From Chloroflexota bacterium (GTDB lineage Bacteria; Chloroflexota; Dehalococcoidia; SM23-28-2; JACOUE01), in NCBI GenBank assembly GCA_016178045.1, contig JACOUE010000019.1, positions 1,377 to 65,376 of the forward strand: a DNA stretch of 64,000 nucleotides, in the 5' to 3' direction. Position 1 is the stretch's first letter. Every line of letters begins with the position of its first letter. The position numbers and the translations under genes are program-made. Below the pieces are notes generated by a model, which worked only from the letters and a program-made list of their open reading frames with translations, had not been told where the DNA came from and searched no databases. This document shows, piece by piece, positions 1-64,000 of this stretch.

Positions 1-1
1 C

Positions 2-817
2 CTCCAGCGCATCGTGGAGGAGGACCCCAGCCTGAGGCTGGGGCGGAACCAGGACACCGGCGAGACCGTCCTCTCCGGTCTGGGCGAATCGCACGTGGAG
101 GTGGCGCTGGAGAAGATCCGCCGTAAGTTCGGCGTCGACCTGGAGATGGGGATGCCGAAGGTGCCTTACAAGGAGACGATCACGGCGAAGGCCCAGGCGG
201 AGTACGTCCACAAGAAGCAGACAGGCGGCCACGGCCAGTACGCCCGCGTCGCTATCGAGCTGGAGCCGCTAGCCCGCGGCAGCGGCTTCGAGTTCACCAA
301 CCGGATCGTGGGCGGCGTGGTGCCCAAGCAGTACATATCTTCCGTGGAGAAGGGCGTGCTGGAGGCGTTGCAGGAGGGCGTGCTGGCCCGCTACCCGCTG
401 ATCGACATGCGGGTCACGCTGTTCGACGGCAAGGACCACCCTGTCGACTCGTCCGACATCGCCTTCAAGGTCGCCGGCTCGATGGCGCTGAAGAAGGGGG
501 CGCAGGACGCCCAGCCCGTGCTCCTGGAGCCCATCATGAACATGAGCATCACCGTCCCGGACGCCAACACCGGCGACGTCATCAGCGACCTCAACGGCAA
601 GCGGGCCCGGGTGCTGGGCATGAACCCGGACGGCCCCGGCCTGACGACCATCGAAGCGCAGGCCCCGCTCGCCGAGGTCCAGCGCTACGCCGCCGACCTG
701 CGCTCTATCACCCAGGGCCGCGGCCGCTACAGCATGTCGTTCGACCGCTACGAGGAAGTGCCGCAGCACGCGGCCCAGCGCGTCATCGAGCAGGCGCAGA
801 CGGCCCAGAAGGCGTAG
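2..817 (+). CDS. fusA: Elongation factor G family GTPase, C-terminal part (5' end outside window)
   Basis: The frame is open from base 2 (LQRIVEEDPSLRL...). EF-G domain IV/V-like sequence runs through ORF 14..817. Confidence 0.85.
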   Translation, partial: LQRIVEEDPSLRLGRNQDTGETVLSGLGESHVEVALEKIRRKFGVDLEMGMPKVPYKETITAKAQAEYVHKKQTGGHGQYARVAIELEPLARGSGFEFTNRIVGGVVPKQYISSVEKGVLEALQEGVLARYPLIDMRVTLFDGKDHPVDSSDIAFKVAGSMALKKGAQDAQPVLLEPIMNMSITVPDANTGDVISDLNGKRARVLGMNPDGPGLTTIEAQAPLAEVQRYAADLRSITQGRGRYSMSFDRYEEVPQHAAQRVIEQAQTAQKA

Positions 818-823
818 CTCCGG

Positions 824-1392
824 TCAGAGCGACGAGGCGCGCACTTCCAGCTCCGGCGGTATGGCGTATCCCCGCCGTGGGTAGTTCCTTATCAGCTCCT
901 GGCCGCCGTCCAGCTGCCGGACTTTGGCCCGGAGGTTGCGGACGTGGGCCCTGACCACCTCGCCCGAGCCGGTGCCCGGGGGCCAGCCCCACACGTCCTC
1001 CAGCAGCTGGTCCGACGACACGGGGCTGCCCCGGTGTTCGATCAGATAGTGGACCAGCCTGAACTCCGTAGGGGTCAGGGATACCGAGCCGCCTTCCCCT
1101 TCCAGCTGGCCCTTGTCGCCGTAAAGCCTGAACGAACCAATGGAGACGGTGGACTCGTTGCCGTTGCGCGGCACCGGGGCTAGCGCCTCCCGCAGCTCGC
1201 CCTCCCGGAACGGCGTCCTTAGCACGCCGAATTGGCCGAGCGCGGCGTACGGCTCGCACCACGACAGGTCGGCTTGCTCTTCCGCCAGGAGCACGACCCG
1301 GGCCTGCGCCCGGGCGCAGGCCTCGACGTGGGGCCCAGCGCCCGCAGGATCACCTGGCGGGCGAGGGCGCTATCAGCGACGATGAGTATCAT
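824..1392 (-). pseudogene. OmpR/PhoB-type winged-helix response regulator with an apparent 1-nt frameshift near 1330-1336
   Basis: The C-terminal DNA-binding domain lies in ORF 824..1294 (LTPTEFRLVHYL...RRGYAI). The N-terminus MILIVADSALARQVILRALGP (ATG 1392) is in the frame of ORF 1219..1431. The two frames meet at a GGGGCCC run. Confidence 0.6.
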
Positions 1393-1408
1393 TTCGACCT
1401 CCAGAGCA

Positions 1409-1978
1409 CTATGGCCAGCCCGTTTCCGCAACCATCAGGTCCCGCAGCCTCCTCAGGGCCCGGAACAGGCCGACACGCGCGTTCACCACGGTGATTCCCA
1501 TCACCTGGGCGATCTCCGCGTACGACAGCTCGCCCTCGAACTTCAGCGAGAGGAGCTGGCGGTCTCGCTCGGGCAGGCCAAGCATCAGGGCCATGAGGGT
1601 GCGCGTCCTCTCCTTGCTGAGGGTGCGTTCCTCCGGTCCCGGTTCGGCGCGCTGGGGGGTTCGCCCCAACCGTTTCTGCCCCTCCGTCTGCCGTTTTTGT
1701 TCCCGGTAGTCGGCGATGATGACGTTCCTGGCAATGGTGAAGAGCCAGGTGGGGTATGCCTTCGCCTCGCGCACCGTGTGACCCTTGGTGTAGGCGCGTT
1801 CGAAGATCTCGGCGGTGAGGTCCTTGGTCCGGTCCACGTCGCCGACGCGGGAATAGACGAAGGCGAATACCCGGGGGTAGTAGGCCTGGTAAGTCTCGGC
1901 GAAGGCGGCTTTGCGCCGCCGGCTTGAAGGAGACTCGGCGGCCTCCTTCTCCGTCGTCTGCCCTCGCATCTCCCGCAC
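1409..1978 (-). CDS. ECF-type sigma-70 family RNA polymerase sigma factor
   Basis: Region 2 (YYPRVFAFVYSRV...DLTAEIF) and a region 4 HTH (LSYAEIAQVMGITVVNARVGLFRALRRL) are present. Confidence 0.85.
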   Translation of the reverse strand: MREMRGQTTEKEAAESPSSRRRKAAFAETYQAYYPRVFAFVYSRVGDVDRTKDLTAEIFERAYTKGHTVREAKAYPTWLFTIARNVIIADYREQKRQTEGQKRLGRTPQRAEPGPEERTLSKERTRTLMALMLGLPERDRQLLSLKFEGELSYAEIAQVMGITVVNARVGLFRALRRLRDLMVAETGWP

Positions 1979-2075
1979 CCTCCTCCTTTTGTTCCCAGGC
2001 CCGGATGTAGGGCGGCGGGCCGTAGCGGTTCCCGCTGTCGGCCCGTCGCCGGGGCCGCTCTTCCCCGGCCAAGGT

Positions 2076-2345
2076 TCAGCCAGCCAGGACCTCCGGAGGC
2101 CAGGGCTGGGCCTGTCGGAGCAGTTTCGCTATCGCCAGGAGCGGCCTGATGTCCCGCTTCGCGTCGGGGTAGCGTGCGGACAGGAGGTCGATGTTCTGCT
2201 CGCCCCGCTCCATCGCCTCGAGGCACTCGGCGAGGACGTCGGCGAGGCGGACCTCCTGGTTGCTGGGCGAACGGAATGCCGCTTCGCGGCCCGCCGCTGT
2301 CTCGCGAGCTGAGCTGGCCTCCGCTTGTAGACTTCGATAACGCAT
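2076..2345 (-). CDS. Small protein resembling an anti-sigma factor N-terminal domain
   Basis: This 89-aa ORF sits directly upstream of the sigma gene. LAECLEAMERGE..LLSARYPD parallels LNECLRQLEASGD..CLARHPE of the protein at 58217. No TM segment is present. Confidence 0.45.
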   Translation of the reverse strand: MRYRSLQAEASSARETAAGREAAFRSPSNQEVRLADVLAECLEAMERGEQNIDLLSARYPDAKRDIRPLLAIAKLLRQAQPWPPEVLAG

Positions 2346-2671
2346 CTCGTCCTCCCGCCTGCCTAGCCCGGCCAGGTATGACGTTCCGGTTCTTTGAGTG
2401 TAGGCGGGTGACCCGCTACGGCCACAATGGCCGCAGCGCCAGTTTCTTGCTGACCCATGCGTCAGCGATTGGCTGACCGCCGGTAAGCGAAGCGCTGACG
2501 GGAGGGGGGAGGTCGCGCCTATGGGCAGCGCTTAGCGGGGATAAAGTTAAGGCAGATGCCAGTTTACGGGCATTCGCGGTCTACTTAGAGGCTGGCAGGC
2601 GAGCCTCTATAAGCGGGGCGTAACGTTCCGCAATCTGGGGCGTCCCTTCTAGGGCAGGCGAAGGAGACGTT

Positions 2672-3349
2672 ATGGAAGACAAGATCCGGGTGTACATCGT
2701 CGCGGAGTTTGAGCCGTTGCGGGTGGGGCTGGTGGGCAGCATCGCCGCCGTACCCGACATGGAAGTGGTGGGCGAGGCGTCGTCGATGGAGGGGATGGTA
2801 CTGGGCGATGGCCACCGCGGGGCGGACATACTCCTGGTGGACGTGGAGGCGCTGAACCGCGCCAACATGCCAGCGCTGGAGGGCCGGCTCAACGAGTGGA
2901 TGCCCGGCCTTAAGGTTCTGTTCCTCGGCACCCAGCAGGACGCGGCCAACATCCAGGCGGAGGATATCCCCGCGTACATGAGCCTGGACGCCGTGGGGTT
3001 CCTGCTCAAGGACGGACCTGTCGACCGCCTCATCCTGGCGATGCGCATGCTGGCCTGCGGCGCCTTCGTCTGCGAGATGGACGCCATCAAGCGCATCCTC
3101 ACCCGCCTTACCCGGTGGGCCAGCTACAGCGGGGGCGAGCAGACCGGGCAGCTGTCCGACCGCGAGATGGAGGTGCTGCTGCTGGTCGCCCGGGCGAAGG
3201 CAAACAAGGAGATCGCCCAGGAGCTGTTCCTATCGGAGGGGACGGTCCGCGCCCACGTCACCCACATAATGGCGAAGCTGGGGGTAGAGCGGCGGACGGA
3301 GCTGGTGCGGTACGCCCTGGCGCGGGGCCTGTCCCCGCTCGAAGAGTAG
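2672..3349 (+). CDS. LuxR/NarL-family response regulator (atypical receiver)
   Basis: The C-terminal LuxR HTH reads LSDREMEVLLLVARAKANKEIAQELFLSEGTVRAHVTHIMAKLG. In the receiver, the usual DD pair is replaced by AE (VYIVAEFEP). Confidence 0.8.
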   Translation: MEDKIRVYIVAEFEPLRVGLVGSIAAVPDMEVVGEASSMEGMVLGDGHRGADILLVDVEALNRANMPALEGRLNEWMPGLKVLFLGTQQDAANIQAEDIPAYMSLDAVGFLLKDGPVDRLILAMRMLACGAFVCEMDAIKRILTRLTRWASYSGGEQTGQLSDREMEVLLLVARAKANKEIAQELFLSEGTVRAHVTHIMAKLGVERRTELVRYALARGLSPLEE

Positions 3350-3667
3350 CTACGGCGACGGCTCGGTCGCGACGATATCCGCGTCCACGATCTTCCACTC
3401 GCTGCCGACGCGGCTCCAGCGGGCGCGGACGGTGAAGCTGGTGGGGCCGATGTACTTCACGTCGTACAGGTGGTCGTCGCCGTCGGGCTGGTTGCCCAGC
3501 ACCTCGTAGCCGGAGATCTGGAGGGCGGCGCCGCCGCCGGCGGCGGAGGCCTGTAGCTTCATCATCGCCTCCGGCATCAGGTCGTTCATGATCTGGCCGA
3601 TGTCCATGGTGACGATTGCCTTGGCGTGGCGGTGGACGGCGTCCTCCACGGGCAATTCCTGGGTCAT
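3350..3667 (-). CDS. Hypothetical small protein (105 aa)
   Basis: ORF track only. The amino-acid composition looks like a real protein, and the gene is convergent with the LuxR gene. No family was recognised. Confidence 0.45.
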   Translation of the reverse strand: MTQELPVEDAVHRHAKAIVTMDIGQIMNDLMPEAMMKLQASAAGGGAALQISGYEVLGNQPDGDDHLYDVKYIGPTSFTVRARWSRVGSEWKIVDADIVATEPSP

Positions 3668-3855
3668 GCTCTTCTCCTCCGAAGAATTGACGATGGCGCT
3701 CGCAAGGCAATATAGGGGGCGCGGCAGGCGGTGTCAACGCTGACCGCCGGCCGCGACAAAAAATCAAAAGAGATAATCGCCTTATCCTTTACCCCCTCCT
3801 GTGGCGGTGCTATAATCGCGCTGGATACAGACGCTCGGCGAAGGGAGCCCTCCGC

Positions 3856-4650
3856 ATGGTCAACATCATCCGCGAACCCCGCGTCTATCTTGTCGGCCGC
3901 CAGGCGATGGACGACGCCGCCCTCCAGCGCTTCCTCGACCAGTACGGCCTGACCTGGCAGACCGACACGGAGGTGGGCGGCGAGAAGCTCGTCGAGGCCG
4001 GCGGCCGCGTCTGCTACCTCTCGTTCGGCAAGGGCCGCAAGACCAACGCCGAGTACATCGGCAACCTCATCTCCATGAAGCATGGCTCCGTCCTGGAGCA
4101 CGCGTCCTGGGACTTCATCTTCGCCGGGGTCTCCCGCTCCTTCTCGCACGAGCTGGTGCGCCACCGCGCCGGCTGGGCCTACTCCCAGCTCTCGCAGCGT
4201 TACGTGGACGAGTCCACGGCCAACTTCGTCGAGCCCGGCATCATCGCCGAGGACGAGGGGCTCCACGCCGTCTGGCTGCGGGCGGTCGAGGCCTCCCACC
4301 AGGCCTACATCGAGCTGGTAGAGGGGCTGATGGAGAAGCTCCGCAACGGCCAGAGACCGGCGGAGACGGTGCAGGACCGCACCCACCTGCGCAAGCTGGC
4401 CCGCGAGGCGGCGCGCTCCGTCCTCCCCAACGCCACGGAGACCATCATCTTCGCGTCGGCGAACGCGCGGGCGCTGCGCCACTTCATCGAGCTGCGGGGG
4501 TCGGGGTGGGCGGAGGCGGAGATCCGCCGGGTGGCGATCCAGGTGCTGCGTCTCATGCAGGCGGAGGCGCCGACGCTCTTCGGCGACTACGAGATCGTGC
4601 GCCTGGACGACGGCACGGAGGTGGCGCGGACGCAGTTCGAGAAGGTGTGA
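3856..4650 (+). CDS. thyX: Flavin-dependent thymidylate synthase ThyX
   Basis: The ThyX signature RHRAGWAYSQLSQRY (RHR..S....S.R) is present. An extended -10 TGCTATAAT lies near 3806-3815. Confidence 0.9.
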   Translation: MVNIIREPRVYLVGRQAMDDAALQRFLDQYGLTWQTDTEVGGEKLVEAGGRVCYLSFGKGRKTNAEYIGNLISMKHGSVLEHASWDFIFAGVSRSFSHELVRHRAGWAYSQLSQRYVDESTANFVEPGIIAEDEGLHAVWLRAVEASHQAYIELVEGLMEKLRNGQRPAETVQDRTHLRKLAREAARSVLPNATETIIFASANARALRHFIELRGSGWAEAEIRRVAIQVLRLMQAEAPTLFGDYEIVRLDDGTEVARTQFEKV

Positions 4651-4665
4651 GGGGGCTAGGCGGCG

Positions 4666-5766
4666 GTGGTGGGTGCAGTGGCTGGGTCCTTCTTCGACGA
4701 ACCCGAGGAACAGTCGCTAGTCAAGGCCGACATAGTAGTTAGCTATTTCGACGCTTGGTCTCGCATCATGGTGAAGCGGGCCGAGCGGATTGGCTACTTC
4801 GACTTCTATGCAGGTCCAGGCCGCTACGCGGCTGGCCGAAGGTCGACGCCGCTTCTTATCATGGAGCGCGCCATTGCATCGAACGACCTCTCCTCGCGCT
4901 TGGTTACCATTTTCAACGATGCCAATCCGGACTACACGAGCTCTTTAGAGTCTGAGATAAAGGGATTAGCGGGTATTGAACGCCTCAAATACCAACCCCA
5001 GGTCGTCACGGGTGAAGTGAACGATGACTTGGCCCAGCAGTTCGAGGAGATCAAGACGATCCCCTCTCTCAGCTTCGTAGACCCATGGGGCTATAGGGGT
5101 CTTTCGCTAAGGCTAATCCGAGCGGTCATCAAAGACTGGGGCTGTGAGGTGATCTTCTTCTTCAACTACAACCGCATCAACATGGGCATCAACAACAACC
5201 TTGTAGAGCCTCACATGCAGGCGCTGTTGGGACAACAGCGCCTGAAGGAGGTACGTGCGGACATGGCGTCGCTTCGCCCGGATGCTCGAGAAAGTAGGCT
5301 GATGCGGGCTACAGGAGAGGCTTTAGAAGAGATGGGCGCGCCCTACCTTATCCCCTTCAGGTTCCGCAGGCGGGAAGGCAGGGTGAGCCACTACATTTGC
5401 TTCGTTACTAAGCACCCGCTCGGCTACAGCATCATGAAGGAGATTATGGCCTCCCGTGGAGTGGTCGACGACGATGCAGTTCCCCGGTTCGAGTACATGC
5501 CGCGCACTGCCGGCATGCAACTGGCCTTTGATCGGCCCCGGCCGATCGTTGCCCTTCCTCAACAACTTTGTGCGGCGTTCGTCGGCCAGACCCTTACTCT
5601 GAAAGAGGTTTACGCCCGGCATAATGTCGGGACGCCCTTCATAAAGCGGAACTACAAGAAGGTTCTTATCGAGATGGAGCGGGCGCGTCAGATAGCTTGC
5701 GACCCAAACTACGATTCACGCAAGCCGGGCACAATCGCGGACCATGTGTTAGTAACGTTCCCCTAA
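4666..5766 (+). CDS. tcmP: Three-Cys-motif partner protein TcmP-like (function unknown; methyltransferase-like motifs)
   Basis: It lies next to a DUF5131 gene. It carries FDFYAGPGRY and SFVDPWGY motifs. GC is about 50%. Family assignment is from memory of TIGR04474 and was not searched. Confidence 0.65.
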   Translation: MVGAVAGSFFDEPEEQSLVKADIVVSYFDAWSRIMVKRAERIGYFDFYAGPGRYAAGRRSTPLLIMERAIASNDLSSRLVTIFNDANPDYTSSLESEIKGLAGIERLKYQPQVVTGEVNDDLAQQFEEIKTIPSLSFVDPWGYRGLSLRLIRAVIKDWGCEVIFFFNYNRINMGINNNLVEPHMQALLGQQRLKEVRADMASLRPDARESRLMRATGEALEEMGAPYLIPFRFRRREGRVSHYICFVTKHPLGYSIMKEIMASRGVVDDDAVPRFEYMPRTAGMQLAFDRPRPIVALPQQLCAAFVGQTLTLKEVYARHNVGTPFIKRNYKKVLIEMERARQIACDPNYDSRKPGTIADHVLVTFP

Positions 5767-6492
5767 AGGTCTTGGCATTGCGTCCCATAGCCGGCCATCT
5801 AACAGGCGGCCAGATCTCGTCTTCCCGACCCGTTCCCCGACCTCGTTATGTGCCCCCCACTGCTTGAAGAAGAAGGCTACGCCCTGCGCCTGGCACTGCG
5901 CGCGTATGTGGCGTGCCCACTCGGCCTTCATGGGTCTCGCACGGGCGCCGCTTTCACCTCCCACGATCACCCAGTTAATGCCTCGCAGGTCCAGGGTGAG
6001 GGGACCTAGAAGCGGCTCGCAAGACAGGAAGCGGATCTTCGCCGGTACACAGCGAAGGTCATCGACTCTGGCGGTCCAACGTTGATTCTCGACGGACACC
6101 CCCATCCAGACATTCCGGGGCCAGGGCAGGCGCGGAGCCAGTTCGGCCATGCGCTCGGAGCGCTTCGTGAGGATCTGGAATGTATGCCAGTGGGCTTTTC
6201 GCATTACATGAAAGACCGACCTGATGTAAGCCTGTGGGATATCTTCGTGGAATAGGTCGCTCATCGAGTTCACAAAAATCGTCCGTGGCTGGACCCAGTT
6301 GAGGGGTTGCTCAAGACGCTCCGGGCGCAGTTGCAGGTCAAACCCACGCTCGTACGGGTGGCCGTGGACGCCCCTGAACCGCTCAGCGAAAGTCTCCGCG
6401 TAACAATGAGCACAGCCAGGGCTGACCTTCGTGCACCCCGTCACCGGGTTCCACGTAGCTTCGGTCCACTCGATTGAAGAGCGCTCCGCCAT
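5749..6492 (-). CDS. DUF5131 / phage Gp37-Gp68 family protein (three Cys motifs)
   Basis: The start is ATG 6492 with a GAGGG RBS. The N-terminus MAERSSIEWTEATWNPVTGCTKVSPGCAHCYAE is the family hallmark. SCEPLLGP and VIVGGESG occur later. Confidence 0.8.
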   Translation of the reverse strand: MAERSSIEWTEATWNPVTGCTKVSPGCAHCYAETFAERFRGVHGHPYERGFDLQLRPERLEQPLNWVQPRTIFVNSMSDLFHEDIPQAYIRSVFHVMRKAHWHTFQILTKRSERMAELAPRLPWPRNVWMGVSVENQRWTARVDDLRCVPAKIRFLSCEPLLGPLTLDLRGINWVIVGGESGARARPMKAEWARHIRAQCQAQGVAFFFKQWGAHNEVGERVGKTRSGRLLDGRLWDAMPRPLGERY

Positions 6493-6570
6493 TTTGCCCT
6501 CTAGGCTAACTGAACCAGGATTCGCGTGCAATTATAGCACGTACGTTCGCCAGTAACGACATGTGCGAAG

Positions 6571-7476
6571 TTGCGCTATTATATCCCTGCCGTGCCCGCC
6601 CAAGTCATCGACGGCAAAGCCATCGCCGCCGACATCCGCCGCGAGGTCGCCCAGCGCGTCCGCCGCCTCCACGACGCCCGCGGGGTGACCCCCGGCCTCG
6701 CCTTCGTGCTGGTGGGCGACAACCCCTCGTCGCTCTCCTACGTGCGGTCCAAGGGCCAGGCGGCCGAGGAGGCCGGCATCTTCTCCGAGACCTTCCACCT
6801 CCCCGAGTCCATCGCCCAGGACCTCCTGCTCTCCCGCGTCCTCGACCTGAACGACGACCGGCGCTTCCACGCCATCCTCGTCCAGCTGCCGCTGCCGCCG
6901 CACCTGAACGAGCACGTCGTCATCGACGCCATCGACCCGGTGAAGGACGTCGACGGCGTGACGCCGGTGAGCATGGGCCGCCTCCTCCGGGGCGAAGCGT
7001 CGTGCCAGCCCTGCACCCCTCGCGGTGTCGTCGAGCTGCTGGTGCGCTCCGGCCACCCGCCGGACGGCAAGCACGTGGTAGTCTGCGGCCGCTCCAACAT
7101 CGTGGGGAAGCCGCTGGCCGCCATCCTGATGCAGAAGCGGTCCGGGGCCAACGCCACCGTCACCGTGTGCCATACGGGTACGAAAGACCTGGCCGACTTC
7201 ACCCGCCGGGCGGACATCTTGGTGGCGGCGATGGGCAGCCCTCTCGCCATCACCGCCGACATGGTGAAGCCGGGCGCGGTGGTCGTCGACGTGGGGAACA
7301 ACTGGATCGAAGACCCGGGCCGCCAGTCGGGGCGGCGCCTGGTGGGCGACGTGGAGTTCGAGGGCGTGAGCAAGGTGGCGGCGGCGATCACGCCGGTGCC
7401 CGGCGGGGTCGGCCCCATGACGGTGGCGATGCTCCTCTGGAACACCGTCACCCTGGCCGAGCAGCAGTCGGGCTAG
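6571..7476 (+). CDS. folD: Bifunctional methylenetetrahydrofolate dehydrogenase/cyclohydrolase FolD
   Basis: VIDGKAIAADIRREV...ILVQLPLPPH...GRSNIVGKPLA...TPVPGGVGPMTVAML. The true start may be GTG 6592. Confidence 0.9.
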   Translation: MRYYIPAVPAQVIDGKAIAADIRREVAQRVRRLHDARGVTPGLAFVLVGDNPSSLSYVRSKGQAAEEAGIFSETFHLPESIAQDLLLSRVLDLNDDRRFHAILVQLPLPPHLNEHVVIDAIDPVKDVDGVTPVSMGRLLRGEASCQPCTPRGVVELLVRSGHPPDGKHVVVCGRSNIVGKPLAAILMQKRSGANATVTVCHTGTKDLADFTRRADILVAAMGSPLAITADMVKPGAVVVDVGNNWIEDPGRQSGRRLVGDVEFEGVSKVAAAITPVPGGVGPMTVAMLLWNTVTLAEQQSG

Positions 7477-7904
7477 GAATCAGGCCGGGCGGCGCACCAG
7501 GCCAGGAGGGCGTCGTACAGAGGCCACTGCCGTTCCTGGGCCTCGAAGTCGTCCCGGCAGATCAGCTGGAACCCCTCGGCGATGGCCTTCAGCCCCGCGG
7601 ACTGCGCGGTCACCCCTATATCCTCAGCGATGTCGGCCCCGTGCACGATGCGGGCCAGCCGCTCAAGCCCCGGCGCTTGTACTGCGAACTCCTCGATGAG
7701 GACCTCGAAGGTGCACTTGCCGTCGCGGTGGGTGTAACGAGCCTGCGGAGCGTCGAACGATATCGCCTGCTCGCGCTCCGCCACGGCGAGCACCCCATCC
7801 GCCACGACGAAGAGGAACTCGGCCTCGGGGTCGATGAACTTTCGGATCAGCCAGGGACAGGCCACTCTGTCCACCTTCACCCTCTCGCGGGTCACCCACT
7901 TCAT
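7473..7904 (-). CDS. ChrB C-terminal domain-like (chromate-resistance-associated) protein
   Basis: MKWVTRERVKVDRVACPWLIRKFIDPEAEFLFV begins at ATG 7904. It overlaps the MFS stop by ATGA. The longer ORF 7473..9197 is a spurious extension. Confidence 0.7.
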   Translation of the reverse strand: MKWVTRERVKVDRVACPWLIRKFIDPEAEFLFVVADGVLAVAEREQAISFDAPQARYTHRDGKCTFEVLIEEFAVQAPGLERLARIVHGADIAEDIGVTAQSAGLKAIAEGFQLICRDDFEAQERQWPLYDALLAWCAARPDS

Positions 7905-9151
7905 GTCGAGTCCCTCCTTGCCATTTCTGGTGACGGCGCCTCCTCCTGCAGCTCCACTCTTCGGAAGACCGCGTACAACGCCAGGTCGTACAAGATCTTG
8001 AGGCCTCCCCCTATGAAGAAGGGCACGCTCAGCGAGAAGGCGCCCATGACGTACCCCGCCAGGGACGGGCTCACGGCCTGGGTCACGGTCCTCGACATGT
8101 TGGTGGCCCCGGCCGCCGCCGTCCGCTCCTCCGGTGCCACCAGGGCGACCGTGTAGGCCTGGCGCGTCGGCACGTCCATCTGGGATAGCGACATGCGCCC
8201 CAGGTAGAACGCCAGGGCCAGCGGCAGGGTCGGCGCGACGGGCACCAGCATCAGCAGGACGTTGGAGGGCAGGTGGGTGAACACCATCGTGTTCAGGAGC
8301 CCGATCCGGTCGGCCAGGCGGGCCGCCACCAGGAAGGACGCGGCGCTCAGGACGCCGGACACGAAGAAGATGGTGCCGAGCGTCTCCAGGGGCAGGCCGA
8401 ACTTCTCGAAGAACCAGAGGGCGACGATGCTCTGGATGACAAACCCCCCGGCGAAGGAGTCGACGCCGAAGAGGAGCGCCAGGCCCGCCACCTTGCCCCG
8501 CGAGCGCCGCAGGCCGGTGCTCGGTGCCGCCGTCACCGCCGTCACCTCCACCTCGGGCGAGAGGGCGGTGAAGAGGAGGGTCGCCGCCACCGCCAGGCCG
8601 GCGTACACGACGAACATGACCCGCAGGGAGAACAGCGTGTCGAGGCCGAAAGCGGCCTCGAGGCCGGGCGGCAGGCCGCTGAAGAGGGCGCCGAAGGCGG
8701 CGGCGATGCTCCCCAGCAGGTTGTACAGGGCGAAGACGAACGTGCGCCGCTCGCGGGGGCAGGTCTGGGGGAGGATCGCCTGCTCCAGCGAGAGGAACGG
8801 CCCCACCTCGGTGGCCGTCGGGCTCACGGTGCCGATGACCGCGGCCGCGGCCAGCAGGGGGAACCCTTCGCCCACGGCGAAGATCACCCCGGCCCCCGCC
8901 ATCAGTACCCCCGTCGCCACCAGGAACCGCCGCCGTCCGACCCGGTCCGCCACGAAGCTGGCGATGAGGGTGGCGATGGCCCCGCCCACGATGGCCAGGG
9001 AGAAGACGGCGCCCGTCTCCAGGTTGCTGAAACCCTGCTCCTTCAGGTATATGCCCAGGAGGACGGCCAGCATGCCGTAGGCGAAGCTGCGGACGGCGCG
9101 GGCGGCCAGGATGCGCAGGCCGTCGCCGCTGAGCCAGGAGAGGGCGGGCAT
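7901..9151 (-). CDS. MFS transporter
   Basis: The 416-aa protein has about 12 hydrophobic segments and the MFS loop motif ADRVGRRR. Confidence 0.85.
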   Translation of the reverse strand: MPALSWLSGDGLRILAARAVRSFAYGMLAVLLGIYLKEQGFSNLETGAVFSLAIVGGAIATLIASFVADRVGRRRFLVATGVLMAGAGVIFAVGEGFPLLAAAAVIGTVSPTATEVGPFLSLEQAILPQTCPRERRTFVFALYNLLGSIAAAFGALFSGLPPGLEAAFGLDTLFSLRVMFVVYAGLAVAATLLFTALSPEVEVTAVTAAPSTGLRRSRGKVAGLALLFGVDSFAGGFVIQSIVALWFFEKFGLPLETLGTIFFVSGVLSAASFLVAARLADRIGLLNTMVFTHLPSNVLLMLVPVAPTLPLALAFYLGRMSLSQMDVPTRQAYTVALVAPEERTAAAGATNMSRTVTQAVSPSLAGYVMGAFSLSVPFFIGGGLKILYDLALYAVFRRVELQEEAPSPEMARRDST

Positions 9152-9251
9152 CGCCAGTCCAGTCTATCCCGAGCCGGGGACGCGAGAAAGGCCGCAAAGG
9201 GAAGGCGGCGCGAGCTGCCGCCCGCGCCGCCTGATACCGCGTCGCGCTCGA

Positions 9252-10046
9252 CTAACTCAACATCGTCGGGAGGGCATCCGGCACAGCTATTACCAGGGCG
9301 CCGTAGGCGACCAGGCCCGCGGCGGCCAGGCCCCCGATCTGCCGCCCCAGGGGGAGCGACTTCTCGGCGAAGATGAGGAGGGTGATGAGGGCCATCGCCC
9401 CCACGTTCATCACCCCCAGCGGGAAGAGGATGACGAAGAGCAGCCAGCAGCAGCCTAGGCAGTAGGCGCCGTGCTCCAGCCCCATCATGAAGGAGCCGCC
9501 GTAGCCGTCCCGCCAGGAATTGAGGATGAAGTCGAGGGGCCCCCGGCACCTGGAGAGGCAGGCGCTCTTGAGCGGCGATAGCTGGTACAGGCCGGCGAAG
9601 ATGAGCACGCCCCCGCCGATGCGCCCGGCGTTGTCCATCAGCCCCATCGACTGCTCCGCCAGCTTCTCCGCCCCCGCCGCGACGCCATAGGCGACCACGC
9701 CGAAGACCGTCCAGACGACAAGGTACGAAGCCGCGAAGACCCAGGTGGGCACGAAGGCGACACCCCGCTCCTGCCGTCGCGCCTGCACCCGGGCGAAGGT
9801 CAGGATCATCGGCGCGGCCGTGGGGAACATCATCGCCACCATCATGGCGACCCAGGTAGCGACGAACAGGGGGGCGCCCATGCCCATGGTCAGCCCCATC
9901 GTCTCGTCGTCCATCGTGGACGATTGCCAGACGAGGACGCCCCAGCCGGCGCCGGCCAGGAGGAGGAGCGAGCCGAGGATCAGGTTTCGCTGTGGCCGTA
10001 GTGAATAAGGCGCTGTTGCTGCTGAGACTGGCACTATGTCACCCAT
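9252..10046 (-). CDS. DUF2182 predicted metal-binding integral membrane protein
   Basis: The start is ATG 10046 behind a GGAGG RBS. The Met-rich helix WVAMMVAMMFPTAAPM is present, and the gene is paired with DUF1326 as commonly seen. Confidence 0.7.
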   Translation of the reverse strand: MGDIVPVSAATAPYSLRPQRNLILGSLLLLAGAGWGVLVWQSSTMDDETMGLTMGMGAPLFVATWVAMMVAMMFPTAAPMILTFARVQARRQERGVAFVPTWVFAASYLVVWTVFGVVAYGVAAGAEKLAEQSMGLMDNAGRIGGGVLIFAGLYQLSPLKSACLSRCRGPLDFILNSWRDGYGGSFMMGLEHGAYCLGCCWLLFVILFPLGVMNVGAMALITLLIFAEKSLPLGRQIGGLAAAGLVAYGALVIAVPDALPTMLS

Positions 10047-10062
10047 GCATGCCTCCACACCC

Positions 10063-10698
10063 TTACGGGCCGGTCCAGTCGAAGGGGATGTGCTTGCTGG
10101 ACCTGCCGGCCCAGTCCCACTTGAAACCGAGGGCGTCAACCTCGTTTGCCGTCGCTGTACCCCAGGTAGCCACCTGGCCGGGGCCCACTTCGCTTCCGGG
10201 CGGGTTGAACAACTGCACCCGCTTCCCGGGCGCTGCAGTGGGGCCGGTTAGCGCCTCGGCCTTGGCGACTAGCCTCCCCGGGATCTCGGCCCGCCAATAG
10301 GCAAGGTCGTCGGCGATTTCGAACTGGATGGGGGCGAACTCCATTCCCCGTATCTCGCCGAAGAGCTCGGCGAACGTGGCTGGCCATCCGCCCGCCTTGC
10401 CGCCGAAGATCGTCTGAAGCGCCTCGCGCTGATGCTCATCGGCGCCCTGGTCTATGAAGAATCCGATGGTGACCTTGACCTCTCCCGCCCAGGCATTTCC
10501 CTTGAAATAGCTGACACTGACGAGGTTCAAGCCATCGAGCCGGATGTCACTGTAGCTCCCCTCGCGAATATGCCAGGCCATCACGCCTTCGCAGTCGCCG
10601 TGGCTGGGCGCCTGGGCGAAAGTACAAGGACAAGGGATATTACACTTACAAACATCAAACCAGTCACCCGCTAGATGCCATTTTGGAATGTCGGCCAT
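10063..10698 (-). CDS. DUF1326 family protein (copy 1)
   Basis: It has the N-terminal Cys cluster WFDVCKCNIPCPCTFAQ...GDCEG. Confidence 0.75.
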   Translation of the reverse strand: MADIPKWHLAGDWFDVCKCNIPCPCTFAQAPSHGDCEGVMAWHIREGSYSDIRLDGLNLVSVSYFKGNAWAGEVKVTIGFFIDQGADEHQREALQTIFGGKAGGWPATFAELFGEIRGMEFAPIQFEIADDLAYWRAEIPGRLVAKAEALTGPTAAPGKRVQLFNPPGSEVGPGQVATWGTATANEVDALGFKWDWAGRSSKHIPFDWTGP

Positions 10699-10734
10699 AG
10701 TGCTGTGCTCCTTCCATTTCTATGAACCTTTCGC

Positions 10735-11082
10735 CTAATCAAGCCCTCCCGTGGGGGCTGTTTTCGACCGCGCGTTGAGGATGGCCCCGGCGGTGGCGAC
10801 GCAGTAGGGCACCGCGTAGGTCAGCGGTATCTTCCAGGCCAGCGCCAGGGTCGCGTCTCCCTGCACGATGACGTTCCCCTGGTTGATCGCCGTCAGGATG
10901 GTGCCGACGATGAGCGCGATGGTGAGGGAGCGGGCCACCAGCGGCAGGTGCATGAGGGCGCAGGGCAGGCAGCGAGCCAGGCGTCCGCTGCCGGCGCGCA
11001 CCTCGTATACCGTCCCCTTCAGTGTCGCCCAGCAGCGGCCGCAGGTTAGTGCGGCCGCTGCGCCCGCCACAATCTCAGCCAT
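10735..11082 (-). CDS. NrtS-like small membrane protein with N-terminal Cys4 zinc-ribbon-like extension
   Basis: The core reads LTIALIVGTILTAINQGNVIV...IPLTYAVPYCVATAGAI. The N-terminus carries CGRC...CLPC. Confidence 0.6.
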   Translation of the reverse strand: MAEIVAGAAAALTCGRCWATLKGTVYEVRAGSGRLARCLPCALMHLPLVARSLTIALIVGTILTAINQGNVIVQGDATLALAWKIPLTYAVPYCVATAGAILNARSKTAPTGGLD

Positions 11083-11094
11083 ATTTAGTGACGA

Positions 11095-11694
11095 TCAGGC
11101 GCTCCAGTTGAACGTGGTCATGGCCGCATGGCCGCCGCTCTCCCACCGACGCATCTCCGGGTCGGCCCAGCGTGTGCCTTTGCCGCTGGCTAGGTCCATG
11201 CTCTCGACCTGAAACGCGCCTAGTGCCGGCGCGTTCACCACCTTTGTCGGCCGCCCGTCTTCCATCTTTATTGGCTGGAGTGTCACCTGACCGACGCTGC
11301 CGACGGTGGCGGATGGATTGTCGCCCCCCTGCACGGCGATCTTCGTCACCTGGGCGGGCAGCCACTTCGCGACAGCGGAGGCGAACGCTTCCCAGACGCC
11401 GCCCTTCTTGCCGCTGAAGATTGCCTCCAGCTCCCGGCGCTGCTCAGGGCTGGCGGCCTCGTCGATGTAGAGGCGAGCGGTGCCGTTGCCGCTGAAGAAG
11501 TCCCCGGGTAGATCAAGCGCGTCGGCGACCTTACAACCAGCCAGGCTGACGCCGTCCGATTCCCCCTCCTGTATCTCATAGACATCGGCGCCGGAGCACC
11601 AGCCCTGGTCGGGCTCCGCCGGACCCAGGAAGCATGGGCAGAGCGCCTTGCAACTGCAGGAGTTTATCCATCGTCCCGTCATTCGCCAGGCCAT
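11095..11694 (-). CDS. DUF1326 family protein (copy 2)
   Basis: It has the N-terminal Cys cluster WINSCSCKALCPCFLGP...GWCSG. Confidence 0.75.
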   Translation of the reverse strand: MAWRMTGRWINSCSCKALCPCFLGPAEPDQGWCSGADVYEIQEGESDGVSLAGCKVADALDLPGDFFSGNGTARLYIDEAASPEQRRELEAIFSGKKGGVWEAFASAVAKWLPAQVTKIAVQGGDNPSATVGSVGQVTLQPIKMEDGRPTKVVNAPALGAFQVESMDLASGKGTRWADPEMRRWESGGHAAMTTFNWSA

Positions 11695-12032
11695 GACTTA
11701 CCCCTTTCCTACTTTCGCGGCGAACGGTGCCGTTCGCCGCCTTACAGGCGTTTCTCCTAAGTGTACGCGGGATGCTGCAGACGAGGAGAACTGGTGAGAC
11801 GCTGGCTCCTCGCACGCGGGGCTGCGGGCGACCTCCTTTCTAGGCTCTTCCTCCTGGCCGGGTTCCATCCGGCCCGCAGAGGTAGAACGATGAGGCGGTG
11901 ATTTACATTTTCCCCAAACCGGCGCCCTTGTCAATACGACCTCCGTTTAGCGCAGGTCCTGCCGCTGATTGACAGACCTGTAACGAAAGGTTAGACCTGT
12001 CCGTCTACCCCCGTAGAAGACCATTGGGGGTA

Positions 12033-12173
12033 ATGAGTATGCTTTACTGGATGTGTCTCCAGGGCGTGATCACCGCCGTCGTCATCGGCGAGCTGGCCAC
12101 GATCGGCACCCTCGCTTTCCTCTACGGCCTCCCCTGGGCCGTCGGCCTCGAGTACGCCGGCGCCGAGGCCTAG
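12033..12173 (+). CDS. Possible 46-aa hydrophobic peptide
   Basis: ATG lies behind a GGGGG RBS-like run. MSMLYWMCLQGVITAVVIGELATIGTLAFLYGLPWAVGLEYAGAEA contains one TM-like segment. It is below the ORF-track size cutoff. Confidence 0.25.
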   Translation: MSMLYWMCLQGVITAVVIGELATIGTLAFLYGLPWAVGLEYAGAEA

Positions 12174-12245
12174 CCACCATCCGACTTCGCCACCTGGTTC
12201 CCGGGAACCTCGGGGCTCCTCCTCACGTTTATCCTCAAGGGACGA

Positions 12246-12653
12246 GTGATGTCCGTCCGATACCTCTGGCCTGTCCTCTTTGCCTTCGCGCTGCTCCTGG
12301 CCGCCTGCGCCGACGAAGGCCAGCCTTCCCTCACCTCCGGTATCCGAGGCCAGGTCCTCATCGGCCCGACCTGTCCGGTCGTGCGCCAGGGCTCCCCCTG
12401 TCCAGACGCCCCCTTCCAGGCCAGCGTGGAGGTGTGGAACGCCGACCGCACCGACAAGATCACCACCTTCCGCACCGACGAGGACGGCCGATTCCGCGTC
12501 CCCCTGCCGCCGGGCGAGTACCTGCTGGAGCCGCTGCCCCCCAACCCGGGCGTCCCGCCCACCCCCGAATCGCAGACGGTGACCGTTCCGGCCGCCGGCT
12601 TCGTCGCCGTCACGCTCCACTTCGATACCGGCATCCGCTTGGCAGGCGGCTAG
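12246..12653 (+). CDS. Lipoprotein with carboxypeptidase-regulatory-like beta-sandwich
   Basis: The lipobox LLAAC is present, followed by RTDEDGRFRVPLPPGEYLLEP. Confidence 0.65.
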   Translation: MMSVRYLWPVLFAFALLLAACADEGQPSLTSGIRGQVLIGPTCPVVRQGSPCPDAPFQASVEVWNADRTDKITTFRTDEDGRFRVPLPPGEYLLEPLPPNPGVPPTPESQTVTVPAAGFVAVTLHFDTGIRLAGG

Positions 12654-12677
12654 CTGCGGGCCGCTGGCCGCCTTAAA

Positions 12678-13412
12678 ATGGGGCCGATGCAGGTCCGCCA
12701 GCTGCACCCCTGGGACATCGCCCCGGCCGAGGCGCGCGCCGTGCAGGAGCGCCTCGCCATGCAGGTCATCGCCGAAGGAACGCCAGAGCAGGTGCGCTTC
12801 GTGGCCGGCGCCGACATCGCCTTCGAGGACAGACAGCCCGGCCGGCAGCCCGCTTCCGCCCGTGGCGCGGTGGTCGTCCTGTCGTACCCGGAGTTGCGGC
12901 TCGTGGAGCAGGTAGAGGTGGAGGCGCCGGTGACGTTTCCCTACGTGCCCGGGCTCCTCGCCTTCCGCGAGGTGCCGGTGTTGGCCCGCGCCTTCGAGAA
13001 GCTGGAGCACAGGCCGGACCTGATCATCGCCGACGGCCACGGCTACTCCCACCCGCGCCGCTGCGGTTTCGCCTGCCACCTGGGGTTGGTGCTGGACGTG
13101 CCCACCATCGGCTGCGCCAAGTCGCGCCTCTTCGGCGAGCACGGCCCCGTGCCCGACGAAACCGGCGCCCGCGTCGAGCTGCGGGACGGGGCCGAGGTGA
13201 TCGGGCTGGTGCTGCGGACGCGCCGGGGCGTCTCGCCGGTGTACGTGTCGGCAGGGCACCACATCGGCGTGACGGAGGCCGCGGCGTGGGTGCTCCGCCT
13301 CTGCCGGGGCTACCGCCTGCCGGAGCCCGTCCGCCTGGCCGACGCCCTCTCGAAGGGCCGGCGGCCCCAGGCCGCCGCCGAACCGGTCGTCGAGCAGCAA
13401 CGCTTCATTTAG
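12678..13412 (+). CDS. nfi: Endonuclease V
   Basis: GADIAFED...YVPGLLAFREVP...DGHGYSHPRRCGFACHLG...IGCAKSRL. Confidence 0.9.
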   Translation: MGPMQVRQLHPWDIAPAEARAVQERLAMQVIAEGTPEQVRFVAGADIAFEDRQPGRQPASARGAVVVLSYPELRLVEQVEVEAPVTFPYVPGLLAFREVPVLARAFEKLEHRPDLIIADGHGYSHPRRCGFACHLGLVLDVPTIGCAKSRLFGEHGPVPDETGARVELRDGAEVIGLVLRTRRGVSPVYVSAGHHIGVTEAAAWVLRLCRGYRLPEPVRLADALSKGRRPQAAAEPVVEQQRFI

Positions 13413-13447
13413 GGTAGAATCGTATTCGGAGGTATGATCAGCTAGCC

Positions 13448-14552
13448 ATGCAGGAGACCAAACCCGTCCTCACCGAGCTGCAAGAGCGTATTTCTCACGT
13501 CCTCCACCGTCTTTGACGTCCCCCACCTAGAGCAAGAGATCACCCGTCTCGAAGCCCAGTCGGCCCGGCCCGATTTCTGGAACGACCCCCAGGAGGCGCA
13601 GCGGGTCATGCGCCGCCTCTCCGACATGCGCGAGCGTGTCGAAACGTGGCGCGGCCTTGAGGCGAAGGCCCGCGAGCTCCACGAGTTGCTCGATATGGCG
13701 ACCGCCGAGAGCGACGAGACGGTGGGGGCCGAGGTCGCCGGCGAGGTGGCGGCCCTGGGCCAGCGCCTGGACGAGCTTGAGCTATCCCTGGCCCTGGCCG
13801 GTGAGTACGACCGCCGCGACGCCATCATCGCCGTGCACGCCGGCGCCGGCGGCACCGACTCGCAGGACTGGGCGGAGATCCTCCTGCGCATGTACCTCCG
13901 CTGGGCGGAGAGCAGGGAGTACGGCACGTCCATCCTGGACCTGACCCCCGGCGAGGAGGCCGGCCTCAAGAGCGTCACCGTTGAGGTGAACGGGTCCTAC
14001 GCCTACGGCTACCTGAAGACGGAGCGCGGCGTCCACCGCCTGGTCCGCCTCTCGCCCTTCGACGCCGCCCACGCGCGGCACACTTCGTTCGCCCTGGTGG
14101 AGGTCATGCCCGAGGTGGAGAGCCCCGCCGAGGTGGAGATCGACCCGGAGGACCTCCGCATCGACGTCTTTCGGGCCAGCACCAAGGGCGGCCAGAACGT
14201 CCAGAAGAACGCCACAGCCGTCCGCGTCATCCACATCCCCACCGGCATCACCGTCTCCTGCCAGAACGAGCGCTCCCTCCAGCGGAACAAGGACTTCGCC
14301 CTGAAGGTGCTCTCGGCGCGGCTGCTGGAGCGGGAGCTGGAGCGCCGGGCGCAGGAGCAGGTTCGCCTCAAGGGCGAACACGTGTCCGCGGAATGGGGGA
14401 ACCAGATCCGCTCCTACGTGCTCCACCCGTATAAGCTGGTGAAGGACCATCGCACCGGCTACGAGACCAGCGACGCCGAAGGCGTCCTGGACGGGGCGCT
14501 GGACGATTTCATCCGCGCATACCAGAAGGCGACCCTGGGGCAGAAGTCTTGA
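13448..14552 (+). CDS. prfB: Peptide chain release factor 2 (programmed +1 frameshift at 13511-13517)
   Basis: ATG 13448 is followed by 22 codons and then CTT TGA C. The +1 frame continues DVPHLEQEI... into ORF 13608..14552, which carries the SPF (RLSPFD) and GGQ (KGGQNVQKN) motifs. Confidence 0.92.
13511..13517 (+). promoter_or_regulatory. RF2 autoregulatory +1 frameshift site CTTTGAC
   Basis: The canonical CUU UGA C heptamer occurs at codon 22-23 of prfB. Confidence 0.85.
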
Positions 14553-15814
14553 GACTGCGCAGGCTGGTCCTGGCGGTAGTCCTGCTGCCGCTGCTGCTGC
14601 TGGCGCTGGCCGGCGGGACGGCGCGGGCCAAGGGCGACATCACCGTCACCGGCGCAGGTGTCGATAACCGCTTCCCCAACGGCCTCCACTTCAGCCTCTC
14701 CGCCACGAGCGACTCGTCTATCGAGGAGGTCCGCCTCCGCTACCGCGTCCTGCCGGACGGCCCCGTCTCCCTCGGGGTGCCCGAGTTCGAGCCCGGCGAG
14801 TCCGTCAGCATCGGGTTCCAGGTGGGCGGCGGCGCCGAGCTCTACCTGGCCCCGGGCGCGACCATCCGCTACGCCTGGGAGCTGACCGACGCCTCCGGCG
14901 GCACCGTGACCACGCCCACGAAGACCGCCGTCTACGACGACGTGCGTTTCGACTTTCAGGTGGAGCCGGCGGCAGGCGTCCGGCTCTACTGGTACGCGGG
15001 GAGCCGGGAGACGGCCCAAGAGATGCTCCAGGTGGCGCGGGAGACCCTGGACCGCATGTCGCACCTCTTGGGCGCCGAGGTCGACTTCCCCGTGAAGGTC
15101 TGGGTGTACGCCGACTCGGGCGACATGCGGCCGGCGCTGGTCCACCGCAGCGAGGCGTACGAGGAACGGATCACCACCTACGGCACGCGGGTCACGTCGG
15201 ATACAGTCCTCGTCCTGGGCTCCGCAGCGTTCGATACCCTCCGCCACGAGCTGGCGCACATCGTGACCGGCGTGGCCGGGGAGGGGCCCTACGGGGCGCT
15301 GCCGGACTGGCTGGACGAGGGGACGGCGGTCTACGCCCAGTCCGGCCCGGGCAACTACGGCATCGCGATCGAGCGGGCGGTGGCCGGGGGGAACGTCTTC
15401 TCGCTGCCGGCCATCAGCTCCGCCCCCGGCGACCCCGACAAGGTTCTGCTCTTCTACGGCCAATCCTGGAGCGTGGCCTCGTACTTGATCGATACCTACG
15501 GCCCCCGGAAGTTTGCCAGGCTGTTCGAGGCCTTGAGGGAGGGCGCCACCACTGACGGCGCTCTGCGGGACGTCTACGGCTTCGACCAGGGCGGGCTGGA
15601 AGACCGCTGGCGGGAGAGCGTGGGCCTGCCGCCGCGGGCGACGTCGCCGCCGGAGGACGGTGCGCGTTCGCCCGGGCCGGGGCAGAACGGGACGGCTTCG
15701 TCGGCCGGAGATGGGAACGGCACGGGCCTGATCGTGGCGCTGGTGGCGGCGGTGCTGGCCTCCGCGCTGGTGCTGGGGGCCGGGGGGTACCTGCTGTCGC
15801 GGCGCTTCCGCTAG
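14549..15814 (+). CDS. Secreted/membrane-anchored zinc metallopeptidase-like protein (HExxH)
   Basis: The TTG start overlaps the prfB stop (TTGA). It has a signal peptide, an HELAH motif and a C-terminal TM segment (LIVALVAAVLASALVLGAGGYLL). Confidence 0.6.
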   Translation: MRLRRLVLAVVLLPLLLLALAGGTARAKGDITVTGAGVDNRFPNGLHFSLSATSDSSIEEVRLRYRVLPDGPVSLGVPEFEPGESVSIGFQVGGGAELYLAPGATIRYAWELTDASGGTVTTPTKTAVYDDVRFDFQVEPAAGVRLYWYAGSRETAQEMLQVARETLDRMSHLLGAEVDFPVKVWVYADSGDMRPALVHRSEAYEERITTYGTRVTSDTVLVLGSAAFDTLRHELAHIVTGVAGEGPYGALPDWLDEGTAVYAQSGPGNYGIAIERAVAGGNVFSLPAISSAPGDPDKVLLFYGQSWSVASYLIDTYGPRKFARLFEALREGATTDGALRDVYGFDQGGLEDRWRESVGLPPRATSPPEDGARSPGPGQNGTASSAGDGNGTGLIVALVAAVLASALVLGAGGYLLSRRFR

Positions 15815-16590
15815 GGGATGATGAGCCCGGAGCCGCGGCGCTTGCCCCTCTCGATGGGCTTCTGGGCCGGCGGCGGTTCGGCGGGGGAAGCGGGGCCCTG
15901 CGCCTCGGCGGGCTCGGCCACGGGCGACTCGACCGCCTTCACCACCTGGTCCACGAAGACGTTCTCGGGCACGGCGCCGGGGATAGCGACTTTGTCGTTG
16001 ATGACGGCGAGGGGCACGGCCCGCACCTGGTAGCGCTGGGCCAGCTCCGGGAACTCGTTGACCTCGATGACCTCGGCGGTTACGCGGGGGCTTTCCAGCG
16101 CCAGGTTGTAGGCGAAGCGCGCCATCTGAGGGCAGTAGGGGCAGGTGGGGGTGACGAAGACCAGGATCTGCACGTCCTCCTTCAGCTTGCGCAGCGCCTT
16201 CTTCGACGCTTTGGAAAGGAGGGACATGCCGCGGGACGTATCGACGATCGTCTCCACGAAGGCGGGGAACTCGGTGCCACCGGGCAGGCCGTAGAACTTG
16301 AGGCCGCGGTGGTCCTTACCGTGCAGGAGGATACCGGGTATCTTGTCGACACCGTACTTGCGCGCCTCCTCCTTCGCCTCCTCCAGGTCGTGGACGCGGA
16401 GGCTTATCAGGTCGCTGAGGGCGGCCAGCTCCTGGAGCATCTCGCGCGCCGGCTTGCAGTAGGCGCAGGGCTGGCGTCCCGGGACGTAGACGGACAGCTC
16501 CTGCTGGGTGAAGAACTCGATCTTGACGGGATTGATCAGCTCAAGGGCGAACTTCTGACGCAGGACATCCTGGTCCTTAAGCGGAATCAC
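15811..16590 (-). CDS. Two-domain thioredoxin-fold protein (glutaredoxin-like / PDO-like)
   Basis: Two CxxC motifs (CAYC, CPYC) are present, each in a Trx-like half. Confidence 0.75.
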   Translation of the reverse strand: MIPLKDQDVLRQKFALELINPVKIEFFTQQELSVYVPGRQPCAYCKPAREMLQELAALSDLISLRVHDLEEAKEEARKYGVDKIPGILLHGKDHRGLKFYGLPGGTEFPAFVETIVDTSRGMSLLSKASKKALRKLKEDVQILVFVTPTCPYCPQMARFAYNLALESPRVTAEVIEVNEFPELAQRYQVRAVPLAVINDKVAIPGAVPENVFVDQVVKAVESPVAEPAEAQGPASPAEPPPAQKPIERGKRRGSGLIIP

Positions 16591-17188
16591 TACGGTCTCC
16601 CTCTTCCAGCGGCTCTTGTGACCTGCGCCAGGCCAGGAACAGGCGCTGGGCGGCGGTGAGGTTGGCGGCGATGGCCAGTATCCAGAGCACCACCGTCACC
16701 TCGTCGATTATAAGTCCGATCCCCAGCACCAGCACCCGCTCCGGCCGGGCGAAGATCCCCTCGCGCGTCGACACGCCGACGATCTCAGCCCGCGCCCGCA
16801 CGTAGCTCACCAGGATGGAGCCGGCCATGGCGGCGAAGGCCAGCAGGACGCCGTCGCGGTCGTCGCGGCCGCTGAACCAGACCATGAGGCCGAAGAGGAC
16901 CGCCGCCTCGGAGACGCGGTCCATCACGGCGTCGAAGATGGAGCCGAAGGCGGTGGCGCGTCCCGTAGCCCGGGCCAGCGCCCCGTCCAGAAGGTCGACG
17001 GCGCTGGCCGCCAGCGTGACGATGCCGCCGGGCAGGAACTGGCCGCGGGCCACCAGCACCGCCGCCCCGACGTTCCCCAGCACCCCGATTAGGGTGAGGT
17101 GGTTGGGGGAAAGCCCCAGGCTGGCGAGGACGCCCACGATGGGGTCGGTCAGCCGCTGCAGGAAGGACCGGGGGAGGAGGAAGGACAT
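16577..17188 (-). CDS. CDP-alcohol phosphatidyltransferase (phosphatidylinositol-phosphate synthase-like)
   Basis: It carries the DLLDGALARATGRATAFGSIFDAVMDRVSE signature (D..DG..AR...G...D...D). The operon also contains ino1. Confidence 0.8.
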   Translation of the reverse strand: MSFLLPRSFLQRLTDPIVGVLASLGLSPNHLTLIGVLGNVGAAVLVARGQFLPGGIVTLAASAVDLLDGALARATGRATAFGSIFDAVMDRVSEAAVLFGLMVWFSGRDDRDGVLLAFAAMAGSILVSYVRARAEIVGVSTREGIFARPERVLVLGIGLIIDEVTVVLWILAIAANLTAAQRLFLAWRRSQEPLEEGDRSDSA

Positions 17189-18337
17189 CTAGGGGCCCGC
17201 GTCCCCGTCGGCGGGGGCCCGGCCGTTCATGACGCGCTCGTAATAGGCCATGATGTCGCGCCAGACCCGGTCCCAGCTGTAGCGCCGGGCGGTCTTCGCT
17301 CCCTGCTTGCCCATCACCTCGCGCAGGGCGGCGTCGGAGAGGAGGCGCCAGAGAGAGTTGGCCAGCCCCTCGACGTCCCGCGGCGGCACGAGGAGCCCCT
17401 CCTTGCCGTCGGCGAGGACGTCGCCGAACCCCTCGATGTGCGAGGCGACGATAGGGGCGCCGGCGGCCATCGCCTCGAGCAGGATGATGCCGAGGCTCTC
17501 GGCGCCGGTGTTGGGGGCGCAGTAGACGTGGGCGGTCTTGAAGTAGCGGACCTTCTCCTCCTCCGAGACGTAGCCCGTGAACACCACGTCGCGGAGGCCC
17601 TTGCGCTGGACGTAGCGCTGGCAGGCTTGGCGCATGCCGCCGTCGCCGCCGACGATGATGAGGCGCGTATCGGGCAGCTCCTCCTTGAGCAGGGCGTAGG
17701 CCTGGAGCAGGTAGGGAAGGCCCTTTCGCTTCTCCAGCCGCCCCAGGAAGAGGATGTTGAGCTTGCCGTCGATGTACTCAGGCATCGGCGGGACTTCGGC
17801 GGCGAAGAAGCCGTAGTCCACGCCGTTGGGGATGACCTGGTAGCGGTCGGCGAAGTACTTGCCGATAAGCCGCAGGGCGGTCCGCGATACCACGATACGG
17901 CCGTTGAGGCGATCCCACCAGGGCCGGATCAGGTAGCGGGCGTAGGCGTAGAGGCGGCTGCCCCCTTCGCGGGCGGCGTGGAACGTCGCCACGTTTGTGG
18001 TTCTGGAGTGGCGCATGAACTGGAAGGGTAGCAGGGGCATGAACGGCTCGTGGAGGTGCACAACGTCGAAATCGTTCCGCTCCAGGAACCGCTTGACCCT
18101 CGATCCCAGGTTGAAGGAGAGGCTGATATTGGCCACGGAGCCGGAGGCGGGCAGCCCAACGGTGTACTCCCCGATGATGGTGAGGTGGTCAGCGGCGTGC
18201 GTCCACGGCTTCGAGGAAGGCGCCACGATGCGGACGTCGTGCCCGGCGCGGAGGAACTGCTGCGCCAGGTTCGTGACGTGGCTGTTGCAGCCCCCGGGCA
18301 CGGCCCAGTCGTAGGGAGAGACGAGGGCGATCCTCAT
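17189..18337 (-). CDS. GT4 glycosyltransferase (PimA-like)
   Basis: MRIALVSPYDWAVPGGCNSHV begins at ATG 18337, with an ATGA overlap with the upstream gene. The C-terminus carries the GT4 E-x7-E region (ESLGIILLEAMAAG). Confidence 0.85.
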   Translation of the reverse strand: MRIALVSPYDWAVPGGCNSHVTNLAQQFLRAGHDVRIVAPSSKPWTHAADHLTIIGEYTVGLPASGSVANISLSFNLGSRVKRFLERNDFDVVHLHEPFMPLLPFQFMRHSRTTNVATFHAAREGGSRLYAYARYLIRPWWDRLNGRIVVSRTALRLIGKYFADRYQVIPNGVDYGFFAAEVPPMPEYIDGKLNILFLGRLEKRKGLPYLLQAYALLKEELPDTRLIIVGGDGGMRQACQRYVQRKGLRDVVFTGYVSEEEKVRYFKTAHVYCAPNTGAESLGIILLEAMAAGAPIVASHIEGFGDVLADGKEGLLVPPRDVEGLANSLWRLLSDAALREVMGKQGAKTARRYSWDRVWRDIMAYYERVMNGRAPADGDAGP

Positions 18338-19113
18338 GGCACGAAGGGAAAGATGCGCTTGATGAAGCTCCGGGTGGTGGGCCACCACCCCATCACCCGC
18401 GGCGTCACCGTTAGGCCGCGCCAGGTCTGCCGCAGGATCTGCCCCAACCCTATTTCCGCCAACGAGGGGTGGTGACCGGCGACTCCCTCCGTCGTGCGGG
18501 CCAGGATGCTGCGCTTCAGGTCCTCTGCGGTCCTGCCCTCGAAGAGCGTGTAGGCGCTGCCCACGGCCTTGAGGAAGTGGGCGTCGCTGCCGCCCACCTC
18601 GGCCAGGTGGTATTGCTCGCGGTTGAGGCGGTGGGCCTTCTCCAGCGTCACCCGCGCCCCCAGCGACTGGTTGGCCGTCTCCAAGCCGTCCAGGTACACG
18701 CCCTCCCGGCCCGAGGCGAGGATGCGCTCGATTACCCGCTGGCCCAGGCTGCGCGTCAGCCAGCTCATGGGGTGAGGGATGATACAGACGCCGCCCTGGG
18801 AGTGCACCTCCTCCAGGGTCTTCTCAATGGAGGTGAAGGTGGAGACAGGCTCCTCGACGAAGAGGGCGAGGAGGTGGCCCTCCAGGGCCGTCACCTCCAT
18901 CCCAGGCACCACCTCGAAGCGGTAGCGCCCCCTAGCCCACGCTTCCCGCGCCTCGTGGGCGCCGCGGAGGCTGTCGTGGTCGGTGACGGCGATGACGTCC
19001 AGGTCGGTGGACGACTGCACGTAGTCCAGCAGCTCCGGGACGTCGGCCATGCCGTCGCCGATGGCGGAGTGGACGTGGAGGTCGGCCTTCCCCCGCTGCG
19101 GCCCAGCCTTCAT
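18334..19113 (-). CDS. PHP-domain metal-dependent phosphoesterase
   Basis: KADLHVHSAIGDG...VIAVTDHD...IPHP...GGSDAHF. It has ATGA overlaps at both ends. Confidence 0.75.
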   Translation of the reverse strand: MKAGPQRGKADLHVHSAIGDGMADVPELLDYVQSSTDLDVIAVTDHDSLRGAHEAREAWARGRYRFEVVPGMEVTALEGHLLALFVEEPVSTFTSIEKTLEEVHSQGGVCIIPHPMSWLTRSLGQRVIERILASGREGVYLDGLETANQSLGARVTLEKAHRLNREQYHLAEVGGSDAHFLKAVGSAYTLFEGRTAEDLKRSILARTTEGVAGHHPSLAEIGLGQILRQTWRGLTVTPRVMGWWPTTRSFIKRIFPFVP

Positions 19114-20027
19114 GCCGCCTTGCTCCGGGCCGCCACCGGCTCTCTGCCCGCCCGCTCCTTCGCGTCCCAGATGGACTCGAACACGATCCACTGGCCGGGG
19201 TCCTGCCGCAGGTGCTTCTCGAACCGCTCCAGGAAGCGGATGGCGCTGGCACGGACGTTGTGCTTCATGTCGCCGCTCAGGTCCATCTCCAGCGGCTTTT
19301 CCAGGAACGCCTCGATCTTGTCGAACTCGCGGCGGTAGCAGAAGACGGGGATGACGGTGGCGCCGGTGCGGATGGCCACCTCAATGGGGCCGGTGGGCAT
19401 GTACGTCTCCTCGCCAAAGAAGGGCAGGAGCGCCTTCGGTCCCTCGATGTCGCGGTCGCACATGAGGGCGACGACGCCGCCGGACCTGATGATGCGCACG
19501 GCCGCCTTCACGTTCGCCATGTTCACCGGCACGAAGGCGTGCCCGTGGTAAGAGCGCAGAGCGTCCACCAGGCGCGAGAGGCGCGGCGGACTCAGGGGCT
19601 CCGTAAGGGCGAACGCCTTGACGCCACGGGGGAGGATGCCCTGTACCGCCAGCTCCGGGTTGCCGAAGTGGCCGCTGATCAGGATGACGCCCTTGCCCGG
19701 CTTGATGGCCGGCAGCACGTTCTCGTCGAAGCCGTGGTAGGTGAGGCGGCGGTCGTAGAAGTCGTCCAGGTCCATGTGGGGGAGGCGTATCAGGTCGGCG
19801 TAGTACTTGGCGACGTTGCGGAAGACCTGGCGGGCCGCCTTCCGCACTTCCGACTCCGGCGCGTCCGGGCCCAGGACGTGGCGCATGTTGTCCCAGACGT
19901 TCCGCCTTATGCGGGGGAAGGTGAGGTAGACCATGTCCGCGACGAACTCCACGAACCGGTAGAGCGGGCGCGTCGGCAGGTAGGCAAGGCTGTGGAGGAC
20001 GATCTGGAACAGTATGTATTTCCACAT
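19110..20027 (-). CDS. Lysophospholipid/lipid A (LpxL/HtrB-like) acyltransferase
   Basis: It carries the ISGHFGNPE (H-x4-E) acyltransferase motif. Its position is equivalent to the PIM acyltransferase of actinobacterial pgsA1-pimA clusters. Confidence 0.8.
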   Translation of the reverse strand: MWKYILFQIVLHSLAYLPTRPLYRFVEFVADMVYLTFPRIRRNVWDNMRHVLGPDAPESEVRKAARQVFRNVAKYYADLIRLPHMDLDDFYDRRLTYHGFDENVLPAIKPGKGVILISGHFGNPELAVQGILPRGVKAFALTEPLSPPRLSRLVDALRSYHGHAFVPVNMANVKAAVRIIRSGGVVALMCDRDIEGPKALLPFFGEETYMPTGPIEVAIRTGATVIPVFCYRREFDKIEAFLEKPLEMDLSGDMKHNVRASAIRFLERFEKHLRQDPGQWIVFESIWDAKERAGREPVAARSKAA

Positions 20028-20058
20028 GGGACGCTAGGAGGACAGCGGCAGGGCGGAC

Positions 20059-21147
20059 CTAGGCCGGCGTTTGACCGTTCTTGCCCTCGATGAACTCCTC
20101 CGTCAGGATGCGGGCCTGCTCATCGGTGAACTGCTTCGGTGGGGACTTCATGAAGTAGGCGCTGGGACCCGAAAGCGCCCCCGGTACTCCCCGGTCGATG
20201 GCCAGCTTGCAGCACCGGATGGCGTCGATGACGACGCCGGCGGAGTTGGGGCTGTCCCACACCTCCAGTTTCACCTCCAGGTTTAGCGGCACCTCGCCGA
20301 AGGCCGTCCCTTCCATGCGGATGTAGCACCACTTGCGGTCCTGGAGCCAGGGCACGTAGTCGCTCGGCCCGATGTGCACGTTCCCCTCGCCTATGGGGTA
20401 GTCGAGCTGGGAGGTGACGGCATTGGTCTTGGAGATCTTCTTGGACATCAGCCGCTCCCGCTCCAGCATGTTGAGGAAGTCTGTATTGCCGCCGAAGTTG
20501 AGCTGGTAGGTGCGGTCCAGGCGGACGCCGCGGTCGTGGAAGAGGCGGGTGAGGACGCGGTGGAGGATAGTGGCGCCCAGCTGCGACTTGATGTCGTCGC
20601 CGACGATGGCCGCGCCCCGCTCCTCGAAGCGCTTCTGCCAGTACTTCTCACGGGCGATGAAGACCGGCATGCAGTTGACGAAGGCGCACCCGGCCTGGAG
20701 CAGCTGCTCCACGTACCACTTCGTCGCCTCCTCGCTGCCCACCGGCAGGTAGTTCACCACGACGTGAGTGTCGCTGTCGCGCAGGATGCGAGCGATGTCC
20801 GAAGTGGGTCCGGGCGCCTTAGTCACGATCTGCGAGACGTACTTGCCGAGGCCGTCGTGGGTCATGCCCCGGGAGACGGGCACGCCCAGGTGGGGCACGT
20901 CGGCGAACTTGTGGGTGTTGTTGGGCGGAGTGAATATCGCCTCCGACAGGTCCTTCCCGACCTTGTTCGAGTCGATGTCGAAGGCGGCGACGAATTCGAT
21001 GTCACTGACGTGGTAGCCGCCCAGGTTCACGTGCATCAGCCCGGGCACGAAGTCCTTCTCGTCGGCGTTGTGGTAGAAGTGGACCCCCTGCACCAGAGAA
21101 GAAGCACAGTTGCCCACGCCTACGATCGCGACGTTGATCTTGCCCAA
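20059..21147 (-). CDS. ino1: myo-Inositol-1-phosphate synthase
   Basis: [23 protein letters not shown]. The probable start is TTG 21147 behind GGAG; the ORF track extends to 21192. Confidence 0.88.
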
Positions 21148-21230
21148 GTCTCTTCTCCTCCTGCTACGCCTCGACCGGCGAACCGCATGCATTTTAGCGT
21201 TATCTATCGGGGCCCAGCAAGCGCCGGCCC

Positions 21231-21959
21231 TTGTTCGTCCCTCCGGCCCTTTGTTATGCTCCCTTCCACAGGAAGCGAGCGGTGATCTACGATTTTCACA
21301 CTCATTCTACCCTAAGCGACGGCGCCCTATCGCCCCTCGAGGTCATCCGCCGCGCCCACGTCCACGGCTACAAGGGCCTGGCCATCACCGACCACGTAGG
21401 CATCGGTGGGATCGATCGGGTGGCCCAGGAGCTGTCCAGGGACTGCGACCTCGCCCGCCGGCACTGGGACATAATCTCGCTCCCGGGCGTCGAGATCACC
21501 CACGTCCCGCCCGGCGGCATCGGCGGGGCCGCGCAGGCGGCCCGCGAGGCGGGGGCGCTGGTAGTAGTGGTGCACGGCGAGACAGTAGCGGAGCCGGTGG
21601 AGGCGGGCACCAACCGGGGGGCAATCGCGTGCGGCCTGGTAGATGTGCTGGCGCATCCCGGTCTCATAACCCTGGAGGACGCGAAGCTGGCAGCGGAGAA
21701 GGGCGTCTTCCTGGAGCTGTCCGCCAAGCCCGGCCACGCCGTCACCAACGGGCACGTAGCCCGTATGGCGAGGCTGGCCGGGGCGAGGCTAATCGTGGAC
21801 TCCGACAACCACGACCTGGACTTCCTCACGCCGGAGCGCATCCGCGCCGTCGTCCTCGGGGCGGGGCTCAACGAAGAGGACCTGGAGGAGATAGCGACGG
21901 CGAACCCCCTCCTGCTACTGGACAGAGTGGCAGCACAGCAGGTACCGAAGCTGACTTGA
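21231..21959 (+). CDS. PHP-family phosphoesterase (histidinol-phosphatase-like)
   Basis: [13 protein letters not shown]...AITDH...VVHGE...DSDNH. The start is uncertain (GTG 21282 is possible). It is divergent from ino1. Confidence 0.75.
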
Positions 21960-22039
21960 GTGCCGACTCTGGAGCGCGGCCGAGGGAGGTACGCGGCCTC
22001 CCCGGCAGACTCAAACGAAGCAGACGATAGGCGAGACGC

Positions 22040-22180
22040 CTATCCCTTCCCGATGCGGTACATCTTGGTGCCGCAGACAGGGCAACTGCCCTGCGTGGCC
22101 GGTCGCCCGTTCTTGAGGGTGACCTGCTGAGGGTTGCGCATGTCGCGCTTGGTGCGGCACTTCAGGCAGTAAGCCTGCAT
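22040..22180 (-). CDS. Small zinc-ribbon protein (DUF5679-like), 46 aa
   Basis: Hand translation gives MQAYCLKCRTKRDMRNPQQVTLKNGRPATQGSCPVCGTKMYRIGKG, with two CxxC pairs. It is absent from the ORF track because it is under 60 aa. Confidence 0.6.
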   Translation of the reverse strand: MQAYCLKCRTKRDMRNPQQVTLKNGRPATQGSCPVCGTKMYRIGKG

Positions 22181-22312
22181 TTCAACCCCCTTTGGTTCAC
22201 TAGAAGCTGCCCGCCTTCTTCGCGCCTTAGGATACCCGTTTTCGGGCAGATGTCAAGAGGAGTAGCGTGGAAATACGAGGTCAATTGGCAAATTCGCTAT
22301 CAACGGCCGTAT

Positions 22313-23227
22313 TCAGGCGGGCGGAAACACCTTCTCGGGCCGCCATAGAGGCGCCGCGGCGTCGAACCGCATCACAGCCACGAACCGGCCGTCCTCCCCG
22401 TACGCCCGCGCCCGCCCGGCCGCTTCGGCGTCCTTGAGCCGCTCGAAGGCCGGCCGGTCGGCGAATATGGCGCAGCCGTGGCGCACGTCCTTTTCTTCCT
22501 CCATGTCGAGGACGACCGACGGCATCTGGCCGAGGCCAAAGTCCATGGGAATGAGGTGCTCGCGCCAGCGCCCGCTCTCCTGGCCGGCCTCCAGTTCCTC
22601 GATGGGCACAGCGTCCTCGATCGGGAACGGGCCGATGCGCGTGCGCTCCAGGGAGTGCAGGTGGGCGCCGCACCCGAGCGTCAGGCCCAGGTCGTGGGCC
22701 AGGGTGCGGATATAGGTCCCTTTGCCGCACTCCACCTCCAGGGCCACGAGCGGCGGCTCGAAGCCCAGGAGGTCGATGCGATAGATGACGGCCTTGCGCG
22801 GCGCCAGGGTCAGGGGCCGGCCGGCGCGGGCGTAGCGGTGGGCCGGCGTGCCGGCCCGCTTGACGGCGCTGTAGGCGGGCGGCACCTGCAACACCTCGCC
22901 GACGAACTCCGCGAGCGCTTCCCGCACCTGCGCCTCGGTGACGGCGTTGAAGTCTGCCTCTGCCGTAAGCCGGCCCGTAGCGTCGTACGTGTCCGTGGCG
23001 AAGCCCAGCTTCACCTCCGCCCGGTACGTCTTCGGCAGGTCCATCAGGTACTGGCTGATACGCGCGGCCTGGCCGAGGAGGATCAGCAGAACTCCGGTGG
23101 CCTGAGGGTCCAGGGTACCGGCGTGCCCCACGCGCCGCTGGCCCGAGAGGCGGCGGACGGAAGCGACGACTTTGAAGGAGGTCCAGCCGGGCGGTTTGTT
23201 GACGTTGAGGACGCCGGTATCGCTCAA
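22313..23227 (-). CDS. truB: tRNA pseudouridine(55) synthase TruB
   Basis: GVLNVNKPPGWTSFKVV...GHAGTLDPQATGVL. Confidence 0.92.
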   Translation of the reverse strand: MSDTGVLNVNKPPGWTSFKVVASVRRLSGQRRVGHAGTLDPQATGVLLILLGQAARISQYLMDLPKTYRAEVKLGFATDTYDATGRLTAEADFNAVTEAQVREALAEFVGEVLQVPPAYSAVKRAGTPAHRYARAGRPLTLAPRKAVIYRIDLLGFEPPLVALEVECGKGTYIRTLAHDLGLTLGCGAHLHSLERTRIGPFPIEDAVPIEELEAGQESGRWREHLIPMDFGLGQMPSVVLDMEEEKDVRHGCAIFADRPAFERLKDAEAAGRARAYGEDGRFVAVMRFDAAAPLWRPEKVFPPA

Positions 23228-23229
23228 GT

Positions 23230-23583
23230 CTATTCGCGGCGCTTGCGGCCCAGCTCGTTCATCATCTCCAGGATGTGGGCCGCCTCCTCGATCGACTCGT
23301 CCAGGCGGAACTGGAGGATGGGCACGCGCTTGATGATGAGGCGGTCCCTGAGCTCATGTCGGAGGTAGGCGGCCGCCGCCGTGAGGGCGGTCATGGAGAG
23401 CGCCTTCTCCTCGGGAGTGCCCATTATGCTCACGTACACGCGGGCGTGCTGGAGGTCGGGCGACGTGTCGACGTGGGTGATAGAGGTGAACTCGGCGAGG
23501 CGGGGGTCCTTGACCTGGCGGCGGAGGAGGTCGGAGATCTCTCGCCGCAGAAGGACGTTCAGCCGTTCCAGGCGGCGGCTCAC
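23230..23583 (-). CDS. rbfA: Ribosome-binding factor A
   Basis: RLNVLLRREISDLL...VTITHVDTSPDLQHARVYVS. Confidence 0.9.
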   Translation of the reverse strand: MSRRLERLNVLLRREISDLLRRQVKDPRLAEFTSITHVDTSPDLQHARVYVSIMGTPEEKALSMTALTAAAAYLRHELRDRLIIKRVPILQFRLDESIEEAAHILEMMNELGRKRRE

Positions 23584-23610
23584 GGGTCGGCACCTCCTAT
23601 CCCGGCCTGG

Positions 23611-25497
23611 TTACGTCTTGGGGGCTCGGCGACGGCGTACCGGGGCCTTCTTGGCGGGAGCGGGCGAAGCGGCATCAGTCCCCGGCATGCGGCTCTCCTG
23701 GTGGAAGGCCTCGATGACGTCGCTTTCCTGGAAGTCGTCGAACCCTTCGACGCCGATGCCGCACTCGTAGCCGGTCTGGACCTCCCGCACGTCCTCCTGG
23801 AAGCGGCGCAGGCTGGCCACGCGCGACGTGTGGAGCACCTCGCCGCCCCGCTGAACGCGGCAGAGTGAGTTTCGGCTGACGGAGCCGTCGAGTAGGTAGC
23901 AGCCGGCCACCCGGCCGCCCCTTACCTTGAAGATGGCGCGCACCTCGGCGTGGCCGTCCACCACCTCGACCACCTCCGGCTCCAGCAGGCCCTGGACGGC
24001 CTTCTCCAGGTCCTCGGTCAGTTTGTAGATGATCTCGTAGTGGCGGATGTCGACGGTCTCGGCCTCGGCCAGACGGCGGGCCCCCGGGTCGGTGCGGACG
24101 TGGAAGCCGATGATGATGCCCTGAGAGGCGAGCGCGAGCATGACGTCGGACTCGCTGACGTTGCCGGTGCCGGTGTGGATGACCTTTACCTTGACGTTCT
24201 TGGAGCTCAGCCGCTCCACGGCCGTGCGGATCGCCTCGATGCTGCCCTGGACGTCCGCCTTGATCACGACGTTCAGCTCTTTGACCTTGCCCGCGGCGAT
24301 CTCGCCGGAGACGGCTTCCAGGGTCACGGCCCGTCCGCCCGTGCGTGCGAGGGCCTGCTGGCGCTCCCGCTCCTCCATGACGGTGCGGGCCGACTTCTCG
24401 TCCTTGAGGGCGGTGATGGCGTCGCCGGCGCGCGGCACGTCCTCCAGCCCCATGATCTTCACCGGCACCGAAGGCCCCGCTTCCCGGACGCGCTGGCCCC
24501 GGTCGTTGAACATGGCCTTGATCTTGCCCCAGGTGTCGCCCACGACGATCGCGTCGCCGACATGCAGGGTGCCTGTCTGCACGAGGACGGTGGCCATGGG
24601 ACCACGGGAGGCGTCCAGCTCGGCCTCGACGACGCTGCCGGCGGCCGGCCGGTCGGGGTTGGCCTTCAGCTCGGATATCTCAGAAACGAGGATGATGTGC
24701 TCCAGGAGGTCCGGTATGCCCTCCGCGGTCTTGGCGGAGACGGGGATGGCGATGACGTCACCGCCCCACTCCTCGATCAGGAGGTTGTGCTCCGTCAGCT
24801 GCTGCTTCACGCGCTCCGCATTGGCGTCCGTGAGGTCGACTTTGTTGATGGCGACGATGATGGGGACACTGGCGGCCTTGGCGTGGTCGATCGCCTCGAC
24901 GGTCTGGGGCATGACGCCGTCGTCGGCGGCGACGACGAGCACGGCGATATCGGTCACCTTGGCCCCGCGCGCCCTCATGGCGGTGAACGCCTCGTGGCCG
25001 GGGGTGTCGATGAAGGTGATCTTGTGGCCGCCGGCGGTAGGCTTGCCCTCCGCCGATACCTCCACCTGGTACGCCCCGATGTGCTGGGTGATGCCGCCGA
25101 CCTCCCCCGCGGTGACGTTGGTCTGGCGTATGGCGTCCAGGAGGCTGGTCTTACCGTGGTCGACGTGGCCCATCACCGTGACGACGGGGGGCCGCAACTG
25201 GAGCTTCTTCGGGTCCTCCTCCTCTTCGACCGCCTCTTTGGCGGCCGCGGCCTGCTCTTCTCTGGGCTGGGGCTGAAAGCCGAGCTGCTGGGCCACCGCG
25301 GCCGCCGTCTCGTAGTCGATGCTCTGGTTGATGGCGGCCATGACCCCGTTCTTCATCAGCTCCTTGATGACCTCGATGGGGGAGACGTTCAGGAGGTCGC
25401 CCAGCTCCCGTACGGCCAGCGCCGCCGGTATGACGGCCTGCTTGCTGGCCTGGGCCGTCCCGGTGGCGGCCTGTTCGTTCGCTGCGTCGGCGCTCAT
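23611..25497 (-). CDS. infB: Translation initiation factor IF-2
   Basis: [20 protein letters not shown]...DTPGHEAF...NKVD. Confidence 0.95.
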
Positions 25498-25802
25498 GGC
25501 TTCTCTTCGTCCCGCAGGGACTTAGCGTACTCCATCAGGTTCTGCTTGTGTTCGGCGGTCAGAGTGGCGCGGAGGCCGAAGTCCAGGCGGTCCTTCTTCA
25601 GGGCTGCCTCCCAGCAGGCGTAATCGCGGCAGAGGTAGGCGCCGCGGCCGGCCTTTTTGCCGGTCGCGTCTACTTCGACCCCGCCTTCGACCGTACGCAC
25701 CACCCGCACCAGCTCTCGCTTGGCGGTGTTGCGGCGGCAGGCGACGCACGTACGGAGGGGCACATGCTTGGCCCTTGGTCGGGCGGCTGTCTTGGCGGCC
25801 AT
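25494..25802 (-). CDS. ylxR: YlxR/RnpM (DUF448) RNA-binding protein
   Basis: PLRTCVACRRNTAKRELVRVV...GRGAYLC. It lies between nusA and infB. Confidence 0.85.
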   Translation of the reverse strand: MAAKTAARPRAKHVPLRTCVACRRNTAKRELVRVVRTVEGGVEVDATGKKAGRGAYLCRDYACWEAALKKDRLDFGLRATLTAEHKQNLMEYAKSLRDEEKP

Positions 25803-25821
25803 GGTCAGAACCTTCGGCTGG

Positions 25822-27264
25822 CTAAAGGTTCGGGTCCTCCCCGAGGTTCAGGTCCTCCTCGAGTTCCTCGTCCTCGAGCACGGGGCGGCGTGGGGCCTTC
25901 TTGGCCTTCTTCGCTTTGCCTTCTGTCTCCTCCCGTTGACGGGTGGCCTTCTTGCTCTTCTTCTTGGACTCGGTCTTGGGTGGAGTCAGGACGTCCTCGG
26001 CGAAGCGGATCACCGGCTTGGTGGGCCCGGCGCCCACGCCTACAGGTTCGGTCTCCCCGGCTGGGGGCGCAGCGGGCGCCTCTCCGGCAGGCGCTGTCCC
26101 GGCGGCGGCCTCCTCCCCCTCGATTACCTCCATCCAGGGCTCAACGGGCCGCTCTTCCTCGGTGACCTCGATCGCGCGCTTCTTCGCCGGGCGCTTGGCG
26201 GGAGCGGCCTCGGGCTCGGGGGCCGTGACCGCCTCCACCGCTGACTCGGGCTTGATGTCGATGCGCCAGCCGGTGAGCTTGGCGGCAAGGCGGGCGTTCT
26301 GGCCTTCCTTGCCGATGGCCAGCGAGAGCTGGCGGTCGGGCACGATGACGGAAGCGGTGTTCTCGGCCTCGCTGATCCCTACTCTGATCACCTGGGCCGG
26401 GCTCAGGGCGTTGGCCACGAAGCGGTTGGCCTCGCCGTCCCACTGGATCACGTCGATGCGCTCGCCGTTGAGCTCGTTGACGATGTTCTGGATGCGAATA
26501 CCGCGCAGCCCCACGCACGAGCCGACGGGGTCGACGCCCTCCTGCCGGGCGCTTACGGCAACCTTGCTCCGGTGGCCCGCCTCCCGGGCGATGGACTTGA
26601 TCTCGACCACGCCCTTGTATATCTCGGGGACCTCAAGCTCGAAGAGGCGCTTCAGCAGGTTCTTGTGCGTCCGCGACAGCACCAGCTGGGGGCCCCGGTT
26701 GGAGCGGAGCACCTCAAGGAGGTAGAACTTCATCCGCGTGCCGGGGCGGTACTGCTCCGTCCGCACCTGCTCCGAGGCCGGCAGTATGGCCTCCGTCTTG
26801 CCCAGGTCTATCACCGCCTGCTTGGGCTCGAGGCGCTGGATGACGCCGGAGACGATGTCGCCCTCGCGGTTGGAGAACTCCTCGAAGACCATCTCCCGCT
26901 CGGCCTCGCGCAGGCGCTGGAGGACGACCTGCTTGGCCGTCTGAGCGGCGATGCGACCGGCGTTGGCGGGCGTCACCTCGAACTCGATGACGTCGCCCAG
27001 CGCCGGGTTCGTCAGGTAAGCCTTCGCCTCGGCGACGGTCACCTCGATCTTCGGGTCCGTGACTTCGTCCACCACCGTCTTCTGCTGGTGGGCGTGGACG
27101 GAGCCCTTCTCCCGGTCGATGCGGACGACGATGTTGCCGACGAGGCCGGCGTCCCGCTTGTAGGCGGAGACGAGCGCCGCCTCGACGGCCTGGAGCACTA
27201 CCTCTTTGGGCAGGTTCTTCTCTGCCGCCAGCTGCGTTATCGCTATTAGGAACTCGCTCTTCAT
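25822..27264 (-). CDS. nusA: Transcription termination/antitermination factor NusA with K/E-rich C-terminal tail
   Basis: [24 protein letters not shown] begins at ATG 27264. S1 and two KH regions are recognisable. Confidence 0.93.
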
Positions 27265-27380
27265 TTTCGGCCGTCTCGCCCAATAAAAAAGTGGGGGCCA
27301 CCCACTCCAAAACAAAGGCCACTATTCCGCCTGCAATATAGCATGTCAAGTGGGGCCACGCAACCCCAGCGAGAAGGGAA

Positions 27381-29096
27381 TTATTCGGCCGCCGGTTGCC
27401 CGGCGATAGCTTCCCTAATAGCCTCCACGGCCCGATCCCTGGGCGCCAGCGCCGTATCCGGGCTGGTGCGGGCCTTCACCTCGACGGCGTCTTTCTCCAG
27501 CGTGCGCTGGCTAACGGTGACGCGCAGGGGCATGCCCAGGAGGTCGGCGTCGTTGAACTTGACCCCCGGCGTCTCGTCCCGGTCGTCGTACAGCACCTCG
27601 ATGCCGGCCTGCCGCATCTCGTCGTACAGGTGCTCGGACGCCTCCGTCACGGCGCTGCGGTCGCCCCCCAGGCTCACCAGGTGGACCTGGTATGGCGCCA
27701 GGGCGGGCGGCCAGACGATACCGCGCTCGTCGTGGTTCGCTTCGATGACCGCGGCCAGGAGCCGCTCCGTGCCGATACCGTACGACCCCATGATCACCGG
27801 CTTGGCCTTGCCGTCGCGGTCCAGGTAGGTGGCGCCCAGGCGCTCGCTGAAGAAGGTGCCCAGCTTGAAGATGTGGCCCATCTCGATCCCGCGGCGCACC
27901 TCAAGCGACCCGCCGCATTGGAGGCACCCGTACCCTTCCTTCGCCAGGGCGATGTCGGCGACGACGTCCGCCTTCCAGTCGCGCCCGTAGTTCACGTTCA
28001 GGAGGTGGGCGTCCGGCTTGTTGGCTCCCGCCACCAGGTTCCGCTCCTCCGGCAGGAGGTCGTCGGCGATGACCTTGACCCCCTTCAGGCCCACGGCGGA
28101 GGCCGAACCGGGCACGAAGCCGGCGCCGATCACCTCGTCCTCGGTCATGTAGTGCAGGTCGACGGCCCCGGCGGCGCGGCGCAGCTTCGTCTCGTTCACC
28201 TCCATGTCGCCGCGGATGGCCACGAATACGGGTTGGCCGTCGGCGGCGTAGAAGACGGCCTTGCAGGTCTTCGACGTGGGCACCTTCAGGTGGTGGGCCA
28301 GGTCCTGGATGGTGTAGAGGCCGGGCGTCGGGATCTCCTTCGCGGGCTGCGGCCTCTCCGAGGCGTGGGCGGCCTCCTTGCGGAACTGGGCGATCTCGGC
28401 GTTGGCGGCGTAGCCGCACGACTCGCAGAAGATGCAGGAGTCCTCGCCCACCTCGGTGAGGTGCATGAACTCGTGCGAGTCGCGGCCACCCATCGAGCCG
28501 GCGTCGGCCATGACGGCGACGGCGGGCAGGCCGCAGCGGCGGAAGACGTTGGAGTAGGCCTGGTACATCTTCTGGTAGGAGACGTCGAGCCCCTCCCAGT
28601 CGGTGTCGAAGCTGTAGAGGTCCTTCATGGTGAACTCGCGGAGGCGGATGAGGCCGGCCCGGGGTCGGGGCTCATCGCGGAACTTGCGCTGGATCTGGTA
28701 GACGAGCAGGGGGAGGTCGCGGTAGGACTTGACGTGGCGCTTGAACAGATCCGTCAGGACCTCCTCGTGCGTGGGGCCGAGGACGAACCGGCGTTCCCGG
28801 CGGTCGACGGTGTGGAAGAGGAGGTCCTTCCAGATCTGGTAGCGGCCAGTCTCCTCCCACATCTCCTGGGGCTGGAGGGCGGGCAGCATGATCTCCTGAC
28901 CGCCGGCGGCCTCCATCTCGTCGCGGATGACCTGCTCGATCTTGCGCAGGACCTTCCAGGCGAGGGGCAGGTAGGCGTAGACGCCGGCCGATGTCTGGCC
29001 GACGAGCCCCGCCTGGAGCAGCAGGCGGTGGGAGGGCGTCTCCGCCTCGGCCGGCGGCTGGCGCTGGGTCTTGCCGAAGAGCTGGGACAGGCGCAT
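27381..29096 (-). CDS. proS: Prolyl-tRNA synthetase (bacterial type with editing domain)
   Basis: 571 aa. MRLSQLFGKTQRQPP...FRDEPRPRAGLIRLREF... Confidence 0.95.
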   Translation of the reverse strand: MRLSQLFGKTQRQPPAEAETPSHRLLLQAGLVGQTSAGVYAYLPLAWKVLRKIEQVIRDEMEAAGGQEIMLPALQPQEMWEETGRYQIWKDLLFHTVDRRERRFVLGPTHEEVLTDLFKRHVKSYRDLPLLVYQIQRKFRDEPRPRAGLIRLREFTMKDLYSFDTDWEGLDVSYQKMYQAYSNVFRRCGLPAVAVMADAGSMGGRDSHEFMHLTEVGEDSCIFCESCGYAANAEIAQFRKEAAHASERPQPAKEIPTPGLYTIQDLAHHLKVPTSKTCKAVFYAADGQPVFVAIRGDMEVNETKLRRAAGAVDLHYMTEDEVIGAGFVPGSASAVGLKGVKVIADDLLPEERNLVAGANKPDAHLLNVNYGRDWKADVVADIALAKEGYGCLQCGGSLEVRRGIEMGHIFKLGTFFSERLGATYLDRDGKAKPVIMGSYGIGTERLLAAVIEANHDERGIVWPPALAPYQVHLVSLGGDRSAVTEASEHLYDEMRQAGIEVLYDDRDETPGVKFNDADLLGMPLRVTVSQRTLEKDAVEVKARTSPDTALAPRDRAVEAIREAIAGQPAAE

Positions 29097-29237
29097 TCCT
29101 GCTTCGCAGGATATGGGCCGTCGGGCAGGGGGTCAAGCTGCGGGCGTGCCTTCCTTTTTTTGCCTGGTGAATGACGTGAATGGCATTTCTATTAACAAGA
29201 ATTCAGAAATAGTTTGACTTTGAATCTGATGGTAGCC

Positions 29238-29266
29238 TTGACACCTGTCCCGACCGCCTTTATAGT
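29238..29266 (+). promoter_or_regulatory. Sigma70-like promoter P1 (TTGACA-17-TATAGT)
   Basis: TTGACA lies at 29238-29243, followed by a 17-nt spacer and TATAGT at 29261-29266. Confidence 0.5.
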
Positions 29267-29272
29267 AAAGTG

Positions 29273-29353
29273 CAACCGAATAAGAGAAAACCGCGCTCCG
29301 CGCGACCTTTGTTGAGGCCAAGGGTCAAGAAGTCTGACCCGTTGGCCTTTTTT
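29273..29353 (+). ncRNA. Candidate ~80-nt small RNA (promoter P1 to intrinsic terminator)
   Basis: The predicted start lies ~7 nt after the -10 element. The transcript ends at a GC-rich hairpin plus T6. No ORF is present. Confidence 0.35.
29316..29353 (+). terminator. Rho-independent terminator
   Basis: GGCCAAGGGTCA / TGACCC(G)TTGGCC forms a stem with a 7-nt loop, followed by TTTTTT at 29348-29353. Confidence 0.65.
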
Positions 29354-29397
29354 GGTTGCGCGGAAGTCTTTAGGGGGGGACTGTGGTGAACAGGGAC

Positions 29398-29426
29398 TTG
29401 ACAGAACACGACCGCCTGATTAATCT
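29398..29426 (+). promoter_or_regulatory. Sigma70-like promoter P2 (TTGACA-17-TAATCT) for the surface-protein gene
   Basis: TTGACA lies at 29398-29403 and TAATCT at 29421-29426. The spacer shares CGACCGCCT with P1. Confidence 0.45.
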
Positions 29427-29765
29427 GGGTAGCGAAATATCGACGGGTGCGGCTCGGAGATATTCCCCCCGTATTGAAACATGGCCGACTGCGGCCGCAT
29501 CAGCGCTTTAGAAGGAGCGTAGGCAAGAGAATCTGCGTCGAAAAAGAGAGTCGCTCCGGAAGGCCTCGCAAACCTGAATCCGGAGCGACAAACAGGAGGT
29601 GTTCCCCCTGTCACTTTATTATAACAAATCTACAACCGAATCCTTACAGCGGAGGTGGCGATGTCGAAACTGGTCGGCCGCCGGGTCTCCGGCGAAGACC
29701 GATGGCAGTGGTTTCAACGACAGGACAAGCAGTCCCGCGAACCCGCGGGAAGAAAGGGGAGGGCA

Positions 29766-32419
29766 ATGCAACTCATAGTACGGAAGCGAGGCTACAGGAT
29801 CATTCCCGCGCTCGCCATTCTGGCGGCGCTGGTGTTGGCCTCGGTGGTGGTGTTCGCGGTCCCGCTCCCTGCGGGAACCGCCAACGCCCCGAACTTCGAG
29901 TTCGACCCGAACGAGGCCGGCAAAAACGGTGTTCTGGAGGACGACGCCGGCACCGATGGCGTCCTTGACTGGGACGGCGACGACTCCGTAAACGCAGCGG
30001 GCGTCATCGACGCTTGTCGCGTTATCGATGACGATGCCGATGCCTCTACGCCGCCCACCTGCGACGGGGCTGCCGATAGCTTTACCAACGCTGACATCGG
30101 CGAGTGCAGGCAGGCCAACGCGCCGGCAGTAGCTGGCACATCGGATGGCGCTGTACCAGGATCTGGAACCGCCGGCGCCGGACTGCTGGTGTGCGACGGC
30201 AGCGCCGGCAACTTCACCGACCGTGATCACTTCACGGGCGGCAGCAAGAATGAAGGGACGGAGTGGGATATCGTCGGCGGAAGCAACCCGAAGAAGGGTG
30301 ACTTCGCTGAACTGATGCTCTACGCCAAGTTCGGCGACAGCCCGTTCGACGTGGACACGGCCACCGACGACCTCTTCATCTTCACCGGCAGCTCCCGCCT
30401 CGACGTTAACGGCAGCACCCACCTGGATGCGGAACTTAACCAGAGGGACGTAAAACGCGACTGCACCAACGATGGCTTAGACCCCAGCGTGGGCGCCGTC
30501 GACTACGCGGCTTGTGAGACAGCGCGGACGGTAGGCGATATCCTTATCGCCATCGACCTAGAGTCCGGCGGCAATCCCCAGCTGCGAGTGTTCAAGTTCT
30601 GCGGCCCCTCTGGCGCGGGGTCGGAGATCCCTGACTGCGACCCATCAACGGTGGGTACCGACGCGACGACGCGCCCGGTTGCCGGCTCCGTGATGACATG
30701 CCGGCCAAGGGGTTCATGGAGACGTTCGTGGACCTGGCGGCGTTCGGCATCGACGTGACCTGCCCCGGCTTCAGCAACCTGGTCTTCAAGACCCGGGCGT
30801 CCGATGAGCTGAACTCGGAGCTGAAGGACGACTCCGAGAGCACGATCAACATCTCCAAGTGCTCCCTGCGCTGGGAGAAGCGCGATGACCAGGGCGCCCT
30901 GCAGGGAGGGGCTACGTTCAGCGTCGATGGCGCTGACGCAAACAACGACGCAGGCACTTCCGGCGACGACGGCCCCTTCTACTGCCAGGGTGACACGACC
31001 GACCCCGTGACGGTGGTAGACAACGGCCTCAACGACTCCGACCCCGCGGCGGGCAAGATCCTGCTGGACAACGCCTGCTTCGGGACCTACACGATAACGG
31101 AAACCGTTGCTCCCCCCGGCTTCGCGCGTGACAAACTGCTTAGCCGCACGGTTACGGTCAGCGCTGGCGACCCCAACGCGGAGATCGGCACGTCCGCCAA
31201 CGACTGCGCCGACTCCAATCCGGACAACGAGGAGGACTTCTGCAACCGGCTGGGCACGCTGTCGTGGGAGAAGCGGAGCGCCGCGGTGGCGCCGCCGCAC
31301 CCGCTCCTGGGCGGGGCCACGTTCAAGATCGACGGCGCTGACGCTAACAACGACGCCCTCACTTCTGGCGACGACGGCCCCTTCCGCTGCCAGGACACCG
31401 ACACCACCAACGATCTGTTCCCTGGTAGCACCATCGGTGACGAGGACGACCCAGCCCTCCTCATCGTCGATGACACCGACGGGGTCGGCGCGGACAGCGT
31501 CATCGACAAGGACCCGGACGCAGGCCAGATCAAGCTGGAGCGCGTCTGCCTCGGCACCTACACCGTGACCGAGACGGCGCCTCCCGGCGACTTCCTGCCC
31601 GATACCGACCCGACCCGCGTGGAGACGGTGTCCGATGACACCGACCTCGTAGACAACGACCTCGACCTCACCACGGATGAGGCCGAGGAACTCAACGCCG
31701 TGATCGGCACGGCAGTACCGAGTGAGAGCTCGCCCGGCCTGGGCGCTATTCCCGGTACGGACGACCACTCCGGCGCCGGCGGCACCACCCTCTGCACCAA
31801 TAACTCCGACGAGTGCGACTTCCACAACCGCCGGGGTAGCCTCATCATCCGCAAGGAGGCCAAAGACGCTCGCACGGAGGGCACCCATGACCTGCTGGCG
31901 GGGGCGAAGTTCAGGATAACCCCAGACCCGTTGGACGGTGTTGGCACGTTGGACATCACGGATGACCTCACGAACGACGTGTTCAACAGCACGGGCGGGG
32001 TGATCTGCATCGACAACGTCATACCGCGTACCGACTACAGCATTGTCGAGCTGGAGTCGTTCACGATCTACAAGGAGGACAGCAGCACCAAGACGAACGT
32101 GGCTTCCTCCTCCCAGTCGTGTGCAGGCCGGACCTCCGGCGCGGACCCCGTGAAGACCCCGACCACCGTATCGCCGGACGCCCTGTTCACCAACATCCCG
32201 CTCTCGAAGATCACGGTCAGCTTCGAGTCGCTGGTCGCCACGGGCGTCACCAAGGCGAGGATCGAATGTAAGGACAAGTCGGGGACGATAGTGCCGACAC
32301 CCGCGGACGGTACACTTACGGATTTCGACGACACCTCCGAGGTGTACACGGGTCTCGTGCCGAACGATCTGGGTGACGCTGCGGACATCTACACCTGCAC
32401 CATAAAGATTGACCCGTAG
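29766..32419 (+). pseudogene. Large secreted SpaA/Cna-B-like (prealbumin-fold repeat) surface protein, split by a frameshift near 30680-30697
   Basis: ATG 29766 follows a GGGGAGGG RBS and encodes a signal peptide. Three repeats carry G(T/D)Y(T/S)(I/V)xE motifs (FGTYTITETVAPPGF, LGTYTVTETAPPGDF, TDYSIVELES). ORFs 29655..30758 and 30698..32419 are in different frames. Confidence 0.6.
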
Positions 32420-32517
32420 GTGTAAGCGGGGGGCCGCTGTGAGCGGCCCCCCGCGTCTGTTCGAGACGTTGGCTCAGACTGGCTGCTGGCGGGACGCCCC
32501 GCCAGCAGCCCGGTCAT

Positions 32518-32901
32518 CTACTGTACCAGGAGCGTGGTTGAAGCCATCAGCACCCACTGGTTTTTCCCGTGATCACGGAGGTGCTGGAAGGCCTCGATCA
32601 GATAGCTGCCTGGTGCCGCCGTGGGCCAGTCAAAAGACATGCAGCCCGAGGAGTCGACACCGATCCAAAGCGTGCCGCCGCCGCCGTGGACAACGACGTT
32701 GAGAGTCTTGCCAACGACGTAGCTGCAGCCCTCGCCGTGGAAGGACCCGTAAGCGGGAGCCGGGTTCGGTGAGGCCGTCAACGTCGCCGTGCCGGTATCG
32801 GTAGTAGTGGCGGACGGCTTCCCCGCAAGGGCGGGTCCGGTGACCAACATGGCGCCCAAGAGCGCTACGATGGCGGCCAGGATCAGGATGCGGTAGGACA
32901 T
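32518..32901 (-). CDS. Small secreted protein (Ig-like?)
   Basis: ATG 32901 follows a GAGGGGG RBS. The signal peptide reads MSYRILILAAIVALLGAMLVTGPALA. Confidence 0.6.
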   Translation of the reverse strand: MSYRILILAAIVALLGAMLVTGPALAGKPSATTTDTGTATLTASPNPAPAYGSFHGEGCSYVVGKTLNVVVHGGGGTLWIGVDSSGCMSFDWPTAAPGSYLIEAFQHLRDHGKNQWVLMASTTLLVQ

Positions 32902-33370
32902 TTGGAACCCCCTCACTTAACGTTTTCTCGATAATTCAACAATTGGGATGGCCAAACATTACATGTTCTCGAGGCGCGCCTTGTCGAAGAGCACTTCATG
33001 TTCACCGCAATATAAGATGTCGACCATTGGCGACCGTTACGGGTGGCGCAGCCATCTTTGCCAACCTGAACCGAAAATGCTCCTTCGGTTTAGAACACGC
33101 ATAACGACATAAAGGTTAAACAACGGTTATGCTGCGTAGGCGTTTCAACAGACCATGCCTGCGGCAATTGCTCAAGTCGCTTCAATTTTGAAGAGAGCGA
33201 TGAGGAGGCCGTAACCAACGAGGGGACGAATCTGGGGTGGCCCTTTTTCGTAGGCTAGGGGTTTACGCAACTAAACCATCGGCCTGTCCCGGCTCGTTGG
33301 CCGGATAGGCCGCAGGTGTGGCTTAGTCGTTATGGCCTAGTCGAATGAGTAAGGGGCTATCTGAAAACGA

Positions 33371-34285
33371 CTAGCTAAGGACGCCTCGGCGGCGCAGGAA
33401 GGGGATCGACGCCGCCACCTGGTTTTCCGGCGTCTGCTGGCTGATCTCGAAGACGCGCGGCGCCTCCGGGGGGAGCCCCTCCGCTATGTACGACCAGTCG
33501 ACGTCACCGCGGCCGGGGGCGCGGTGGTCCCTGACGCCGTCGACGTCGTGGACGTGGGTGCCGAGGCAGCGGTCCCCGAGCTCGGAGAGCCAACGGTACC
33601 CGTCGGCCAGGCCCAGGCGGTGCAGCACCTCGGCGTGGCCGACGTCGTGCCAGTAGCCGACGAGCTCGCGGGGGTAAGGGGCCAGCAGTTCGTGCACCTC
33701 GTCTACGGTGGGGATCTCGTGGTAGTGGTAGCGGTTCTCCAGGCCCACGGCCACGCCCAGGGGGGCCGCCTCCTCCGCCAGCGCGGCGAGGGAGCGGCGG
33801 GCGGCCTCGAAGTGCGGGACCACGCCCTCCGTCCTCCGCTCGCGGCAGCGCCGGCGCAGACCCGCCACCTCGTCGCCCTCACGCAGGCCCTCCCGGTAGA
33901 GGTGGCGCAGCGCCCTCTCCTCCTCGAAGTCGTCGCTGCCTACGCCGCCCAGGTGGAAGACGACGTAACGGGCCCCAGCCTTCGCCGCGTACTGGAGCGT
34001 GCGCCTGCCGAGCTCGACGGCCAGGCCGCGCTCCTCTTTGTCCGTTGACGCGAGGTTCAGCCCTTCGCTCCAGCGGCCGTCGCGGGTCTTGACCCGGGGC
34101 GTCGGGGAGTGAAGGGAGGTGACGGCGATTTCGCCCGAATCGATCAACTCGTCGACGCCCTCGGGCGGGATGACGTAGTTGATCTCGATGCCGTCGAAGC
34201 CCAGGCGGCGGGCGGCGGCGGCGAAGTCGCGCATCCGCTGGAAGCGGCCCTGCGACCACATGGTGGAGAGGGCAACCTCGGCCAT
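33371..34285 (-). CDS. Sugar phosphate isomerase/epimerase (xylose isomerase-like TIM barrel)
   Basis: FDGIEI...VVFHLG...GLENRYH...HDVGHAE...HVHD shows a metal-ligand pattern. Confidence 0.8.
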   Translation of the reverse strand: MAEVALSTMWSQGRFQRMRDFAAAARRLGFDGIEINYVIPPEGVDELIDSGEIAVTSLHSPTPRVKTRDGRWSEGLNLASTDKEERGLAVELGRRTLQYAAKAGARYVVFHLGGVGSDDFEEERALRHLYREGLREGDEVAGLRRRCRERRTEGVVPHFEAARRSLAALAEEAAPLGVAVGLENRYHYHEIPTVDEVHELLAPYPRELVGYWHDVGHAEVLHRLGLADGYRWLSELGDRCLGTHVHDVDGVRDHRAPGRGDVDWSYIAEGLPPEAPRVFEISQQTPENQVAASIPFLRRRGVLS

Positions 34286-34402
34286 CGACCAACAGGTTAG
34301 ACGATGGCCGGCCGACCAGCAAACGTGAAGCTGCGCTAGCCCCCTTCCGGGCCGGCAATAAGTAACGAACGGCCGGCAGCCAAAGCTAACGGGCGGCCTT
34401 GT

Positions 34403-34720
34403 CTATTGCATCGGCGAGGTGGGCGCGGGGGTGTAGACCGCGCTGTTAAGGCCGGCGACCAAGGAGCCGACCTCAGTGATGAACTTCTGCCACTCAGGGT
34501 CGCTCTGAGCCCGCTGGGTTGCCGACTGGTACGTGGCCAAGTCTGGCCAAGCCGACAGTATGGCCAGAGTGCCCTGTCCTTGACCGATCGCTATCTGGAA
34601 GCCAGCGACCACCTTGCCGCCAATCTTCTCGACCAGCTTGTTGTAGCGGTCCCCCTGGGCCAAGACGGCCTGGGCGCTGCCGGGCGTGGGGACGATCTGA
34701 GTGCCTACGTAGATGGACAT
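34403..34720 (-). CDS. Small ferredoxin-like-fold (NIPSNAP/Dabb-like) protein
   Basis: ATG 34720 follows a GAGGAGG RBS. The protein is 105 aa, and the family call is tentative. Confidence 0.45.
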   Translation of the reverse strand: MSIYVGTQIVPTPGSAQAVLAQGDRYNKLVEKIGGKVVAGFQIAIGQGQGTLAILSAWPDLATYQSATQRAQSDPEWQKFITEVGSLVAGLNSAVYTPAPTSPMQ

Positions 34721-34870
34721 GACTACCTCCTCTCGCACTCGCATGGCTGGCCAGCGACTTCATGATAGGAGCCCGCTGGGCAAAGTCTGTCGGGTAAAAC
34801 CAAGCAATTGCGTGGGGCTTCGCCCCACAGCCCCGGGCACCCTCCCCTCTGGAGTCACGTCGTGCCGAAG

Positions 34871-35203
34871 TTAGGGCTGGTCTGGCCGGTCGTCCTGGGT
34901 CGGCGGCCGGCTATGGGAGGGGGATCGCGTCTCCGTTGTGGCCAAGCGAATTCCCAGGAGGCAGGCCAGGGCCCCACCGAGAAAGGCCGTCCCCAGGCTG
35001 AGGAGGAAGCCACGGGCGTCGTCGGCGCCGGCCAGGGGGACGGTAACGCCGCCGGCCGCTCCGCCCGCTATCGCCAGCGGCAGGGCCAGCATGACGCCGC
35101 GCCCCCGCCGCCACAGGGAGGCAGCGACCCAGGGGAGGAGCCCCAGCAGCGCCCACAGCGCGAAGAACCCCAGGACGAAGGCCAGCCGGACCTCGAAGAT
35201 CAT
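34871..35203 (-). CDS. Small membrane protein (GlsB/YeaQ/YmgE-like?)
   Basis: Three hydrophobic, Gly-rich segments are present (AIAGGAAGG, GTAFLGGALA). Confidence 0.45.
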   Translation of the reverse strand: MIFEVRLAFVLGFFALWALLGLLPWVAASLWRRGRGVMLALPLAIAGGAAGGVTVPLAGADDARGFLLSLGTAFLGGALACLLGIRLATTETRSPSHSRPPTQDDRPDQP

Positions 35204-35210
35204 CCCCTAT

Positions 35211-35323
35211 AGGGTCGAGGGACGGGGGTCGGGGGTCAAGGGGACGGGACTGGGACACGGGACACACGGGACACACGGGACACGAAACACGCGACACGGC
35301 CACTTCGTGTCTCGTGTCTCGAA
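35211..35323. repeat. G-run tract with tandem GGGACAC(AC) units followed by an inverted GTGTCTC x2
   Basis: The plus strand has 10 or more runs of G3-G5. GGGACAC / GGGACACAC units span 35252-35283 and degenerate to GAAACAC and GCGACAC. An imperfect hairpin forms with 35304-35320. Confidence 0.7.
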
Positions 35324-35345
35324 GGGGTGGGGATGAGGTAGCGGC

Positions 35346-36545
35346 CTACTGCCGGCGCGCCACGCGGCCGGGGCGCTCGGAGACTTCGGTCATGGGGAGG
35401 ACCTCGCCCAGGTCGCCCGGTGGGGTCGCGGGCTGCGCCAGCTCCTCGCCGAACTTCTCGGCGATGGCCCGGTGCCCCTCCTCGACGAGCGCCGTCATGA
35501 ACTGGCCCTCGGGCACCACGCGCACCACTTCGCCCTTGCGGAAGATGGCGCCCTTCCCTTTGCCGCCGGCGATGCCGATGTCGGCGTCGCGGGCCTCGCC
35601 GGGGCCGTTGACCACGCAGCCCATAACGGCCACCGTCAGCGGCTTGCCCAGCTTCTGGAAGTACGCTTCCACCTGGTTGGCCAGGGGGATGAGGTCGATC
35701 TCGATGCGGCCGCAGGTGGGGCAGGCGACGATGGTGGGGCCGTGCTGGCGCAGGTTCAGCGAGTTGAGGATGTCGTAGGCGACGGGCACTTCCTCGGCGG
35801 GGTCGGCGGCCAGGGAGACGCGGATCGTGTCGCCGATGCCCTGGGACAGGAGGATGCCGATCCCCACGGCGGAGCGGACGGAGCCAGCCCGGGGGGTGCC
35901 GGCCTCGGTGACGCCCAGGTGCAGCGGGTAGGGCACCAGCTTGGCGATCTCGCGGTAGGCGGTGACCATAGTGGGCACGTCGAACGCCTTGAGCGAGATC
36001 TTGATGTCCTCGAGCCCCATCTCCTGCAAGATGGCGATCTCCCAGAGGGCGGCGTCCACCATTCGCTTGGACTTGGGGGGCGGCATCTCGCCCTCGGCTA
36101 GCGGGGGCAGGGGCGGCAGGCTGCCCTCGTTTACCCCCACGCGGATGGGTATGCCCCGCGCCTTAGCCTCCGTCACCACCTGGCGCACCTTTTCGGCGTC
36201 GCGGATGTTGCCGGGGTTGAGGCGCAGGCCGTGGATGCCGGCCCTGACGGCGGCGAGGGCCAGACGGTGGTCGTAGTGGATGTCGGCGATGAGCGGCGCC
36301 GGCGAGTGGGGGATGATGTCGGGCAGGGCGGCCGCGGCCGCCTTGTCGGGGACGGCGATGCGGACGATATCGCAGCCCAGTTCCGCCAGCTCGGCGACCT
36401 GGGCGAGGGTGGCCTGGGCGTCGGCCGTGTCGGTGTTGGTCATCGACTGGACGACGACAGGGGCGTCGCCGCCGACCTGGACGCTGCCGACGTGGATGGG
36501 GCGGGACTTGCGGCGGCGATGGAGGGCGACCAGCTCTTCCGTCAT
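35346..36545 (-). CDS. ispG: 4-hydroxy-3-methylbut-2-en-1-yl diphosphate synthase IspG
   Basis: RRKSRPIHVGSVQVGGDAPVVVQSMTNT...CPTCGR...MGCVVNGPGE. Confidence 0.93.
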   Translation of the reverse strand: MTEELVALHRRRKSRPIHVGSVQVGGDAPVVVQSMTNTDTADAQATLAQVAELAELGCDIVRIAVPDKAAAAALPDIIPHSPAPLIADIHYDHRLALAAVRAGIHGLRLNPGNIRDAEKVRQVVTEAKARGIPIRVGVNEGSLPPLPPLAEGEMPPPKSKRMVDAALWEIAILQEMGLEDIKISLKAFDVPTMVTAYREIAKLVPYPLHLGVTEAGTPRAGSVRSAVGIGILLSQGIGDTIRVSLAADPAEEVPVAYDILNSLNLRQHGPTIVACPTCGRIEIDLIPLANQVEAYFQKLGKPLTVAVMGCVVNGPGEARDADIGIAGGKGKGAIFRKGEVVRVVPEGQFMTALVEEGHRAIAEKFGEELAQPATPPGDLGEVLPMTEVSERPGRVARRQ

Positions 36546-37633
36546 CGGAACAGGCTATCTCCTCTAAAGATACGGAGGACGTCGAAGTAAGTGATGATAA
36601 CTGCCAAGCTTATGATAGCGGCTAAACCGATAAAATGCACCAGCGCCTCCTTCTCCGGCGCGATGCGCTTGCCCCGGCGCACGATTTCCAGCAGGACGAA
36701 GGCGATGCGGCCGCCGTCCAGCATGGGCAGGGGCAGGATGTTGATGATGGCCAGGTTGATGCTGAGCAGCGCCGTGAAGTCGAGCAGGGTCTGCCAGCCG
36801 GCCTGCTCCACCACCTCGCCCGTGGCCTGAGCGATACCGACAGGCCCCGCTACCTCCGGCCCGCCGCCGCCGCTGAACCACGATATGACCTCGTTCCGGG
36901 CCAGGATGAGGGATTCAATCGTCGCTTTCCAGCCCTTGGGTATTGCTTCCCAGACGGGGAAGCTCTCCTTCTCCACGTAGGCTATGGACTGCATGCGGAT
37001 GCGGATCCCGGTGGGGCCGTCGGTGCGGTAGCGGGCGTAGACGGGGATCTCGAGGATTTCGCCGCCGCCTCCCGTTCTCCCGGAGCCGAAGTCGGACGCC
37101 GGCCGCTTGATGCGGAAGAGCACGGTCTCGCCCATGTTGAGCCGTATCTCCCGTCCCAGCTCCTGGGAGTTCCTGACGTCCATGCCGTTGACGCCCAGGA
37201 TGATGTCGCCGGGCTTGAGACCGGCCTCGGCTGCGGGCGACTTCGGAACGACGTCGGCGATCTCCGTGAGGCCGACGGGGACGTCCTTGGGGATCATGAA
37301 GGCGACCGCGAACAGGAAGATGGGGATGGTGAAGTTCATCATGGAGCCGGACGCCAGCACCAGCAGCCGGATGGGGCGGGGCTTGGCGGCCAGGCTCTGG
37401 GGGTCGCTGGGGTCCTCCTCCCCCACCAGGCGGACGAAGCCGCCCAGGGGCAGCCAGTTGATCGAGTAGATGGTGTCGCCGAACTTGAAGCCCCAGGCGC
37501 GGGGCGGGTACCCCAGCCCGAACTCCAGCACCTTCACGCCCGTGAGCTTGGCCGTGACGAAGTGGCCCAGCTCGTGGACGACGATGAGGAAGATGAGCAT
37601 CCCCAGGAAGGGGAGGATGGTCTGGAGAATCAT
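36542..37633 (-). CDS. rseP: RIP metalloprotease RseP
   Basis: ATG 37633. It has the HELGHF zinc motif, a PDZ region and NILPLPMLDGG. Confidence 0.88.
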   Translation of the reverse strand: MILQTILPFLGMLIFLIVVHELGHFVTAKLTGVKVLEFGLGYPPRAWGFKFGDTIYSINWLPLGGFVRLVGEEDPSDPQSLAAKPRPIRLLVLASGSMMNFTIPIFLFAVAFMIPKDVPVGLTEIADVVPKSPAAEAGLKPGDIILGVNGMDVRNSQELGREIRLNMGETVLFRIKRPASDFGSGRTGGGGEILEIPVYARYRTDGPTGIRIRMQSIAYVEKESFPVWEAIPKGWKATIESLILARNEVISWFSGGGGPEVAGPVGIAQATGEVVEQAGWQTLLDFTALLSINLAIINILPLPMLDGGRIAFVLLEIVRRGKRIAPEKEALVHFIGLAAIISLAVIITYFDVLRIFRGDSLFR

Positions 37634-37747
37634 GGCGCCCCCCACCGCAGGCTGAAGCCTGCGGCATAGACCCTGTCCCAATCGGGGGCGGTCAGCACCT
37701 GCAATGCCCCAGCCTTCGGCCTGGGGTCCCGCCGCAACGTCGTCATC

Positions 37748-38908
37748 CTAGGTCTTCGCTTTCACCCAGTCCTCGGCCCAGGCGCGCGCCCAGGCGTCCG
37801 CCTCCAGCACCTCGTCCAGCGAAGGGTTCGCCGCCCCCCGGTGGGCCGCCAGCGCGCTTTCCGACACCCGGTGGATGTCCAGGAAGCCGATGTGGCCGGC
37901 CAGGAAATGCTGCACGGCCACCTCGTCGGCGGCGGAGAGCACGGCGGGATAGGTCCCGGCCCGTCCTCCGGCTTCCAGGGCAAGGCCCAGACAGGGGTAA
38001 CGCTTCATGTCGATCGCACCAAAGTTGAGCGAGCCGATCCGCCTCAAGTCCAGCCGGGGCGCCGTCGTGCCCGGCAGCCGCTCGGGGTAAGTAAGGGCCG
38101 CCTGAATAGGTAGACGCATATCGGGCACCCCGAGTTGCGCCTTCACCGACCCGTCCCGAAATTCGACCAGGGAGTGGACAATGCTCTCGCGGTGCAGCAG
38201 CACCTCGATGCGCTCCAGGGGTATGTCGAAGAGCCAGCGCGCCTCGATGCACTCCAGCCCCTTGTTCAGGAGGGTGGCGCTGTCCACGGTGATCTTCTGC
38301 CCCATCTGCCAGTTGGGGTGGCGCAGGGCCTCCTCGGCGGTCACGCTGGCCAGCTCCTCCAGCGGCGAGTCTCGGAAGGGGCCGCCGGAGGCGGTGAGGA
38401 TGACCCGCTCCACGGCGTCGAGCGGCTCTCCCCAGAGGCACTGCCAGATAGCGGAATGCTCGGAGTCGATGGGGCGGATCTCGCCGCCGTGGCCCTTTGC
38501 CTCGGCGGTGACGATGTGGCCGGCCATCACCAGCACTTCCTTGTTGGCGATGGCCACCGCCTTGCCGGAGCGGAGCGCCGACAGCGTCGGGCTCAGCCCG
38601 GCCTTCCCCACCGTGGCGATCACCACCAGGTCCACGTCCGGGTGCGACGCCATCTCCTCCGGCGTCGCCCACTGGCAGTTCAGCCCCAGCTCCACCATCC
38701 GGCTGTAGGCGTACTCCGGGTCGCGGCCGGCGCCGGCCAGGCGGGGCCGGAACTCGCGGGCCTGTTCCTCCAGGAGGCTCACGTTGTCGCCGGCGGCCAG
38801 GCCAACGACGCGGAAGCGGTCGGGGAGACTGCGGACGACGTCCAGGGTCTGGCGGCCGATGGAGCCGGTGGAGCCTATGATGGCCAAGCCGGTCACAGGG
38901 CCACCCAT
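37748..38908 (-). CDS. dxr: 1-deoxy-D-xylulose 5-phosphate reductoisomerase
   Basis: LAIIGSTGSIGRQTLDVV...DSEHSAIWQCL. The start is ATG 38908 or GTG 38896 (GTGA overlap with cdsA). Confidence 0.92.
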   Translation of the reverse strand: MGGPVTGLAIIGSTGSIGRQTLDVVRSLPDRFRVVGLAAGDNVSLLEEQAREFRPRLAGAGRDPEYAYSRMVELGLNCQWATPEEMASHPDVDLVVIATVGKAGLSPTLSALRSGKAVAIANKEVLVMAGHIVTAEAKGHGGEIRPIDSEHSAIWQCLWGEPLDAVERVILTASGGPFRDSPLEELASVTAEEALRHPNWQMGQKITVDSATLLNKGLECIEARWLFDIPLERIEVLLHRESIVHSLVEFRDGSVKAQLGVPDMRLPIQAALTYPERLPGTTAPRLDLRRIGSLNFGAIDMKRYPCLGLALEAGGRAGTYPAVLSAADEVAVQHFLAGHIGFLDIHRVSESALAAHRGAANPSLDEVLEADAWARAWAEDWVKAKT

Positions 38909-39741
38909 ATCGCGTAATAGTATACCAGAGGTACCGTGAAGAGGACGCTGTCCAGGCGGTCGAGGAAGCCGCCGTGGCCCGGTACCACGGCCGAGGCGTC
39001 CTTCACCGCTGCGCCCCGCTTCACCAAGGACTCGCCAAGGTCGCCGGCCAGCGCCGCTATCGGGAGGAGAATCGCGAGCCCTGCGACGGGCCAGACGTCG
39101 ATGCGCAGGCCCGTCACCCAGTTCAGCGTTACGACCCCCAGGGACCCGGCCAGCATGCCGCCCAGGGCACCCTCCACGGTCTTTCCCGGGCTGATCCGCG
39201 GCGCCAGCTTCTGCCGGCCGATGGCCCGCCCGACGAAGTAGGCGCTCGTATCGACGATGAAGGTGCCGAATACGGCGACCATCAACCAGTCGCGGCCGTT
39301 GTCCAGGTGGCGGAGGAGGATCAGGTGGCTGCCCAGGAAGCCCACGTAGAGGATGCCCCCCAGCGCCCACAGCCAGTCGTGCAGGGCGGTCTCCACCTGC
39401 CCCTCGACGATGAGCCAGAGGAACGTGATGACGACGGCCAGGACGAGGGCGCCTGTCCACCAGTCGAGGCCGTTCTGGGCGCCCGCCACCAGCAGGGCGA
39501 CGGCGCCCGCCCCGATGTAGCCGAGCGGCCGCTGCCGCAGCAGGTGGGCGACAGCCGCGGCCGGTGTCGCCTCGGCGACGGCGGGGTCAGGGGGTGACGG
39601 GGCGACGGCGGCGTAGAACTCGAGGGCGGCAGCGGCCAGGATAAACGCGGCGGCGACGGCGTAGCCCACGCCGCCGATATGGATCAAGCCGAGGATGATG
39701 GGGACGCCAACGAGGGTGCTGGCGACCCTCTGGGGGAGCAT
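38893..39741 (-). CDS. cdsA: Phosphatidate cytidylyltransferase
   Basis: SAYFVGRAIGRQKLAPRISPGKTVEG...KDASAVVPGHGGFLDRLDS. Confidence 0.88.
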   Translation of the reverse strand: MLPQRVASTLVGVPIILGLIHIGGVGYAVAAAFILAAAALEFYAAVAPSPPDPAVAEATPAAAVAHLLRQRPLGYIGAGAVALLVAGAQNGLDWWTGALVLAVVITFLWLIVEGQVETALHDWLWALGGILYVGFLGSHLILLRHLDNGRDWLMVAVFGTFIVDTSAYFVGRAIGRQKLAPRISPGKTVEGALGGMLAGSLGVVTLNWVTGLRIDVWPVAGLAILLPIAALAGDLGESLVKRGAAVKDASAVVPGHGGFLDRLDSVLFTVPLVYYYAIWVAL

Positions 39742-40559
39742 CAGCGAGCGGTCTTGTCGGTGCCGGCGCGGCGCCCGTTACTCTGGCGCGTCTGGTAGTC
39801 GGCCTCTTCCGGAAGCAGGCCGCCGAAGCGGCGCTGGCGCTGGCTGTAGTCCAGCAGCGCCTCGTCTATGTCCTGCACGTCGAAGTCCGGCCAGCAGGCG
39901 GGGGTGGAGTAGAACTCGGCGTAGGCGCCCTGCCAGAGGAGGAAGTTGGAGACGCGCATCTCGCCGGCGGTGCGGATGATCAGGTCGGGGTCGGGGACGT
40001 GGGCGGTGTAGAGGTAGGCGGCGAAGACGTTCTCGTCCAACTGGTCCGGCGAGAGGCCGTCGGCGAGCATGCGGCGAATGGCGTCGAGGATCTCGGCGCG
40101 GCCGCCGTAGTTGAAGGCCACGCACAGGGTCATGCGGTCGTTGTCCTTGGTCAGCTCGATGGCGTCGAGCACCTCGGACTGGAGCCCGGGCGAGAGCCCG
40201 TCCAGGTCCCCGATGTGGATGAGGCGGATGCCGTTCTTGTGGAAGTGCTTGGTCTCGCGCTTGATGACGTGGCTGAGGATGCGCATGAGGCCGCGCACCT
40301 CCTGCTTGGGCCGGGCCCAGTTCTCGGTAGAGAAGGCGTAGAGGGTGAGGTACTTGACGCCGTAGTCGGCGAAGCGCTGGATGACGCGGCGGACGTTCTC
40401 CGTACCGGCGCGGTGCCCGGCCAGGCGGGGGAGGCCCCGCCGCTTGGCCCAGCGGCCGTTGCCGTCCATGATGATCGCTACGTGGTGGGGTACCTGCTTG
40501 AGGGGAAGCAGCGGCGCGGGGGGGCGGGCGCGTGAAGTGGAGCGCAGCGCGGTGACCAT
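39741..40559 (-). CDS. uppS: Isoprenyl (undecaprenyl) diphosphate synthase
   Basis: HVAIIMDGNGRWA...LTLYAFSTENW...RTAGEMRVSNFLLWQ. Confidence 0.92.
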   Translation of the reverse strand: MVTALRSTSRARPPAPLLPLKQVPHHVAIIMDGNGRWAKRRGLPRLAGHRAGTENVRRVIQRFADYGVKYLTLYAFSTENWARPKQEVRGLMRILSHVIKRETKHFHKNGIRLIHIGDLDGLSPGLQSEVLDAIELTKDNDRMTLCVAFNYGGRAEILDAIRRMLADGLSPDQLDENVFAAYLYTAHVPDPDLIIRTAGEMRVSNFLLWQGAYAEFYSTPACWPDFDVQDIDEALLDYSQRQRRFGGLLPEEADYQTRQSNGRRAGTDKTAR

Positions 40560-40605
40560 TTCTGTCTAAGTATAACGTCCGCCGGCGGCCACGGTTCTCC
40601 CTTGC

Positions 40606-41163
40606 TCAGACGGCAAGCAGCTCCGCTTCTTTCTCCTCCCCAACCTTGTCGATCTCCTTGATGAACTCGTCCGTGAGCTTCTGGAGCTCGTGCTCGGCGC
40701 GGTGGAGGTCGTCCTCGGAGATCTTGTGGTCGCGCTGGAGGGCGCGCAGCTCCTCGTGGTCGTCGCGGCGGACGTTGCGGACGGCCACCCGCCCTTCCTC
40801 CACGCGCCGGCGCACCAGCTTAGCCAGCTCCTTGCGGCGGTCCTCCGTGAGCTGGGGGATGGTGAGGCGGATAACGTTGCCGTCGTTGGCGGGCGTAAGC
40901 CCGAGGTCCGACTTCTGGATCGCCTTCTCGATGGCGGAGATGGATTGCTTGTCCCAGGGCTGGATGACGATGAGGCGCGCCTCGGGCGTGGAGATGCTCG
41001 CGATCTGCTTCAGCGGCGTGGGCGTGCCGTAGTAGTCAGCCTTCAGCCCTTCCACCAGCCCGGGGCTGGCCCGGCCGGTGCGGATGGTGGCCAGCTCCCG
41101 CCTGAGCGCTTCCACCGCTTTGACCATGCGCTGCTTGGCGTCGGCCAGGGCATCATCTATCAT
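40606..41163 (-). CDS. frr: Ribosome recycling factor
   Basis: [34 protein letters not shown]. Confidence 0.95.
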
Positions 41164-41936
41164 CAGCCGCCCGCCTCCCGGCGCGCGCCGCTGGCCGCCC
41201 CCACCAGCACCGACTGGTGCGGGCCGATGACCGTCCCGATCTTGTCCCCCTGGGCCGCCCGCTCGATGCTGCTGCCCGCGCGCAGGTCAAAGACGATGAT
41301 GGGCAGGTTGTTCTCCATACAGAGCGAGAGGGCGGTGCTGTCCATCACCTGGAGGCGGCGGTTGAGGGCGTCCAGGTAGCTGATGGTCTGGAACTTGCGG
41401 GCCGAGGGGACCTTGCTGGGGTCGGCGTCGTAGACGCCGTCGACGTTGTTCTTGGCCATGAGCAGTACCTCGGCGTCGATCTCGATGGCGCGGAGGGCGG
41501 CGGCGGTGTCGGTGGTCATGTAGGGGTTGCCGGTGCCGGCGGCGAAGACGACGACGCGGCCCTTCTCCAGGTGGCGGATGGCGCGGCGGCGGATGTACGG
41601 CTCGGAGACGGCCTGCACGGTGATGGCCGACTGCGTCCGGACGACGGCGCCCATCTGCTCGAGGGCGTCCTGGAGGGCGAGGGCGTTGATGATGGTGGCC
41701 AGCATGCCGGCGTAGTCGGCGGTGGCGCGGTCCATGCCCCCTTCCGAAGCCGCGGAGCCGCGGAAGATGTTGCCGCCGCCCACGACCACTGCCGCCTGTA
41801 TGCCCATCTCCACCACGCCCTTGATCTGGCGGGCGATGGTCTTGAGGACGGTGGTATCGATGCCGTAGGAGAGGTCGCCCATGAGGGCTTCGCCGCTCAG
41901 TTTCAGCAGTATCCGGCTGTAGGCGGGCTTGGCCAT
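41163..41936 (-). CDS. pyrH: UMP kinase
   Basis: [13 protein letters not shown]...[10 protein letters not shown]...MDSTA. Confidence 0.95.
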
Positions 41937-41948
41937 GCGGCTTCCCTC

Positions 41949-42476
41949 CTATGGAGGGCTTGCCTCCTCCTTGTACCTCCCCAGCTCGAAGCGGGCGAAG
42001 CGGCGGACGCGGATGTTCTCGCCGATCTTGCCGATGGCTTCTTTAATCAGGTCGTCGATGGTGCGCGACTCGTCCTTGATGAACGGCTGGCGGAGGAGGC
42101 ACACCTCGGCGGGGTTCCCTTCGGTACCGTCCGGCACATCGCTTTCCGAGATGTAGCGGGGGTTCATGGCTGCCACCTGCATGGCGATGTCCTGGGCCAA
42201 CTGCCGGAACTCCTCTGTGCGGGCGACGAAGTCCGTCTCGCAGTCCAGCTCCACCAGCGCCCCGAGGCGGTCGCCGGGGTGGACGTAGGCGTGCACGACG
42301 CCTTCGGCGGTCTCGCGCTCCGCCTTCTTGGCGGCGAGGGCGAGCCCTTTCTCGCGGAGGATCTCCTTGGCCTTCTCCAGGTCGCCCTTGGCCTTCTCCA
42401 GGGCCTGCTTGCAGTCCAGCATCCCTGCACCCGTCAGCTCGCGCAGCTCTTTGACGGCGGTCGCGGATACGGTCAC
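41949..42476 (-). CDS. tsf: Elongation factor Ts (short form)
   Basis: [19 protein letters not shown]...[11 protein letters not shown]. Confidence 0.9.
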
Positions 42477-42486
42477 CGGGGGTCTC

Positions 42487-43302
42487 CTACTCCGACGGTG
42501 CGCTCGCTTGCTCTTCGGGCACTTCGGCGGCGGCCTCCGGCCCGGGCTCGTCGGGCGAGAAGACGTAGCCCGCCTCCTGGTAGGCGGTCACTTCCTCCGC
42601 TTCCGCCTCCATCTCGGCCTTGGCCGCGTACTCGCGGGCGGTCAGACCCTCCAGGACGGCGTCGGCCATGCGGCCGGTGATGAGCTTGATGGCGCGGATG
42701 GCGTCGTCGTTGGAGGGGACAGGGTAGTCGATGACGTCCGGGTTGCAGTTAGTGTCGACCATCGCCACCACAAAGATGCCGACGCGGAGGGCCTCGGCCA
42801 GGCCGATGTGCTCCTTGCTGGGGTCGATGATGTAGATGGCGCCGGGGACGCGGGTCATCTCCTTGATGCCGGCGAGGTGGCGGTTGAGGCGGGCGATCTC
42901 CTCGTCCATCTTGGCGGCCTGCTTCTTGGGCAGGCGCTCCATCTCTCCCCGCAGCTTGGCGTCCTCGAGGCGGACCAGGTGGTCGATGCGGGACTGGATG
43001 GTGTGGAAGTTGGTGAGGGTGCCTCCCAGCCAGCGGGTGTTGACGTAGGGCATGCCGCAGCGCCTGGCCTCGGTCTCGATGGACTCCTGGGCCTGTCGCT
43101 TCGTGCCTACGAAGAGTATCGTTTCACCGCTGGCTACCAGGTCCTTTACGAACTCGCTCGCTTCTTCCAGCTTCTGGACCGTCTGCTGGAGGTCGATGAT
43201 GTGGATGCCGTTGCGCTCGGAAAAGATGAACTTCTTCATCTTGGGGTTCCAGCGCCGGGTTTGGTGCCCGAAGTGGACGCCGGCCTCCAGCAGAGACTTC
43301 AT
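42487..43302 (-). CDS. rpsB: 30S ribosomal protein S2
   Basis: [22 protein letters not shown] begins at ATG 43302. The ORF track extends 20 codons upstream. Confidence 0.93.
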
Positions 43303-43510
43303 TGATACCGCTGGCAATAAGCTAACCTCCTGTTGGGGGATATCCGAAGGCGAGTATAGCATAGGTGGCTTCGTAGCGTCATCGCCGCCGCCGGCGGGGC
43401 CTCTCAGGGGCCGGATGCGCCGATAAGTTGCACAGAAGCGGCAGGTTCGCTATATTTGGTAGGAAGGCTGCCCCAAAAGGGCGGTTTTCTCTACGTCTTG
43501 GAGGTCTGCC

Positions 43511-43771
43511 GTGCCCATTTACGAATACCGGTGTCCGCAGGGGCACCAGTATGAGCGCTCGGAGGGCTTCGACGCTCCCACCGAGCACGCCTGCCCCAGC
43601 TGCGGCGGCACCTCTCGTCGCCTCCTGAGCCTGCCCGCGGTCCTCTTCAAGGGACCCGGCTTCTACAGCACCGATAACCGCTCCGACGGGCACCGGCGCG
43701 AGGAGGGCGGGGACAGTGGGTCATCCCCCTCCGCCGCCGGCGACGAGTCGAAGTCGGAGTCCTCCGTCTAG
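43511..43771 (+). CDS. FmdB-family zinc-ribbon protein
   Basis: (M)[14 protein letters not shown]...CPSCGG... begins at GTG 43511 behind GGAGG. Confidence 0.75.
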
Positions 43772-43786
43772 GCCCTTCTCCCTTAC

Positions 43787-43814
43787 GGAACATGGAACAA
43801 GGAACAGGGAACAT
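43787..43814 (+). repeat. Four perfect tandem heptamers GGAACAN
   Basis: The sequence reads GGAACAT GGAACAA GGAACAG GGAACAT. GGAACAGGG (43801-43809) pairs with CCCTGTTCC (43823-43831). Confidence 0.7.
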
Positions 43815-43844
43815 GTCGCCGCCCCTGTTCCCCGGGGCTACGGG

Positions 43845-44291
43845 GTGCGCGCGGTAATCCAGCGGGTGAGCCGGGCCGCCGTCCACGTCGGCGACGAGCG
43901 TGTGGCCGCGGTCGGCCGCGGCCTTCTGATCCTCGTCGGCGTGGCCCAGGGCGACGGCGAGGAGGATGCCCGTAAGCTGGCGCGGAAGTGCGCCGAGCTG
44001 CGCATCTTCTCCGACGCCGACGGCAAGTTCAACCTGTCGCTGCTGGACGTGGGTGGAGAGGCGCTGGTGGTCAGCCAGTTCACCCTCCTGGCCGACTCGC
44101 GGAAGGGGCGGCGCCCCAGCTTCACGGACGCCGCGCCGCCGGAGGAGGCGGAGCCGCTGGTCAACGCCTTCGCGCAGGCGATGAGGGACGCGGGCGTGCC
44201 GACGCAGACGGGGCGCTTCGGGGCCCGGATGCGGGTGGAGCCGGTGAACGAGGGGCCGGTTACGATCCTGCTGGACAGCCGGGACCTGTAG
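43845..44291 (+). CDS. dtd: D-aminoacyl-tRNA deacylase
   Basis: The start is GTG 43845. (M)[12 protein letters not shown]...LLILVGV...VSQFTL. Confidence 0.9.
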
Positions 44292-44294
44292 CCC

Positions 44295-45608
44295 TCACCC
44301 TCCAGGCCCAGGTCCAGCGCCGCCGCCGAGTGGGTGACGGCGGCCGCCGGACGCCTCCAGTACCGCCTTACCCTTCGCCAGGGCCACGACCTCCCGCATC
44401 GCTTCCACCGGCATGTTGTCCAGCAGCAACTCGTCGGCGCCGGCGGCCAGGGCCTCGCGCGCCTCCGCCACCGTCGTCACCTCCACCTCGATGGTCAGGC
44501 CCGGGTTGGCCTCGCGGGCGAGGCGCACCGCCTCGGCGATGCCGAGGCCGCGACGTCGCAGGGCGGCCAGGTGGTTGTCCTTGATGAGGACGCCCGCGGC
44601 CAAGTCCAGGCGGTGGTTGGCGCCGCCGCCCGCGCGCACGGCGTACTTCTCCAGCGCCCGCAGGGCGGGGACCGTCTTGCGGGTGTCGCGCAGGCGCGTC
44701 TTCGTCCCTGCCAGCGCCTCCACGAAGCGGGCGGCGGCCGTGGCCACGGGGACGAACTCGGCCGCCAGGCCCAGCGACTGGAAGTACGGCACCATCTCGT
44801 CACGCAGGACCAGGGACTCGGTCGCGTAGTGGGAGCCGCCGACGAGGTTGAGGCGGATGCGTTTCAGCGCCTCCTCAAACTTCGGGCGGAAATCCTCGGC
44901 CCAGGCGCCGCCGTGCCGGACGCGCCAGTCGCCGGTGAGGTAGGTGTCGCAGCCTAGGGCCTGCGCTTCCTCCATGAGCGGCGGGAAGGCGGCGCCCCCC
45001 GCCACCACCGCCACCCGCTCCACCACGGGGTGCGCCTGCTGCACCTGCACCATGGCCACGCCGCACGCCTTCTTCACGCGCTCCACGAAGCGGTCGAATG
45101 GCAGCGGGTCGACGCGGCCGTAGACACCGGCGTGGCCGCCGAAGTACCCGGCGAAGGTCCCGTCGCTGCGCAGGCCCACCGCGCCGGCGAGGGAGCGACT
45201 GGTGGAGGTGGCCTGGTGGCAGTCGAGGGGGGCGTGCGCCGCGTAGAGCGAGACGCGGCGCACGCGCAGGCGGTCCAGCCACTCGCGGGCGATGGGCAGA
45301 AGGCCGCGGCCGCCCGTCTCCATGTCCATGGGGTGGTGGGTGAAGATGAGGGCGCCGCGGGCCGCTCGGCTTGCGACCTCTGCGAGCACCTCGTCGGACG
45401 GGAAGACCAGGCAGAAGACCTGCGGTACCTCGTCCGTGTTGTCGAGCATGAGGCCGTTGAAGCGGGTGAGGAACTGCGGTGTGGCGTAATCCTCGATGGG
45501 GATGCCCGTCTCCCGGCAGAAGTCGATGATGGCGGCGAAGTCGTCAGTGGAGTAGCGCTCCAGGTGGAAGTATTCGTCGAGTCGGGCGACGAGGTCGGTG
45601 GCTCTCAA
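44295..45608 (-). CDS. Chimeric ORF: NIF3-like (DUF34) metal-centre protein fused in frame to a truncated quinolinate phosphoribosyltransferase (NadC) fragment
   Basis: The TTG start at 45608 overlaps the nadB stop (TTGA). NIF3 motifs are FTHHPMD and GGSHYATE. These are followed by NadC-like ATAAARFVEALAGTKTRLRDTRKT...LIKDNH...LLLDNM...LEASGG. The NadC N-terminal domain and part of its C-terminus are missing. Confidence 0.6.
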   Translation of the reverse strand: MRATDLVARLDEYFHLERYSTDDFAAIIDFCRETGIPIEDYATPQFLTRFNGLMLDNTDEVPQVFCLVFPSDEVLAEVASRAARGALIFTHHPMDMETGGRGLLPIAREWLDRLRVRRVSLYAAHAPLDCHQATSTSRSLAGAVGLRSDGTFAGYFGGHAGVYGRVDPLPFDRFVERVKKACGVAMVQVQQAHPVVERVAVVAGGAAFPPLMEEAQALGCDTYLTGDWRVRHGGAWAEDFRPKFEEALKRIRLNLVGGSHYATESLVLRDEMVPYFQSLGLAAEFVPVATAAARFVEALAGTKTRLRDTRKTVPALRALEKYAVRAGGGANHRLDLAAGVLIKDNHLAALRRRGLGIAEAVRLAREANPGLTIEVEVTTVAEAREALAAGADELLLDNMPVEAMREVVALAKGKAVLEASGGRRHPLGGGAGPGPGG

Positions 45609-47146
45609 GCGCCTCTCCGGAACACGATGTGCCGGCGCCACTCCTCCCGCGGCTCGGGGAAGTCCGAGCGGTAGTGGGCGCCCCGGCTCTCCTCCCGCAT
45701 GAGCGCCGCCTCCGTGGTGAGCCGGGCGCAGGCCAGCAGGTTCGCCAGCTCGTGCGAAGGCCGGTCGCCCGGCGGCGACGCCGTCGCCTGCCAGGCTGAG
45801 AGCAGCGCCTTCGCCTCGGCCAGGGACCGGCCGTCGCGCACGATGCCGACCTTGTCCCACATCAGCGACTGGAGCGCCGCCAGGTCCAGGGGCGGGGCCT
45901 CCCCTGCCGCCGCCTGGCTGAGGTCGACGGCAGCGGGTGCCGGCTCCGCCGTCGTCCCGAGGGACTCGACGCTGCGGTGCACCACCCGCTTGGCGAAAAC
46001 CACCGTCTCCAGCAGCGAGTTGCTGGCCAGCCGGTTGGCGCCGTGGACACCGGTGCAGGCGCACTCGCCACAGGCGTAGAGGCCAGGGAGGGTGGTCTCC
46101 CCCCAGACGTTGGTGCGCACCCCGCCCATGGTGTAGTGGGCGGCAGGGGAGACGGGCACCGGTTCCTTCGTCATGTCCACGCCGTGCTCCAAGCAGAAGC
46201 GGTAGATCTGGGGGAAGCGGGCGATCACCTTCGGCGGGGGCAGGCGGCGCACGTCCAGTAGCACGTGGTCGGCGTCCGTCTTCCCCATCTCCGCGACGAT
46301 GCCGCGGGCGACGATGTCGCGGGGGGCCAGCTCCGCCTTCGGGTGGTGCTCCGGCATGAACCGCTCGCCCCGGACGTTGAGGAGCAGGCCGCCCTCGCCG
46401 CGCACGGCCTCCGAGATGAGAAACGGTTGCACGCCGGGCTTTCGCAGCGCCGTAGGGTGGAACTGGAAGAACTCCATGTCCATGACCTCGGCCCCTGCCC
46501 GGTAGGCCAGGGCGATACCGTCGCCCGTGGCGACGGTCGGGTTGGTGCTGACGCGGTACATCTGCCCGGCGCCGCCCGTGGCCAGGATCAGGTGGCGGCA
46601 CTCGAACCGCCTTGCCGTCCCCGACCGCCACTCGAGGGCGTCGATGCCGGTCACGTGCCCGCCTTCGACGACGATTCGCGCGGCCAGGCTCTCCTCTATC
46701 ACCGTGACCCGCGACAGCTTGACGATGCCGGACAGGGTCAGCTCGATGTGGGCGCCGGTGGAGTCGCCGCCGGCGTGCACGACGCGGGGGACGCTGTGGG
46801 CGCCCTCCTGGCTGAGGGCGATCTCCCCCCCGACGGTGTCGAAGGGAACGCCCAGCCGCACCAGGTCGTCGATGCGGTCGGCGGCCTCCTCAGCCAGGAG
46901 GCGGGCCGCCTCCTCGTCGACGAGGCCGGCGCCGGCGGACACGGTGTCCCGCCAGTGCAGCGCGGGCGAGTCCTGGCCGCCGATGGGGGCGGCGATGCCG
47001 CCCTGGGCGTAGCGGGTGTTGCACTCGTCGATGGAGCCCTTGGTGACGACGAGGACGCTGCCATGCTCGCGGGCGAGGAGGGCGGCGTAGAGGCCGGCAA
47101 TGCCGGAGCCGATGATGATGTAGTCGTACGAAGCGTCAGGGGGCAT
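45605..47146 (-). CDS. nadB: L-aspartate oxidase
   Basis: YDYIIIGSGIAGLYAAL...YAQGGIAA... Confidence 0.93.
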   Translation of the reverse strand: MPPDASYDYIIIGSGIAGLYAALLAREHGSVLVVTKGSIDECNTRYAQGGIAAPIGGQDSPALHWRDTVSAGAGLVDEEAARLLAEEAADRIDDLVRLGVPFDTVGGEIALSQEGAHSVPRVVHAGGDSTGAHIELTLSGIVKLSRVTVIEESLAARIVVEGGHVTGIDALEWRSGTARRFECRHLILATGGAGQMYRVSTNPTVATGDGIALAYRAGAEVMDMEFFQFHPTALRKPGVQPFLISEAVRGEGGLLLNVRGERFMPEHHPKAELAPRDIVARGIVAEMGKTDADHVLLDVRRLPPPKVIARFPQIYRFCLEHGVDMTKEPVPVSPAAHYTMGGVRTNVWGETTLPGLYACGECACTGVHGANRLASNSLLETVVFAKRVVHRSVESLGTTAEPAPAAVDLSQAAAGEAPPLDLAALQSLMWDKVGIVRDGRSLAEAKALLSAWQATASPPGDRPSHELANLLACARLTTEAALMREESRGAHYRSDFPEPREEWRRHIVFRRGA

Positions 47147-47152
47147 CGGCGG

Positions 47153-48370
47153 CTAGGGCACCGCCAGCATCCGCTCCAGGGCGATGCGGGCCCAGCGGGC
47201 GGTCTCGTCGTCGACCTTGAGGTGGTTGACGACGCGCCCTTCCGCCAGGGACTCGACGGCCCAGCAGAGGTAGGTTGGGTGGATGCGGTACATCGTGGAG
47301 CAGGGGCAGACCACCGGGTCGAGGCAGAAGACAAGCTTGTCGGGGTTCTCGCGGGCCAGGCGCGACACCAGGTTGATCTCCGTGCCCACGGCCCACTCGC
47401 TGTCGGCGGGCGCCTCGCTTATGGTCCGGGCGATGAACTCCGTGGAGCCGTCCATGTCCGCCGCCTGCACCACCTCCATACGGCACTCCGGGTGGACGAT
47501 GACGTTGATGCCGGGGTGCCTGCGCCGCGCCGCCTCGATCTGGTCGACGCTGAAGCGGAGGTGGACGGAGCAGTGGCCCTTCCAGAGGATCACCCTGGCC
47601 CGCTCCAGCTGCTCGAGGGCGTTGCCGCCGAGGCTGCCGTAGGGGAGCGTGTAGTCCCAGACCGGCATCTCGTCCAGGGCGATGTCCAGCTTGAGGCCGG
47701 TGTTCCGCCCCAGGTGCTGGTCGGGGAAGAAGAGGACGCGCTCGCCCCGCTCGAAGGCCCACTCGAACACCTTCCTGGCGTTCGAGGAGGTGCAGACGAT
47801 GCCGCCGTTCTTGCCGCAGAACGCCTTGAGGCTGGCGGCGGAGTTCATGTAGGTGACGGGGACGATGCCGCCGACGCCTGCGTCCCGCAGCTCGTCCCAG
47901 GAGGCGTAGACGTCTTCGGGGTCGGCCATGTCGGCCATGGAGCAGCCGGCGGACATGTTGGGGAGGATCACCTTCTGGTGGGGCTGGCTCAGGATGTCGG
48001 CCGATTCGGCCATGAAGTGGACGCCGCAGAAGACGATGTACTGCGCCTCGGCCTGCTGGGAGGCCCACCGCGCCAGCTTGAAGGAGTCGCCCCGCAGGTC
48101 GGCGAACTGGATGATGTCCTCCCGCTGGTAGTGATGGCCCAGGACGATGCAGCGCTTGCCCAGCTTCTCGCGGGCGACGCGGACGCGCTCGATTATCTCC
48201 GGCGCGGTGAGGTGCCAGTACTCCTCGGGGATGTCCTTCTGCCAGAAGGCGAAGGCGTGCTCCTCGGCGAGGGGTTTCGTGTCCAGGGCGCGGTCGGTGG
48301 GGCACTCCATTGCCTCATTGAGGACGTCCTCCTCGGAGATGAGAGTGATGGTTTTTGCGTTGGCGGCCAC
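47153..48370 (-). CDS. nadA: Quinolinate synthase
   Basis: The start is GTG 48370. The sequence has type-III-like NadA features (ILPNMSAGCSMAD, HPEC, VVCPCSTM). Confidence 0.93.
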   Translation of the reverse strand: MAANAKTITLISEEDVLNEAMECPTDRALDTKPLAEEHAFAFWQKDIPEEYWHLTAPEIIERVRVAREKLGKRCIVLGHHYQREDIIQFADLRGDSFKLARWASQQAEAQYIVFCGVHFMAESADILSQPHQKVILPNMSAGCSMADMADPEDVYASWDELRDAGVGGIVPVTYMNSAASLKAFCGKNGGIVCTSSNARKVFEWAFERGERVLFFPDQHLGRNTGLKLDIALDEMPVWDYTLPYGSLGGNALEQLERARVILWKGHCSVHLRFSVDQIEAARRRHPGINVIVHPECRMEVVQAADMDGSTEFIARTISEAPADSEWAVGTEINLVSRLARENPDKLVFCLDPVVCPCSTMYRIHPTYLCWAVESLAEGRVVNHLKVDDETARWARIALERMLAVP

Positions 48371-48396
48371 GGGCGCGACCCTTTCCAGCGGGACTT

Positions 48397-48413
48397 AGTG
48401 TAAGACCTACACT
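48397..48413. promoter_or_regulatory. Palindrome AGTGT-N7-ACACT (candidate NrtR operator 1)
   Basis: AGTGTaagacctACACT lies just downstream of the predicted nadA transcription start. Confidence 0.45.
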
Positions 48414-48425
48414 TTCTTGACCTTC

Positions 48426-48454
48426 AGGCTAGCACAGGCGGGAGAAAGTGTCAA
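48426..48454 (-). promoter_or_regulatory. Candidate nadA promoter (TTGACA-17-TAGCCT on the minus strand)
   Basis: On the plus strand these read tgtcaa (48449-48454) and aggcta (48426-48431), with a 17-nt spacer. Confidence 0.45.
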
Positions 48455-48463
48455 GGGGACACT
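48447..48463. promoter_or_regulatory. Palindrome AGTGT-N7-ACACT (candidate NrtR operator 2, overlaps the -35)
   Basis: AGTGTcaaggggACACT lies 50 bp, centre to centre, from operator 1. Confidence 0.45.
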
Positions 48464-48468
48464 CAGGG

Positions 48469-48497
48469 GGTAGTGGGTCAGAAACTGACCCACTACC
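48469..48497 (-). terminator. Perfect 13-bp-arm hairpin (GGTAGTGGGTCAG aaa CTGACCCACTACC)
   Basis: It lies downstream of hicA and upstream of the nadA promoter. No U-tract is present. Confidence 0.45.
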
Positions 48498-48530
48498 GGC
48501 TGGAGGGGCAGCCTATCATGGCACCGGGCC

Positions 48531-48590
48531 TTAGAACACCACCGGCCGGCGCTCGCGGAAGGCGTAGGGCTGGGCGAGGCGGTAGCGGCT
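48531..48590 (-). repeat. Displaced copy C of the nrtR 3' end
   Basis: It would encode SRYRLAQPYAFRERRPVVF*. It aligns with 49957-50015 and 49084-49140. Confidence 0.7.
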
Positions 48591-48781
48591 CAGCGGCCGA
48601 TCTCCGGAACCGAGAGACTGCGGCAGATCTTGCGGGCGAGCTTGTTGGCGATGTCGGCATGACGGGGAACGGCCTCGATGGCGCCAGTGGCCGGGTTGCA
48701 CCAGAGGGAATGGCCGCCGCCCTCGCGTTTAAGGTAGCAGCCGTTCCTGCGCAGATATCGGAGCAGCGTGCTCCGCTTCAC
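48590..48781 (-). CDS. hicA: HicA-family mRNA interferase toxin
   Basis: The 63-aa protein reads LLRYLRRNGCYLKREGGGHSLWCNP. It overlaps hicB by 4 nt. Confidence 0.85.
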   Translation of the reverse strand: MKRSTLLRYLRRNGCYLKREGGGHSLWCNPATGAIEAVPRHADIANKLARKICRSLSVPEIGR

Positions 48782-48993
48782 TCGACGGTGATAGTCTCGC
48801 GTGAGGCCTGAGGGGGGACGCCACGGAGAGCATCCTCACGCCGGTCCTCAAGGATGAGGGCTACGGCCTGGGCCAGGCTGGCGCGCGCCTCTTCTTTAGT
48901 GCGCCCCTGGCCGTTGGCTCCCGGTATTTCGGGGCAGTAAGCAACATACCATTTGCCGTCGCGCTCGATGATAGCGGTGAACTCGTTCCGCAT
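48778..48993 (-). CDS. hicB: HicB-family antitoxin (short form)
   Basis: FTAIIERDGKWYVAYCPEIPGANGQGRTKEEARASLAQAVALIL. Confidence 0.8.
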   Translation of the reverse strand: MRNEFTAIIERDGKWYVAYCPEIPGANGQGRTKEEARASLAQAVALILEDRREDALRGVPPQASRETITVE

Positions 48994-49083
48994 AGCAGAT
49001 TCGTCGGGAACTTCAATGGCCTCAGGACGAATTTCCTATCACTGATACGGTACATCGAGTGGCTGCCCGCTGTCTAGTTGGGG

Positions 49084-49140
49084 CTAGAAGACGACCGGCC
49101 GGCGATCGCGGAAGGCGTAGTGCCGCGAACGGCGGTGAGG
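49084..49140 (-). repeat. Displaced copy B of the nrtR 3' end
   Basis: It would encode HRRSRHYAFRDRRPVVF*. A hand alignment gives ~74% nt identity to 49957-50013. Confidence 0.7.
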
Positions 49141-49151
49141 TCTAGTCCAAC

Positions 49152-49880
49152 CTACCGCAGCGGAACCGGCGTGGCGGTAATATCGCCCAGCGCGACCCCC
49201 TTGATCCGCTCCTCCAGAGATCGAGCGGTCTGCTCGACCTGTGAATCGACATCCTTGTCATCGTTTCTCACCTGGACTGTCCCCGCAAGCAGTCGGTCGA
49301 GCCTAAAGATGACGAGCGTGGTATGGCCCGTTGCATCACCCACGCTGAATCGATACCTCAAGCCTGTCGCCTCGTCGCCTAGACCGTCAATCGTAAACGT
49401 CTCGACGTTCTTCACGCTGAAGCCCTCCTGAGCCTCCTGACCTTCCAACCCCTGGATGTCATTCACCAGTCTGGCCAGCCAGGCCGATGCCGCGTCGGCG
49501 TCTCTGTACAGCTCCACCGCAGTGTCCGCCTCGACGGCTCCCTCGGCTTCCCCCAGCCGTGAGAAGTCACTGTAGGACAGCTCGTATCCGTTGATCCGCC
49601 CCGCCTCTGCGACGTCCGCTGCCGTGTCATTGGGGTCGGCCGTATCCTGAGCGGCGGCCTTGTTGTCCTGGAAGCCCGACTCCGACGGGCTGTTATCCAG
49701 CGGCAGGTCAGCGGCGTCGGGGCCAAGCTCCTCCTTGGGGAGGACCATGACGGCGAGCAGGCCGTTCGTTAGCGACTGGAGCGATTCCTCCAGCTCGTTC
49801 CCGCCGCCGCAGGCCGCGGCGATAGCTCCCAATGCGACCAACATCGTGCCGGCGAACATGAATGCGAACAGCGATCTCAT
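49152..49880 (-). CDS. Lipoprotein, unknown function
   Basis: ATG 49880 follows a GAGGAGGG RBS. The lipobox is GAIAAAC. GC is lower than in the flanks. Confidence 0.65.
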   Translation of the reverse strand: MRSLFAFMFAGTMLVALGAIAAACGGGNELEESLQSLTNGLLAVMVLPKEELGPDAADLPLDNSPSESGFQDNKAAAQDTADPNDTAADVAEAGRINGYELSYSDFSRLGEAEGAVEADTAVELYRDADAASAWLARLVNDIQGLEGQEAQEGFSVKNVETFTIDGLGDEATGLRYRFSVGDATGHTTLVIFRLDRLLAGTVQVRNDDKDVDSQVEQTARSLEERIKGVALGDITATPVPLR

Positions 49881-49956
49881 ATCGGCCCTCCTCGACAACT
49901 CGCCCGAGACAATTGCGGGCATTGTATCACCGGCGCTAGTTAGGCGATAGTGCGGC

Positions 49957-50634
49957 TCAGAAGACGATCGGCTTGCGCTCCCGGAAGGCGTAGAGCTGGG
50001 CTGGGCGGTGGGCGCCCTCTGCCGCCACTCGGCCCGTGGCCACGATGATCCCCAGGGAGAGCATCCGCTTGCGGAAGTTGCGCTTGTCCAGGGGCCGGCC
50101 CAGGATCGCCTCGTAGACGCGCTGGAGCTGGCTGAGGGTGAAGTACTCCGGCAGGAGCGAGTAGGCCACGTTGCTGTAGTCGAGCTTAGCGCGGAGGCGC
50201 TCGCGGGCGTAGTCGATGACGCCGTTGTTCTCGAAGGCGAGGCCCGGCAGGCTCTCGATGCTGAACCAGCCGGGCGGCCAGGCCCGGCGGCGGGCCAGCT
50301 TCGCCCGCCGGCTGTTGACCAGGGCGAAGTAGGAGACGGCCACGCTGCCCCGGCCGTCCAGGTCCGAGAAAGTGTAGAGCTGCTCCAGGTAGACGTCCGT
50401 CACCCCCGTCTCCTCCTGGAGCTTGCGGGCGGCGGCGGCGTCCAGCGACTCCTCCGGGGCGAGGAGACCGCCGGGCAGCGACCAGTAGTCCCTGAAAGGC
50501 TCGGCGCTGCGGCGGATCAGGAGGACGCGGAGGTCGTCCGCCTCCACGGTGAAGATGACCACGAGGACGGCCACGTCCGGGGACGGCCGCCGGACGGCAC
50601 TGGTAGAATGCTTGTCCTCGGCGGGATCAGCCAC
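49957..50634 (-). CDS. nrtR: NrtR-family Nudix-related transcriptional regulator
   Basis: It has a Nudix box (GGLLAPEESLDAAAARKLQEETG) and a C-terminal winged helix (LSQLQRVYEAILGRPLDKRNFRKRM). It lies near nadA and nadB. Confidence 0.85.
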   Translation of the reverse strand: MADPAEDKHSTSAVRRPSPDVAVLVVIFTVEADDLRVLLIRRSAEPFRDYWSLPGGLLAPEESLDAAAARKLQEETGVTDVYLEQLYTFSDLDGRGSVAVSYFALVNSRRAKLARRRAWPPGWFSIESLPGLAFENNGVIDYARERLRAKLDYSNVAYSLLPEYFTLSQLQRVYEAILGRPLDKRNFRKRMLSLGIIVATGRVAAEGAHRPAQLYAFRERKPIVF

Positions 50635-50643
50635 GGTATCGCG

Positions 50644-51936
50644 CTAGACGGCGGCGGGCTCGCGCACCGCCACCTGCGTCCCCTGGAGCGACCAGGGGCT
50701 CGTCTTCTCGATGCGGACGTCGACGAGGTGGCCCGGCTGCGCCCCGCCGCGGAAGTGGACGAGCTTGTTGGTGCGGGTGCGGCCGTTGAGCCGGCCGCCC
50801 TTCTCCCCCTCCACCAGTACGTCCTGGACGGAGCCGAGCAGGCCGACGTTGATCTCGGCGGCGATGCGCTCCTGCACCTCCTCCAGGGCGTGGAGGCGGC
50901 GCATCTTCTCCTGCTGGGGCACGTCCTCTCCCATCGTCCGCCAGGCGATGGTGCCCGGCCGCGGCGAGTAGGCCGCCACGTGCACCTTGTCGAAGCGCAG
51001 CTCCTCCAGCAAGTCCAGCGTCTTCTGGAACTGGGCCTCCGTCTCCCCGCAGAAGCCGACGATGACGTCGGTGCTGATGGAGCAGCCGGGCACGATCTCG
51101 CGGATGCGGTGCACCCACTCCACGTACTCCTCGACGGTGTAACCGCGGCGCATGCTCGCCAGCACCTCGTTGTCGGCGGCCTGAACGGGGATGTTGAAGT
51201 ACTCGCACACCTTGGGCAGCTCCGCCACGGAGCGGATGATGTGCTCGGTCATGTCCTTCGGGTACGACGTGAGGAAGCGGATGCGCTCCAGGCCGGGCGT
51301 GTCGTGGACGGCGGCGAAGAGGTCGCCCAGGTCCGGGCGGCCCGGAAGGTCCTTGCCGTACGCCTCGACGGTCTGGCCCAGGAGGGTGACCTGCTTCACC
51401 CCGCGCGAGGCGTGGGCGGCGACCTCGCGGGCAATGTCCACGATGGTGCGGGAGCGCTCGCGGCCGCGCCGGTAGGGGACGATGCAGTAGGTGCAGAACT
51501 TGTTGCAGCCGTGGATGACGGGGACGAAGGCCGTGGGGCCCTTCGGCTCCGGGAAGGTCTGGGGCCAGAACTCGCCGCCCAGGTCGTCGTCGGGGACCAG
51601 GGCCCGCAGGATGACGTCGAAGGCCTGGGGCCGCGCCCACACGTCGACGTAGGGGAAGCGGGCGCGGAGGTCGTCGGTGCGGGGGCCGACGAGGCAGCCC
51701 ATAACGGCGATGCGGTATTCGCCGTCGCGGCCGTCCTTGATGCGGCGGAGGTGCCCCAGGTAGCTGACGGCGCGGTCCTCCGCCTTCTGGCGGACGACGC
51801 AGGTGTTGACGACGGCGAGGTCGGCCTCCTCCGGCTTGGGGGCCGGCTCCCAGCCCAGCCTGGCGAGGCCGGCGGCCAGCTTCTCGGAGTCCGCCTCGTT
51901 CATCTGGCACCCTTCAGTCCAGATGTGGTACCTCAT
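50644..51936 (-). CDS. miaB: tRNA-i6A37 methylthiotransferase MiaB
   Basis: YHIWTEGCQMNEADSE...GCNKFCTYCIVP (radical SAM CxxxCxxC), followed by a C-terminal TRAM domain. Confidence 0.93.
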   Translation of the reverse strand: MRYHIWTEGCQMNEADSEKLAAGLARLGWEPAPKPEEADLAVVNTCVVRQKAEDRAVSYLGHLRRIKDGRDGEYRIAVMGCLVGPRTDDLRARFPYVDVWARPQAFDVILRALVPDDDLGGEFWPQTFPEPKGPTAFVPVIHGCNKFCTYCIVPYRRGRERSRTIVDIAREVAAHASRGVKQVTLLGQTVEAYGKDLPGRPDLGDLFAAVHDTPGLERIRFLTSYPKDMTEHIIRSVAELPKVCEYFNIPVQAADNEVLASMRRGYTVEEYVEWVHRIREIVPGCSISTDVIVGFCGETEAQFQKTLDLLEELRFDKVHVAAYSPRPGTIAWRTMGEDVPQQEKMRRLHALEEVQERIAAEINVGLLGSVQDVLVEGEKGGRLNGRTRTNKLVHFRGGAQPGHLVDVRIEKTSPWSLQGTQVAVREPAAV

Positions 51937-52021
51937 GACGGGTTCGATTCTAGCATCGCGGCCCGAGCCAGTTCAAACGAGCGGGCGTACCGTCGGAGGG
52001 GTTAGCGTATACTGGACGGCG

Positions 52022-52735
52022 ATGGAAGAGGAGGCCACGCCCGCCCCAGCCCCCCAACCGGCGGAAGTAGCGGAGGAGGAAGCCCGCAGCGAACGGCGTC
52101 GGCGCCCCCGGATCAAGGAACGGCTTCCCGGCCGTCTGCGCGCGGTGCCGACCCCCGTGCTGTTAGGCACCGCCGCGGCGGTCATCTTCGTCATCGCGGC
52201 GCTGGTGAGCGTGCTGCCCCTGGTCCTGGGCGTGAGCCAGGAGGACCTGGAGAACCTGGGCTACCCGGGCGTCTTCATCGCCAACTTCCTGGGGACGGCG
52301 ACGCTGTTCTTCCCCGTGCCAGGGCTCACGGCTGGCGGCCAGCTGCTCATCGTGACCCTGGCCGACTCGCTGAACCCGGTGGCGGTCGCGCTGCTGGGCG
52401 GGGCGGGGATGGCGGTGGCGGAGGTCACAGCCTACGCCGCCGGGCGAGGCCTGCGTGAGCTGAGCGCCGAGCGAAAGATGCCCGTCCGCGGTCGCATCGG
52501 CCGCTGGCTGCGGGGGGCGGCGGGGCTGGTCGACCGCCTGATGATGCGGTACGGCGTGCCCACGCTGCTGGTCCTGGCGGCGGTGCCGAACCCGTTCTTC
52601 GAGTTTGCCGGGATAACGGCGGGGGCGGTACGGATGGCGTTCTGGCGGTTCTTCGTGCCGGTGGCGGTGGGGAAGGTATCGCGGGCTTTTCTGCTGGCGT
52701 TTATCGGGAAGCGGTTCCTGGACCTGTTCACGTAG
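52022..52735 (+). CDS. VTT/DedA-like (YqaA-type) membrane protein
   Basis: The start is ATG 52022. A charged N-terminus is followed by about 5 TM segments, including LFFPVPG... Confidence 0.6.
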   Translation: MEEEATPAPAPQPAEVAEEEARSERRRRPRIKERLPGRLRAVPTPVLLGTAAAVIFVIAALVSVLPLVLGVSQEDLENLGYPGVFIANFLGTATLFFPVPGLTAGGQLLIVTLADSLNPVAVALLGGAGMAVAEVTAYAAGRGLRELSAERKMPVRGRIGRWLRGAAGLVDRLMMRYGVPTLLVLAAVPNPFFEFAGITAGAVRMAFWRFFVPVAVGKVSRAFLLAFIGKRFLDLFT

Positions 52736-52744
52736 GTCTGCAAC

Positions 52745-52836
52745 TGGCGGAGGGAGTGGGATTCGAACCCACGACCCCGATTACTCGGGGTACCCGCTTA
52801 GCAGGCGGGCGCACTCGGCCACTATGCGATCCCTCC
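52745..52836 (-). tRNA. tRNA-Ser (anticodon GCU), CCA encoded
   Basis: Hand-folded. The acceptor is GGAGGGA/TCCCTCC and the anticodon loop is CTGCTAA. It has a long variable arm and the T-arm GTGGGTTCGAATCCCAC. Confidence 0.9.
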
Positions 52837-52903
52837 GCGGCGGCCGATTGTAGTATAGCAAAACCAGGCCGGGGACAGAGATAAGGACGTCGGCGGAGGC
52901 GGC

Positions 52904-53386
52904 CTAGCCGGCGGCCGTGTCGACCATCTCGACCGGCTCGAAGATGCGCTTCTTCAGCGCCTCCCGCGGCGGGTCGATATAGATAGCGCTCCAGCCGCAG
53001 GCCTGCTCACAGAGGCGGCAGCCGGTGCAGCGCTTCTCGATCACCTCGGCCACGCCGAAGAAGTCGCCCACGCGCTCGCCGCTGGTGTTGAGGAACAGGG
53101 CATCGAAGGGGCAGATGTGGATGCAGAGCTCGCAGCCGGAGCCGATGCAGTTGTCCTCAATGACGATGGCCTTCGGCCATTCACGGCGGGGGAAGCCTTT
53201 GCAGATGTCGCCCTCTTCGTCGGCGATGCACTCAACCGGGCAGACGACGCCGCAGGCCCCGCAGTCGATGCAAAGGTCGGGGTCGATGATGTGGATCTTG
53301 TTGCGCTCGCCGGTGATGGCGTCGGTGGGGCAGCGTTTCACGCAGGCCGTACAGCCGATGCACCAGTCGAGGATCTTGTAGCCCAA
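52904..53386 (-). CDS. Poly-ferredoxin (multiple 4Fe-4S clusters)
   Basis: It carries four CxxCxxCxxxCP-type motifs. Confidence 0.85.
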   Translation of the reverse strand: MGYKILDWCIGCTACVKRCPTDAITGERNKIHIIDPDLCIDCGACGVVCPVECIADEEGDICKGFPRREWPKAIVIEDNCIGSGCELCIHICPFDALFLNTSGERVGDFFGVAEVIEKRCTGCRLCEQACGWSAIYIDPPREALKKRIFEPVEMVDTAAG

Positions 53387-53471
53387 GCTTTCCGCCTCCT
53401 GAATCCGGCGCCTCGCGCCAAGGCCTAGTCTATCACACGAGGGCCTAAATGCAATGTTTCACAAGTGTAAG

Positions 53472-54205
53472 CTTACCCAACCCGGAGCCCACGCTCCCGC
53501 AGGACGCGCTCGGTCACGGCGCCGATCTCCGCCGGGCTGTCTACGATCGTCGCGCCGGCCGCGGCCAGCGCTGCCTTCTTGGCCGGCGCGGTGCCCGGCG
53601 GCGGTGTCGGGGTCCTCGTTGAAGAGGCGGAGCGCCTCCACCGGCGTCGTCCCCACCACCGGGTCGCCGCCCATGCCCACGCAGGTGCTCTGGCCGATGC
53701 CCCTCGCCGTCAGCTGGGCGACCGCCTCGTAGACGAGGGTGCCGCTGCGCGATATCACCCCCACCTTCCCGGGCGAGAAGACGTCGCCGGGCATGATCCC
53801 CACCCGGCATTGGCCGGGGGTGATGATGCCCGGGCAGTTGGGGCCGATGAGCCGTATGCCGCTCCCCTCCAGGTAGCGGCGCACCCGCACCATGTCCAGC
53901 GTGGGGATGCCCTCGGTAATGCAGACGATGAGGGGCACCTCGGCGTGGGCCGCCTCCAGCACGGCGTCGGCGGCGAAGGGAGCGGGAACGAAGACGAGTG
54001 AGCAGTCGGCGGCGGTCTCGGCCACGGCCTGCTTCACGGTGTCGAACACGGGGACGCCCTCGGCCGTCTCGCCGCCGCGGCCGGGGGTGACGCCGGCGAC
54101 GACCTTGGTGCCGTACTCGATGCAGCGGCGGGCCTGGAAGGAGCCCTCGCGGCCGGTGATCCCCTGGACGACGACGCGAGTCGATGCGTTGACGAGAATC
54201 GACAC
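53472..54205 (-). pseudogene. sucD: Succinyl-CoA synthetase alpha subunit with a ~55-codon internal deletion plus frameshift
   Basis: The N-terminus is intact to ...LFNEDPDT. The true C-terminus [25 protein letters not shown]...* is in another frame. The segment IGEIGG...GHAGA (phosphohistidine loop) is absent. Confidence 0.75.
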
Positions 54206-54208
54206 CGC

Positions 54209-55219
54209 TCAGCGTCTCTGTTTCCACCGGCGGGCGCGGCTGGCGGGCACCAGCTGGCCGGCGTGGCGCGACTCGTGGGAGGTGAACATTTCGATGTAAG
54301 GCACTATCGGCAGGGTGCTGCCGTCAGACATCTGGAGGGGGACGTCCAGGTGTTCGGGCCGCAGACGGCTGAGCATGCGCAGTGTCTGGTACCGGTTGAC
54401 GGCCATCTCGTCCGCGAGCTCGCGGAGCGAGCGGCCGCGCCGCGCTTCGACCTGCTGCTGGTTCCAGCGGTCCACGTCCACGATTGCCTTGAGCTCGGCG
54501 GGGTCGCCCTCGCCCAGCAGGTAGCGGAGCCGGGCGTGGGGCCGCAGCTCGTTGGAGACGACGTGGGCGAGGAGGTCTCGGTACGACCAGCCCCGACAGG
54601 GGCTCGGCTCGTCCCAGGCGTCTTCGGCGACGGAGTAGACGGCGCGCAGGAACCCTTCCCGGCAGCGCCACATCGCCCGGAACGTGGCCTCGATCTCTGG
54701 CAGGAAGGCGAGAGGCTCCGGGCGCCAGCCGGCTTCCAGGGCCCGGCGGATGTCGTCGCCGTGCGAGCGGTCGTGGTAGCCAGACCAGAGCCAGTCCTCC
54801 ACGGTCAGCTCGTATTCGGGCCCCATGGGGACAGGCAGCGCCAGCGTCGCGAGGTGCTTGCGAGTCAGCCGCCGCATCGTCTCGAACATGGCGTCATGGG
54901 AGACGAACAGCATCTGGCGGAGGTCGGCGGGCGAGAGCCGCGCCCGCTCCTCCACCTGGCTGGCGTTAAGCGGTCGCCGGTCGAAGGTCCTGGCGGTGCC
55001 GGCGATGAACTCGGGCGTGAGGATGCCAGCCAGGATGAGGCCGGCCCCGCCGGGGCTGAGGTCGCCCACCAGGTGCGCCACCATGTCCTTGACCGTCCAC
55101 TCTCCGTAGGGGACCGGACGCGACCAGTCGGCGTCGGAGAGGGAGTCGACCAGGCGGAGGAGGTCGCGGTGGGCGGCCTTGGTTTCGCGGATGGCGGCGG
55201 TGACGACGGCAAGGGCCAT
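54209..55219 (-). CDS. Tandem DinB-like / mycothiol-dependent maleylpyruvate-isomerase-N-like domain protein
   Basis: Two repeats carry the W..KD(L)(V/L)AH(L/V)V pattern (GEWTVKDMVAHLVGDL, RGWSYRDLLAHVVSNE). Confidence 0.65.
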   Translation of the reverse strand: MALAVVTAAIRETKAAHRDLLRLVDSLSDADWSRPVPYGEWTVKDMVAHLVGDLSPGGAGLILAGILTPEFIAGTARTFDRRPLNASQVEERARLSPADLRQMLFVSHDAMFETMRRLTRKHLATLALPVPMGPEYELTVEDWLWSGYHDRSHGDDIRRALEAGWRPEPLAFLPEIEATFRAMWRCREGFLRAVYSVAEDAWDEPSPCRGWSYRDLLAHVVSNELRPHARLRYLLGEGDPAELKAIVDVDRWNQQQVEARRGRSLRELADEMAVNRYQTLRMLSRLRPEHLDVPLQMSDGSTLPIVPYIEMFTSHESRHAGQLVPASRARRWKQRR

Positions 55220-55221
55220 GG

Positions 55222-55773
55222 TTAATCCTGGCCCATGATACGACGGCGGAGAAGGATGGCGGAAGCGAGGGCGAGCGCTATTCCGCCGAGGGCGGACCCG
55301 AGGACGATGCTCGGCCAGGGGACGTCGCCGTCACCGGTCGGGGTGCCCAGGCCGGTGACCGCCACGACTTCGTCCAGGAACCGCTGGTCGCCCTCCTCGC
55401 CGGCGAGGTGGGTGGAGCCGTCGCAGATGTTGGTGCGGTACCGGCCCACGCCGGCTTGCAGGAAGAGCAGGTACGGCTCGCCCAGGGAGTCGCGCTCCAG
55501 GAAGCCGCAGTCTGCCTCGCCGACGGGATCGTCCACGGTGATCTCGACCGGGCCGTCCCCTTTTAGGTAGCGCTGGACGACGACTATGGCGTCGACGCCG
55601 CCTCTCTCTTCGTCGAGGAGGCGCACCACCTTACCGGTAGCGACGATGTCGGCGCCGGCGACGAGTTCGGCGGCAGTCGAGGCCGCGCAGGAGCAGGCGT
55701 AGGCGGGGGGTACGGGCCCGAGGGTTAGCCCGGCGATGACCAAGACGGCCGCCGGGATAAGAAACCGATTCAC
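55222..55773 (-). CDS. Secreted, C-terminally anchored protein with N-terminal CSC motif (TIMP-like OB fold?)
   Basis: The signal peptide ends at AYA|CSCA. A C-terminal TM segment is present. The family call is tentative. Confidence 0.5.
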   Translation of the reverse strand: MNRFLIPAAVLVIAGLTLGPVPPAYACSCAASTAAELVAGADIVATGKVVRLLDEERGGVDAIVVVQRYLKGDGPVEITVDDPVGEADCGFLERDSLGEPYLLFLQAGVGRYRTNICDGSTHLAGEEGDQRFLDEVVAVTGLGTPTGDGDVPWPSIVLGSALGGIALALASAILLRRRIMGQD

Positions 55774-55824
55774 GTCGAGGCACCTGGTCTGTTCATAGGA
55801 CGACAGGAACCGCCAGGAAATTCG

Positions 55825-56997
55825 CTATTTTCCTCCGTCGCCCGCCGCCTCCACCGCCTTGCCCGCCGCCTCGCCCAGGTCGGCGGCCCGGACCAGGGGC
55901 AGCGACGACCCCGCCAGGATGCGCTCCGCCTCCTCCAGGTTCGTCCCGGCCAGCCGCACCACCACCGGCACGCGCACCGTCACCTCCTTGTGCGCGTCGA
56001 TGATCCCCTGGGCGATGACGTCGGTGCGCGCCATGCCGCCGAAGATGTTGATGAGGACGGCCCGCACGTCGCGGTCGGCGGCGAGGATGCGGAAGGCGTT
56101 GACCACGCGGTCGAGGCTGTTGACGGTACCGATGTCGAGGAAGTTGGCGGGCTCGCCGCCGGCCAGCTTGATGGCGTCCATCGTGGCCATGGCCAGCCCC
56201 GCCCCGTTCACCACGCAGCCGATGTTGCCTGTGAGCTTGACGTAATTGTTGATGCCCAGCTCCTGGGCCTGCACCTCCAGCGGGTCCTCCTCGTCGATGT
56301 CACGCAGGGCGGCGTCGTCGACGTGGCGGAAGAGGGCGTTGTCGTCGAAGTTGAGCTTGGCGTCGGCGGCGAGGAGGCGGCCGTCCTCGGTCACCACCAT
56401 CGGGTTGATCTCGGCGAGCGAGCAGTCCTTCTCGACGAAGGCCGTGTAGAGGCCGCTCATCGTCTGCACCGCCGGTCGCAGGAGGTCGCCGTCGAGGCCG
56501 ATGGCCAGGGCCAGCTCCCGGCCCATGAACGGCTGAAAGCCGATGGCCGGGTCGACGGCCAGGCGGTGGATGCGCTCGGGCGACTTCGCCGCCACCTCCT
56601 CGATGTCGACGCCGCCGGCGTCGGAGGCCATGATCGCCGGCCGCCCGACGGAGTTGTCGATGATGACGGCCAGGTATAGCTCGCGGGCCGGCTTCAGGGC
56701 CTCCTCCACCAGCACCCGCTTCACGACGCGCCCCTCCGGCCCCGTCTGCGGTGTCACCAGGGTCATGCCGATGATGCTGCGGCCGGCTTCCTCCGCCTGC
56801 GCCGGTGTGCCGGCCAGCTTGATGCCGCCGCCCTTGCCGCGGCCGCCGGCGTGGATCTGCGCCTTCACCGCCACGGGCACGCCCAGTTCTTGGGCGACGG
56901 CCCGCGCCTCCTCCGCCGTGGAGGCCACGCGGCCGCGCGGCACGGGCACCCCGTACGAGGCGAGGAGGTGCTTGGCCTGGAACTCGTGGACCTTCAT
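55825..56997 (-). CDS. sucC: Succinyl-CoA synthetase beta subunit
   Basis: MKVHEFQAKHLLASYGVPVP...VKAQIHAGGRGKGGGIK... Confidence 0.95.
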   Translation of the reverse strand: MKVHEFQAKHLLASYGVPVPRGRVASTAEEARAVAQELGVPVAVKAQIHAGGRGKGGGIKLAGTPAQAEEAGRSIIGMTLVTPQTGPEGRVVKRVLVEEALKPARELYLAVIIDNSVGRPAIMASDAGGVDIEEVAAKSPERIHRLAVDPAIGFQPFMGRELALAIGLDGDLLRPAVQTMSGLYTAFVEKDCSLAEINPMVVTEDGRLLAADAKLNFDDNALFRHVDDAALRDIDEEDPLEVQAQELGINNYVKLTGNIGCVVNGAGLAMATMDAIKLAGGEPANFLDIGTVNSLDRVVNAFRILAADRDVRAVLINIFGGMARTDVIAQGIIDAHKEVTVRVPVVVRLAGTNLEEAERILAGSSLPLVRAADLGEAAGKAVEAAGDGGK

Positions 56998-57022
56998 CTG
57001 GCGATGGGCGGTGGACTATCGC

Positions 57023-57112
57023 TGGCGGAGGGGGAGGGATTCGAACCCCCGGTCCGACAAGTCGGACAGCGGTTTTCAAGACCGCCGCATTCAACCACTC
57101 TGCCACCCCTCC
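57023..57112 (-). tRNA. tRNA-Ser (anticodon UGA), CCA encoded
   Basis: Hand-folded. The acceptor is GGAGGGG/CCCCTCC and the D-arm is GCAGAGTGGTTGAATGC. The anticodon loop is CTTGAAA. It has a long variable arm and the T-arm GGGGGTTCGAATCCCTC. Confidence 0.9.
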
Positions 57113-57179
57113 GGCGACTATGTTATCAGGGCCGGGATGGCTCGGCATCCTGTCACACGTAGGACATCGGTCAGCCAAA

Positions 57180-57290
57180 GGAGGGGGGGATTCGCCCAGA
57201 CGGGCGGGCGTCTGCCGGACCCCCCGGTCCGACAAAGTCGGACAGCGGTTTTCAAGACCGCCCCGTTCCCAGACGTTGTCCCTCAGCACC
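57180..57290 (-). pseudogene. Degenerate tandem tRNA-Ser(UGA)-like copy with a ~24-nt hairpin insertion in the T-loop
   Basis: The anticodon arm and variable arm are near-identical to the tRNA at 57023-57112 (57218-57262). The acceptor and D regions have diverged. Confidence 0.5.
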
Positions 57291-57462
57291 TCCTCACCGT
57301 TCTCGTCCAACTCTAGGTCCCCCGGCCCCCATGCCTCGTACCTCTCTGCCTGCAGCTCCGCCAGGGGACCAGATGGTTCTCCGTCTGCTCCTTCAGCTCC
57401 ACGTAAAATGTCCCGCGCCAGGACATATACTTAGTAGAACCGCAGACGAGTTCCGTGGTGAC

Positions 57463-57489
57463 GTAACGGTGCGCCGCCGTGGGTCGTCT
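57463..57489 (+). promoter_or_regulatory. Possible ECF-type promoter (GTAAC-N17-CGTCT)
   Basis: It lies 14 nt upstream of the sigma-factor start. The match to a generic ECF GGAAC/CGT pattern is weak. Confidence 0.3.
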
Positions 57490-57502
57490 CTAAAATGTTA
57501 CG

Positions 57503-58138
57503 TTGATGCAAAAAATCTGCCCGGCGCGAGCGCTCCCACGAGCGGAGGACGAGAGGAGCCTGGCGGAGGCCCTGAGAGGCCGCTCGCCTGAGGCCTGGGC
57601 CTGGCTTTACGACCAGCACTATGCCCAGATATACCGCTACGCCCGGGCGCGTACCTCTGATCCGACCACAGCGAAGGATCTGGCGGCTACGACCTTTCTG
57701 GAGGCCCTGAAGAGCATCCATACGTACACCTACCGGGGGCGGCCTATCCTGGCCTGGCTGTACCGCATCGCTCGAAATGTAGTCGCTGGTCACTATAGGA
57801 ACTCGCACCGCCCTTTCCAGCGAGGATGGGCCAACGGGGAATCGCAAGTGCTGTGGTACTTCTTGCGCTCCCGTCGACCGCAGGGGCCTCCGCCGGATCC
57901 ACAGGCGCTCCCTGACGAAATCAGCGCTGACGCCGACCCGGCGGCGAACATCGAACGTCTGGACCTTCAGGCGGCGATCCGCCGCCTGCCGGCCGAGCAG
58001 CGAGAGGTGATCGCTCTTCGCTACTACATGGGCCTGCAACTGGCGGAGGTTGCGCGTGTGCTGGGGAAACCGGAGCGCAAGGTTTATTCCCTCCAGGCGA
58101 AGGCCATCGAGGGGCTGCGCCGCGATTTTTCCGAATGA
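57503..58138 (+). CDS. ECF-type sigma-70 family sigma factor
   Basis: Region 2 (IYRYARARTSDPTTAKDLAATTF) and region 4 (LPAEQREVIALRYYMGLQLAEVARVLGKPERKVYSLQAKAI) are present. ATG 57506 is the likely start. Confidence 0.85.
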   Translation: MMQKICPARALPRAEDERSLAEALRGRSPEAWAWLYDQHYAQIYRYARARTSDPTTAKDLAATTFLEALKSIHTYTYRGRPILAWLYRIARNVVAGHYRNSHRPFQRGWANGESQVLWYFLRSRRPQGPPPDPQALPDEISADADPAANIERLDLQAAIRRLPAEQREVIALRYYMGLQLAEVARVLGKPERKVYSLQAKAIEGLRRDFSE

Positions 58139-58216
58139 GGGAAAAAATTTCTCCGATCGTCGGTAATTTTCGCCGCCCGGGTCAATAAACTTTATGAGAG
58201 GACTGGAGGAGCAGGC

Positions 58217-59086
58217 ATGGACAGGGACCTTCGCAAGGAGCTAAATGAATGTCTACGGCAGCTTGAGGCTTCCGGAGACGTCGAGAGTTGCCTTGCGCGC
58301 CACCCGGAGAGGGCCCAGGAGCTGCGCCCTTACCTGGAACTCGCGGCTACGCTGGCCAGCACGAAGTGGGGAGAACCCTCAGCCGCGGACCACCAGTGGG
58401 GGCGCCAACGCCTGCTCTCAGAACTGGCCGAACCAAACCTAAGAAAGCGAGGCGCAAATCAGATGACGATCTTCGGACATAGACTGTTCCCCGTCGTCGC
58501 CGCCGTCCTTGGCGCGGTTTTCCTTCTTGGCGGGGCCATGGCGGCGTCCGCCCATTCCGGCTCGCCGATACCCGGGCCCCAGGACGCGTTCTCCTTCCTA
58601 CACGATGAGAACCAAGACGATGGCGCCGCCGACGACGGGTTCGAGGGTGAGATCGAGGCCTTACAGGCCAGACACGAGGCAGAGATCGAGGCCCCAGACG
58701 CTCAGTGTGATTCCGGCGACGAGCAACTGGACGCCCAGGACGAGGCGGCGGCAGATGCTCTGGAGGCCGATTGCGAGGGATCCCAGGATGCGCTGGAAGC
58801 CCAACAGGAGGGGGAAGACGAATCACTCGACGCGGACCAGGAGTCCGGCGAGGTTGACGACGTCGATGACGCGGAAGTGGACGATAACGACCAGGGAGAT
58901 GACACCCAGGGCGAGGACATCCAAGGAGATGACACCCAAGGCGAGGACATCCAGGGAGATGACACCCAGGGAGACGGCGTAGGCGACGGCAACGACGTCG
59001 AGGACGGCGGTCAGGATGACAACGGATCCGATGACGGCACGTCTGACAACCAGGCTGATGACCAGGCCGATGCCGATGGCAACTAG
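58217..59086 (+). CDS. Putative single-pass anti-sigma factor with highly acidic repetitive ectodomain
   Basis: It follows the sigma gene and has one TM segment (LFPVVAAVLGAVFLLGGAMAA). The C-terminal half is D/E/Q/G-rich with QGDDTQGEDI repeats. Confidence 0.6.
   Translation: MDRDLRKELNECLRQLEASGDVESCLARHPERAQELRPYLELAATLASTKWGEPSAADHQWGRQRLLSELAEPNLRKRGANQMTIFGHRLFPVVAAVLGAVFLLGGAMAASAHSGSPIPGPQDAFSFLHDENQDDGAADDGFEGEIEALQARHEAEIEAPDAQCDSGDEQLDAQDEAAADALEADCEGSQDALEAQQEGEDESLDADQESGEVDDVDDAEVDDNDQGDDTQGEDIQGDDTQGEDIQGDDTQGDGVGDGNDVEDGGQDDNGSDDGTSDNQADDQADADGN
58891..58975 (+). repeat. 2.8 copies of a 30-nt in-frame tandem repeat
   Basis: The unit is ccagggagatgacacccagggcgaggacat, with 2 mismatches between units. 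Confidence 0.75.
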
Positions 59087-59105
59087 GCGGCCTTAGCCAG
59101 CTGAT

Positions 59106-59150
59106 AGCGACTGCGCCCGGGCTGGACTCTCTAGCCCGGGCGCAGTCGCT
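59106..59150 (+). terminator. Perfect 18-bp stem hairpin downstream of the anti-sigma gene
   Basis: AGCGACTGCGCCCGGGCT pairs with AGCCCGGGCGCAGTCGCT across a 9-nt loop. No T-tract is present. Confidence 0.5.
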
Positions 59151-59297
59151 TGAAGCGCCCCCCGCCTCCCCCGCCTACGCTCGGTATTGCATTCTAGGGA
59201 CGCTCTAACGCCGCGGCAGGCTCCAGTGGACGTAACGGGAGGCAGTTACTATCATGTTAGCAATTGTGAAACCCGCCACGATCGCAAAGGGGGAAGC

Positions 59298-59807
59298 ATG
59301 GCCGTCCGCGGCGAGACCGGCGAGCTGATCCATGCCCGGGCCGTGCAGGACATCGCCAAGGCGCGCTACGCCTTCCCCACCCCCCGGTACCCCCACTACA
59401 AGACCTACGTCAACCACCCCCAACGCACCATGGCCGTCCGCACCTTCGATAACCGCGCGTTGTTTCCCGACATCGTCGTGGTGCTGGACCCGGAGAACTA
59501 CGCGAAGCTGCTGGGCGAGGTGGAGACGGCCGAGACCGTGAACGGGGACGAGGCCCGCGAGTGGAAGGTCTTCTCGGAGCTGGGGCCGCTGTACCTGTAC
59601 GTGCCGGTCGGCCACGCCGAAGAGGCGAAGAAGCTGTGCAAGCAGGTCAAGGCGCAGGTGGTGGGCATCCGCACCTGGCGCTACGTCGTCGGCTACGAAG
59701 AGGTCGAGATCAACGACTACTTCACCCAGTGGGTGGGCGTCGAGGATCTGCTGCCTAAGCCCATCGGGGACCGCCTGCGGCCCTTCGTGCCGGGCAAGCG
59801 GGACTAG
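59298..59807 (+). CDS. Hypothetical protein with a possible PD-(D/E)xK-like motif
   Basis: ATG 59298 follows AAGGGGGA. The motif reads FPDIVVVLD-x11-GEVET. The family was not recognised. Confidence 0.4.
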   Translation: MAVRGETGELIHARAVQDIAKARYAFPTPRYPHYKTYVNHPQRTMAVRTFDNRALFPDIVVVLDPENYAKLLGEVETAETVNGDEAREWKVFSELGPLYLYVPVGHAEEAKKLCKQVKAQVVGIRTWRYVVGYEEVEINDYFTQWVGVEDLLPKPIGDRLRPFVPGKRD

Positions 59808-59817
59808 GGCCGCCGCC

Positions 59818-60972
59818 TCAGGCTGCCACCAGCGAGCGGTCCAGACCTAGGGCGCTGATTATCTCCTCCCGGTGCTGACGGTGCTTCTCCGCAAAGGCCC
59901 AGGTCAGGCCGAAGCAGCCCGAGATCATCATGTCGCCGTGGGGGACGGCGAAGTAGGGCTGGAGCCGGCTCCCCCGCAGCTTCCCCCGCTGCGGCCCCGT
60001 CACCGCCACGAACGGCCGCCGCGACTTCGGTTGGTCGGCGTAGAAGACGCCGTGGCCCTTGCTGTCGAAGACGTCCTCGTGGGCCAGGGTGCCCGCCATC
60101 AGGCGCTCGCTGAAGTCTTCCAGCTGCTCGCCGGTCACCTCGCCCGTGTGGTGCTCGTACAGCGAGTAGATGTGGGTCCCTCGCAGGTGGAAGGCGAGGG
60201 CGTGCATGTTCCCCAGGTTCAGGAGGAACTGCTGCCCCTGCCCCGCCACCTGCGGGTCCTGGAGGGCGCCGAGGGCGGCGGCGGGCCCCGTGTCCAGGAA
60301 GACGGTGGGGATGCCCTCATCTCCGCCGGAGGCGGATCCGCCTTCGGCGGAAGCGCACGCCAGCATCGTCCGCGCCCGCGTGAGGTACTGCGGCACCTCG
60401 TCGGGAAGGTAGGCGAAGCTGCGGAGGTCGTTCCCGGCCGCCACCACCCGGCGCAGGTGCTCGAAGCGGAAGAGGCGGTCGCTGTAGCCGGGCGGGGCGG
60501 CGCCGTGGTCGAGGCAGGCCAGGGCCAGGCCGTCGAAGCGGCCGTCGACGTCGAAGGCGGCGAGGGAACGGCGGATCGCGGCCAGGTCCAGGTCCCGCAT
60601 CTCGACGCGGACCGCGTGAGCCTTCAGTCCCCGCGCCTCGTCTTCGCTGACGACGGTCACGCCCATGCCCGCGACGGCTGAGAGGTCGTCGTCGAAGGTG
60701 CGGGCCGCCTCGGGTGTGGCGAAGGCGGTGCCGCCGGCGCGGAGGTGGTCCTCCAGGGCCCAGTGGCAGGGGCCGCCGCCCATGGTCACGCCCGTCAGCA
60801 GGACCGGCCGTCCCTTCTTCGTCGCCCGACGGATGCGGCCGGCCGCTATCTCCGTGGCCGAGGGCATGATCATCTGGAGGGAGTTCTCGACGGGCTGGGC
60901 CGAGTCGAAGATGAGGATGTCCTGGGTGCCGGTGCCCATGTCGATGGCCAGGATGCTCATGGCGATACCCAT
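59818..60972 (-). CDS. DUF1786 (ASKHA/actin-like ATPase fold) protein
   Basis: MGIAMSILAIDMGTGTQDILIF (phosphate-1 DxGTGT motif) begins at ATG 60972. The upstream part of ORF 59818..61596 is spurious. Confidence 0.7.
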   Translation of the reverse strand: MGIAMSILAIDMGTGTQDILIFDSAQPVENSLQMIMPSATEIAAGRIRRATKKGRPVLLTGVTMGGGPCHWALEDHLRAGGTAFATPEAARTFDDDLSAVAGMGVTVVSEDEARGLKAHAVRVEMRDLDLAAIRRSLAAFDVDGRFDGLALACLDHGAAPPGYSDRLFRFEHLRRVVAAGNDLRSFAYLPDEVPQYLTRARTMLACASAEGGSASGGDEGIPTVFLDTGPAAALGALQDPQVAGQGQQFLLNLGNMHALAFHLRGTHIYSLYEHHTGEVTGEQLEDFSERLMAGTLAHEDVFDSKGHGVFYADQPKSRRPFVAVTGPQRGKLRGSRLQPYFAVPHGDMMISGCFGLTWAFAEKHRQHREEIISALGLDRSLVAA

Positions 60973-61080
60973 GATAGCACCGGCCGAGATTTCACAAGAA
61001 AATTGCCGGCGAGGCCGTATCCTCGGGGCACGAACTGCCGATATTATTGGTGAAAGCACTGTCGGGGGGTAACAAACAGA

Positions 61081-61638
61081 ATGAAGCGCTTCATCCTGGT
61101 TCTCGCCACGCTGATCCTGACCGGTCTCCTTGCCCTGGGCACGTTCGTGGCCTTCGCCGGCCATTCGCCCGTGGGCGGGGACCGCGGCGACCCGCCTGAC
61201 TTCGCCGAAGACCACCCGGGCAATCCTCCCGCCGACCCCTCCCAGCAGGGCGAGGCGGAGGGCCAAGGCCAGGAGGGCGAGCTGGGCGAGGGCGCCCAGC
61301 GCATCGCCCAGGCCATCGCCGACTCGTTCGGCGTGGAGGAGCAGAGGGTGCTGGACATGCACGCCGACGGTATCGGGTTCGGCGCCATCGTCAAGCTGCT
61401 CCTCCTTGAGGCGGCCGGCGAGCCGGTGGACCTCTCGGCCCTGGGCAGCGAGGGCGGCGACGCCGGGTTCGCCTTCGGCGAGCGCCTTCGTGACGCCGAC
61501 ATCCCCGACGGCCTGCCTACGAACCTGGGCCAGATCGTCTCCGGGGCAAACGCGAACGGCGCCGGGGCGCAGGGCCGCGCCCTCGGTCACGAGCACGCCT
61601 CAGAGGCGCCCGGACAGGCCCCCAGCGCCACCCCTTAG
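61081..61638 (+). CDS. Secreted low-complexity protein
   Basis: The signal/TM segment MKRFILVLATLILTGLLALGTFVAFA is followed by a G/E/Q/P-rich region and a short conserved-looking core (HADGIGFGAIVKLLLLEA). Confidence 0.55.
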   Translation: MKRFILVLATLILTGLLALGTFVAFAGHSPVGGDRGDPPDFAEDHPGNPPADPSQQGEAEGQGQEGELGEGAQRIAQAIADSFGVEEQRVLDMHADGIGFGAIVKLLLLEAAGEPVDLSALGSEGGDAGFAFGERLRDADIPDGLPTNLGQIVSGANANGAGAQGRALGHEHASEAPGQAPSATP

Positions 61639-61788
61639 GCGCCTTCTAAGCCCCTCTAAGCGGCTCTGTCGCCTGATTTCCCCGTGCTAGGTTGCATGAT
61701 CCAGCGCTTTTCACCGTTTGTTTACCGCCAGGGTGTCATATCTCCTCTGCGTATCCCCTAAGCTTGATAGCAGAAGCGGGAGAACCTG

Positions 61789-62328
61789 ATGCTGGAAAGA
61801 CTCGAAGTTATCTTCGGAATCCTGCTGGTCACCGCGTCTCTCACCCTCTCCACCACCCTCGCCACTGGCGGTGGCGGCGCCATCGTCGACGGCACGGGCG
61901 CCATCGCCGAGCGTGGCGGCAGCGTCGCCAGCGACACCATCGGCTCTCTCCCCGTGTTCGACGGCCACGAGGGCCCAGGCAAGAGCGACAGCGCTCCCAG
62001 TCATTCCGACGACCCGGCCGTCAGCGACGGGCAGAGCGACAGCCCCGGCAAGAGCGAGGATGCGACCGCTGACCCGGACGTCCCGGGCAACGCCAAGGGC
62101 CAGGGCCAGGACAACGCCGACGCTAACGGCAACGGCCCCGCCGAGGGCCCTGACGGCGCGTCGAACCATTCGTCCGAGGCGCAAAACAGCCAGTCGCTGG
62201 ACCAGGGCGGGCAGGGCTCCCAGCAGGGCAACGCTCAGGAGCCGCCGGGCTCCGACAACGGCCAGGGCGCCGAGCGCTCAAGCGAAGCAAAGAGCACCGG
62301 TGAGGCGGCCCGTGGCGGCACTCGTTAA
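61789..62328 (+). CDS. Secreted low-complexity (G/D/S/N/Q-rich) protein
   Basis: It has an N-terminal hydrophobic segment and PGKS(D/E) repeats, including GNAKGQGQDNADANGNG. Confidence 0.5.
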   Translation: MLERLEVIFGILLVTASLTLSTTLATGGGGAIVDGTGAIAERGGSVASDTIGSLPVFDGHEGPGKSDSAPSHSDDPAVSDGQSDSPGKSEDATADPDVPGNAKGQGQDNADANGNGPAEGPDGASNHSSEAQNSQSLDQGGQGSQQGNAQEPPGSDNGQGAERSSEAKSTGEAARGGTR

Positions 62329-62346
62329 GACAACTTAATATTGAGT

Positions 62347-62381
62347 GACGGCGGCAGCCGAGCACGCCGGCTGCCGCCGTC
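62347..62381. terminator. Perfect 14-bp stem hairpin between convergent genes
   Basis: GACGGCGGCAGCCG pairs with CGGCTGCCGCCGTC across a 7-nt loop. Confidence 0.6.
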
Positions 62382-62385
62382 GCTT

Positions 62386-63699
62386 CTATTGTGAGGGAAA
62401 GACGTCGACTCCGCCCATGTAAGGACGGATCACCTCCGGCACCGCCACGGAGCCGTCGGGCTGCTGGTAGTTCTCCAAGACGGCGATGACGGTGCGGGGG
62501 AGGGCCAGGCCGGAGCCGTTGAGGGTGTGGGGGTGCTCGGGCCGGCCGCCCTTCTGGCGGCGGAAGCGGATGGCGGCGCGGCGGGCCTGGAAGTCGGTGC
62601 AGCTGGAGCAGGACGAGACCTCCAGCCACTCCTCGCAGCCCGGGGCCCACACCTCGATGTCGTACGACATGGCGGCGTTGAAGCCGAGCTCGCCGGCGCA
62701 GAGCCTGGAGACGCGGTGAGGCAGGCCCAGGGCGCGACAGACGGCCTCTGCGTCGGCGACCAGCTTGTCCAGCTCCTCAGCCGAGCGCTCCGGCGGCACG
62801 AACTTGTACAGCTCCACCTTGTCGAACTGGTGGACCCGCTTGATGCCGCGGACGTCGCGGCCGGCGCTCACCTTCTCGCGGCGGAAGCAGGGCGTGTAGG
62901 CGACGTAGTGCAGGGGGAGGGTATCCGGCTCCAGGATCTCGTCGCTGTGGAGGTTGGTGAGGGCCACCTCGGCCGTGGGGAGCCACCAGTAGTCCTCCTC
63001 GGCGTCGTGGTACATGTTCTCGGCGAACTTGGGGAGCCAGCCGCCCTTCCACATGCACTCCTCTTTGACCATGGCCGGGGGGTAGACCTCCTGGTAGCCG
63101 CGCTCCGTGTGGAAGTCCAGCATCCACTGGATGAGGGCGCGCTGGAGGCGGGCCCCCGCGCCCTTGAGGACGAAGAACCGCGAGCCGGACAGCTTCGCCC
63201 CCCGCTCGAAGTCGATGATGCCGAGGCGCTCGCCCAGCTCCCAGTGGGCCAGGCGCCAGCCATCGCGGTACTCTTCCCCCGCCTGCCGGACGACGACGTT
63301 GTCCTCCTCGCCCTCGCCGTCGGGAACGTCGGGGTCGGGGAGGTTCGGCACCTGGAGGAGGAGGTCGCGGAGGCGGGCCTCCATCTCCTTCAGCTGGGAC
63401 TCCAGCGACTCCAGCTTCTCGCCCAGGAAGGCGCTGCGGGCGACAAGGTCGTCGCGGCGGTGGGCGGCGTGCTTCTGCTCGCGGCGGGCCACCCTTTCGT
63501 CGGTGGTCATGCGGGCCAGCCCGCCGATCTCCTTGCTCAGGGCGTTCCTCTCCGAGCGCTGGGACTCGACCTGCTGGAGGGTCGACCGCCACCGGCCGTC
63601 GAGGGCGATGATCTCGTCCAGCGGGACGTCCGTGTGGCGGCGGGCCAGGGCCTGGCGGACGGCGTCGGGGTCATCGCGGATGGACTGTAAGGCGAGCAC
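62386..63699 (-). CDS. serS: Seryl-tRNA synthetase
   Basis: The start is GTG 63699. It has an N-terminal coiled coil and class II motifs (FRRE, GSGLALPR). Confidence 0.95.
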   Translation of the reverse strand: MLALQSIRDDPDAVRQALARRHTDVPLDEIIALDGRWRSTLQQVESQRSERNALSKEIGGLARMTTDERVARREQKHAAHRRDDLVARSAFLGEKLESLESQLKEMEARLRDLLLQVPNLPDPDVPDGEGEEDNVVVRQAGEEYRDGWRLAHWELGERLGIIDFERGAKLSGSRFFVLKGAGARLQRALIQWMLDFHTERGYQEVYPPAMVKEECMWKGGWLPKFAENMYHDAEEDYWWLPTAEVALTNLHSDEILEPDTLPLHYVAYTPCFRREKVSAGRDVRGIKRVHQFDKVELYKFVPPERSAEELDKLVADAEAVCRALGLPHRVSRLCAGELGFNAAMSYDIEVWAPGCEEWLEVSSCSSCTDFQARRAAIRFRRQKGGRPEHPHTLNGSGLALPRTVIAVLENYQQPDGSVAVPEVIRPYMGGVDVFPSQ

Positions 63700-64000
63700 T
63701 AGATCGCTCCCTCCGACGCTTTCGCCACCTCGATGGCCTTGATAGCGAGGGCGCGGACGTCGTCGCTTAGGGGGATGGTGACGCCGCAGGCGGCCAGCTC
63801 CAGTGGCTGATTTGACCGCAGGGAGGCCTCGTCCACCCAGTGCATGGAGTCACCGGCCGGAGGGTCGAGGCGGGCCCCGGGCCGCGGGCGGCAGAAGTAG
63901 ATGAGGTCGATGTGCTTGTGGGCCTCGCCTGGCTCAGGGCTGTCCTCGAGGAGGATGGTGTAGGGCGGCTGTATCTGTCCGGGGTAGGCAAAGCCGAAGG
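63699..64000 (-). CDS. Nudix hydrolase-like protein, C-terminal part (5' end outside window)
   Basis: Hand translation gives ...FGFAYPGQIQPPYTILLEDSPEPGEAHKHIDLIYFCRPR...MHWVDEASL...*. Its stop overlaps the serS start by 1 nt. Confidence 0.6.
   Translation of the reverse strand, partial: FGFAYPGQIQPPYTILLEDSPEPGEAHKHIDLIYFCRPRPGARLDPPAGDSMHWVDEASLRSNQPLELAACGVTIPLSDDVRALAIKAIEVAKASEGAI

Follow-up and report, generated by a model that had tools for sequence, protein, structure and literature searches.

The window analysed here is a 64,000-nt stretch of DNA from a Chloroflexota bacterium (GCA_016178045.1, JACOUE010000019.1:1377-65376). It contains an operon of five co-oriented minus-strand ORFs (16577-21147) that encode, in order, Ino1, a PatA-like acyltransferase, a PHP phosphoesterase (hereafter PHP1), a PimA-like GT4 glycosyltransferase, and a CDP-alcohol phosphatidyltransferase of the PIP-synthase type (PIPS) (Table 1). 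The initial annotation had described these five genes as tightly coupled, and all of the ORFs were confirmed, as were the junctions between them. The acyltransferase stop and PHP1 start share an ATGA overlap, read in the sequence as GCATGAAG at 19113-19110, the same arrangement joins the PHP1 stop to the GT4 start (CCATGAGG at 18337-18334), and the GT4 stop directly abuts the PIPS start (TAGATG at 17191-17186). The acyltransferase ATG lies 31 nt past the end of ino1, which itself starts with a TTG at 21147, 8 nt after a AGGAGGAG Shine-Dalgarno sequence. No terminator-like sites were found between 15000 and 22300. For GT4 and PHP1, the ORF finder also proposed extended genes that start at GTG; the homologue alignments of both begin at the ATG positions of the initial annotation. 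A gene for a protein disulfide oxidoreductase with two thioredoxin-like domains follows PIPS and is probably co-transcribed with it; the ORF as listed extends 14 nt past the PIPS stop into that gene, and a homologue is found downstream of PIPS in many related loci.

Table 1. Genes of the inositol-lipid locus and its flanks, with the domain or family match for each (scores in bits).
Gene	Coordinates	Strand	Match
Protein disulfide oxidoreductase	15811-16590	-	TIGR02187, 234.6 (passes cut-off of 185)
PIPS, PIP-synthase-type CDP-alcohol phosphatidyltransferase	16577-17188	-	CDP-OH_P_transf, 46.7
PimA-like GT4 glycosyltransferase	17189-18337	-	GT4 domains; full-length match to M. smegmatis PimA
PHP1, PHP/PHP_C metal-dependent phosphoesterase, candidate PIP 3-phosphatase	18334-19113	-	PF13263 PHP_C, 44.5 (cut-off 21.3)
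PatA-like acyltransferase, LpxL/HtrB superfamily	19110-20027	-	PF03279 Lip_A_acyltrans, 120.7
ino1, myo-inositol-1-phosphate (= D-inositol-3-phosphate) synthase	20059-21147	-	PF01658 Inos-1-P_synth, 131
PHP2, PRK06361 family	21231-21959	+	NF004981, 259.5 (cut-off 117)

Four of the five genes have homologues in the mycobacterial and corynebacterial set of ino1, pgsA1 (Rv2612c, PIP synthase), patA (Rv2611c), and pimA (Rv2610c). The GT4 protein matches M. smegmatis PimA over its full length (222 bits, E 1e-64, residues 1-371 against PimA 5-369), with a runner-up GT4 match of 85 bits, and it is predicted from sequence to be a GDP-mannose:PI alpha-mannosyltransferase. The only PDB matches of the acyltransferase are PatA structures (E 1e-15), and its top NCBIfam match is the PIM acyltransferase PRK07920. 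This match falls below the equivalog cut-off (116 bits against 209), as do those of Ino1 to TIGR03450 (535 against 638) and of PIPS to NF045883 PIPSynth (143.9 against 170). Orthologues of ino1 with 72-83% identity are the first gene of the operon in most related loci.

PIPS, the sole CDP-OH transferase found in the genome, is similar to the Mycobacterium PIPS structures (E 2.5e-27) and contains the D1-D4 motif (D65, D68, D86, D90) as well as R151 and R182. These two arginines are the counterparts of R155 and R195 of M. tuberculosis PIPS, which bind the phosphate of inositol phosphate (PMC4634129), and they are invariant in 88 Chloroflexota homologues. A PgsA- or Cls-type enzyme was rejected on the basis of these residues and of a pgsA score of only 29 bits, and the reading of the transferase as a PIP synthase rather than a PGP/cardiolipin-type enzyme is thereby upheld. 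Clustering in one operon is also shared with the actinobacterial pgsA1-patA-pimA set, but the present operon differs in including ino1, in having the disulfide oxidoreductase gene after PIPS, and in placing a PHP phosphoesterase between the patA-like and pimA-like genes, whereas the actinobacterial operon has no phosphatase.

PHP1 scores below threshold against the PHP model itself (PF02811, 21.3 against 26.4), and its AF2 model (pLDDT 90.6, pTM 0.86) is a distorted (beta/alpha)7 PHP barrel, with PHP domains taking up all of its top 35 Foldseek matches. The nearest folds (Foldseek E 7e-12 to 3e-8, TM 0.5-0.65) are the uncharacterised PHP proteins TM0559 (2anu) and BVU_3505 (3e38), which are the top two, followed by the TrpH/YciV-type RNase AM (PDB 7ug9, 9etk) and Cv1693 (PDB 2yb1); these are also among its best sequence matches. 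All four have in common with PHP1 the barrel and the His/Asp/Glu metal ligands. The residues H15, D20, H46, E73, H80, H114, E145, D177, and H179 are invariant, with the metal-ligand positions H15, D20, H46, E73, H114, D177, and H179 unchanged across 49 sequences. Three of the 16 orthologues in the alignment carry Gln in place of H13, with which the HxH motif begins. We rejected full-length membership in the TrpH/YciV family (RNase AM, pAp phosphatase), as the likeness is limited to the N-terminal ~70 residues (about 9-80) and the scores lie far below the NCBIfam cut-offs (RNaseRnm, 45.8 against 375; nside_bi_sphtase, 41.2 against 400).

Unlike the TrpH/YciV-type enzymes, PHP1 also has a C-terminal tail of its own (residues about 216-259) and occurs exclusively in an inositol-lipid gene context. 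The tail is cationic and amphipathic, with a charge of +5 against -9 for the body, and the feature recurs among 77 homologues, in which the last 40 residues have a mean net charge of +6.5 and the bodies -6.2. It is absent from the other complete PHP paralogues of the genome. No signal peptide was found in PHP1. Such a tail could equally well bind nucleic acid.

As PIPS keeps both inositol-phosphate-binding arginines, a phosphatase step is needed in this pathway. We consider the chances about even that the five genes constitute one operon for an acylated, glycosylated phosphatidylinositol, i.e., a PIM-like lipid, and that PHP1 is the PIP 3-phosphatase within it. The substrate of PHP1 and the order of the steps are here as we infer them. 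Ino1 would make inositol phosphate, which PIPS would join to CDP-diacylglycerol to give phosphatidylinositol 3-phosphate (PIP). PHP1, a cytoplasmic protein whose cationic amphipathic C-terminal helices would hold it against the anionic membrane, would then cleave the inositol 3-phosphate monoester to give PI, after which the PimA-like GT4 would glycosylate the inositol and the PatA-like enzyme would acylate the glycosylated product. Reviews as late as 2022 still listed the actinobacterial PIP phosphatase as unidentified, and the only identified bacterial type is the PIP-DAG phosphatase BT_1525 of Bacteroides thetaiotaomicron, a member of the PgpA family that converts PIP to PI and whose deletion causes PIP to accumulate (Heaver et al. 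2022, PMC9246714). BT_1525 is likewise clustered with a MIP synthase and a PIP synthase, and its reaction is the one proposed here for PHP1, but it is a membrane protein of unrelated fold and PHP1, which is soluble and combines a PHP barrel with its amphipathic tail, is not a PgpA homologue. The function of BT_1525 has genetic support from the deletion strain, and PHP1 is a candidate.

The association of PHP1 with these genes extends across the phylum. Among the best 80 loci with PHP1 relatives, GT4, PIPS, or acyltransferase genes adjoin them in 78, spanning several Chloroflexota classes as well as Dormibacteria and Limnocylindria, with Ktedonobacter racemifer, Thermogemmatispora, and Thermoflexus as cultured carriers. 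K. racemifer has a PHP-PIPS pair, and in its class, the Ktedonobacteria, PI ranks among the major lipids according to a report on Dictyobacter (PMC12453558). The linkage is kept in at least five gene orders, namely ino1-AcT-AcT-PHP-GT4-PIPS, PIPS-ino1-AcT-AcT-PHP-GT4, PHP-GT4-PIPS without an acyltransferase, ino1-PHP-GT4-PIPS, and PHP-PIPS without GT4 (examples are L109, L122, L123, and L040). More distant PHP relatives are fused to a PimA-like domain in two proteins, P0133 (679 aa), in which all of the PHP motif residues match, and P0130 (574 aa), and both fusion genes lie directly after PIPS and ino1. It is therefore highly probable, in our estimation, that PHP1 is dedicated to the inositol-lipid pathway.

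Within the class to which this genome belongs, the picture is more complex. In a survey of 151 genomes, 109 of them of high quality, the core set of ino1, GT4, and PIPS proved nearly universal, with PIPS in 147 genomes (109/109 of high quality) but PHP1 in only 73 (54/109). At 20 loci without PHP1 the same syntenic operon lies behind nusA-infB-rbfA-truB, and no substitute phosphatase was found near them, as the gaps are too small for a gene and the flanks hold housekeeping genes only. PHP1 is thus dispensable for a pathway whose PIPS, in these operons too, retains both arginines. Either another phosphatase acts in the roughly half of related genomes that keep the operon without PHP1, or the phosphate stays on. 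The initial annotation had proposed PHP1 as a plausible missing PIP phosphatase, an idea that absence from orthologous operons still making PI would refute, and the absence itself was observed in about half of the class. Its tie to the pathway stands, given the linkage and fusion, but co-occurrence with ino1 and PIPS holds in only half of the PIPS genomes of the class, and PHP1 may therefore dephosphorylate PIP in this lineage but is not the missing enzyme in general. It is an optional, lineage-specific solution, not a universal one.

PHP1 follows the acyltransferases more closely than it follows PIPS in the class. Acyltransferases were found in 88 of the 151 genomes, and a hand tally without correction for phylogeny gave 67 genomes with both, 6 with PHP1 alone, 21 with the acyltransferase alone, and 57 with neither. 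This nesting, with 67 of 73 PHP1 genomes having an acyltransferase, would fit a later and optional role, in which PHP1 strips the 3-phosphate from a glycosylated or acylated PIP derivative and frees O-3 for a second acyltransferase. On this view, a core operon that lacks PHP1 would either lead to another end product or rely on a housekeeping enzyme to dephosphorylate PIP. Paired adjacent acyltransferase genes occur at 14 of 19 mapped loci with PHP1 and at 0 of 20 without it, and PHP1 lies between the acyltransferase and GT4 genes at every mapped locus that has both. In addition, the phosphate of the PIPS product occupies O-3 of the inositol, and mycobacterial Ac2PIM2 bears an acyl group at that same position. 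On the other hand, PHP1 occurs without a nearby acyltransferase at 11 loci (L062, L065, L066, L096, L102, L110, L112, L114, L115, L118, and L121) and with PIPS alone at three (L109, L122, and L123), and joint loss from reduced genomes may be all that lies behind the association in the class. We regard this later role as unlikely.

Dispensability in half of the class would also suit an accessory clean-up enzyme acting on a soluble phosphoester, such as CMP released by PIPS, GDP released by GT4, pAp-like compounds, or inositol phosphate. The mycobacterial pgsA1-patA-pimA operon has nucleotide-hydrolase genes on its flanks, and PHP1 would play a role akin to that of these Nudix and HIT genes. The characterised proteins closest to PHP1 in both sequence and fold, RNase AM and the 3',5'-nucleoside bisphosphate phosphatase Cv1693, do act on nucleotides or RNA, but their resemblance to PHP1 is confined to the N-terminal region described above. 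Both the conserved cationic tail and the fusion to a PimA-like protein, a membrane-binding enzyme, point to a membrane-bound substrate. As for inositol phosphate, its hydrolysis would starve PIPS, and the genome already encodes an IMPase-family protein. Together, these observations make a soluble substrate rather improbable.

We also considered whether the PIP phosphatase might be a PAP2 protein, another PHP_C paralogue, or some other protein. In that case the role of PHP1 would lie outside lipid dephosphorylation, such as a regulatory one or the hydrolysis of non-phosphate esters, as by the CehA/McbA-type metallohydrolases, whose domain is the top NCBIfam domain match of PHP1 (74 bits against a cut-off of 80). 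The genome encodes one PAP2 protein and three more PHP_C proteins, PAP2_3 genes are present at both fusion loci, and PHP_C paralogues occur in 144 of the 151 class genomes, those without PHP1 included. In PAP2 lipid phosphatases such as PgpB, the active site lies on the outer side of the membrane, but PIPS and PimA work on the cytoplasmic face, and none of the remaining complete PHP paralogues in the genome has the cationic tail. Furthermore, such a variety of gene orders, together with the fusion, would be difficult to account for if PHP1 had no part in the pathway, and we judge this alternative very improbable.

Returning to PHP1 as a PIP 3-phosphatase, a broader possibility can be raised, albeit tentatively and with some doubt: PHP1 might be the founding member of a third class of phosphatases for lipid head groups, built on a PHP barrel plus an amphipathic membrane tail and without structural relationship to the PgpA and PAP2/HAD types. 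It would act as the PIP 3-phosphatase in Chloroflexota and Dormibacteria, with the PimA-like fusion doing so in some other bacteria, and would license a second acyltransferase by exposing inositol O-3. If this is true, Chloroflexota with PHP1 would make Ac2PIM-like lipids, and their relatives without it would make simpler or still-phosphorylated lipids.

The second PHP gene, reported by the initial annotation as divergent from ino1, is real (Table 1), and its membership in the inositol-lipid system is uncertain. PHP2 occurs in 70 of the 151 class genomes, and roughly 38 of these have it no more than about 9 kb from PIPS, between truB and ino1 (hand tally). Across the phylum it adjoins only 5 of the best 80 loci, and the PHP proteins of these five are all close to PHP1 itself. 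PgpA (PF04608) was not found in this genome and occurs in only 4 of the 151 class genomes, a point in favour of PHP1 as the PIP phosphatase. The only family with PgpA (4/4 genomes) is also the only well-sampled family among the 151 genomes without a PHP_C protein, and PHP_C-type proteins may stand in for PgpA across the Dehalococcoidia.

Reading of the open reading frames and their junctions in the window agreed with the initial annotation, which had described five tightly coupled minus-strand genes with two ATGA overlaps, a directly adjacent last pair, and a second PHP gene divergent from ino1. All five genes run in one direction. The ATGA overlaps lie at the junction of the PatA-like acyltransferase gene with the PHP phosphoesterase gene PHP1 (GCATGAAG) and at that of PHP1 with the gene for the PimA-like glycosyltransferase GT4 (CCATGAGG), and the ATG of PIPS, a transferase of the phosphatidylinositol phosphate (PIP) synthase type, directly abuts the GT4 stop TAG. 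The ino1 gene starts with TTG, preceded by AGGAGGAG, and a gap of 31 nt separates its end from the acyltransferase gene. A promoter/terminator scan found no terminator-like site in 15000-22300, and nothing promoter-like in the ino1-PHP2 interval. The oxidoreductase reading frame as listed overlaps the PIPS stop by 14 nt; homologues follow PIPS in many related loci (e.g. L031-L037, L047, L048, L050, and L058), and both this gene and PHP2 are syntenic with the operon in many relatives.

Features of the inositol-lipid locus and its surroundings in the window
Feature	Position	Strand	Remarks
Protein disulfide oxidoreductase, two-domain	15811-16590	-	sixth gene, after PIPS; TIGR02187, 234.6 bits
PIPS	16577-17188	-	
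GT4	17189-18337	-	
PHP1	18334-19113	-	
PatA-like acyltransferase	19110-20027	-	
ino1	20059-21147	-	
PHP2	21231-21959	+	divergent from ino1; PRK06361 family, 259.5 bits
nusA-infB-rbfA-truB block	22313-27315	-	directly upstream of the inositol locus; kept in most loci lacking PHP1

The identification of the transferase as a PIP synthase and not a PGP-type enzyme held, with NCBIfam scores of 144 bits for PIPSynth, 134 for archaetidylinositol-phosphate synthase, and 29 for pgsA, and with matches to Mycobacterium PIP synthase structures (E 2.5e-27). MtPIPS uses R155 and R195 to bind inositol phosphate at its phosphate, and eukaryotic phosphatidylinositol (PI) synthases have neither arginine (PMC4634129). 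All of 88 Chloroflexota homologues retain the PIPS counterparts of these residues, R151 and R182, along with the four catalytic aspartates. With both inositol-phosphate arginines kept, the product should be PIP, not PI or PGP. The match of GT4 to PimA of M. smegmatis is full-length (222 bits, E 1e-64; next GT4 85 bits), and the only PDB matches of the acyltransferase were PatA structures (E 1e-15). A second PatA-like paralogue, 30% identical to the one in the operon (E 3e-36), is encoded outside the window, on another contig of the source genome (C63:34079-34873, minus strand), while most PHP1-bearing relatives have the second copy inside the operon. A search of the source genome, which is 89.8% complete, for CDP-alcohol phosphatidyltransferases (PF01066) yielded PIPS alone and detected no pgsA or pssA homologue, suggesting that inositol lipids may predominate among the CDP-diacylglycerol-derived phospholipids of the organism.

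One step of the pathway is without an assigned enzyme, the conversion of PIP to PI; apart from inositol phosphate and PIP, none of the intermediates is a phosphomonoester. Prokaryotes synthesise PI in two stages. Ever since the 2009-2010 revision of this pathway, the PIP phosphatase that catalyses the latter stage has been described as unidentified, with an assignment, to a PgpA homologue, in Bacteroides alone (PMC9246714, PMC9385802, PMC4634129). In reviews and original papers published through 2022, the bacterial and archaeal PIP/AIP phosphatase is described in the same way, except for BT_1525 of Bacteroides thetaiotaomicron. In contrast to the Bacteroides solution, no PgpA match was found in the source genome, and we rejected PgpA as an alternative PIP phosphatase because it is nearly absent from the class Dehalococcoidia (4/151 genomes). 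Full-text searches of the literature found no report tying a PHP protein to PIP dephosphorylation and none on the inositol lipids of Dehalococcoidia; Ktedonobacteria contain PI as a major lipid, as reported for Dictyobacter (PMC12453558).

PHP1 matched the PHP_C model above threshold and the PHP model below it. Its AF2 model is confident (pLDDT 90.6), and the nearest folds are TM0559 and BVU_3505, both uncharacterised, followed by RNase AM and the pAp phosphatase Cv1693. Nine residues (H15, D20, H46, E73, H80, H114, E145, D177, and H179) do not vary among 49 homologues. The last ~45 residues form two helices of lower confidence, rich in Arg, Lys, and Trp, and across 77 homologues the mean net charge is +6.5 in the last 40 residues versus -6.2 in the catalytic bodies. 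This cationic tail is absent from the other complete PHP paralogues of the source genome, and no lipid-related genes were found around those paralogues by naive ORF calling, which is noisy at 68% GC. A PHP_C fragment cut by a contig start (C34:61-357, plus strand) also has a cationic end (+8 in the last 40 residues), which the PHP paralogues on C61 and C13 lack. PHP1 has no signal peptide and is thus predicted to be cytoplasmic; PIPS and PimA work on the cytoplasmic side of the membrane. The RNase AM and pAp phosphatase folds would fit a soluble nucleotide or inositol-phosphate substrate; weighed with the cationic tail, we consider such a substrate quite unlikely.

We then examined the best 80 loci in the phylum, one genome per species, which came from Dehalococcoidia, Anaerolineae (including Thermoflexus hugenholtzii), Ktedonobacteria (including K. 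racemifer DSM 44963 and two Thermogemmatispora species), Chloroflexia, Thermomicrobiales, Limnocylindria, and Dormibacteria. A profile search at phylum level took in paralogues down to E 1e-31 and is therefore unusable as a clean presence/absence count. The PHP gene adjoins GT4, PIPS, or acyltransferase genes in 78 of these 80 loci, through at least five gene orders: the full six-gene form, PIPS-ino1-AcT-AcT-PHP-GT4 (AcT, acyltransferase; L116, L125, and L131-L137), PHP-GT4-PIPS without an acyltransferase (Chloroflexia and Thermomicrobiales), ino1-PHP-GT4-PIPS, and PHP-PIPS without GT4 (L109, L122, and L123). In the smallest gene sets, PIPS is the partner that stays. In other classes, long reading frames at the PHP gene had suggested fusions; these were rejected, as the genes are separate and lie in different frames. 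A search with a GT4+PHP concatenate, scoring the PHP part alone, did find PimA-like::PHP fusion proteins. The genes of two of them, P0133 (679 aa) and P0130 (574 aa), each directly follow genes for a CDP-OH transferase and an Inos-1-P synthase; the N-terminal part of P0133 aligns with the PimA-like GT4, and its PHP domain keeps all motif residues in the alignment. Both fusion loci also contain PAP2_3 genes (L139 9935-10726 and L140 3423-4139, the latter overlapping the PIPS gene start), the products of which could be lipid phosphatases rivalling the PHP domain or AUR1-like inositol-phosphoryl transferases.

Because PHP1 is predicted to be cytoplasmic, carries a tail, is locked to PIPS through rearrangements, and has relatives fused to a PimA-like domain elsewhere, it would most simply be a PIP 3-phosphatase: a cytoplasmic metallo-phosphoesterase with a membrane-seeking tail that removes the phosphate of PIP to yield PI. 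We are confident that PHP1 is dedicated to the inositol-lipid pathway, and given its neighbours in 78 loci an unrelated role is very unlikely. That it is specifically the PIP-to-PI phosphatase we regard as an evenly balanced proposition.

Against this assignment stands its distribution in Dehalococcoidia, the class to which the names of homologues point and of which we surveyed 151 genomes, 109 of them high-quality. A PIPS-type transferase was found in 147 (109/109 high-quality), PHP1 in 73 (54/109 high-quality), the PatA-like acyltransferase in 88, PHP2 in 70, and any PHP_C protein in 144. This PHP subfamily thus adjoins pathway genes across the phylum, but only about half of the class has it. 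Nor is the PHP gene kept in all orthologous operons: 20 loci without PHP1 occupy the same syntenic site behind nusA-infB-rbfA-truB (each gene present in 13-15 of the 20), so that inositol operons share one chromosomal site across the class. Their gene sets are ino1-GT4-PIPS, ino1-AcT-GT4-PIPS, AcT-GT4-PIPS, or smaller, with no room for another gene in the intergenic gaps, and PHP1 is therefore an optional member of an otherwise orthologous operon. A substitute phosphatase in these operons was rejected, as ORF clustering of the 20 loci showed only housekeeping genes in the flanks (recurring ones being purA, dapA, asd, dapB, pnp, prfB, and genes for endonuclease V, USP, and dehydrogenases); no phosphatase recurs, and so there was no in-situ displacement. 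Half of the class thus has PIPS with both arginines and no PHP1, which implies that another enzyme is capable of the step or that the step is optional.

Within the class, PHP1 presence follows the acyltransferases, although counts ignore shared ancestry: by hand tally, 67 genomes have both, 6 PHP1 only, 21 the acyltransferase only, and 57 neither. The order in 19 PHP1-bearing loci is [ino1]-[AcT2]-AcT-PHP-GT4-[PIPS]-[oxidoreductase], and an adjacent acyltransferase pair occurs in 14 of these 19 versus none of the 20 loci without PHP1, again ignoring shared ancestry. PHP1 could on this pattern perform a later dephosphorylation linked to acylation; alongside the Chloroflexia and Thermomicrobiales operons that have no acyltransferase, we find this unlikely.

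PgpA (PF04608) occurs among the 151 genomes only in family f32 (G029, G064, G088, and G142; 4/4 genomes), the only well-sampled family of the class without any PHP_C protein; G132, another genome, has neither. This suggests one possible displacement between PgpA and PHP_C, counted as one event because the pattern is confined to a single lineage.

A role as PIP phosphatase would make PHP1 a non-homologous variant enzyme catalysing a known reaction. A soluble, readily expressed PHP protein whose operon ties it to PIPS throughout the phylum is a concrete candidate; confirmation would add a new fold among lipid phosphatases, assign a function to the large PHP_C subfamily now named just “metal-dependent phosphoesterase TrpH”, and aid in predicting the envelope lipids of the mostly uncultured Chloroflexota. 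The mycobacterial case is not solved by PHP1 alone, because Corynebacterium glutamicum, the one PI-making actinobacterial control genome searched, has no PHP_C protein.

The second PHP gene, PHP2, sits between truB and ino1 and lacks the cationic tail. As a complement to PHP1 it was rejected, its presence being independent (PHP1 in 73 and PHP2 in 70 of 151 genomes; ~32 with both and ~40 with neither, by hand tally). PHP2 may be another phosphatase of the inositol pathway or reflect mere conserved synteny: its distance from PIPS is within about 9 kb in ~38 of the 70 PHP2 genomes (hand tally), including ones without PHP1 (L006, L007, and L022), and it was seen beside only five of the best 80 loci phylum-wide, all among the closest relatives of PHP1.

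Follow-up and report, generated by a model that had tools for sequence, protein, structure and literature searches.

The window (the whole 64-kb stretch of DNA analysed here) contains an intact nrtR gene, with a miaB-like gene upstream and the NAD genes nadA-nadB downstream of the locus. Between nrtR and nadA lie a putative lipoprotein gene and a hicBA pair, each followed by a further copy of the nrtR 3' end (hereinafter designated copies A, B and C, counted from nrtR towards nadA; Table 1). These gene identities, proposed earlier in a sequence-only reading, hold in Pfam and NCBIfam searches. The nrtR product scores 149 bits against the NCBIfam NtrR-type repressor model, under the equivalog cut-off, and its predicted Nudix and winged-helix domains, the adjoining NAD genes and the palindromes in the nadA promoter identify it as a predicted NrtR regulator of NAD synthesis. 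The palindromes, of the form GTGT...ACAC, are conserved in 8 relatives and are presumed to be NrtR operators. The miaB-nrtR order is kept in 28 of 28 relatives examined.

Table 1. Features of the nrtR-nadA region, in coordinates of the window.
Feature	Position	Strand	Basis or remark
miaB-like radical-SAM methylthiotransferase gene, upstream of nrtR	50644..51936	-	Pfam UPF0004, Radical_SAM and TRAM
nrtR (Nudix-related NAD regulator), intact	49957..50634	-	Pfam NrtR_WHD 97 bits, NUDIX 59 bits
Copy A, working nrtR 3' end (...HRPAQLYAFRERKPIVF, stop TGA)	49957..50015	-	Groups with the same relatives as the remainder of the gene
Cassette 1 spacer, with -10-like GTGATACAATGCC and putative ribosome-binding site GAGGAGG	49881..49956	-	Read from sequence
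Cassette 1 cargo, 242-aa putative secreted lipoprotein (signal peptide ...AIAAAC-GGG)	49152..49880	-	Without known family
Relic B, displaced nrtR end (HRRSRH|YAFRDRRPVVF, stop TAG)	49084..49142	-	5' third degenerate, 3' two-thirds allele-like
Cassette 2 spacer, with TAGACAGCG (49068-49076)	48994..49083	-	Sequence comparison
hicB-like antitoxin gene, 71 aa, UPF0150 fold only, without DNA-binding domain	48778..48993	-	
hicA toxin gene, 63 aa	48590..48781	-	Pfam HicA_toxin 33.3 bits, cut-off 27
Relic C, oldest displaced nrtR end (YRLAQP|YAFRERRPVVF, stop TAA)	48531..48589	-	Directly abuts hicA stop codon
Hairpin, 18-nt arms, 89% complementary, between relic C and nadA promoter	48464..48502	.	Repeat listing
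nadA promoter (TTGACA-17-TAGCCT)	48397..48463	-	Conserved block, alignment with 8 relatives; read by eye
nadA (quinolinate synthase), downstream flank	47153..48370	-	Pfam NadA 329 bits

The last 57–60 nt of nrtR are indeed present three times in direct orientation, and the three copies form the top direct-repeat family in a repeat listing of the region (49948–50010, 49075–49137 and 48522–48584), spaced 873 nt from A to B and 553 nt from B to C. Aligned without gaps over the last 57 nt, A and B agree at 42 of 57 positions, the figure already obtained in an earlier hand alignment, and A/C and B/C each agree at 44 of 57. The identity is above background: when every 57-mer of the window was compared with copy A, on both strands, none outside the family exceeded 32/57. 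An nhmmer profile of nrtR ends from 29 relatives recovers relic C at E=1.7e-11 and relic B at E=3.6e-8. Translations of the three ends match those given before, each copy keeps its stop codon in register, and all three encode the motif YAFR(E/D)R(K/R)P(I/V)VF. The 12-nt word CTACGCCTTCCG is invariant in all copies and is also the most conserved coding segment (YAFR), while the longest exact word common to any two copies is 15 nt. A search of the 2.03-Mb assembly for further copies, suggested in the earlier reading, shows A, B and C to be the only ones and nrtR to be single; a candidate fourth copy on contig C75 (E=1e-4) falls within low-complexity sequence in an unrelated ORF and was discarded as a chance match. 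Single-strand folds revealed no hairpin common to the three copies (fold z-scores +0.25, -1.6 and +1.5 on one strand and -0.7, -3.2 and 0.0 on the other), and no inverted-repeat core was found in the terminal block.

The genome is a metagenome-assembled genome of 85 contigs and the site varies between close relatives, so the array could in principle be an assembly artefact in which strain variants were strung together through the shared nrtR end. We regard such an origin as very improbable: 15 nt is shorter than any usual k-mer of de Bruijn assemblers, and the same architecture is present in independent contigs of other metagenomes (L077, L089 and L100).

The inserts differ from their surroundings in composition, with 59–66% GC against 67–73% in the flanks (300-nt windows), values that replace the ~55% once estimated for the lipoprotein insert. 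In cassette 1, the spacer resembles the sequence CGTGCTAT(A/G)ATGCCGCCAAC found before other lipoprotein genes behind nrtR (L077, L083 and L085) and may, judging from its -10-like element, act as a promoter. The lipoprotein has no Pfam or NCBIfam match, and a search of 5.8 billion clusters gave a single homolog, at 64% identity, encoded in a different neighbourhood according to gene calls. We also considered whether it belongs to the 'EEYFQ' lipoprotein family, which occupies the same gap in 18 other loci, and rejected the assignment since only the signal peptide aligns. In cassette 2, the spacer word TAGACAGCG recurs in the spacer behind the working nrtR end of L100 and, as TGGACAGCG, in L089. 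The hicB product has weak Pfam matches (UPF0150 and HicB_lk_antitox, 17–18 bits, under the cut-offs), and the hicB stop and hicA start overlap by 4 nt (GTGA). Homologs of hicB that are 69–82% identical, each paired with hicA, are found in L036, L089, L091, L100, L153 and L154, and the pair with its 4-nt overlap is kept in six other loci; as an adjacent pair of this kind, hicBA is predicted to be a HicAB type II toxin-antitoxin system.

Beyond relic C, the hairpin sits in a ~70-nt stretch that is absent from compact relatives in the alignment, and its arm GGTAGTGGGTCAG occurs in four other places in the genome, suggesting a possible terminator or insulator. A promoter and terminator consensus scan of 48300–50100 returned nothing that passed strict rules. 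The same window also carries a sucC-sucD insertion, at which no sucC relic is present.

In L018, L020 and L071–L076 the nrtR end and nadA promoter are uninterrupted, and relic C, the hairpin and the promoter of the window align colinearly with them. The two inserts thus sit between the working end and displaced older ends, as the sequence-only reading had proposed, with relic C still joined to the ancestral nrtR-nadA junction; relatives in which the two genes are adjacent have a single copy of the end, also as expected. The relic of L077, in which nrtR is followed by a lipoprotein cassette different from that of the window, then the relic and the nadA promoter, shows the same colinearity. The further claim of two successive insertions implies that copy B, in the middle, formerly served as the working end, and L100 provides the corresponding arrangement, with the spacer and hicBA directly behind a functional nrtR end and a relic thereafter. 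The junction between the hicA stop codon and the relic is identical in L100 and the window (TGA-GCCGC(C/T)ACCGCC). In L089, nrtR-hicBA is followed by a decayed relic, and in L036 and L091 by no recognisable one. A small Nudix gene follows the relic of L100 at a distance of 6 nt, and in L043, L044, L046 and L047 this gene lies directly behind the working nrtR end; relic C agrees with the end of L100 at 50/57 positions and with that of L043 at 49/57.

The earlier suggestion that the ends are replacement alleles, not decayed forms of A, also holds. In B and C, the final 36 nt continue to encode YAFR(D/E)RRPVVF and a stop codon, and against 60 relatives this part of B and C matches as well (26.2 and 26.7) as that of A (26.9). 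Compared with the family consensus, B and C are non-synonymous at 7/12 codons in the 5' part and at 1/22 in the 3' part, so that both appear to be hybrid relics with decay confined to the 5' part. Neither is nearer to A (42–44/57) than to the working ends of other lineages.

These features bear on the possibility that each insertion arose in place with a long target duplication, in which a ~60-nt staggered break would have produced two copies identical at birth that later diverged, with no foreign end involved. Such a class has been described for restriction-modification genes, with 30–400 bp repeats and no mobility genes according to the account in PMC2853133, and the present genome itself holds a GmrSD gene flanked by a 53/53-identical repeat and several other examples at 86–98% identity. 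The process may well account for the first relic of each kind. As an explanation of the whole array we find it unlikely, though it deserves more weight than any other alternative considered here, because the relics are no nearer to A than to other lineages' ends, they keep intact alternative alleles in their 3' parts, the stop codons of the three copies all differing, and decay limited to the 5' part is unlike uniform neutral decay (combined p ~1e-3 from codon counts).

The relics also begin at similar places. Their 5' boundaries cluster between -57 and -66 from the stop codon for three different cassettes (that of L077 perhaps at ~-72 by eye), and nrtR sequence upstream of the boundary is equally conserved, yet has left no trace in the relics. 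The copies are clearly nrtR-derived and share one orientation, as tandem nrtR paralogs decayed down to their 3' ends would be, and the earlier reading had named such paralogs as the outcome that would overturn the insertion model. Four well-preserved relics nevertheless end 57–66 nt from the stop codon with no upstream nrtR trace, the hicA stop codon directly abuts relic C, the end motif occurs at most once in each of 64 further genomes from the order, and nrtR is single in every genome with an NrtR match (40 relatives searched). The paralog reading is close to refuted, and we give it almost no weight.

Two sister contigs place the exchange more precisely. The nrtR genes of L083 and L100 are 98% identical and their downstream genes are entirely different. 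Divergence between the two runs at 4%, then 0%, then 16%: there are 0 mismatches over 306 nt up to position -26, followed by 4 mismatches in the last 25 nt (Fisher p=0.002) and then unrelated DNA, indicating a recombination breakpoint at -26/-25, just after the invariant CTACGCCTTCCG. A sharp breakpoint within the block also counts against long target duplication. In the window's own nrtR there is no mosaic signal, the same relatives being best in all four segments.

Among relatives, the nrtR-nadA gap ranges from ~100 nt to >8 kb and contains lipoprotein arrays, the Nudix gene, membrane proteins, hicBA or nothing, so that by gene content the stretch qualifies as a predicted integrase-free hot spot with small variable gene sets between conserved flanks. 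Loci with hicBA are scattered on the NrtR tree, forcing at least 3 changes. Third-codon divergence of hicBA tracks that of nrtR, suggesting that the hicBA insertion is old rather than recent; the 3' part of relic C is well preserved over that time, which the displacement model set out below does not fully explain. Elsewhere, members of the hicBA clade lie upstream of miaB (G039), between thiolase-like genes (G059) and at a contig edge (G048), where no flanking gene-end duplicate was seen by eye. Metagenome and species-representative scans yielded no genome nearer than 81% NrtR identity.

The absence of an integrase or transposase had been noted for the window, and it extends to the window's contig, on which there is no match to tyrosine or serine recombinases, rve or DDE_Tnp_1. 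A genome-wide search for a cognate recombinase, proposed at the same time, located four tyrosine recombinases elsewhere (three Xer-like enzymes and one 426-aa integrase). With three of these four as tblastn queries, which could miss distant types, no tyrosine recombinase was detected near nrtR in ~150 related loci. The 2-Mb genome contains at least 10 further gene-end duplications, each a different sequence, surrounding vapBC, HicB-like, GmrSD, DUF2283, restriction and lipoprotein genes and lying at 3' as well as 5' gene ends, with sequences unrelated to one another. That one type of scar recurs genome-wide at unrelated sequences favours homology-guided recombination. Of the earlier term "site-specific", the part that concerns the place of insertion therefore stands, and the part that implies a dedicated recombinase finds no support.

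A recombinase acting in trans could still use the nrtR terminal block as an attachment site and mobilise integrase-less cassettes, in the manner of CIME- or IMEX-like elements; one of the Xer-like enzymes, the 426-aa integrase or an enzyme lost from the assembly could serve. It would accommodate relic boundaries that fall within ~10 nt for three different cassettes and an invariant 12-nt word that the L083/L100 breakpoint abuts, and tyrosine recombinases do exist elsewhere in the genome. We nonetheless judge it improbable, and more so than long target duplication. No tyrosine recombinase was found near nrtR in the ~150 loci searched with three of the genome's own four, the cassette ends share no sequence, the block has neither an inverted-repeat core nor a hairpin, and the invariant 12-mer is equally the most conserved coding segment. 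At least 10 scars at unrelated sequences would in addition require many specificities, and the genome has very few recombinases.

The reading we favour, if only by a modest degree of confidence, is homology-guided sequential displacement at an integrase-free hot spot in this uncultured Dehalococcoidia order. The observations behind it are how the parts succeed one another, that C is colinear with the ancestral promoter, that other lineages repeat the architecture, that no recombinases were found nearby, and that the breakpoint in the sister contigs lies at -26/-25. Small self-contained cassettes would enter attached to a foreign copy of the nrtR end, and exchange would take place inside the conserved terminal ~60-nt block, at a point near the invariant CTACGCCTTCCG. 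This could proceed by a single crossover with a circular cassette bearing one copy of the block, or by a double crossover in which nrtR provides the left arm and the relic of the donor the right one. By both routes nrtR would keep a complete functional end, now partly donor-derived, and the resident end would be pushed downstream as a non-coding relic still joined to its old follower. At the present locus, hicBA would have arrived first, with B as the working end and C as the relic, and the lipoprotein cassette later, with A as the working end and B as the relic. The joining was most likely carried out by ordinary homologous recombination and not by an integrase, and we infer the enzymology to be that of host RecA-type recombination. 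The first duplication of each kind may represent an 'insertion with long target duplication', and stacking rather than replacement may be favoured by the addictiveness of hicBA. Several points speak against the displacement model: 60 nt at 75–90% identity is a poor substrate for RecA-type recombination, the clustered relic boundaries would be explained more directly by a dedicated site-specific enzyme, the window's own nrtR shows no mosaic pattern, and no excised circle, empty site or donor allele from this species was encountered.

A broader proposal, which we offer tentatively and hold to be less probable than the displacement model itself, treats the small toxin-antitoxin, defence and surface-protein cassettes of these bacteria as recombinase-free mobile units. 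One copy of the last 25–60 nt of a conserved host gene would serve as a portable homology arm, by which host recombination could insert the cassette into the end of that gene in any relative, restoring the gene and leaving the old end as a relic, which the next transfer could use as its arm. Cargo with an addictive effect, hicBA for example, would resist replacement and lead to stacked arrays; the footprint would be the nrtR locus and at least 10 other scars in this 2-Mb genome.

Hot spots without an integrase or transposase harbour many horizontally acquired genes, whose route of arrival is only partly understood, according to the account of Oliveira et al. 2017 (PMC5635113). The nrtR locus is an unusually readable record of such arrivals, with two dated layers, an ancestral junction that the oldest relic still carries, related lineages in which the site is independently occupied or occupied by other genes, and a breakpoint known to a few bases. 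From this record it seems that toxin-antitoxin, defence and lipoprotein cassettes can use the conserved end of a housekeeping gene both as a landing pad and as a homology arm that travels with them, which would carry over to ordinary genes a mechanism proposed for rhs toxin tips. If general, this would explain gene-end relics usually ignored by annotators and provide a sequence signature for recently acquired cassettes in the genomes of uncultured organisms. Its practical stakes are modest and its value is mainly mechanistic.

Several known systems share part of this architecture. Integron cassettes are likewise single-gene, often promoter-poor, frequently toxin-antitoxin and stacked in one orientation. 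They differ in that the nrtR locus has no attC-like folded site and no intI nearby, and its repeat is the end of a housekeeping gene. Integrase islands and CIMEs insert at the 3' ends of tRNA or protein genes, generate gene-end direct repeats, supply a replacement end and accrete in tandem. The nrtR locus likewise has a gene's 3' end as its repeat and, in the reading favoured here, an end supplied by the element and stacking at one site; by contrast, an integrase was found at none of ~150 nrtR loci searched with three of the genome's own tyrosine recombinases, the inserts are only 0.55 and 0.87 kb, and no identical core exceeds 12–15 nt. PMC2853133 treats the tRNA-gene cases.

Long target duplication of restriction-modification genes (Nobusato et al. 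2000, cited in Furuta, Abe and Kobayashi 2010, NAR 38:2428, PMC2853133) also involves, as described there, small units without mobility genes flanked by direct repeats >30 bp, which are single copy in insert-free genomes and in some cases extend into the preceding gene's 3' end. The 57–60 nt repeats of the nrtR locus, single copy where the insert is missing, fit this description, as do its inserts of 873 and 553 nt, free of mobility genes and far below 20 kb. The cargo is different, being a toxin-antitoxin pair and a lipoprotein gene instead of restriction-modification genes, and the repeats, mostly 87–100% identical in the cases given in PMC2853133, are 74–77% identical and allele-like here. 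The nrtR locus also differs in having two events stacked at one site, and in that several lineages use this site.

Minimal mobile elements of Neisseria (Saunders and Snyder 2002, cited in PMC1797815) and the hot spots without mobility genes of Oliveira et al. 2017 (PMC5635113), which diversify by recombination in flanking core genes, resemble the present case in placing alternative one- to three-gene cassettes at a syntenic site with no mobility genes, and both articles describe the exchange as the work of homologous recombination in the flanks. As described there, it amounts to replacement between two flanking genes, with no duplicated gene ends or stacking.

In layout the locus resembles rhs C-terminal displacement and orphan cdiA-CT/cdiI modules, in which an intact gene is followed by displaced 3' fragments that retain a piece of the conserved region. 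Displacement of Rhs tips by homologous recombination with a circular intermediate was proposed by Jackson et al. 2009 (BMC Genomics 10:584, PMC2935791). Incoming rhs tips are non-homologous and alter protein function, whereas the near-synonymous allele acquired here merely preserves nrtR; the companion of an rhs tip is its immunity gene, whereas hicBA and the lipoprotein gene are functionally unlinked to nrtR; and the homology block, unlike that of rhs, is only ~60 nt. In rhs loci, and by the favoured reading here too, the new end brings its own downstream gene and the old end is shunted downstream instead of being deleted. In the window A, B and C stand in series on one strand, with C still joined to the ancestral downstream DNA.

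The nrtR gene of the window ends in copy A of a conserved terminal block of about 60 nt, and two non-coding copies of this block, relics B and C, follow downstream, with a lipoprotein cassette between A and B and a hicBA cassette between B and C. A repeat search places these three copies first among its direct-repeat families, with spacings of 553 and 873 nt. Recounting over the last 57 nt returned the 42/57 identity between A and B that the sequence-only reading had claimed, together with 44/57 for both A/C and B/C. No other 57-mer of the window, read on either strand, matches A better than 32/57, which places the repeats above background, and an in-register stop codon closes every copy (TGA, TAG and TAA), in agreement with the earlier claim. 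A profile built from the nrtR ends of 29 relatives recovers relic C with E=1.7e-11 and relic B with E=3.6e-8. The assembly (2.03 Mb in 85 contigs, about 90% complete) contains a single nrtR and only these three copies of its end. In a motif search of 65 genomes of the order, every other genome has at most one copy, and a control pattern gave no positive genome among the 65. The relatives compared are uncultured Dehalococcoidia MAGs. Promoters, HicAB activity, NrtR binding and recombination enzymology at the locus are inferred from sequence.

Features of the nrtR-nadA locus (window positions) and repeat pairs bracketing small inserts elsewhere in the genome (contig:positions)
Feature	Position	Strand	Support or identity
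miaB-like gene	50644-51936	-	Pfam
nrtR	49957-50634	-	Pfam NUDIX + NrtR_WHD, 97 bits
lipoprotein gene, 242 aa	49152-49880	-	no family matched
relic B, copy of nrtR end	49084-49142	-	
hicB	48778-48993	-	weak Pfam, 17-18 bits
hicA	48590-48781	-	Pfam 33 bits, above cut-off
relic C, second nrtR-end copy	48531-48589	-	
hairpin	48464-48502		
predicted nadA promoter with GTGT...ACAC palindromes	48397-48463	-	
nadA	47153-48370	-	Pfam
purU (Formyl_trans_N+ACT), last 54 nt including TAG stop, repeated 704 nt downstream	C65:32208-32261, 32912-32965		48/54
DnaE C-terminal (HHH_6+OB) gene, last ~32 nt + 21 nt downstream	C24:10962-11014, 12981-13033		53/53
VWA gene end around PD40 lipoprotein gene	C56:16357-16429/17751-17823		
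repeat around two small secreted ORFs	C85:54518-54581/55686-55747		
59-nt repeats around vapBC (PIN + MazE/AbrB)	C39:8981-9039/9793-9851		
repeat around HicB-like ORF	C61:55979-56069/56666-56756		
repeat around AbrB-type antitoxin	C24:6717-6796/7556-7635		
repeat around lipoprotein + one other ORF	C13:50179-50260/51864-51945		

In relatives with adjacent nrtR and nadA (loci L018, L020 and L071-L076), the nrtR stop codon lies about 8 nt ahead of the -35 region. Relic C and the DNA following it align base for base with this uninterrupted nrtR end and nadA promoter, a colinearity indicating that C is the ancestral gene end with its old neighbour still attached. Homology of all well-preserved relics begins at position 85-91 of a 150-nt profile, or 60-66 nt before the end; none of these relics includes the 80 nt of nrtR just ahead of this point, although conservation there is as high. 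The hicA stop codon directly adjoins relic C. Were the relics decayed tandem nrtR paralogs, a common boundary would be unexpected, and we consider such an origin highly improbable; the shared boundary, the absence of upstream nrtR sequence and the abutting hicA stop bear out the initial interpretation of the copies as insertion scars.

Across relatives, miaB-nrtR synteny is constant and the nrtR-nadA distance ranges from ~100 nt to >8 kb. The gap is occupied by 'EEYFQ' lipoprotein arrays in 18 loci and by a small Nudix gene in 8; its other contents are membrane proteins and hicBA. Among 80 nrtR loci from metagenomes, the order is nrtR-lipoprotein-relic-nadA promoter in L077 and nrtR-spacer-hicBA-relic in L100, and in L089 the relic behind nrtR-hicBA is decayed and has an in-frame stop; no relic is recognisable behind nrtR-hicBA in L091 or in L036 (genome G040 of the order). 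The spacer motif TAGACAGCG that follows the working end in L100 follows relic B in the window, and the L100 junction, the hicA TGA directly continued by GCCGC(C/T)ACCGCC, is the junction at relic C of the window. These matches identify the B-spacer-hicBA-C segment of the window as the same module, so relic B once served nrtR as its working end, and the lipoprotein cassette went in later, ahead of B. The Nudix gene located 6 nt past the L100 relic is the gene directly behind the working nrtR end in L043, L044, L046 and L047.

Unrelated lipoprotein genes behind nrtR are preceded by a similar spacer, GTG(A/C)TA(C/T)(A/G)ATGCC(C/G)C(A/C)A (window 49881-49956, L077 673-720, L083 2082-2139 and L085 4175-4226), and their signal peptides are alike, which suggests that mature-domain cargo is swapped downstream of one shared promoter-and-signal module. 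Tandem arrays of two to three paralogous ~180-aa lipoprotein genes (...ACGGGG...LEEYFQ...), often in the nrtR-nadA gap, occur at L050/L052 (genomes G029 and G031), L057, L059, L063 and L091, with no nrtR relic detectable between the tandem genes of these loci. At L153 (G039:C6:234668-235070), a homologous hicBA pair is arranged divergently upstream of miaB, on the opposite side of miaB-nrtR, and no flanking duplication is visible. The hairpin arm of the window, GGTAGTGGGTCAG, also appears at C6:27668, C41:32903, C50:8251 and C85:48448 and may be a small dispersed motif; the word TAGTGGGTC is found downstream of hicA in L036 too.

The 3′ 36 nt encode YAFRDRRPVVF in relic B and YAFRERRPVVF in relic C, and their mean match to the working ends of 60 relatives (26.2 of 36 for B, 26.7 for C) is close to that of A (26.9). 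Relic C is 50/57 identical to the L100 end and 49/57 to the L043 end, closer to both than to A. Measured against the invariant HRPAQL, the 5′ parts of B and C together have non-synonymous changes in 7 of their 12 codons; in the 3′ parts the count is 1 of 22. Such asymmetry is expected if the exchange took place midway along the block: the 5′ part of a relic would travel with the cassette, free of any coding need, and the 3′ part would be the former working end of the recipient. A putative crossover is directly visible in the sister pair L083 and L100, in which nrtR is 98% identical and the downstream DNA is unrelated: the two match perfectly over 306 nt up to position -26 from the nrtR end and then differ at four of the final 25 nt (Fisher p=0.002). 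This breakpoint falls just past a 12-mer, CTACGCCTTCCG, that every copy has unchanged. The first 39 nt of the L100 relic are those of the working end, followed by 5 mismatches clustered in 9 nt. We favour, with modest confidence, homology-guided sequential displacement at an integrase-free hot spot. In-place insertion with long target duplication, as presented by Furuta et al. 2010 (PMC2853133), may be the origin of a first relic but is a poor fit to allele-like, asymmetric relics, and is rather unlikely to account for the locus.

Third-codon identity to the window is 0.62-0.63 for hicBA and 0.69 for nrtR in L100, 0.49 and 0.59 in L089, 0.49 and 0.53 in L091, and 0.37 and 0.49 in L036; hicBA thus tracks nrtR, indicating that their linkage is old. 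Loci bearing hicBA are scattered on the NrtR tree, where well-supported branches force at least three changes, and hicBA has either been lost repeatedly or been exchanged among close relatives. Despite this age the 3′ part of relic C is allele-like, possibly because it is renewed whenever the cassette is transferred, or by gene conversion.

Comparing the genome with itself uncovered at least 10 further pairs of short direct repeats, 50-175 nt long, 80-100% identical and separated by 0.2-2.7 kb. Every pair has its own distinct sequence and is a duplicated gene end bracketing a small insert. Differences between the purU repeats are mostly synonymous or conservative and the insert is one DUF2283 ORF, the same design as at nrtR. 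The perfect 53-nt repeat at the DnaE C-terminal gene encloses a 605-aa GmrSD type IV restriction gene in an insert of 57% GC (flanks 68%), a classic case of 'insertion with long target duplication'. Six pairs (C56, C85, C39, C61, C24 at 6717 and C13) are gene-end or gene-start duplications of 59-91 nt with 86-92% identity and no recombinase within their inserts, and the end of an acyl-CoA dehydrogenase gene is duplicated likewise; domains of the purU, DnaE C-terminal, VWA, acyl-CoA dehydrogenase and vapBC examples were confirmed by domain search. Recurrence of the nrtR design in independent metagenome contigs (L077, L089 and L100), and a longest exact word of 15 nt common to the nrtR-end copies, make assembly chimerism a highly improbable source of the nrtR repeats. 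The scar is absent from some small inserts of the genome, e.g. the two genes between sucC and sucD (window 54209-55773), which have no sucC-end relic alongside. Two islets are flanked by tRNA sequences, one by a whole duplicated tRNA gene (C41:16710-16784/19306-19380, 98.7%, around 2.6 kb) and one by a tRNA 3′ half (C57:3975-4023/8464-8513, 88%, around 4.5 kb with a gene for a 1362-aa secreted protein); neither contains an integrase.

Searches of the window's contig for tyrosine or serine recombinases, rve and DDE_Tnp_1 were all negative, consistent with the first report of no integrase or transposase in the window. The whole assembly encodes four tyrosine recombinases, one marginal resolvase and one rve fragment, all off this contig, and tblastn with three of the four as queries detected no tyrosine recombinase near nrtR in ~150 loci with up to 8 kb downstream. 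No single-strand fold common to the three copies and no end sequences common to the two cassette types were found. Because the relic boundaries cluster, a site-specific recombinase acting in trans retains some probability, albeit a low one; a recombinase dedicated to nrtR cannot explain at least 10 scars with unrelated sequences.

The favoured displacement resembles that at rhs tips, for which Jackson et al. (PMC2935791) proposed that a circular intermediate recombines by one crossover, shunting the old end downstream, and the same scheme would apply at nrtR. The nrtR-nadA gap likewise resembles the hot spots that Oliveira et al. describe (PMC5635113).
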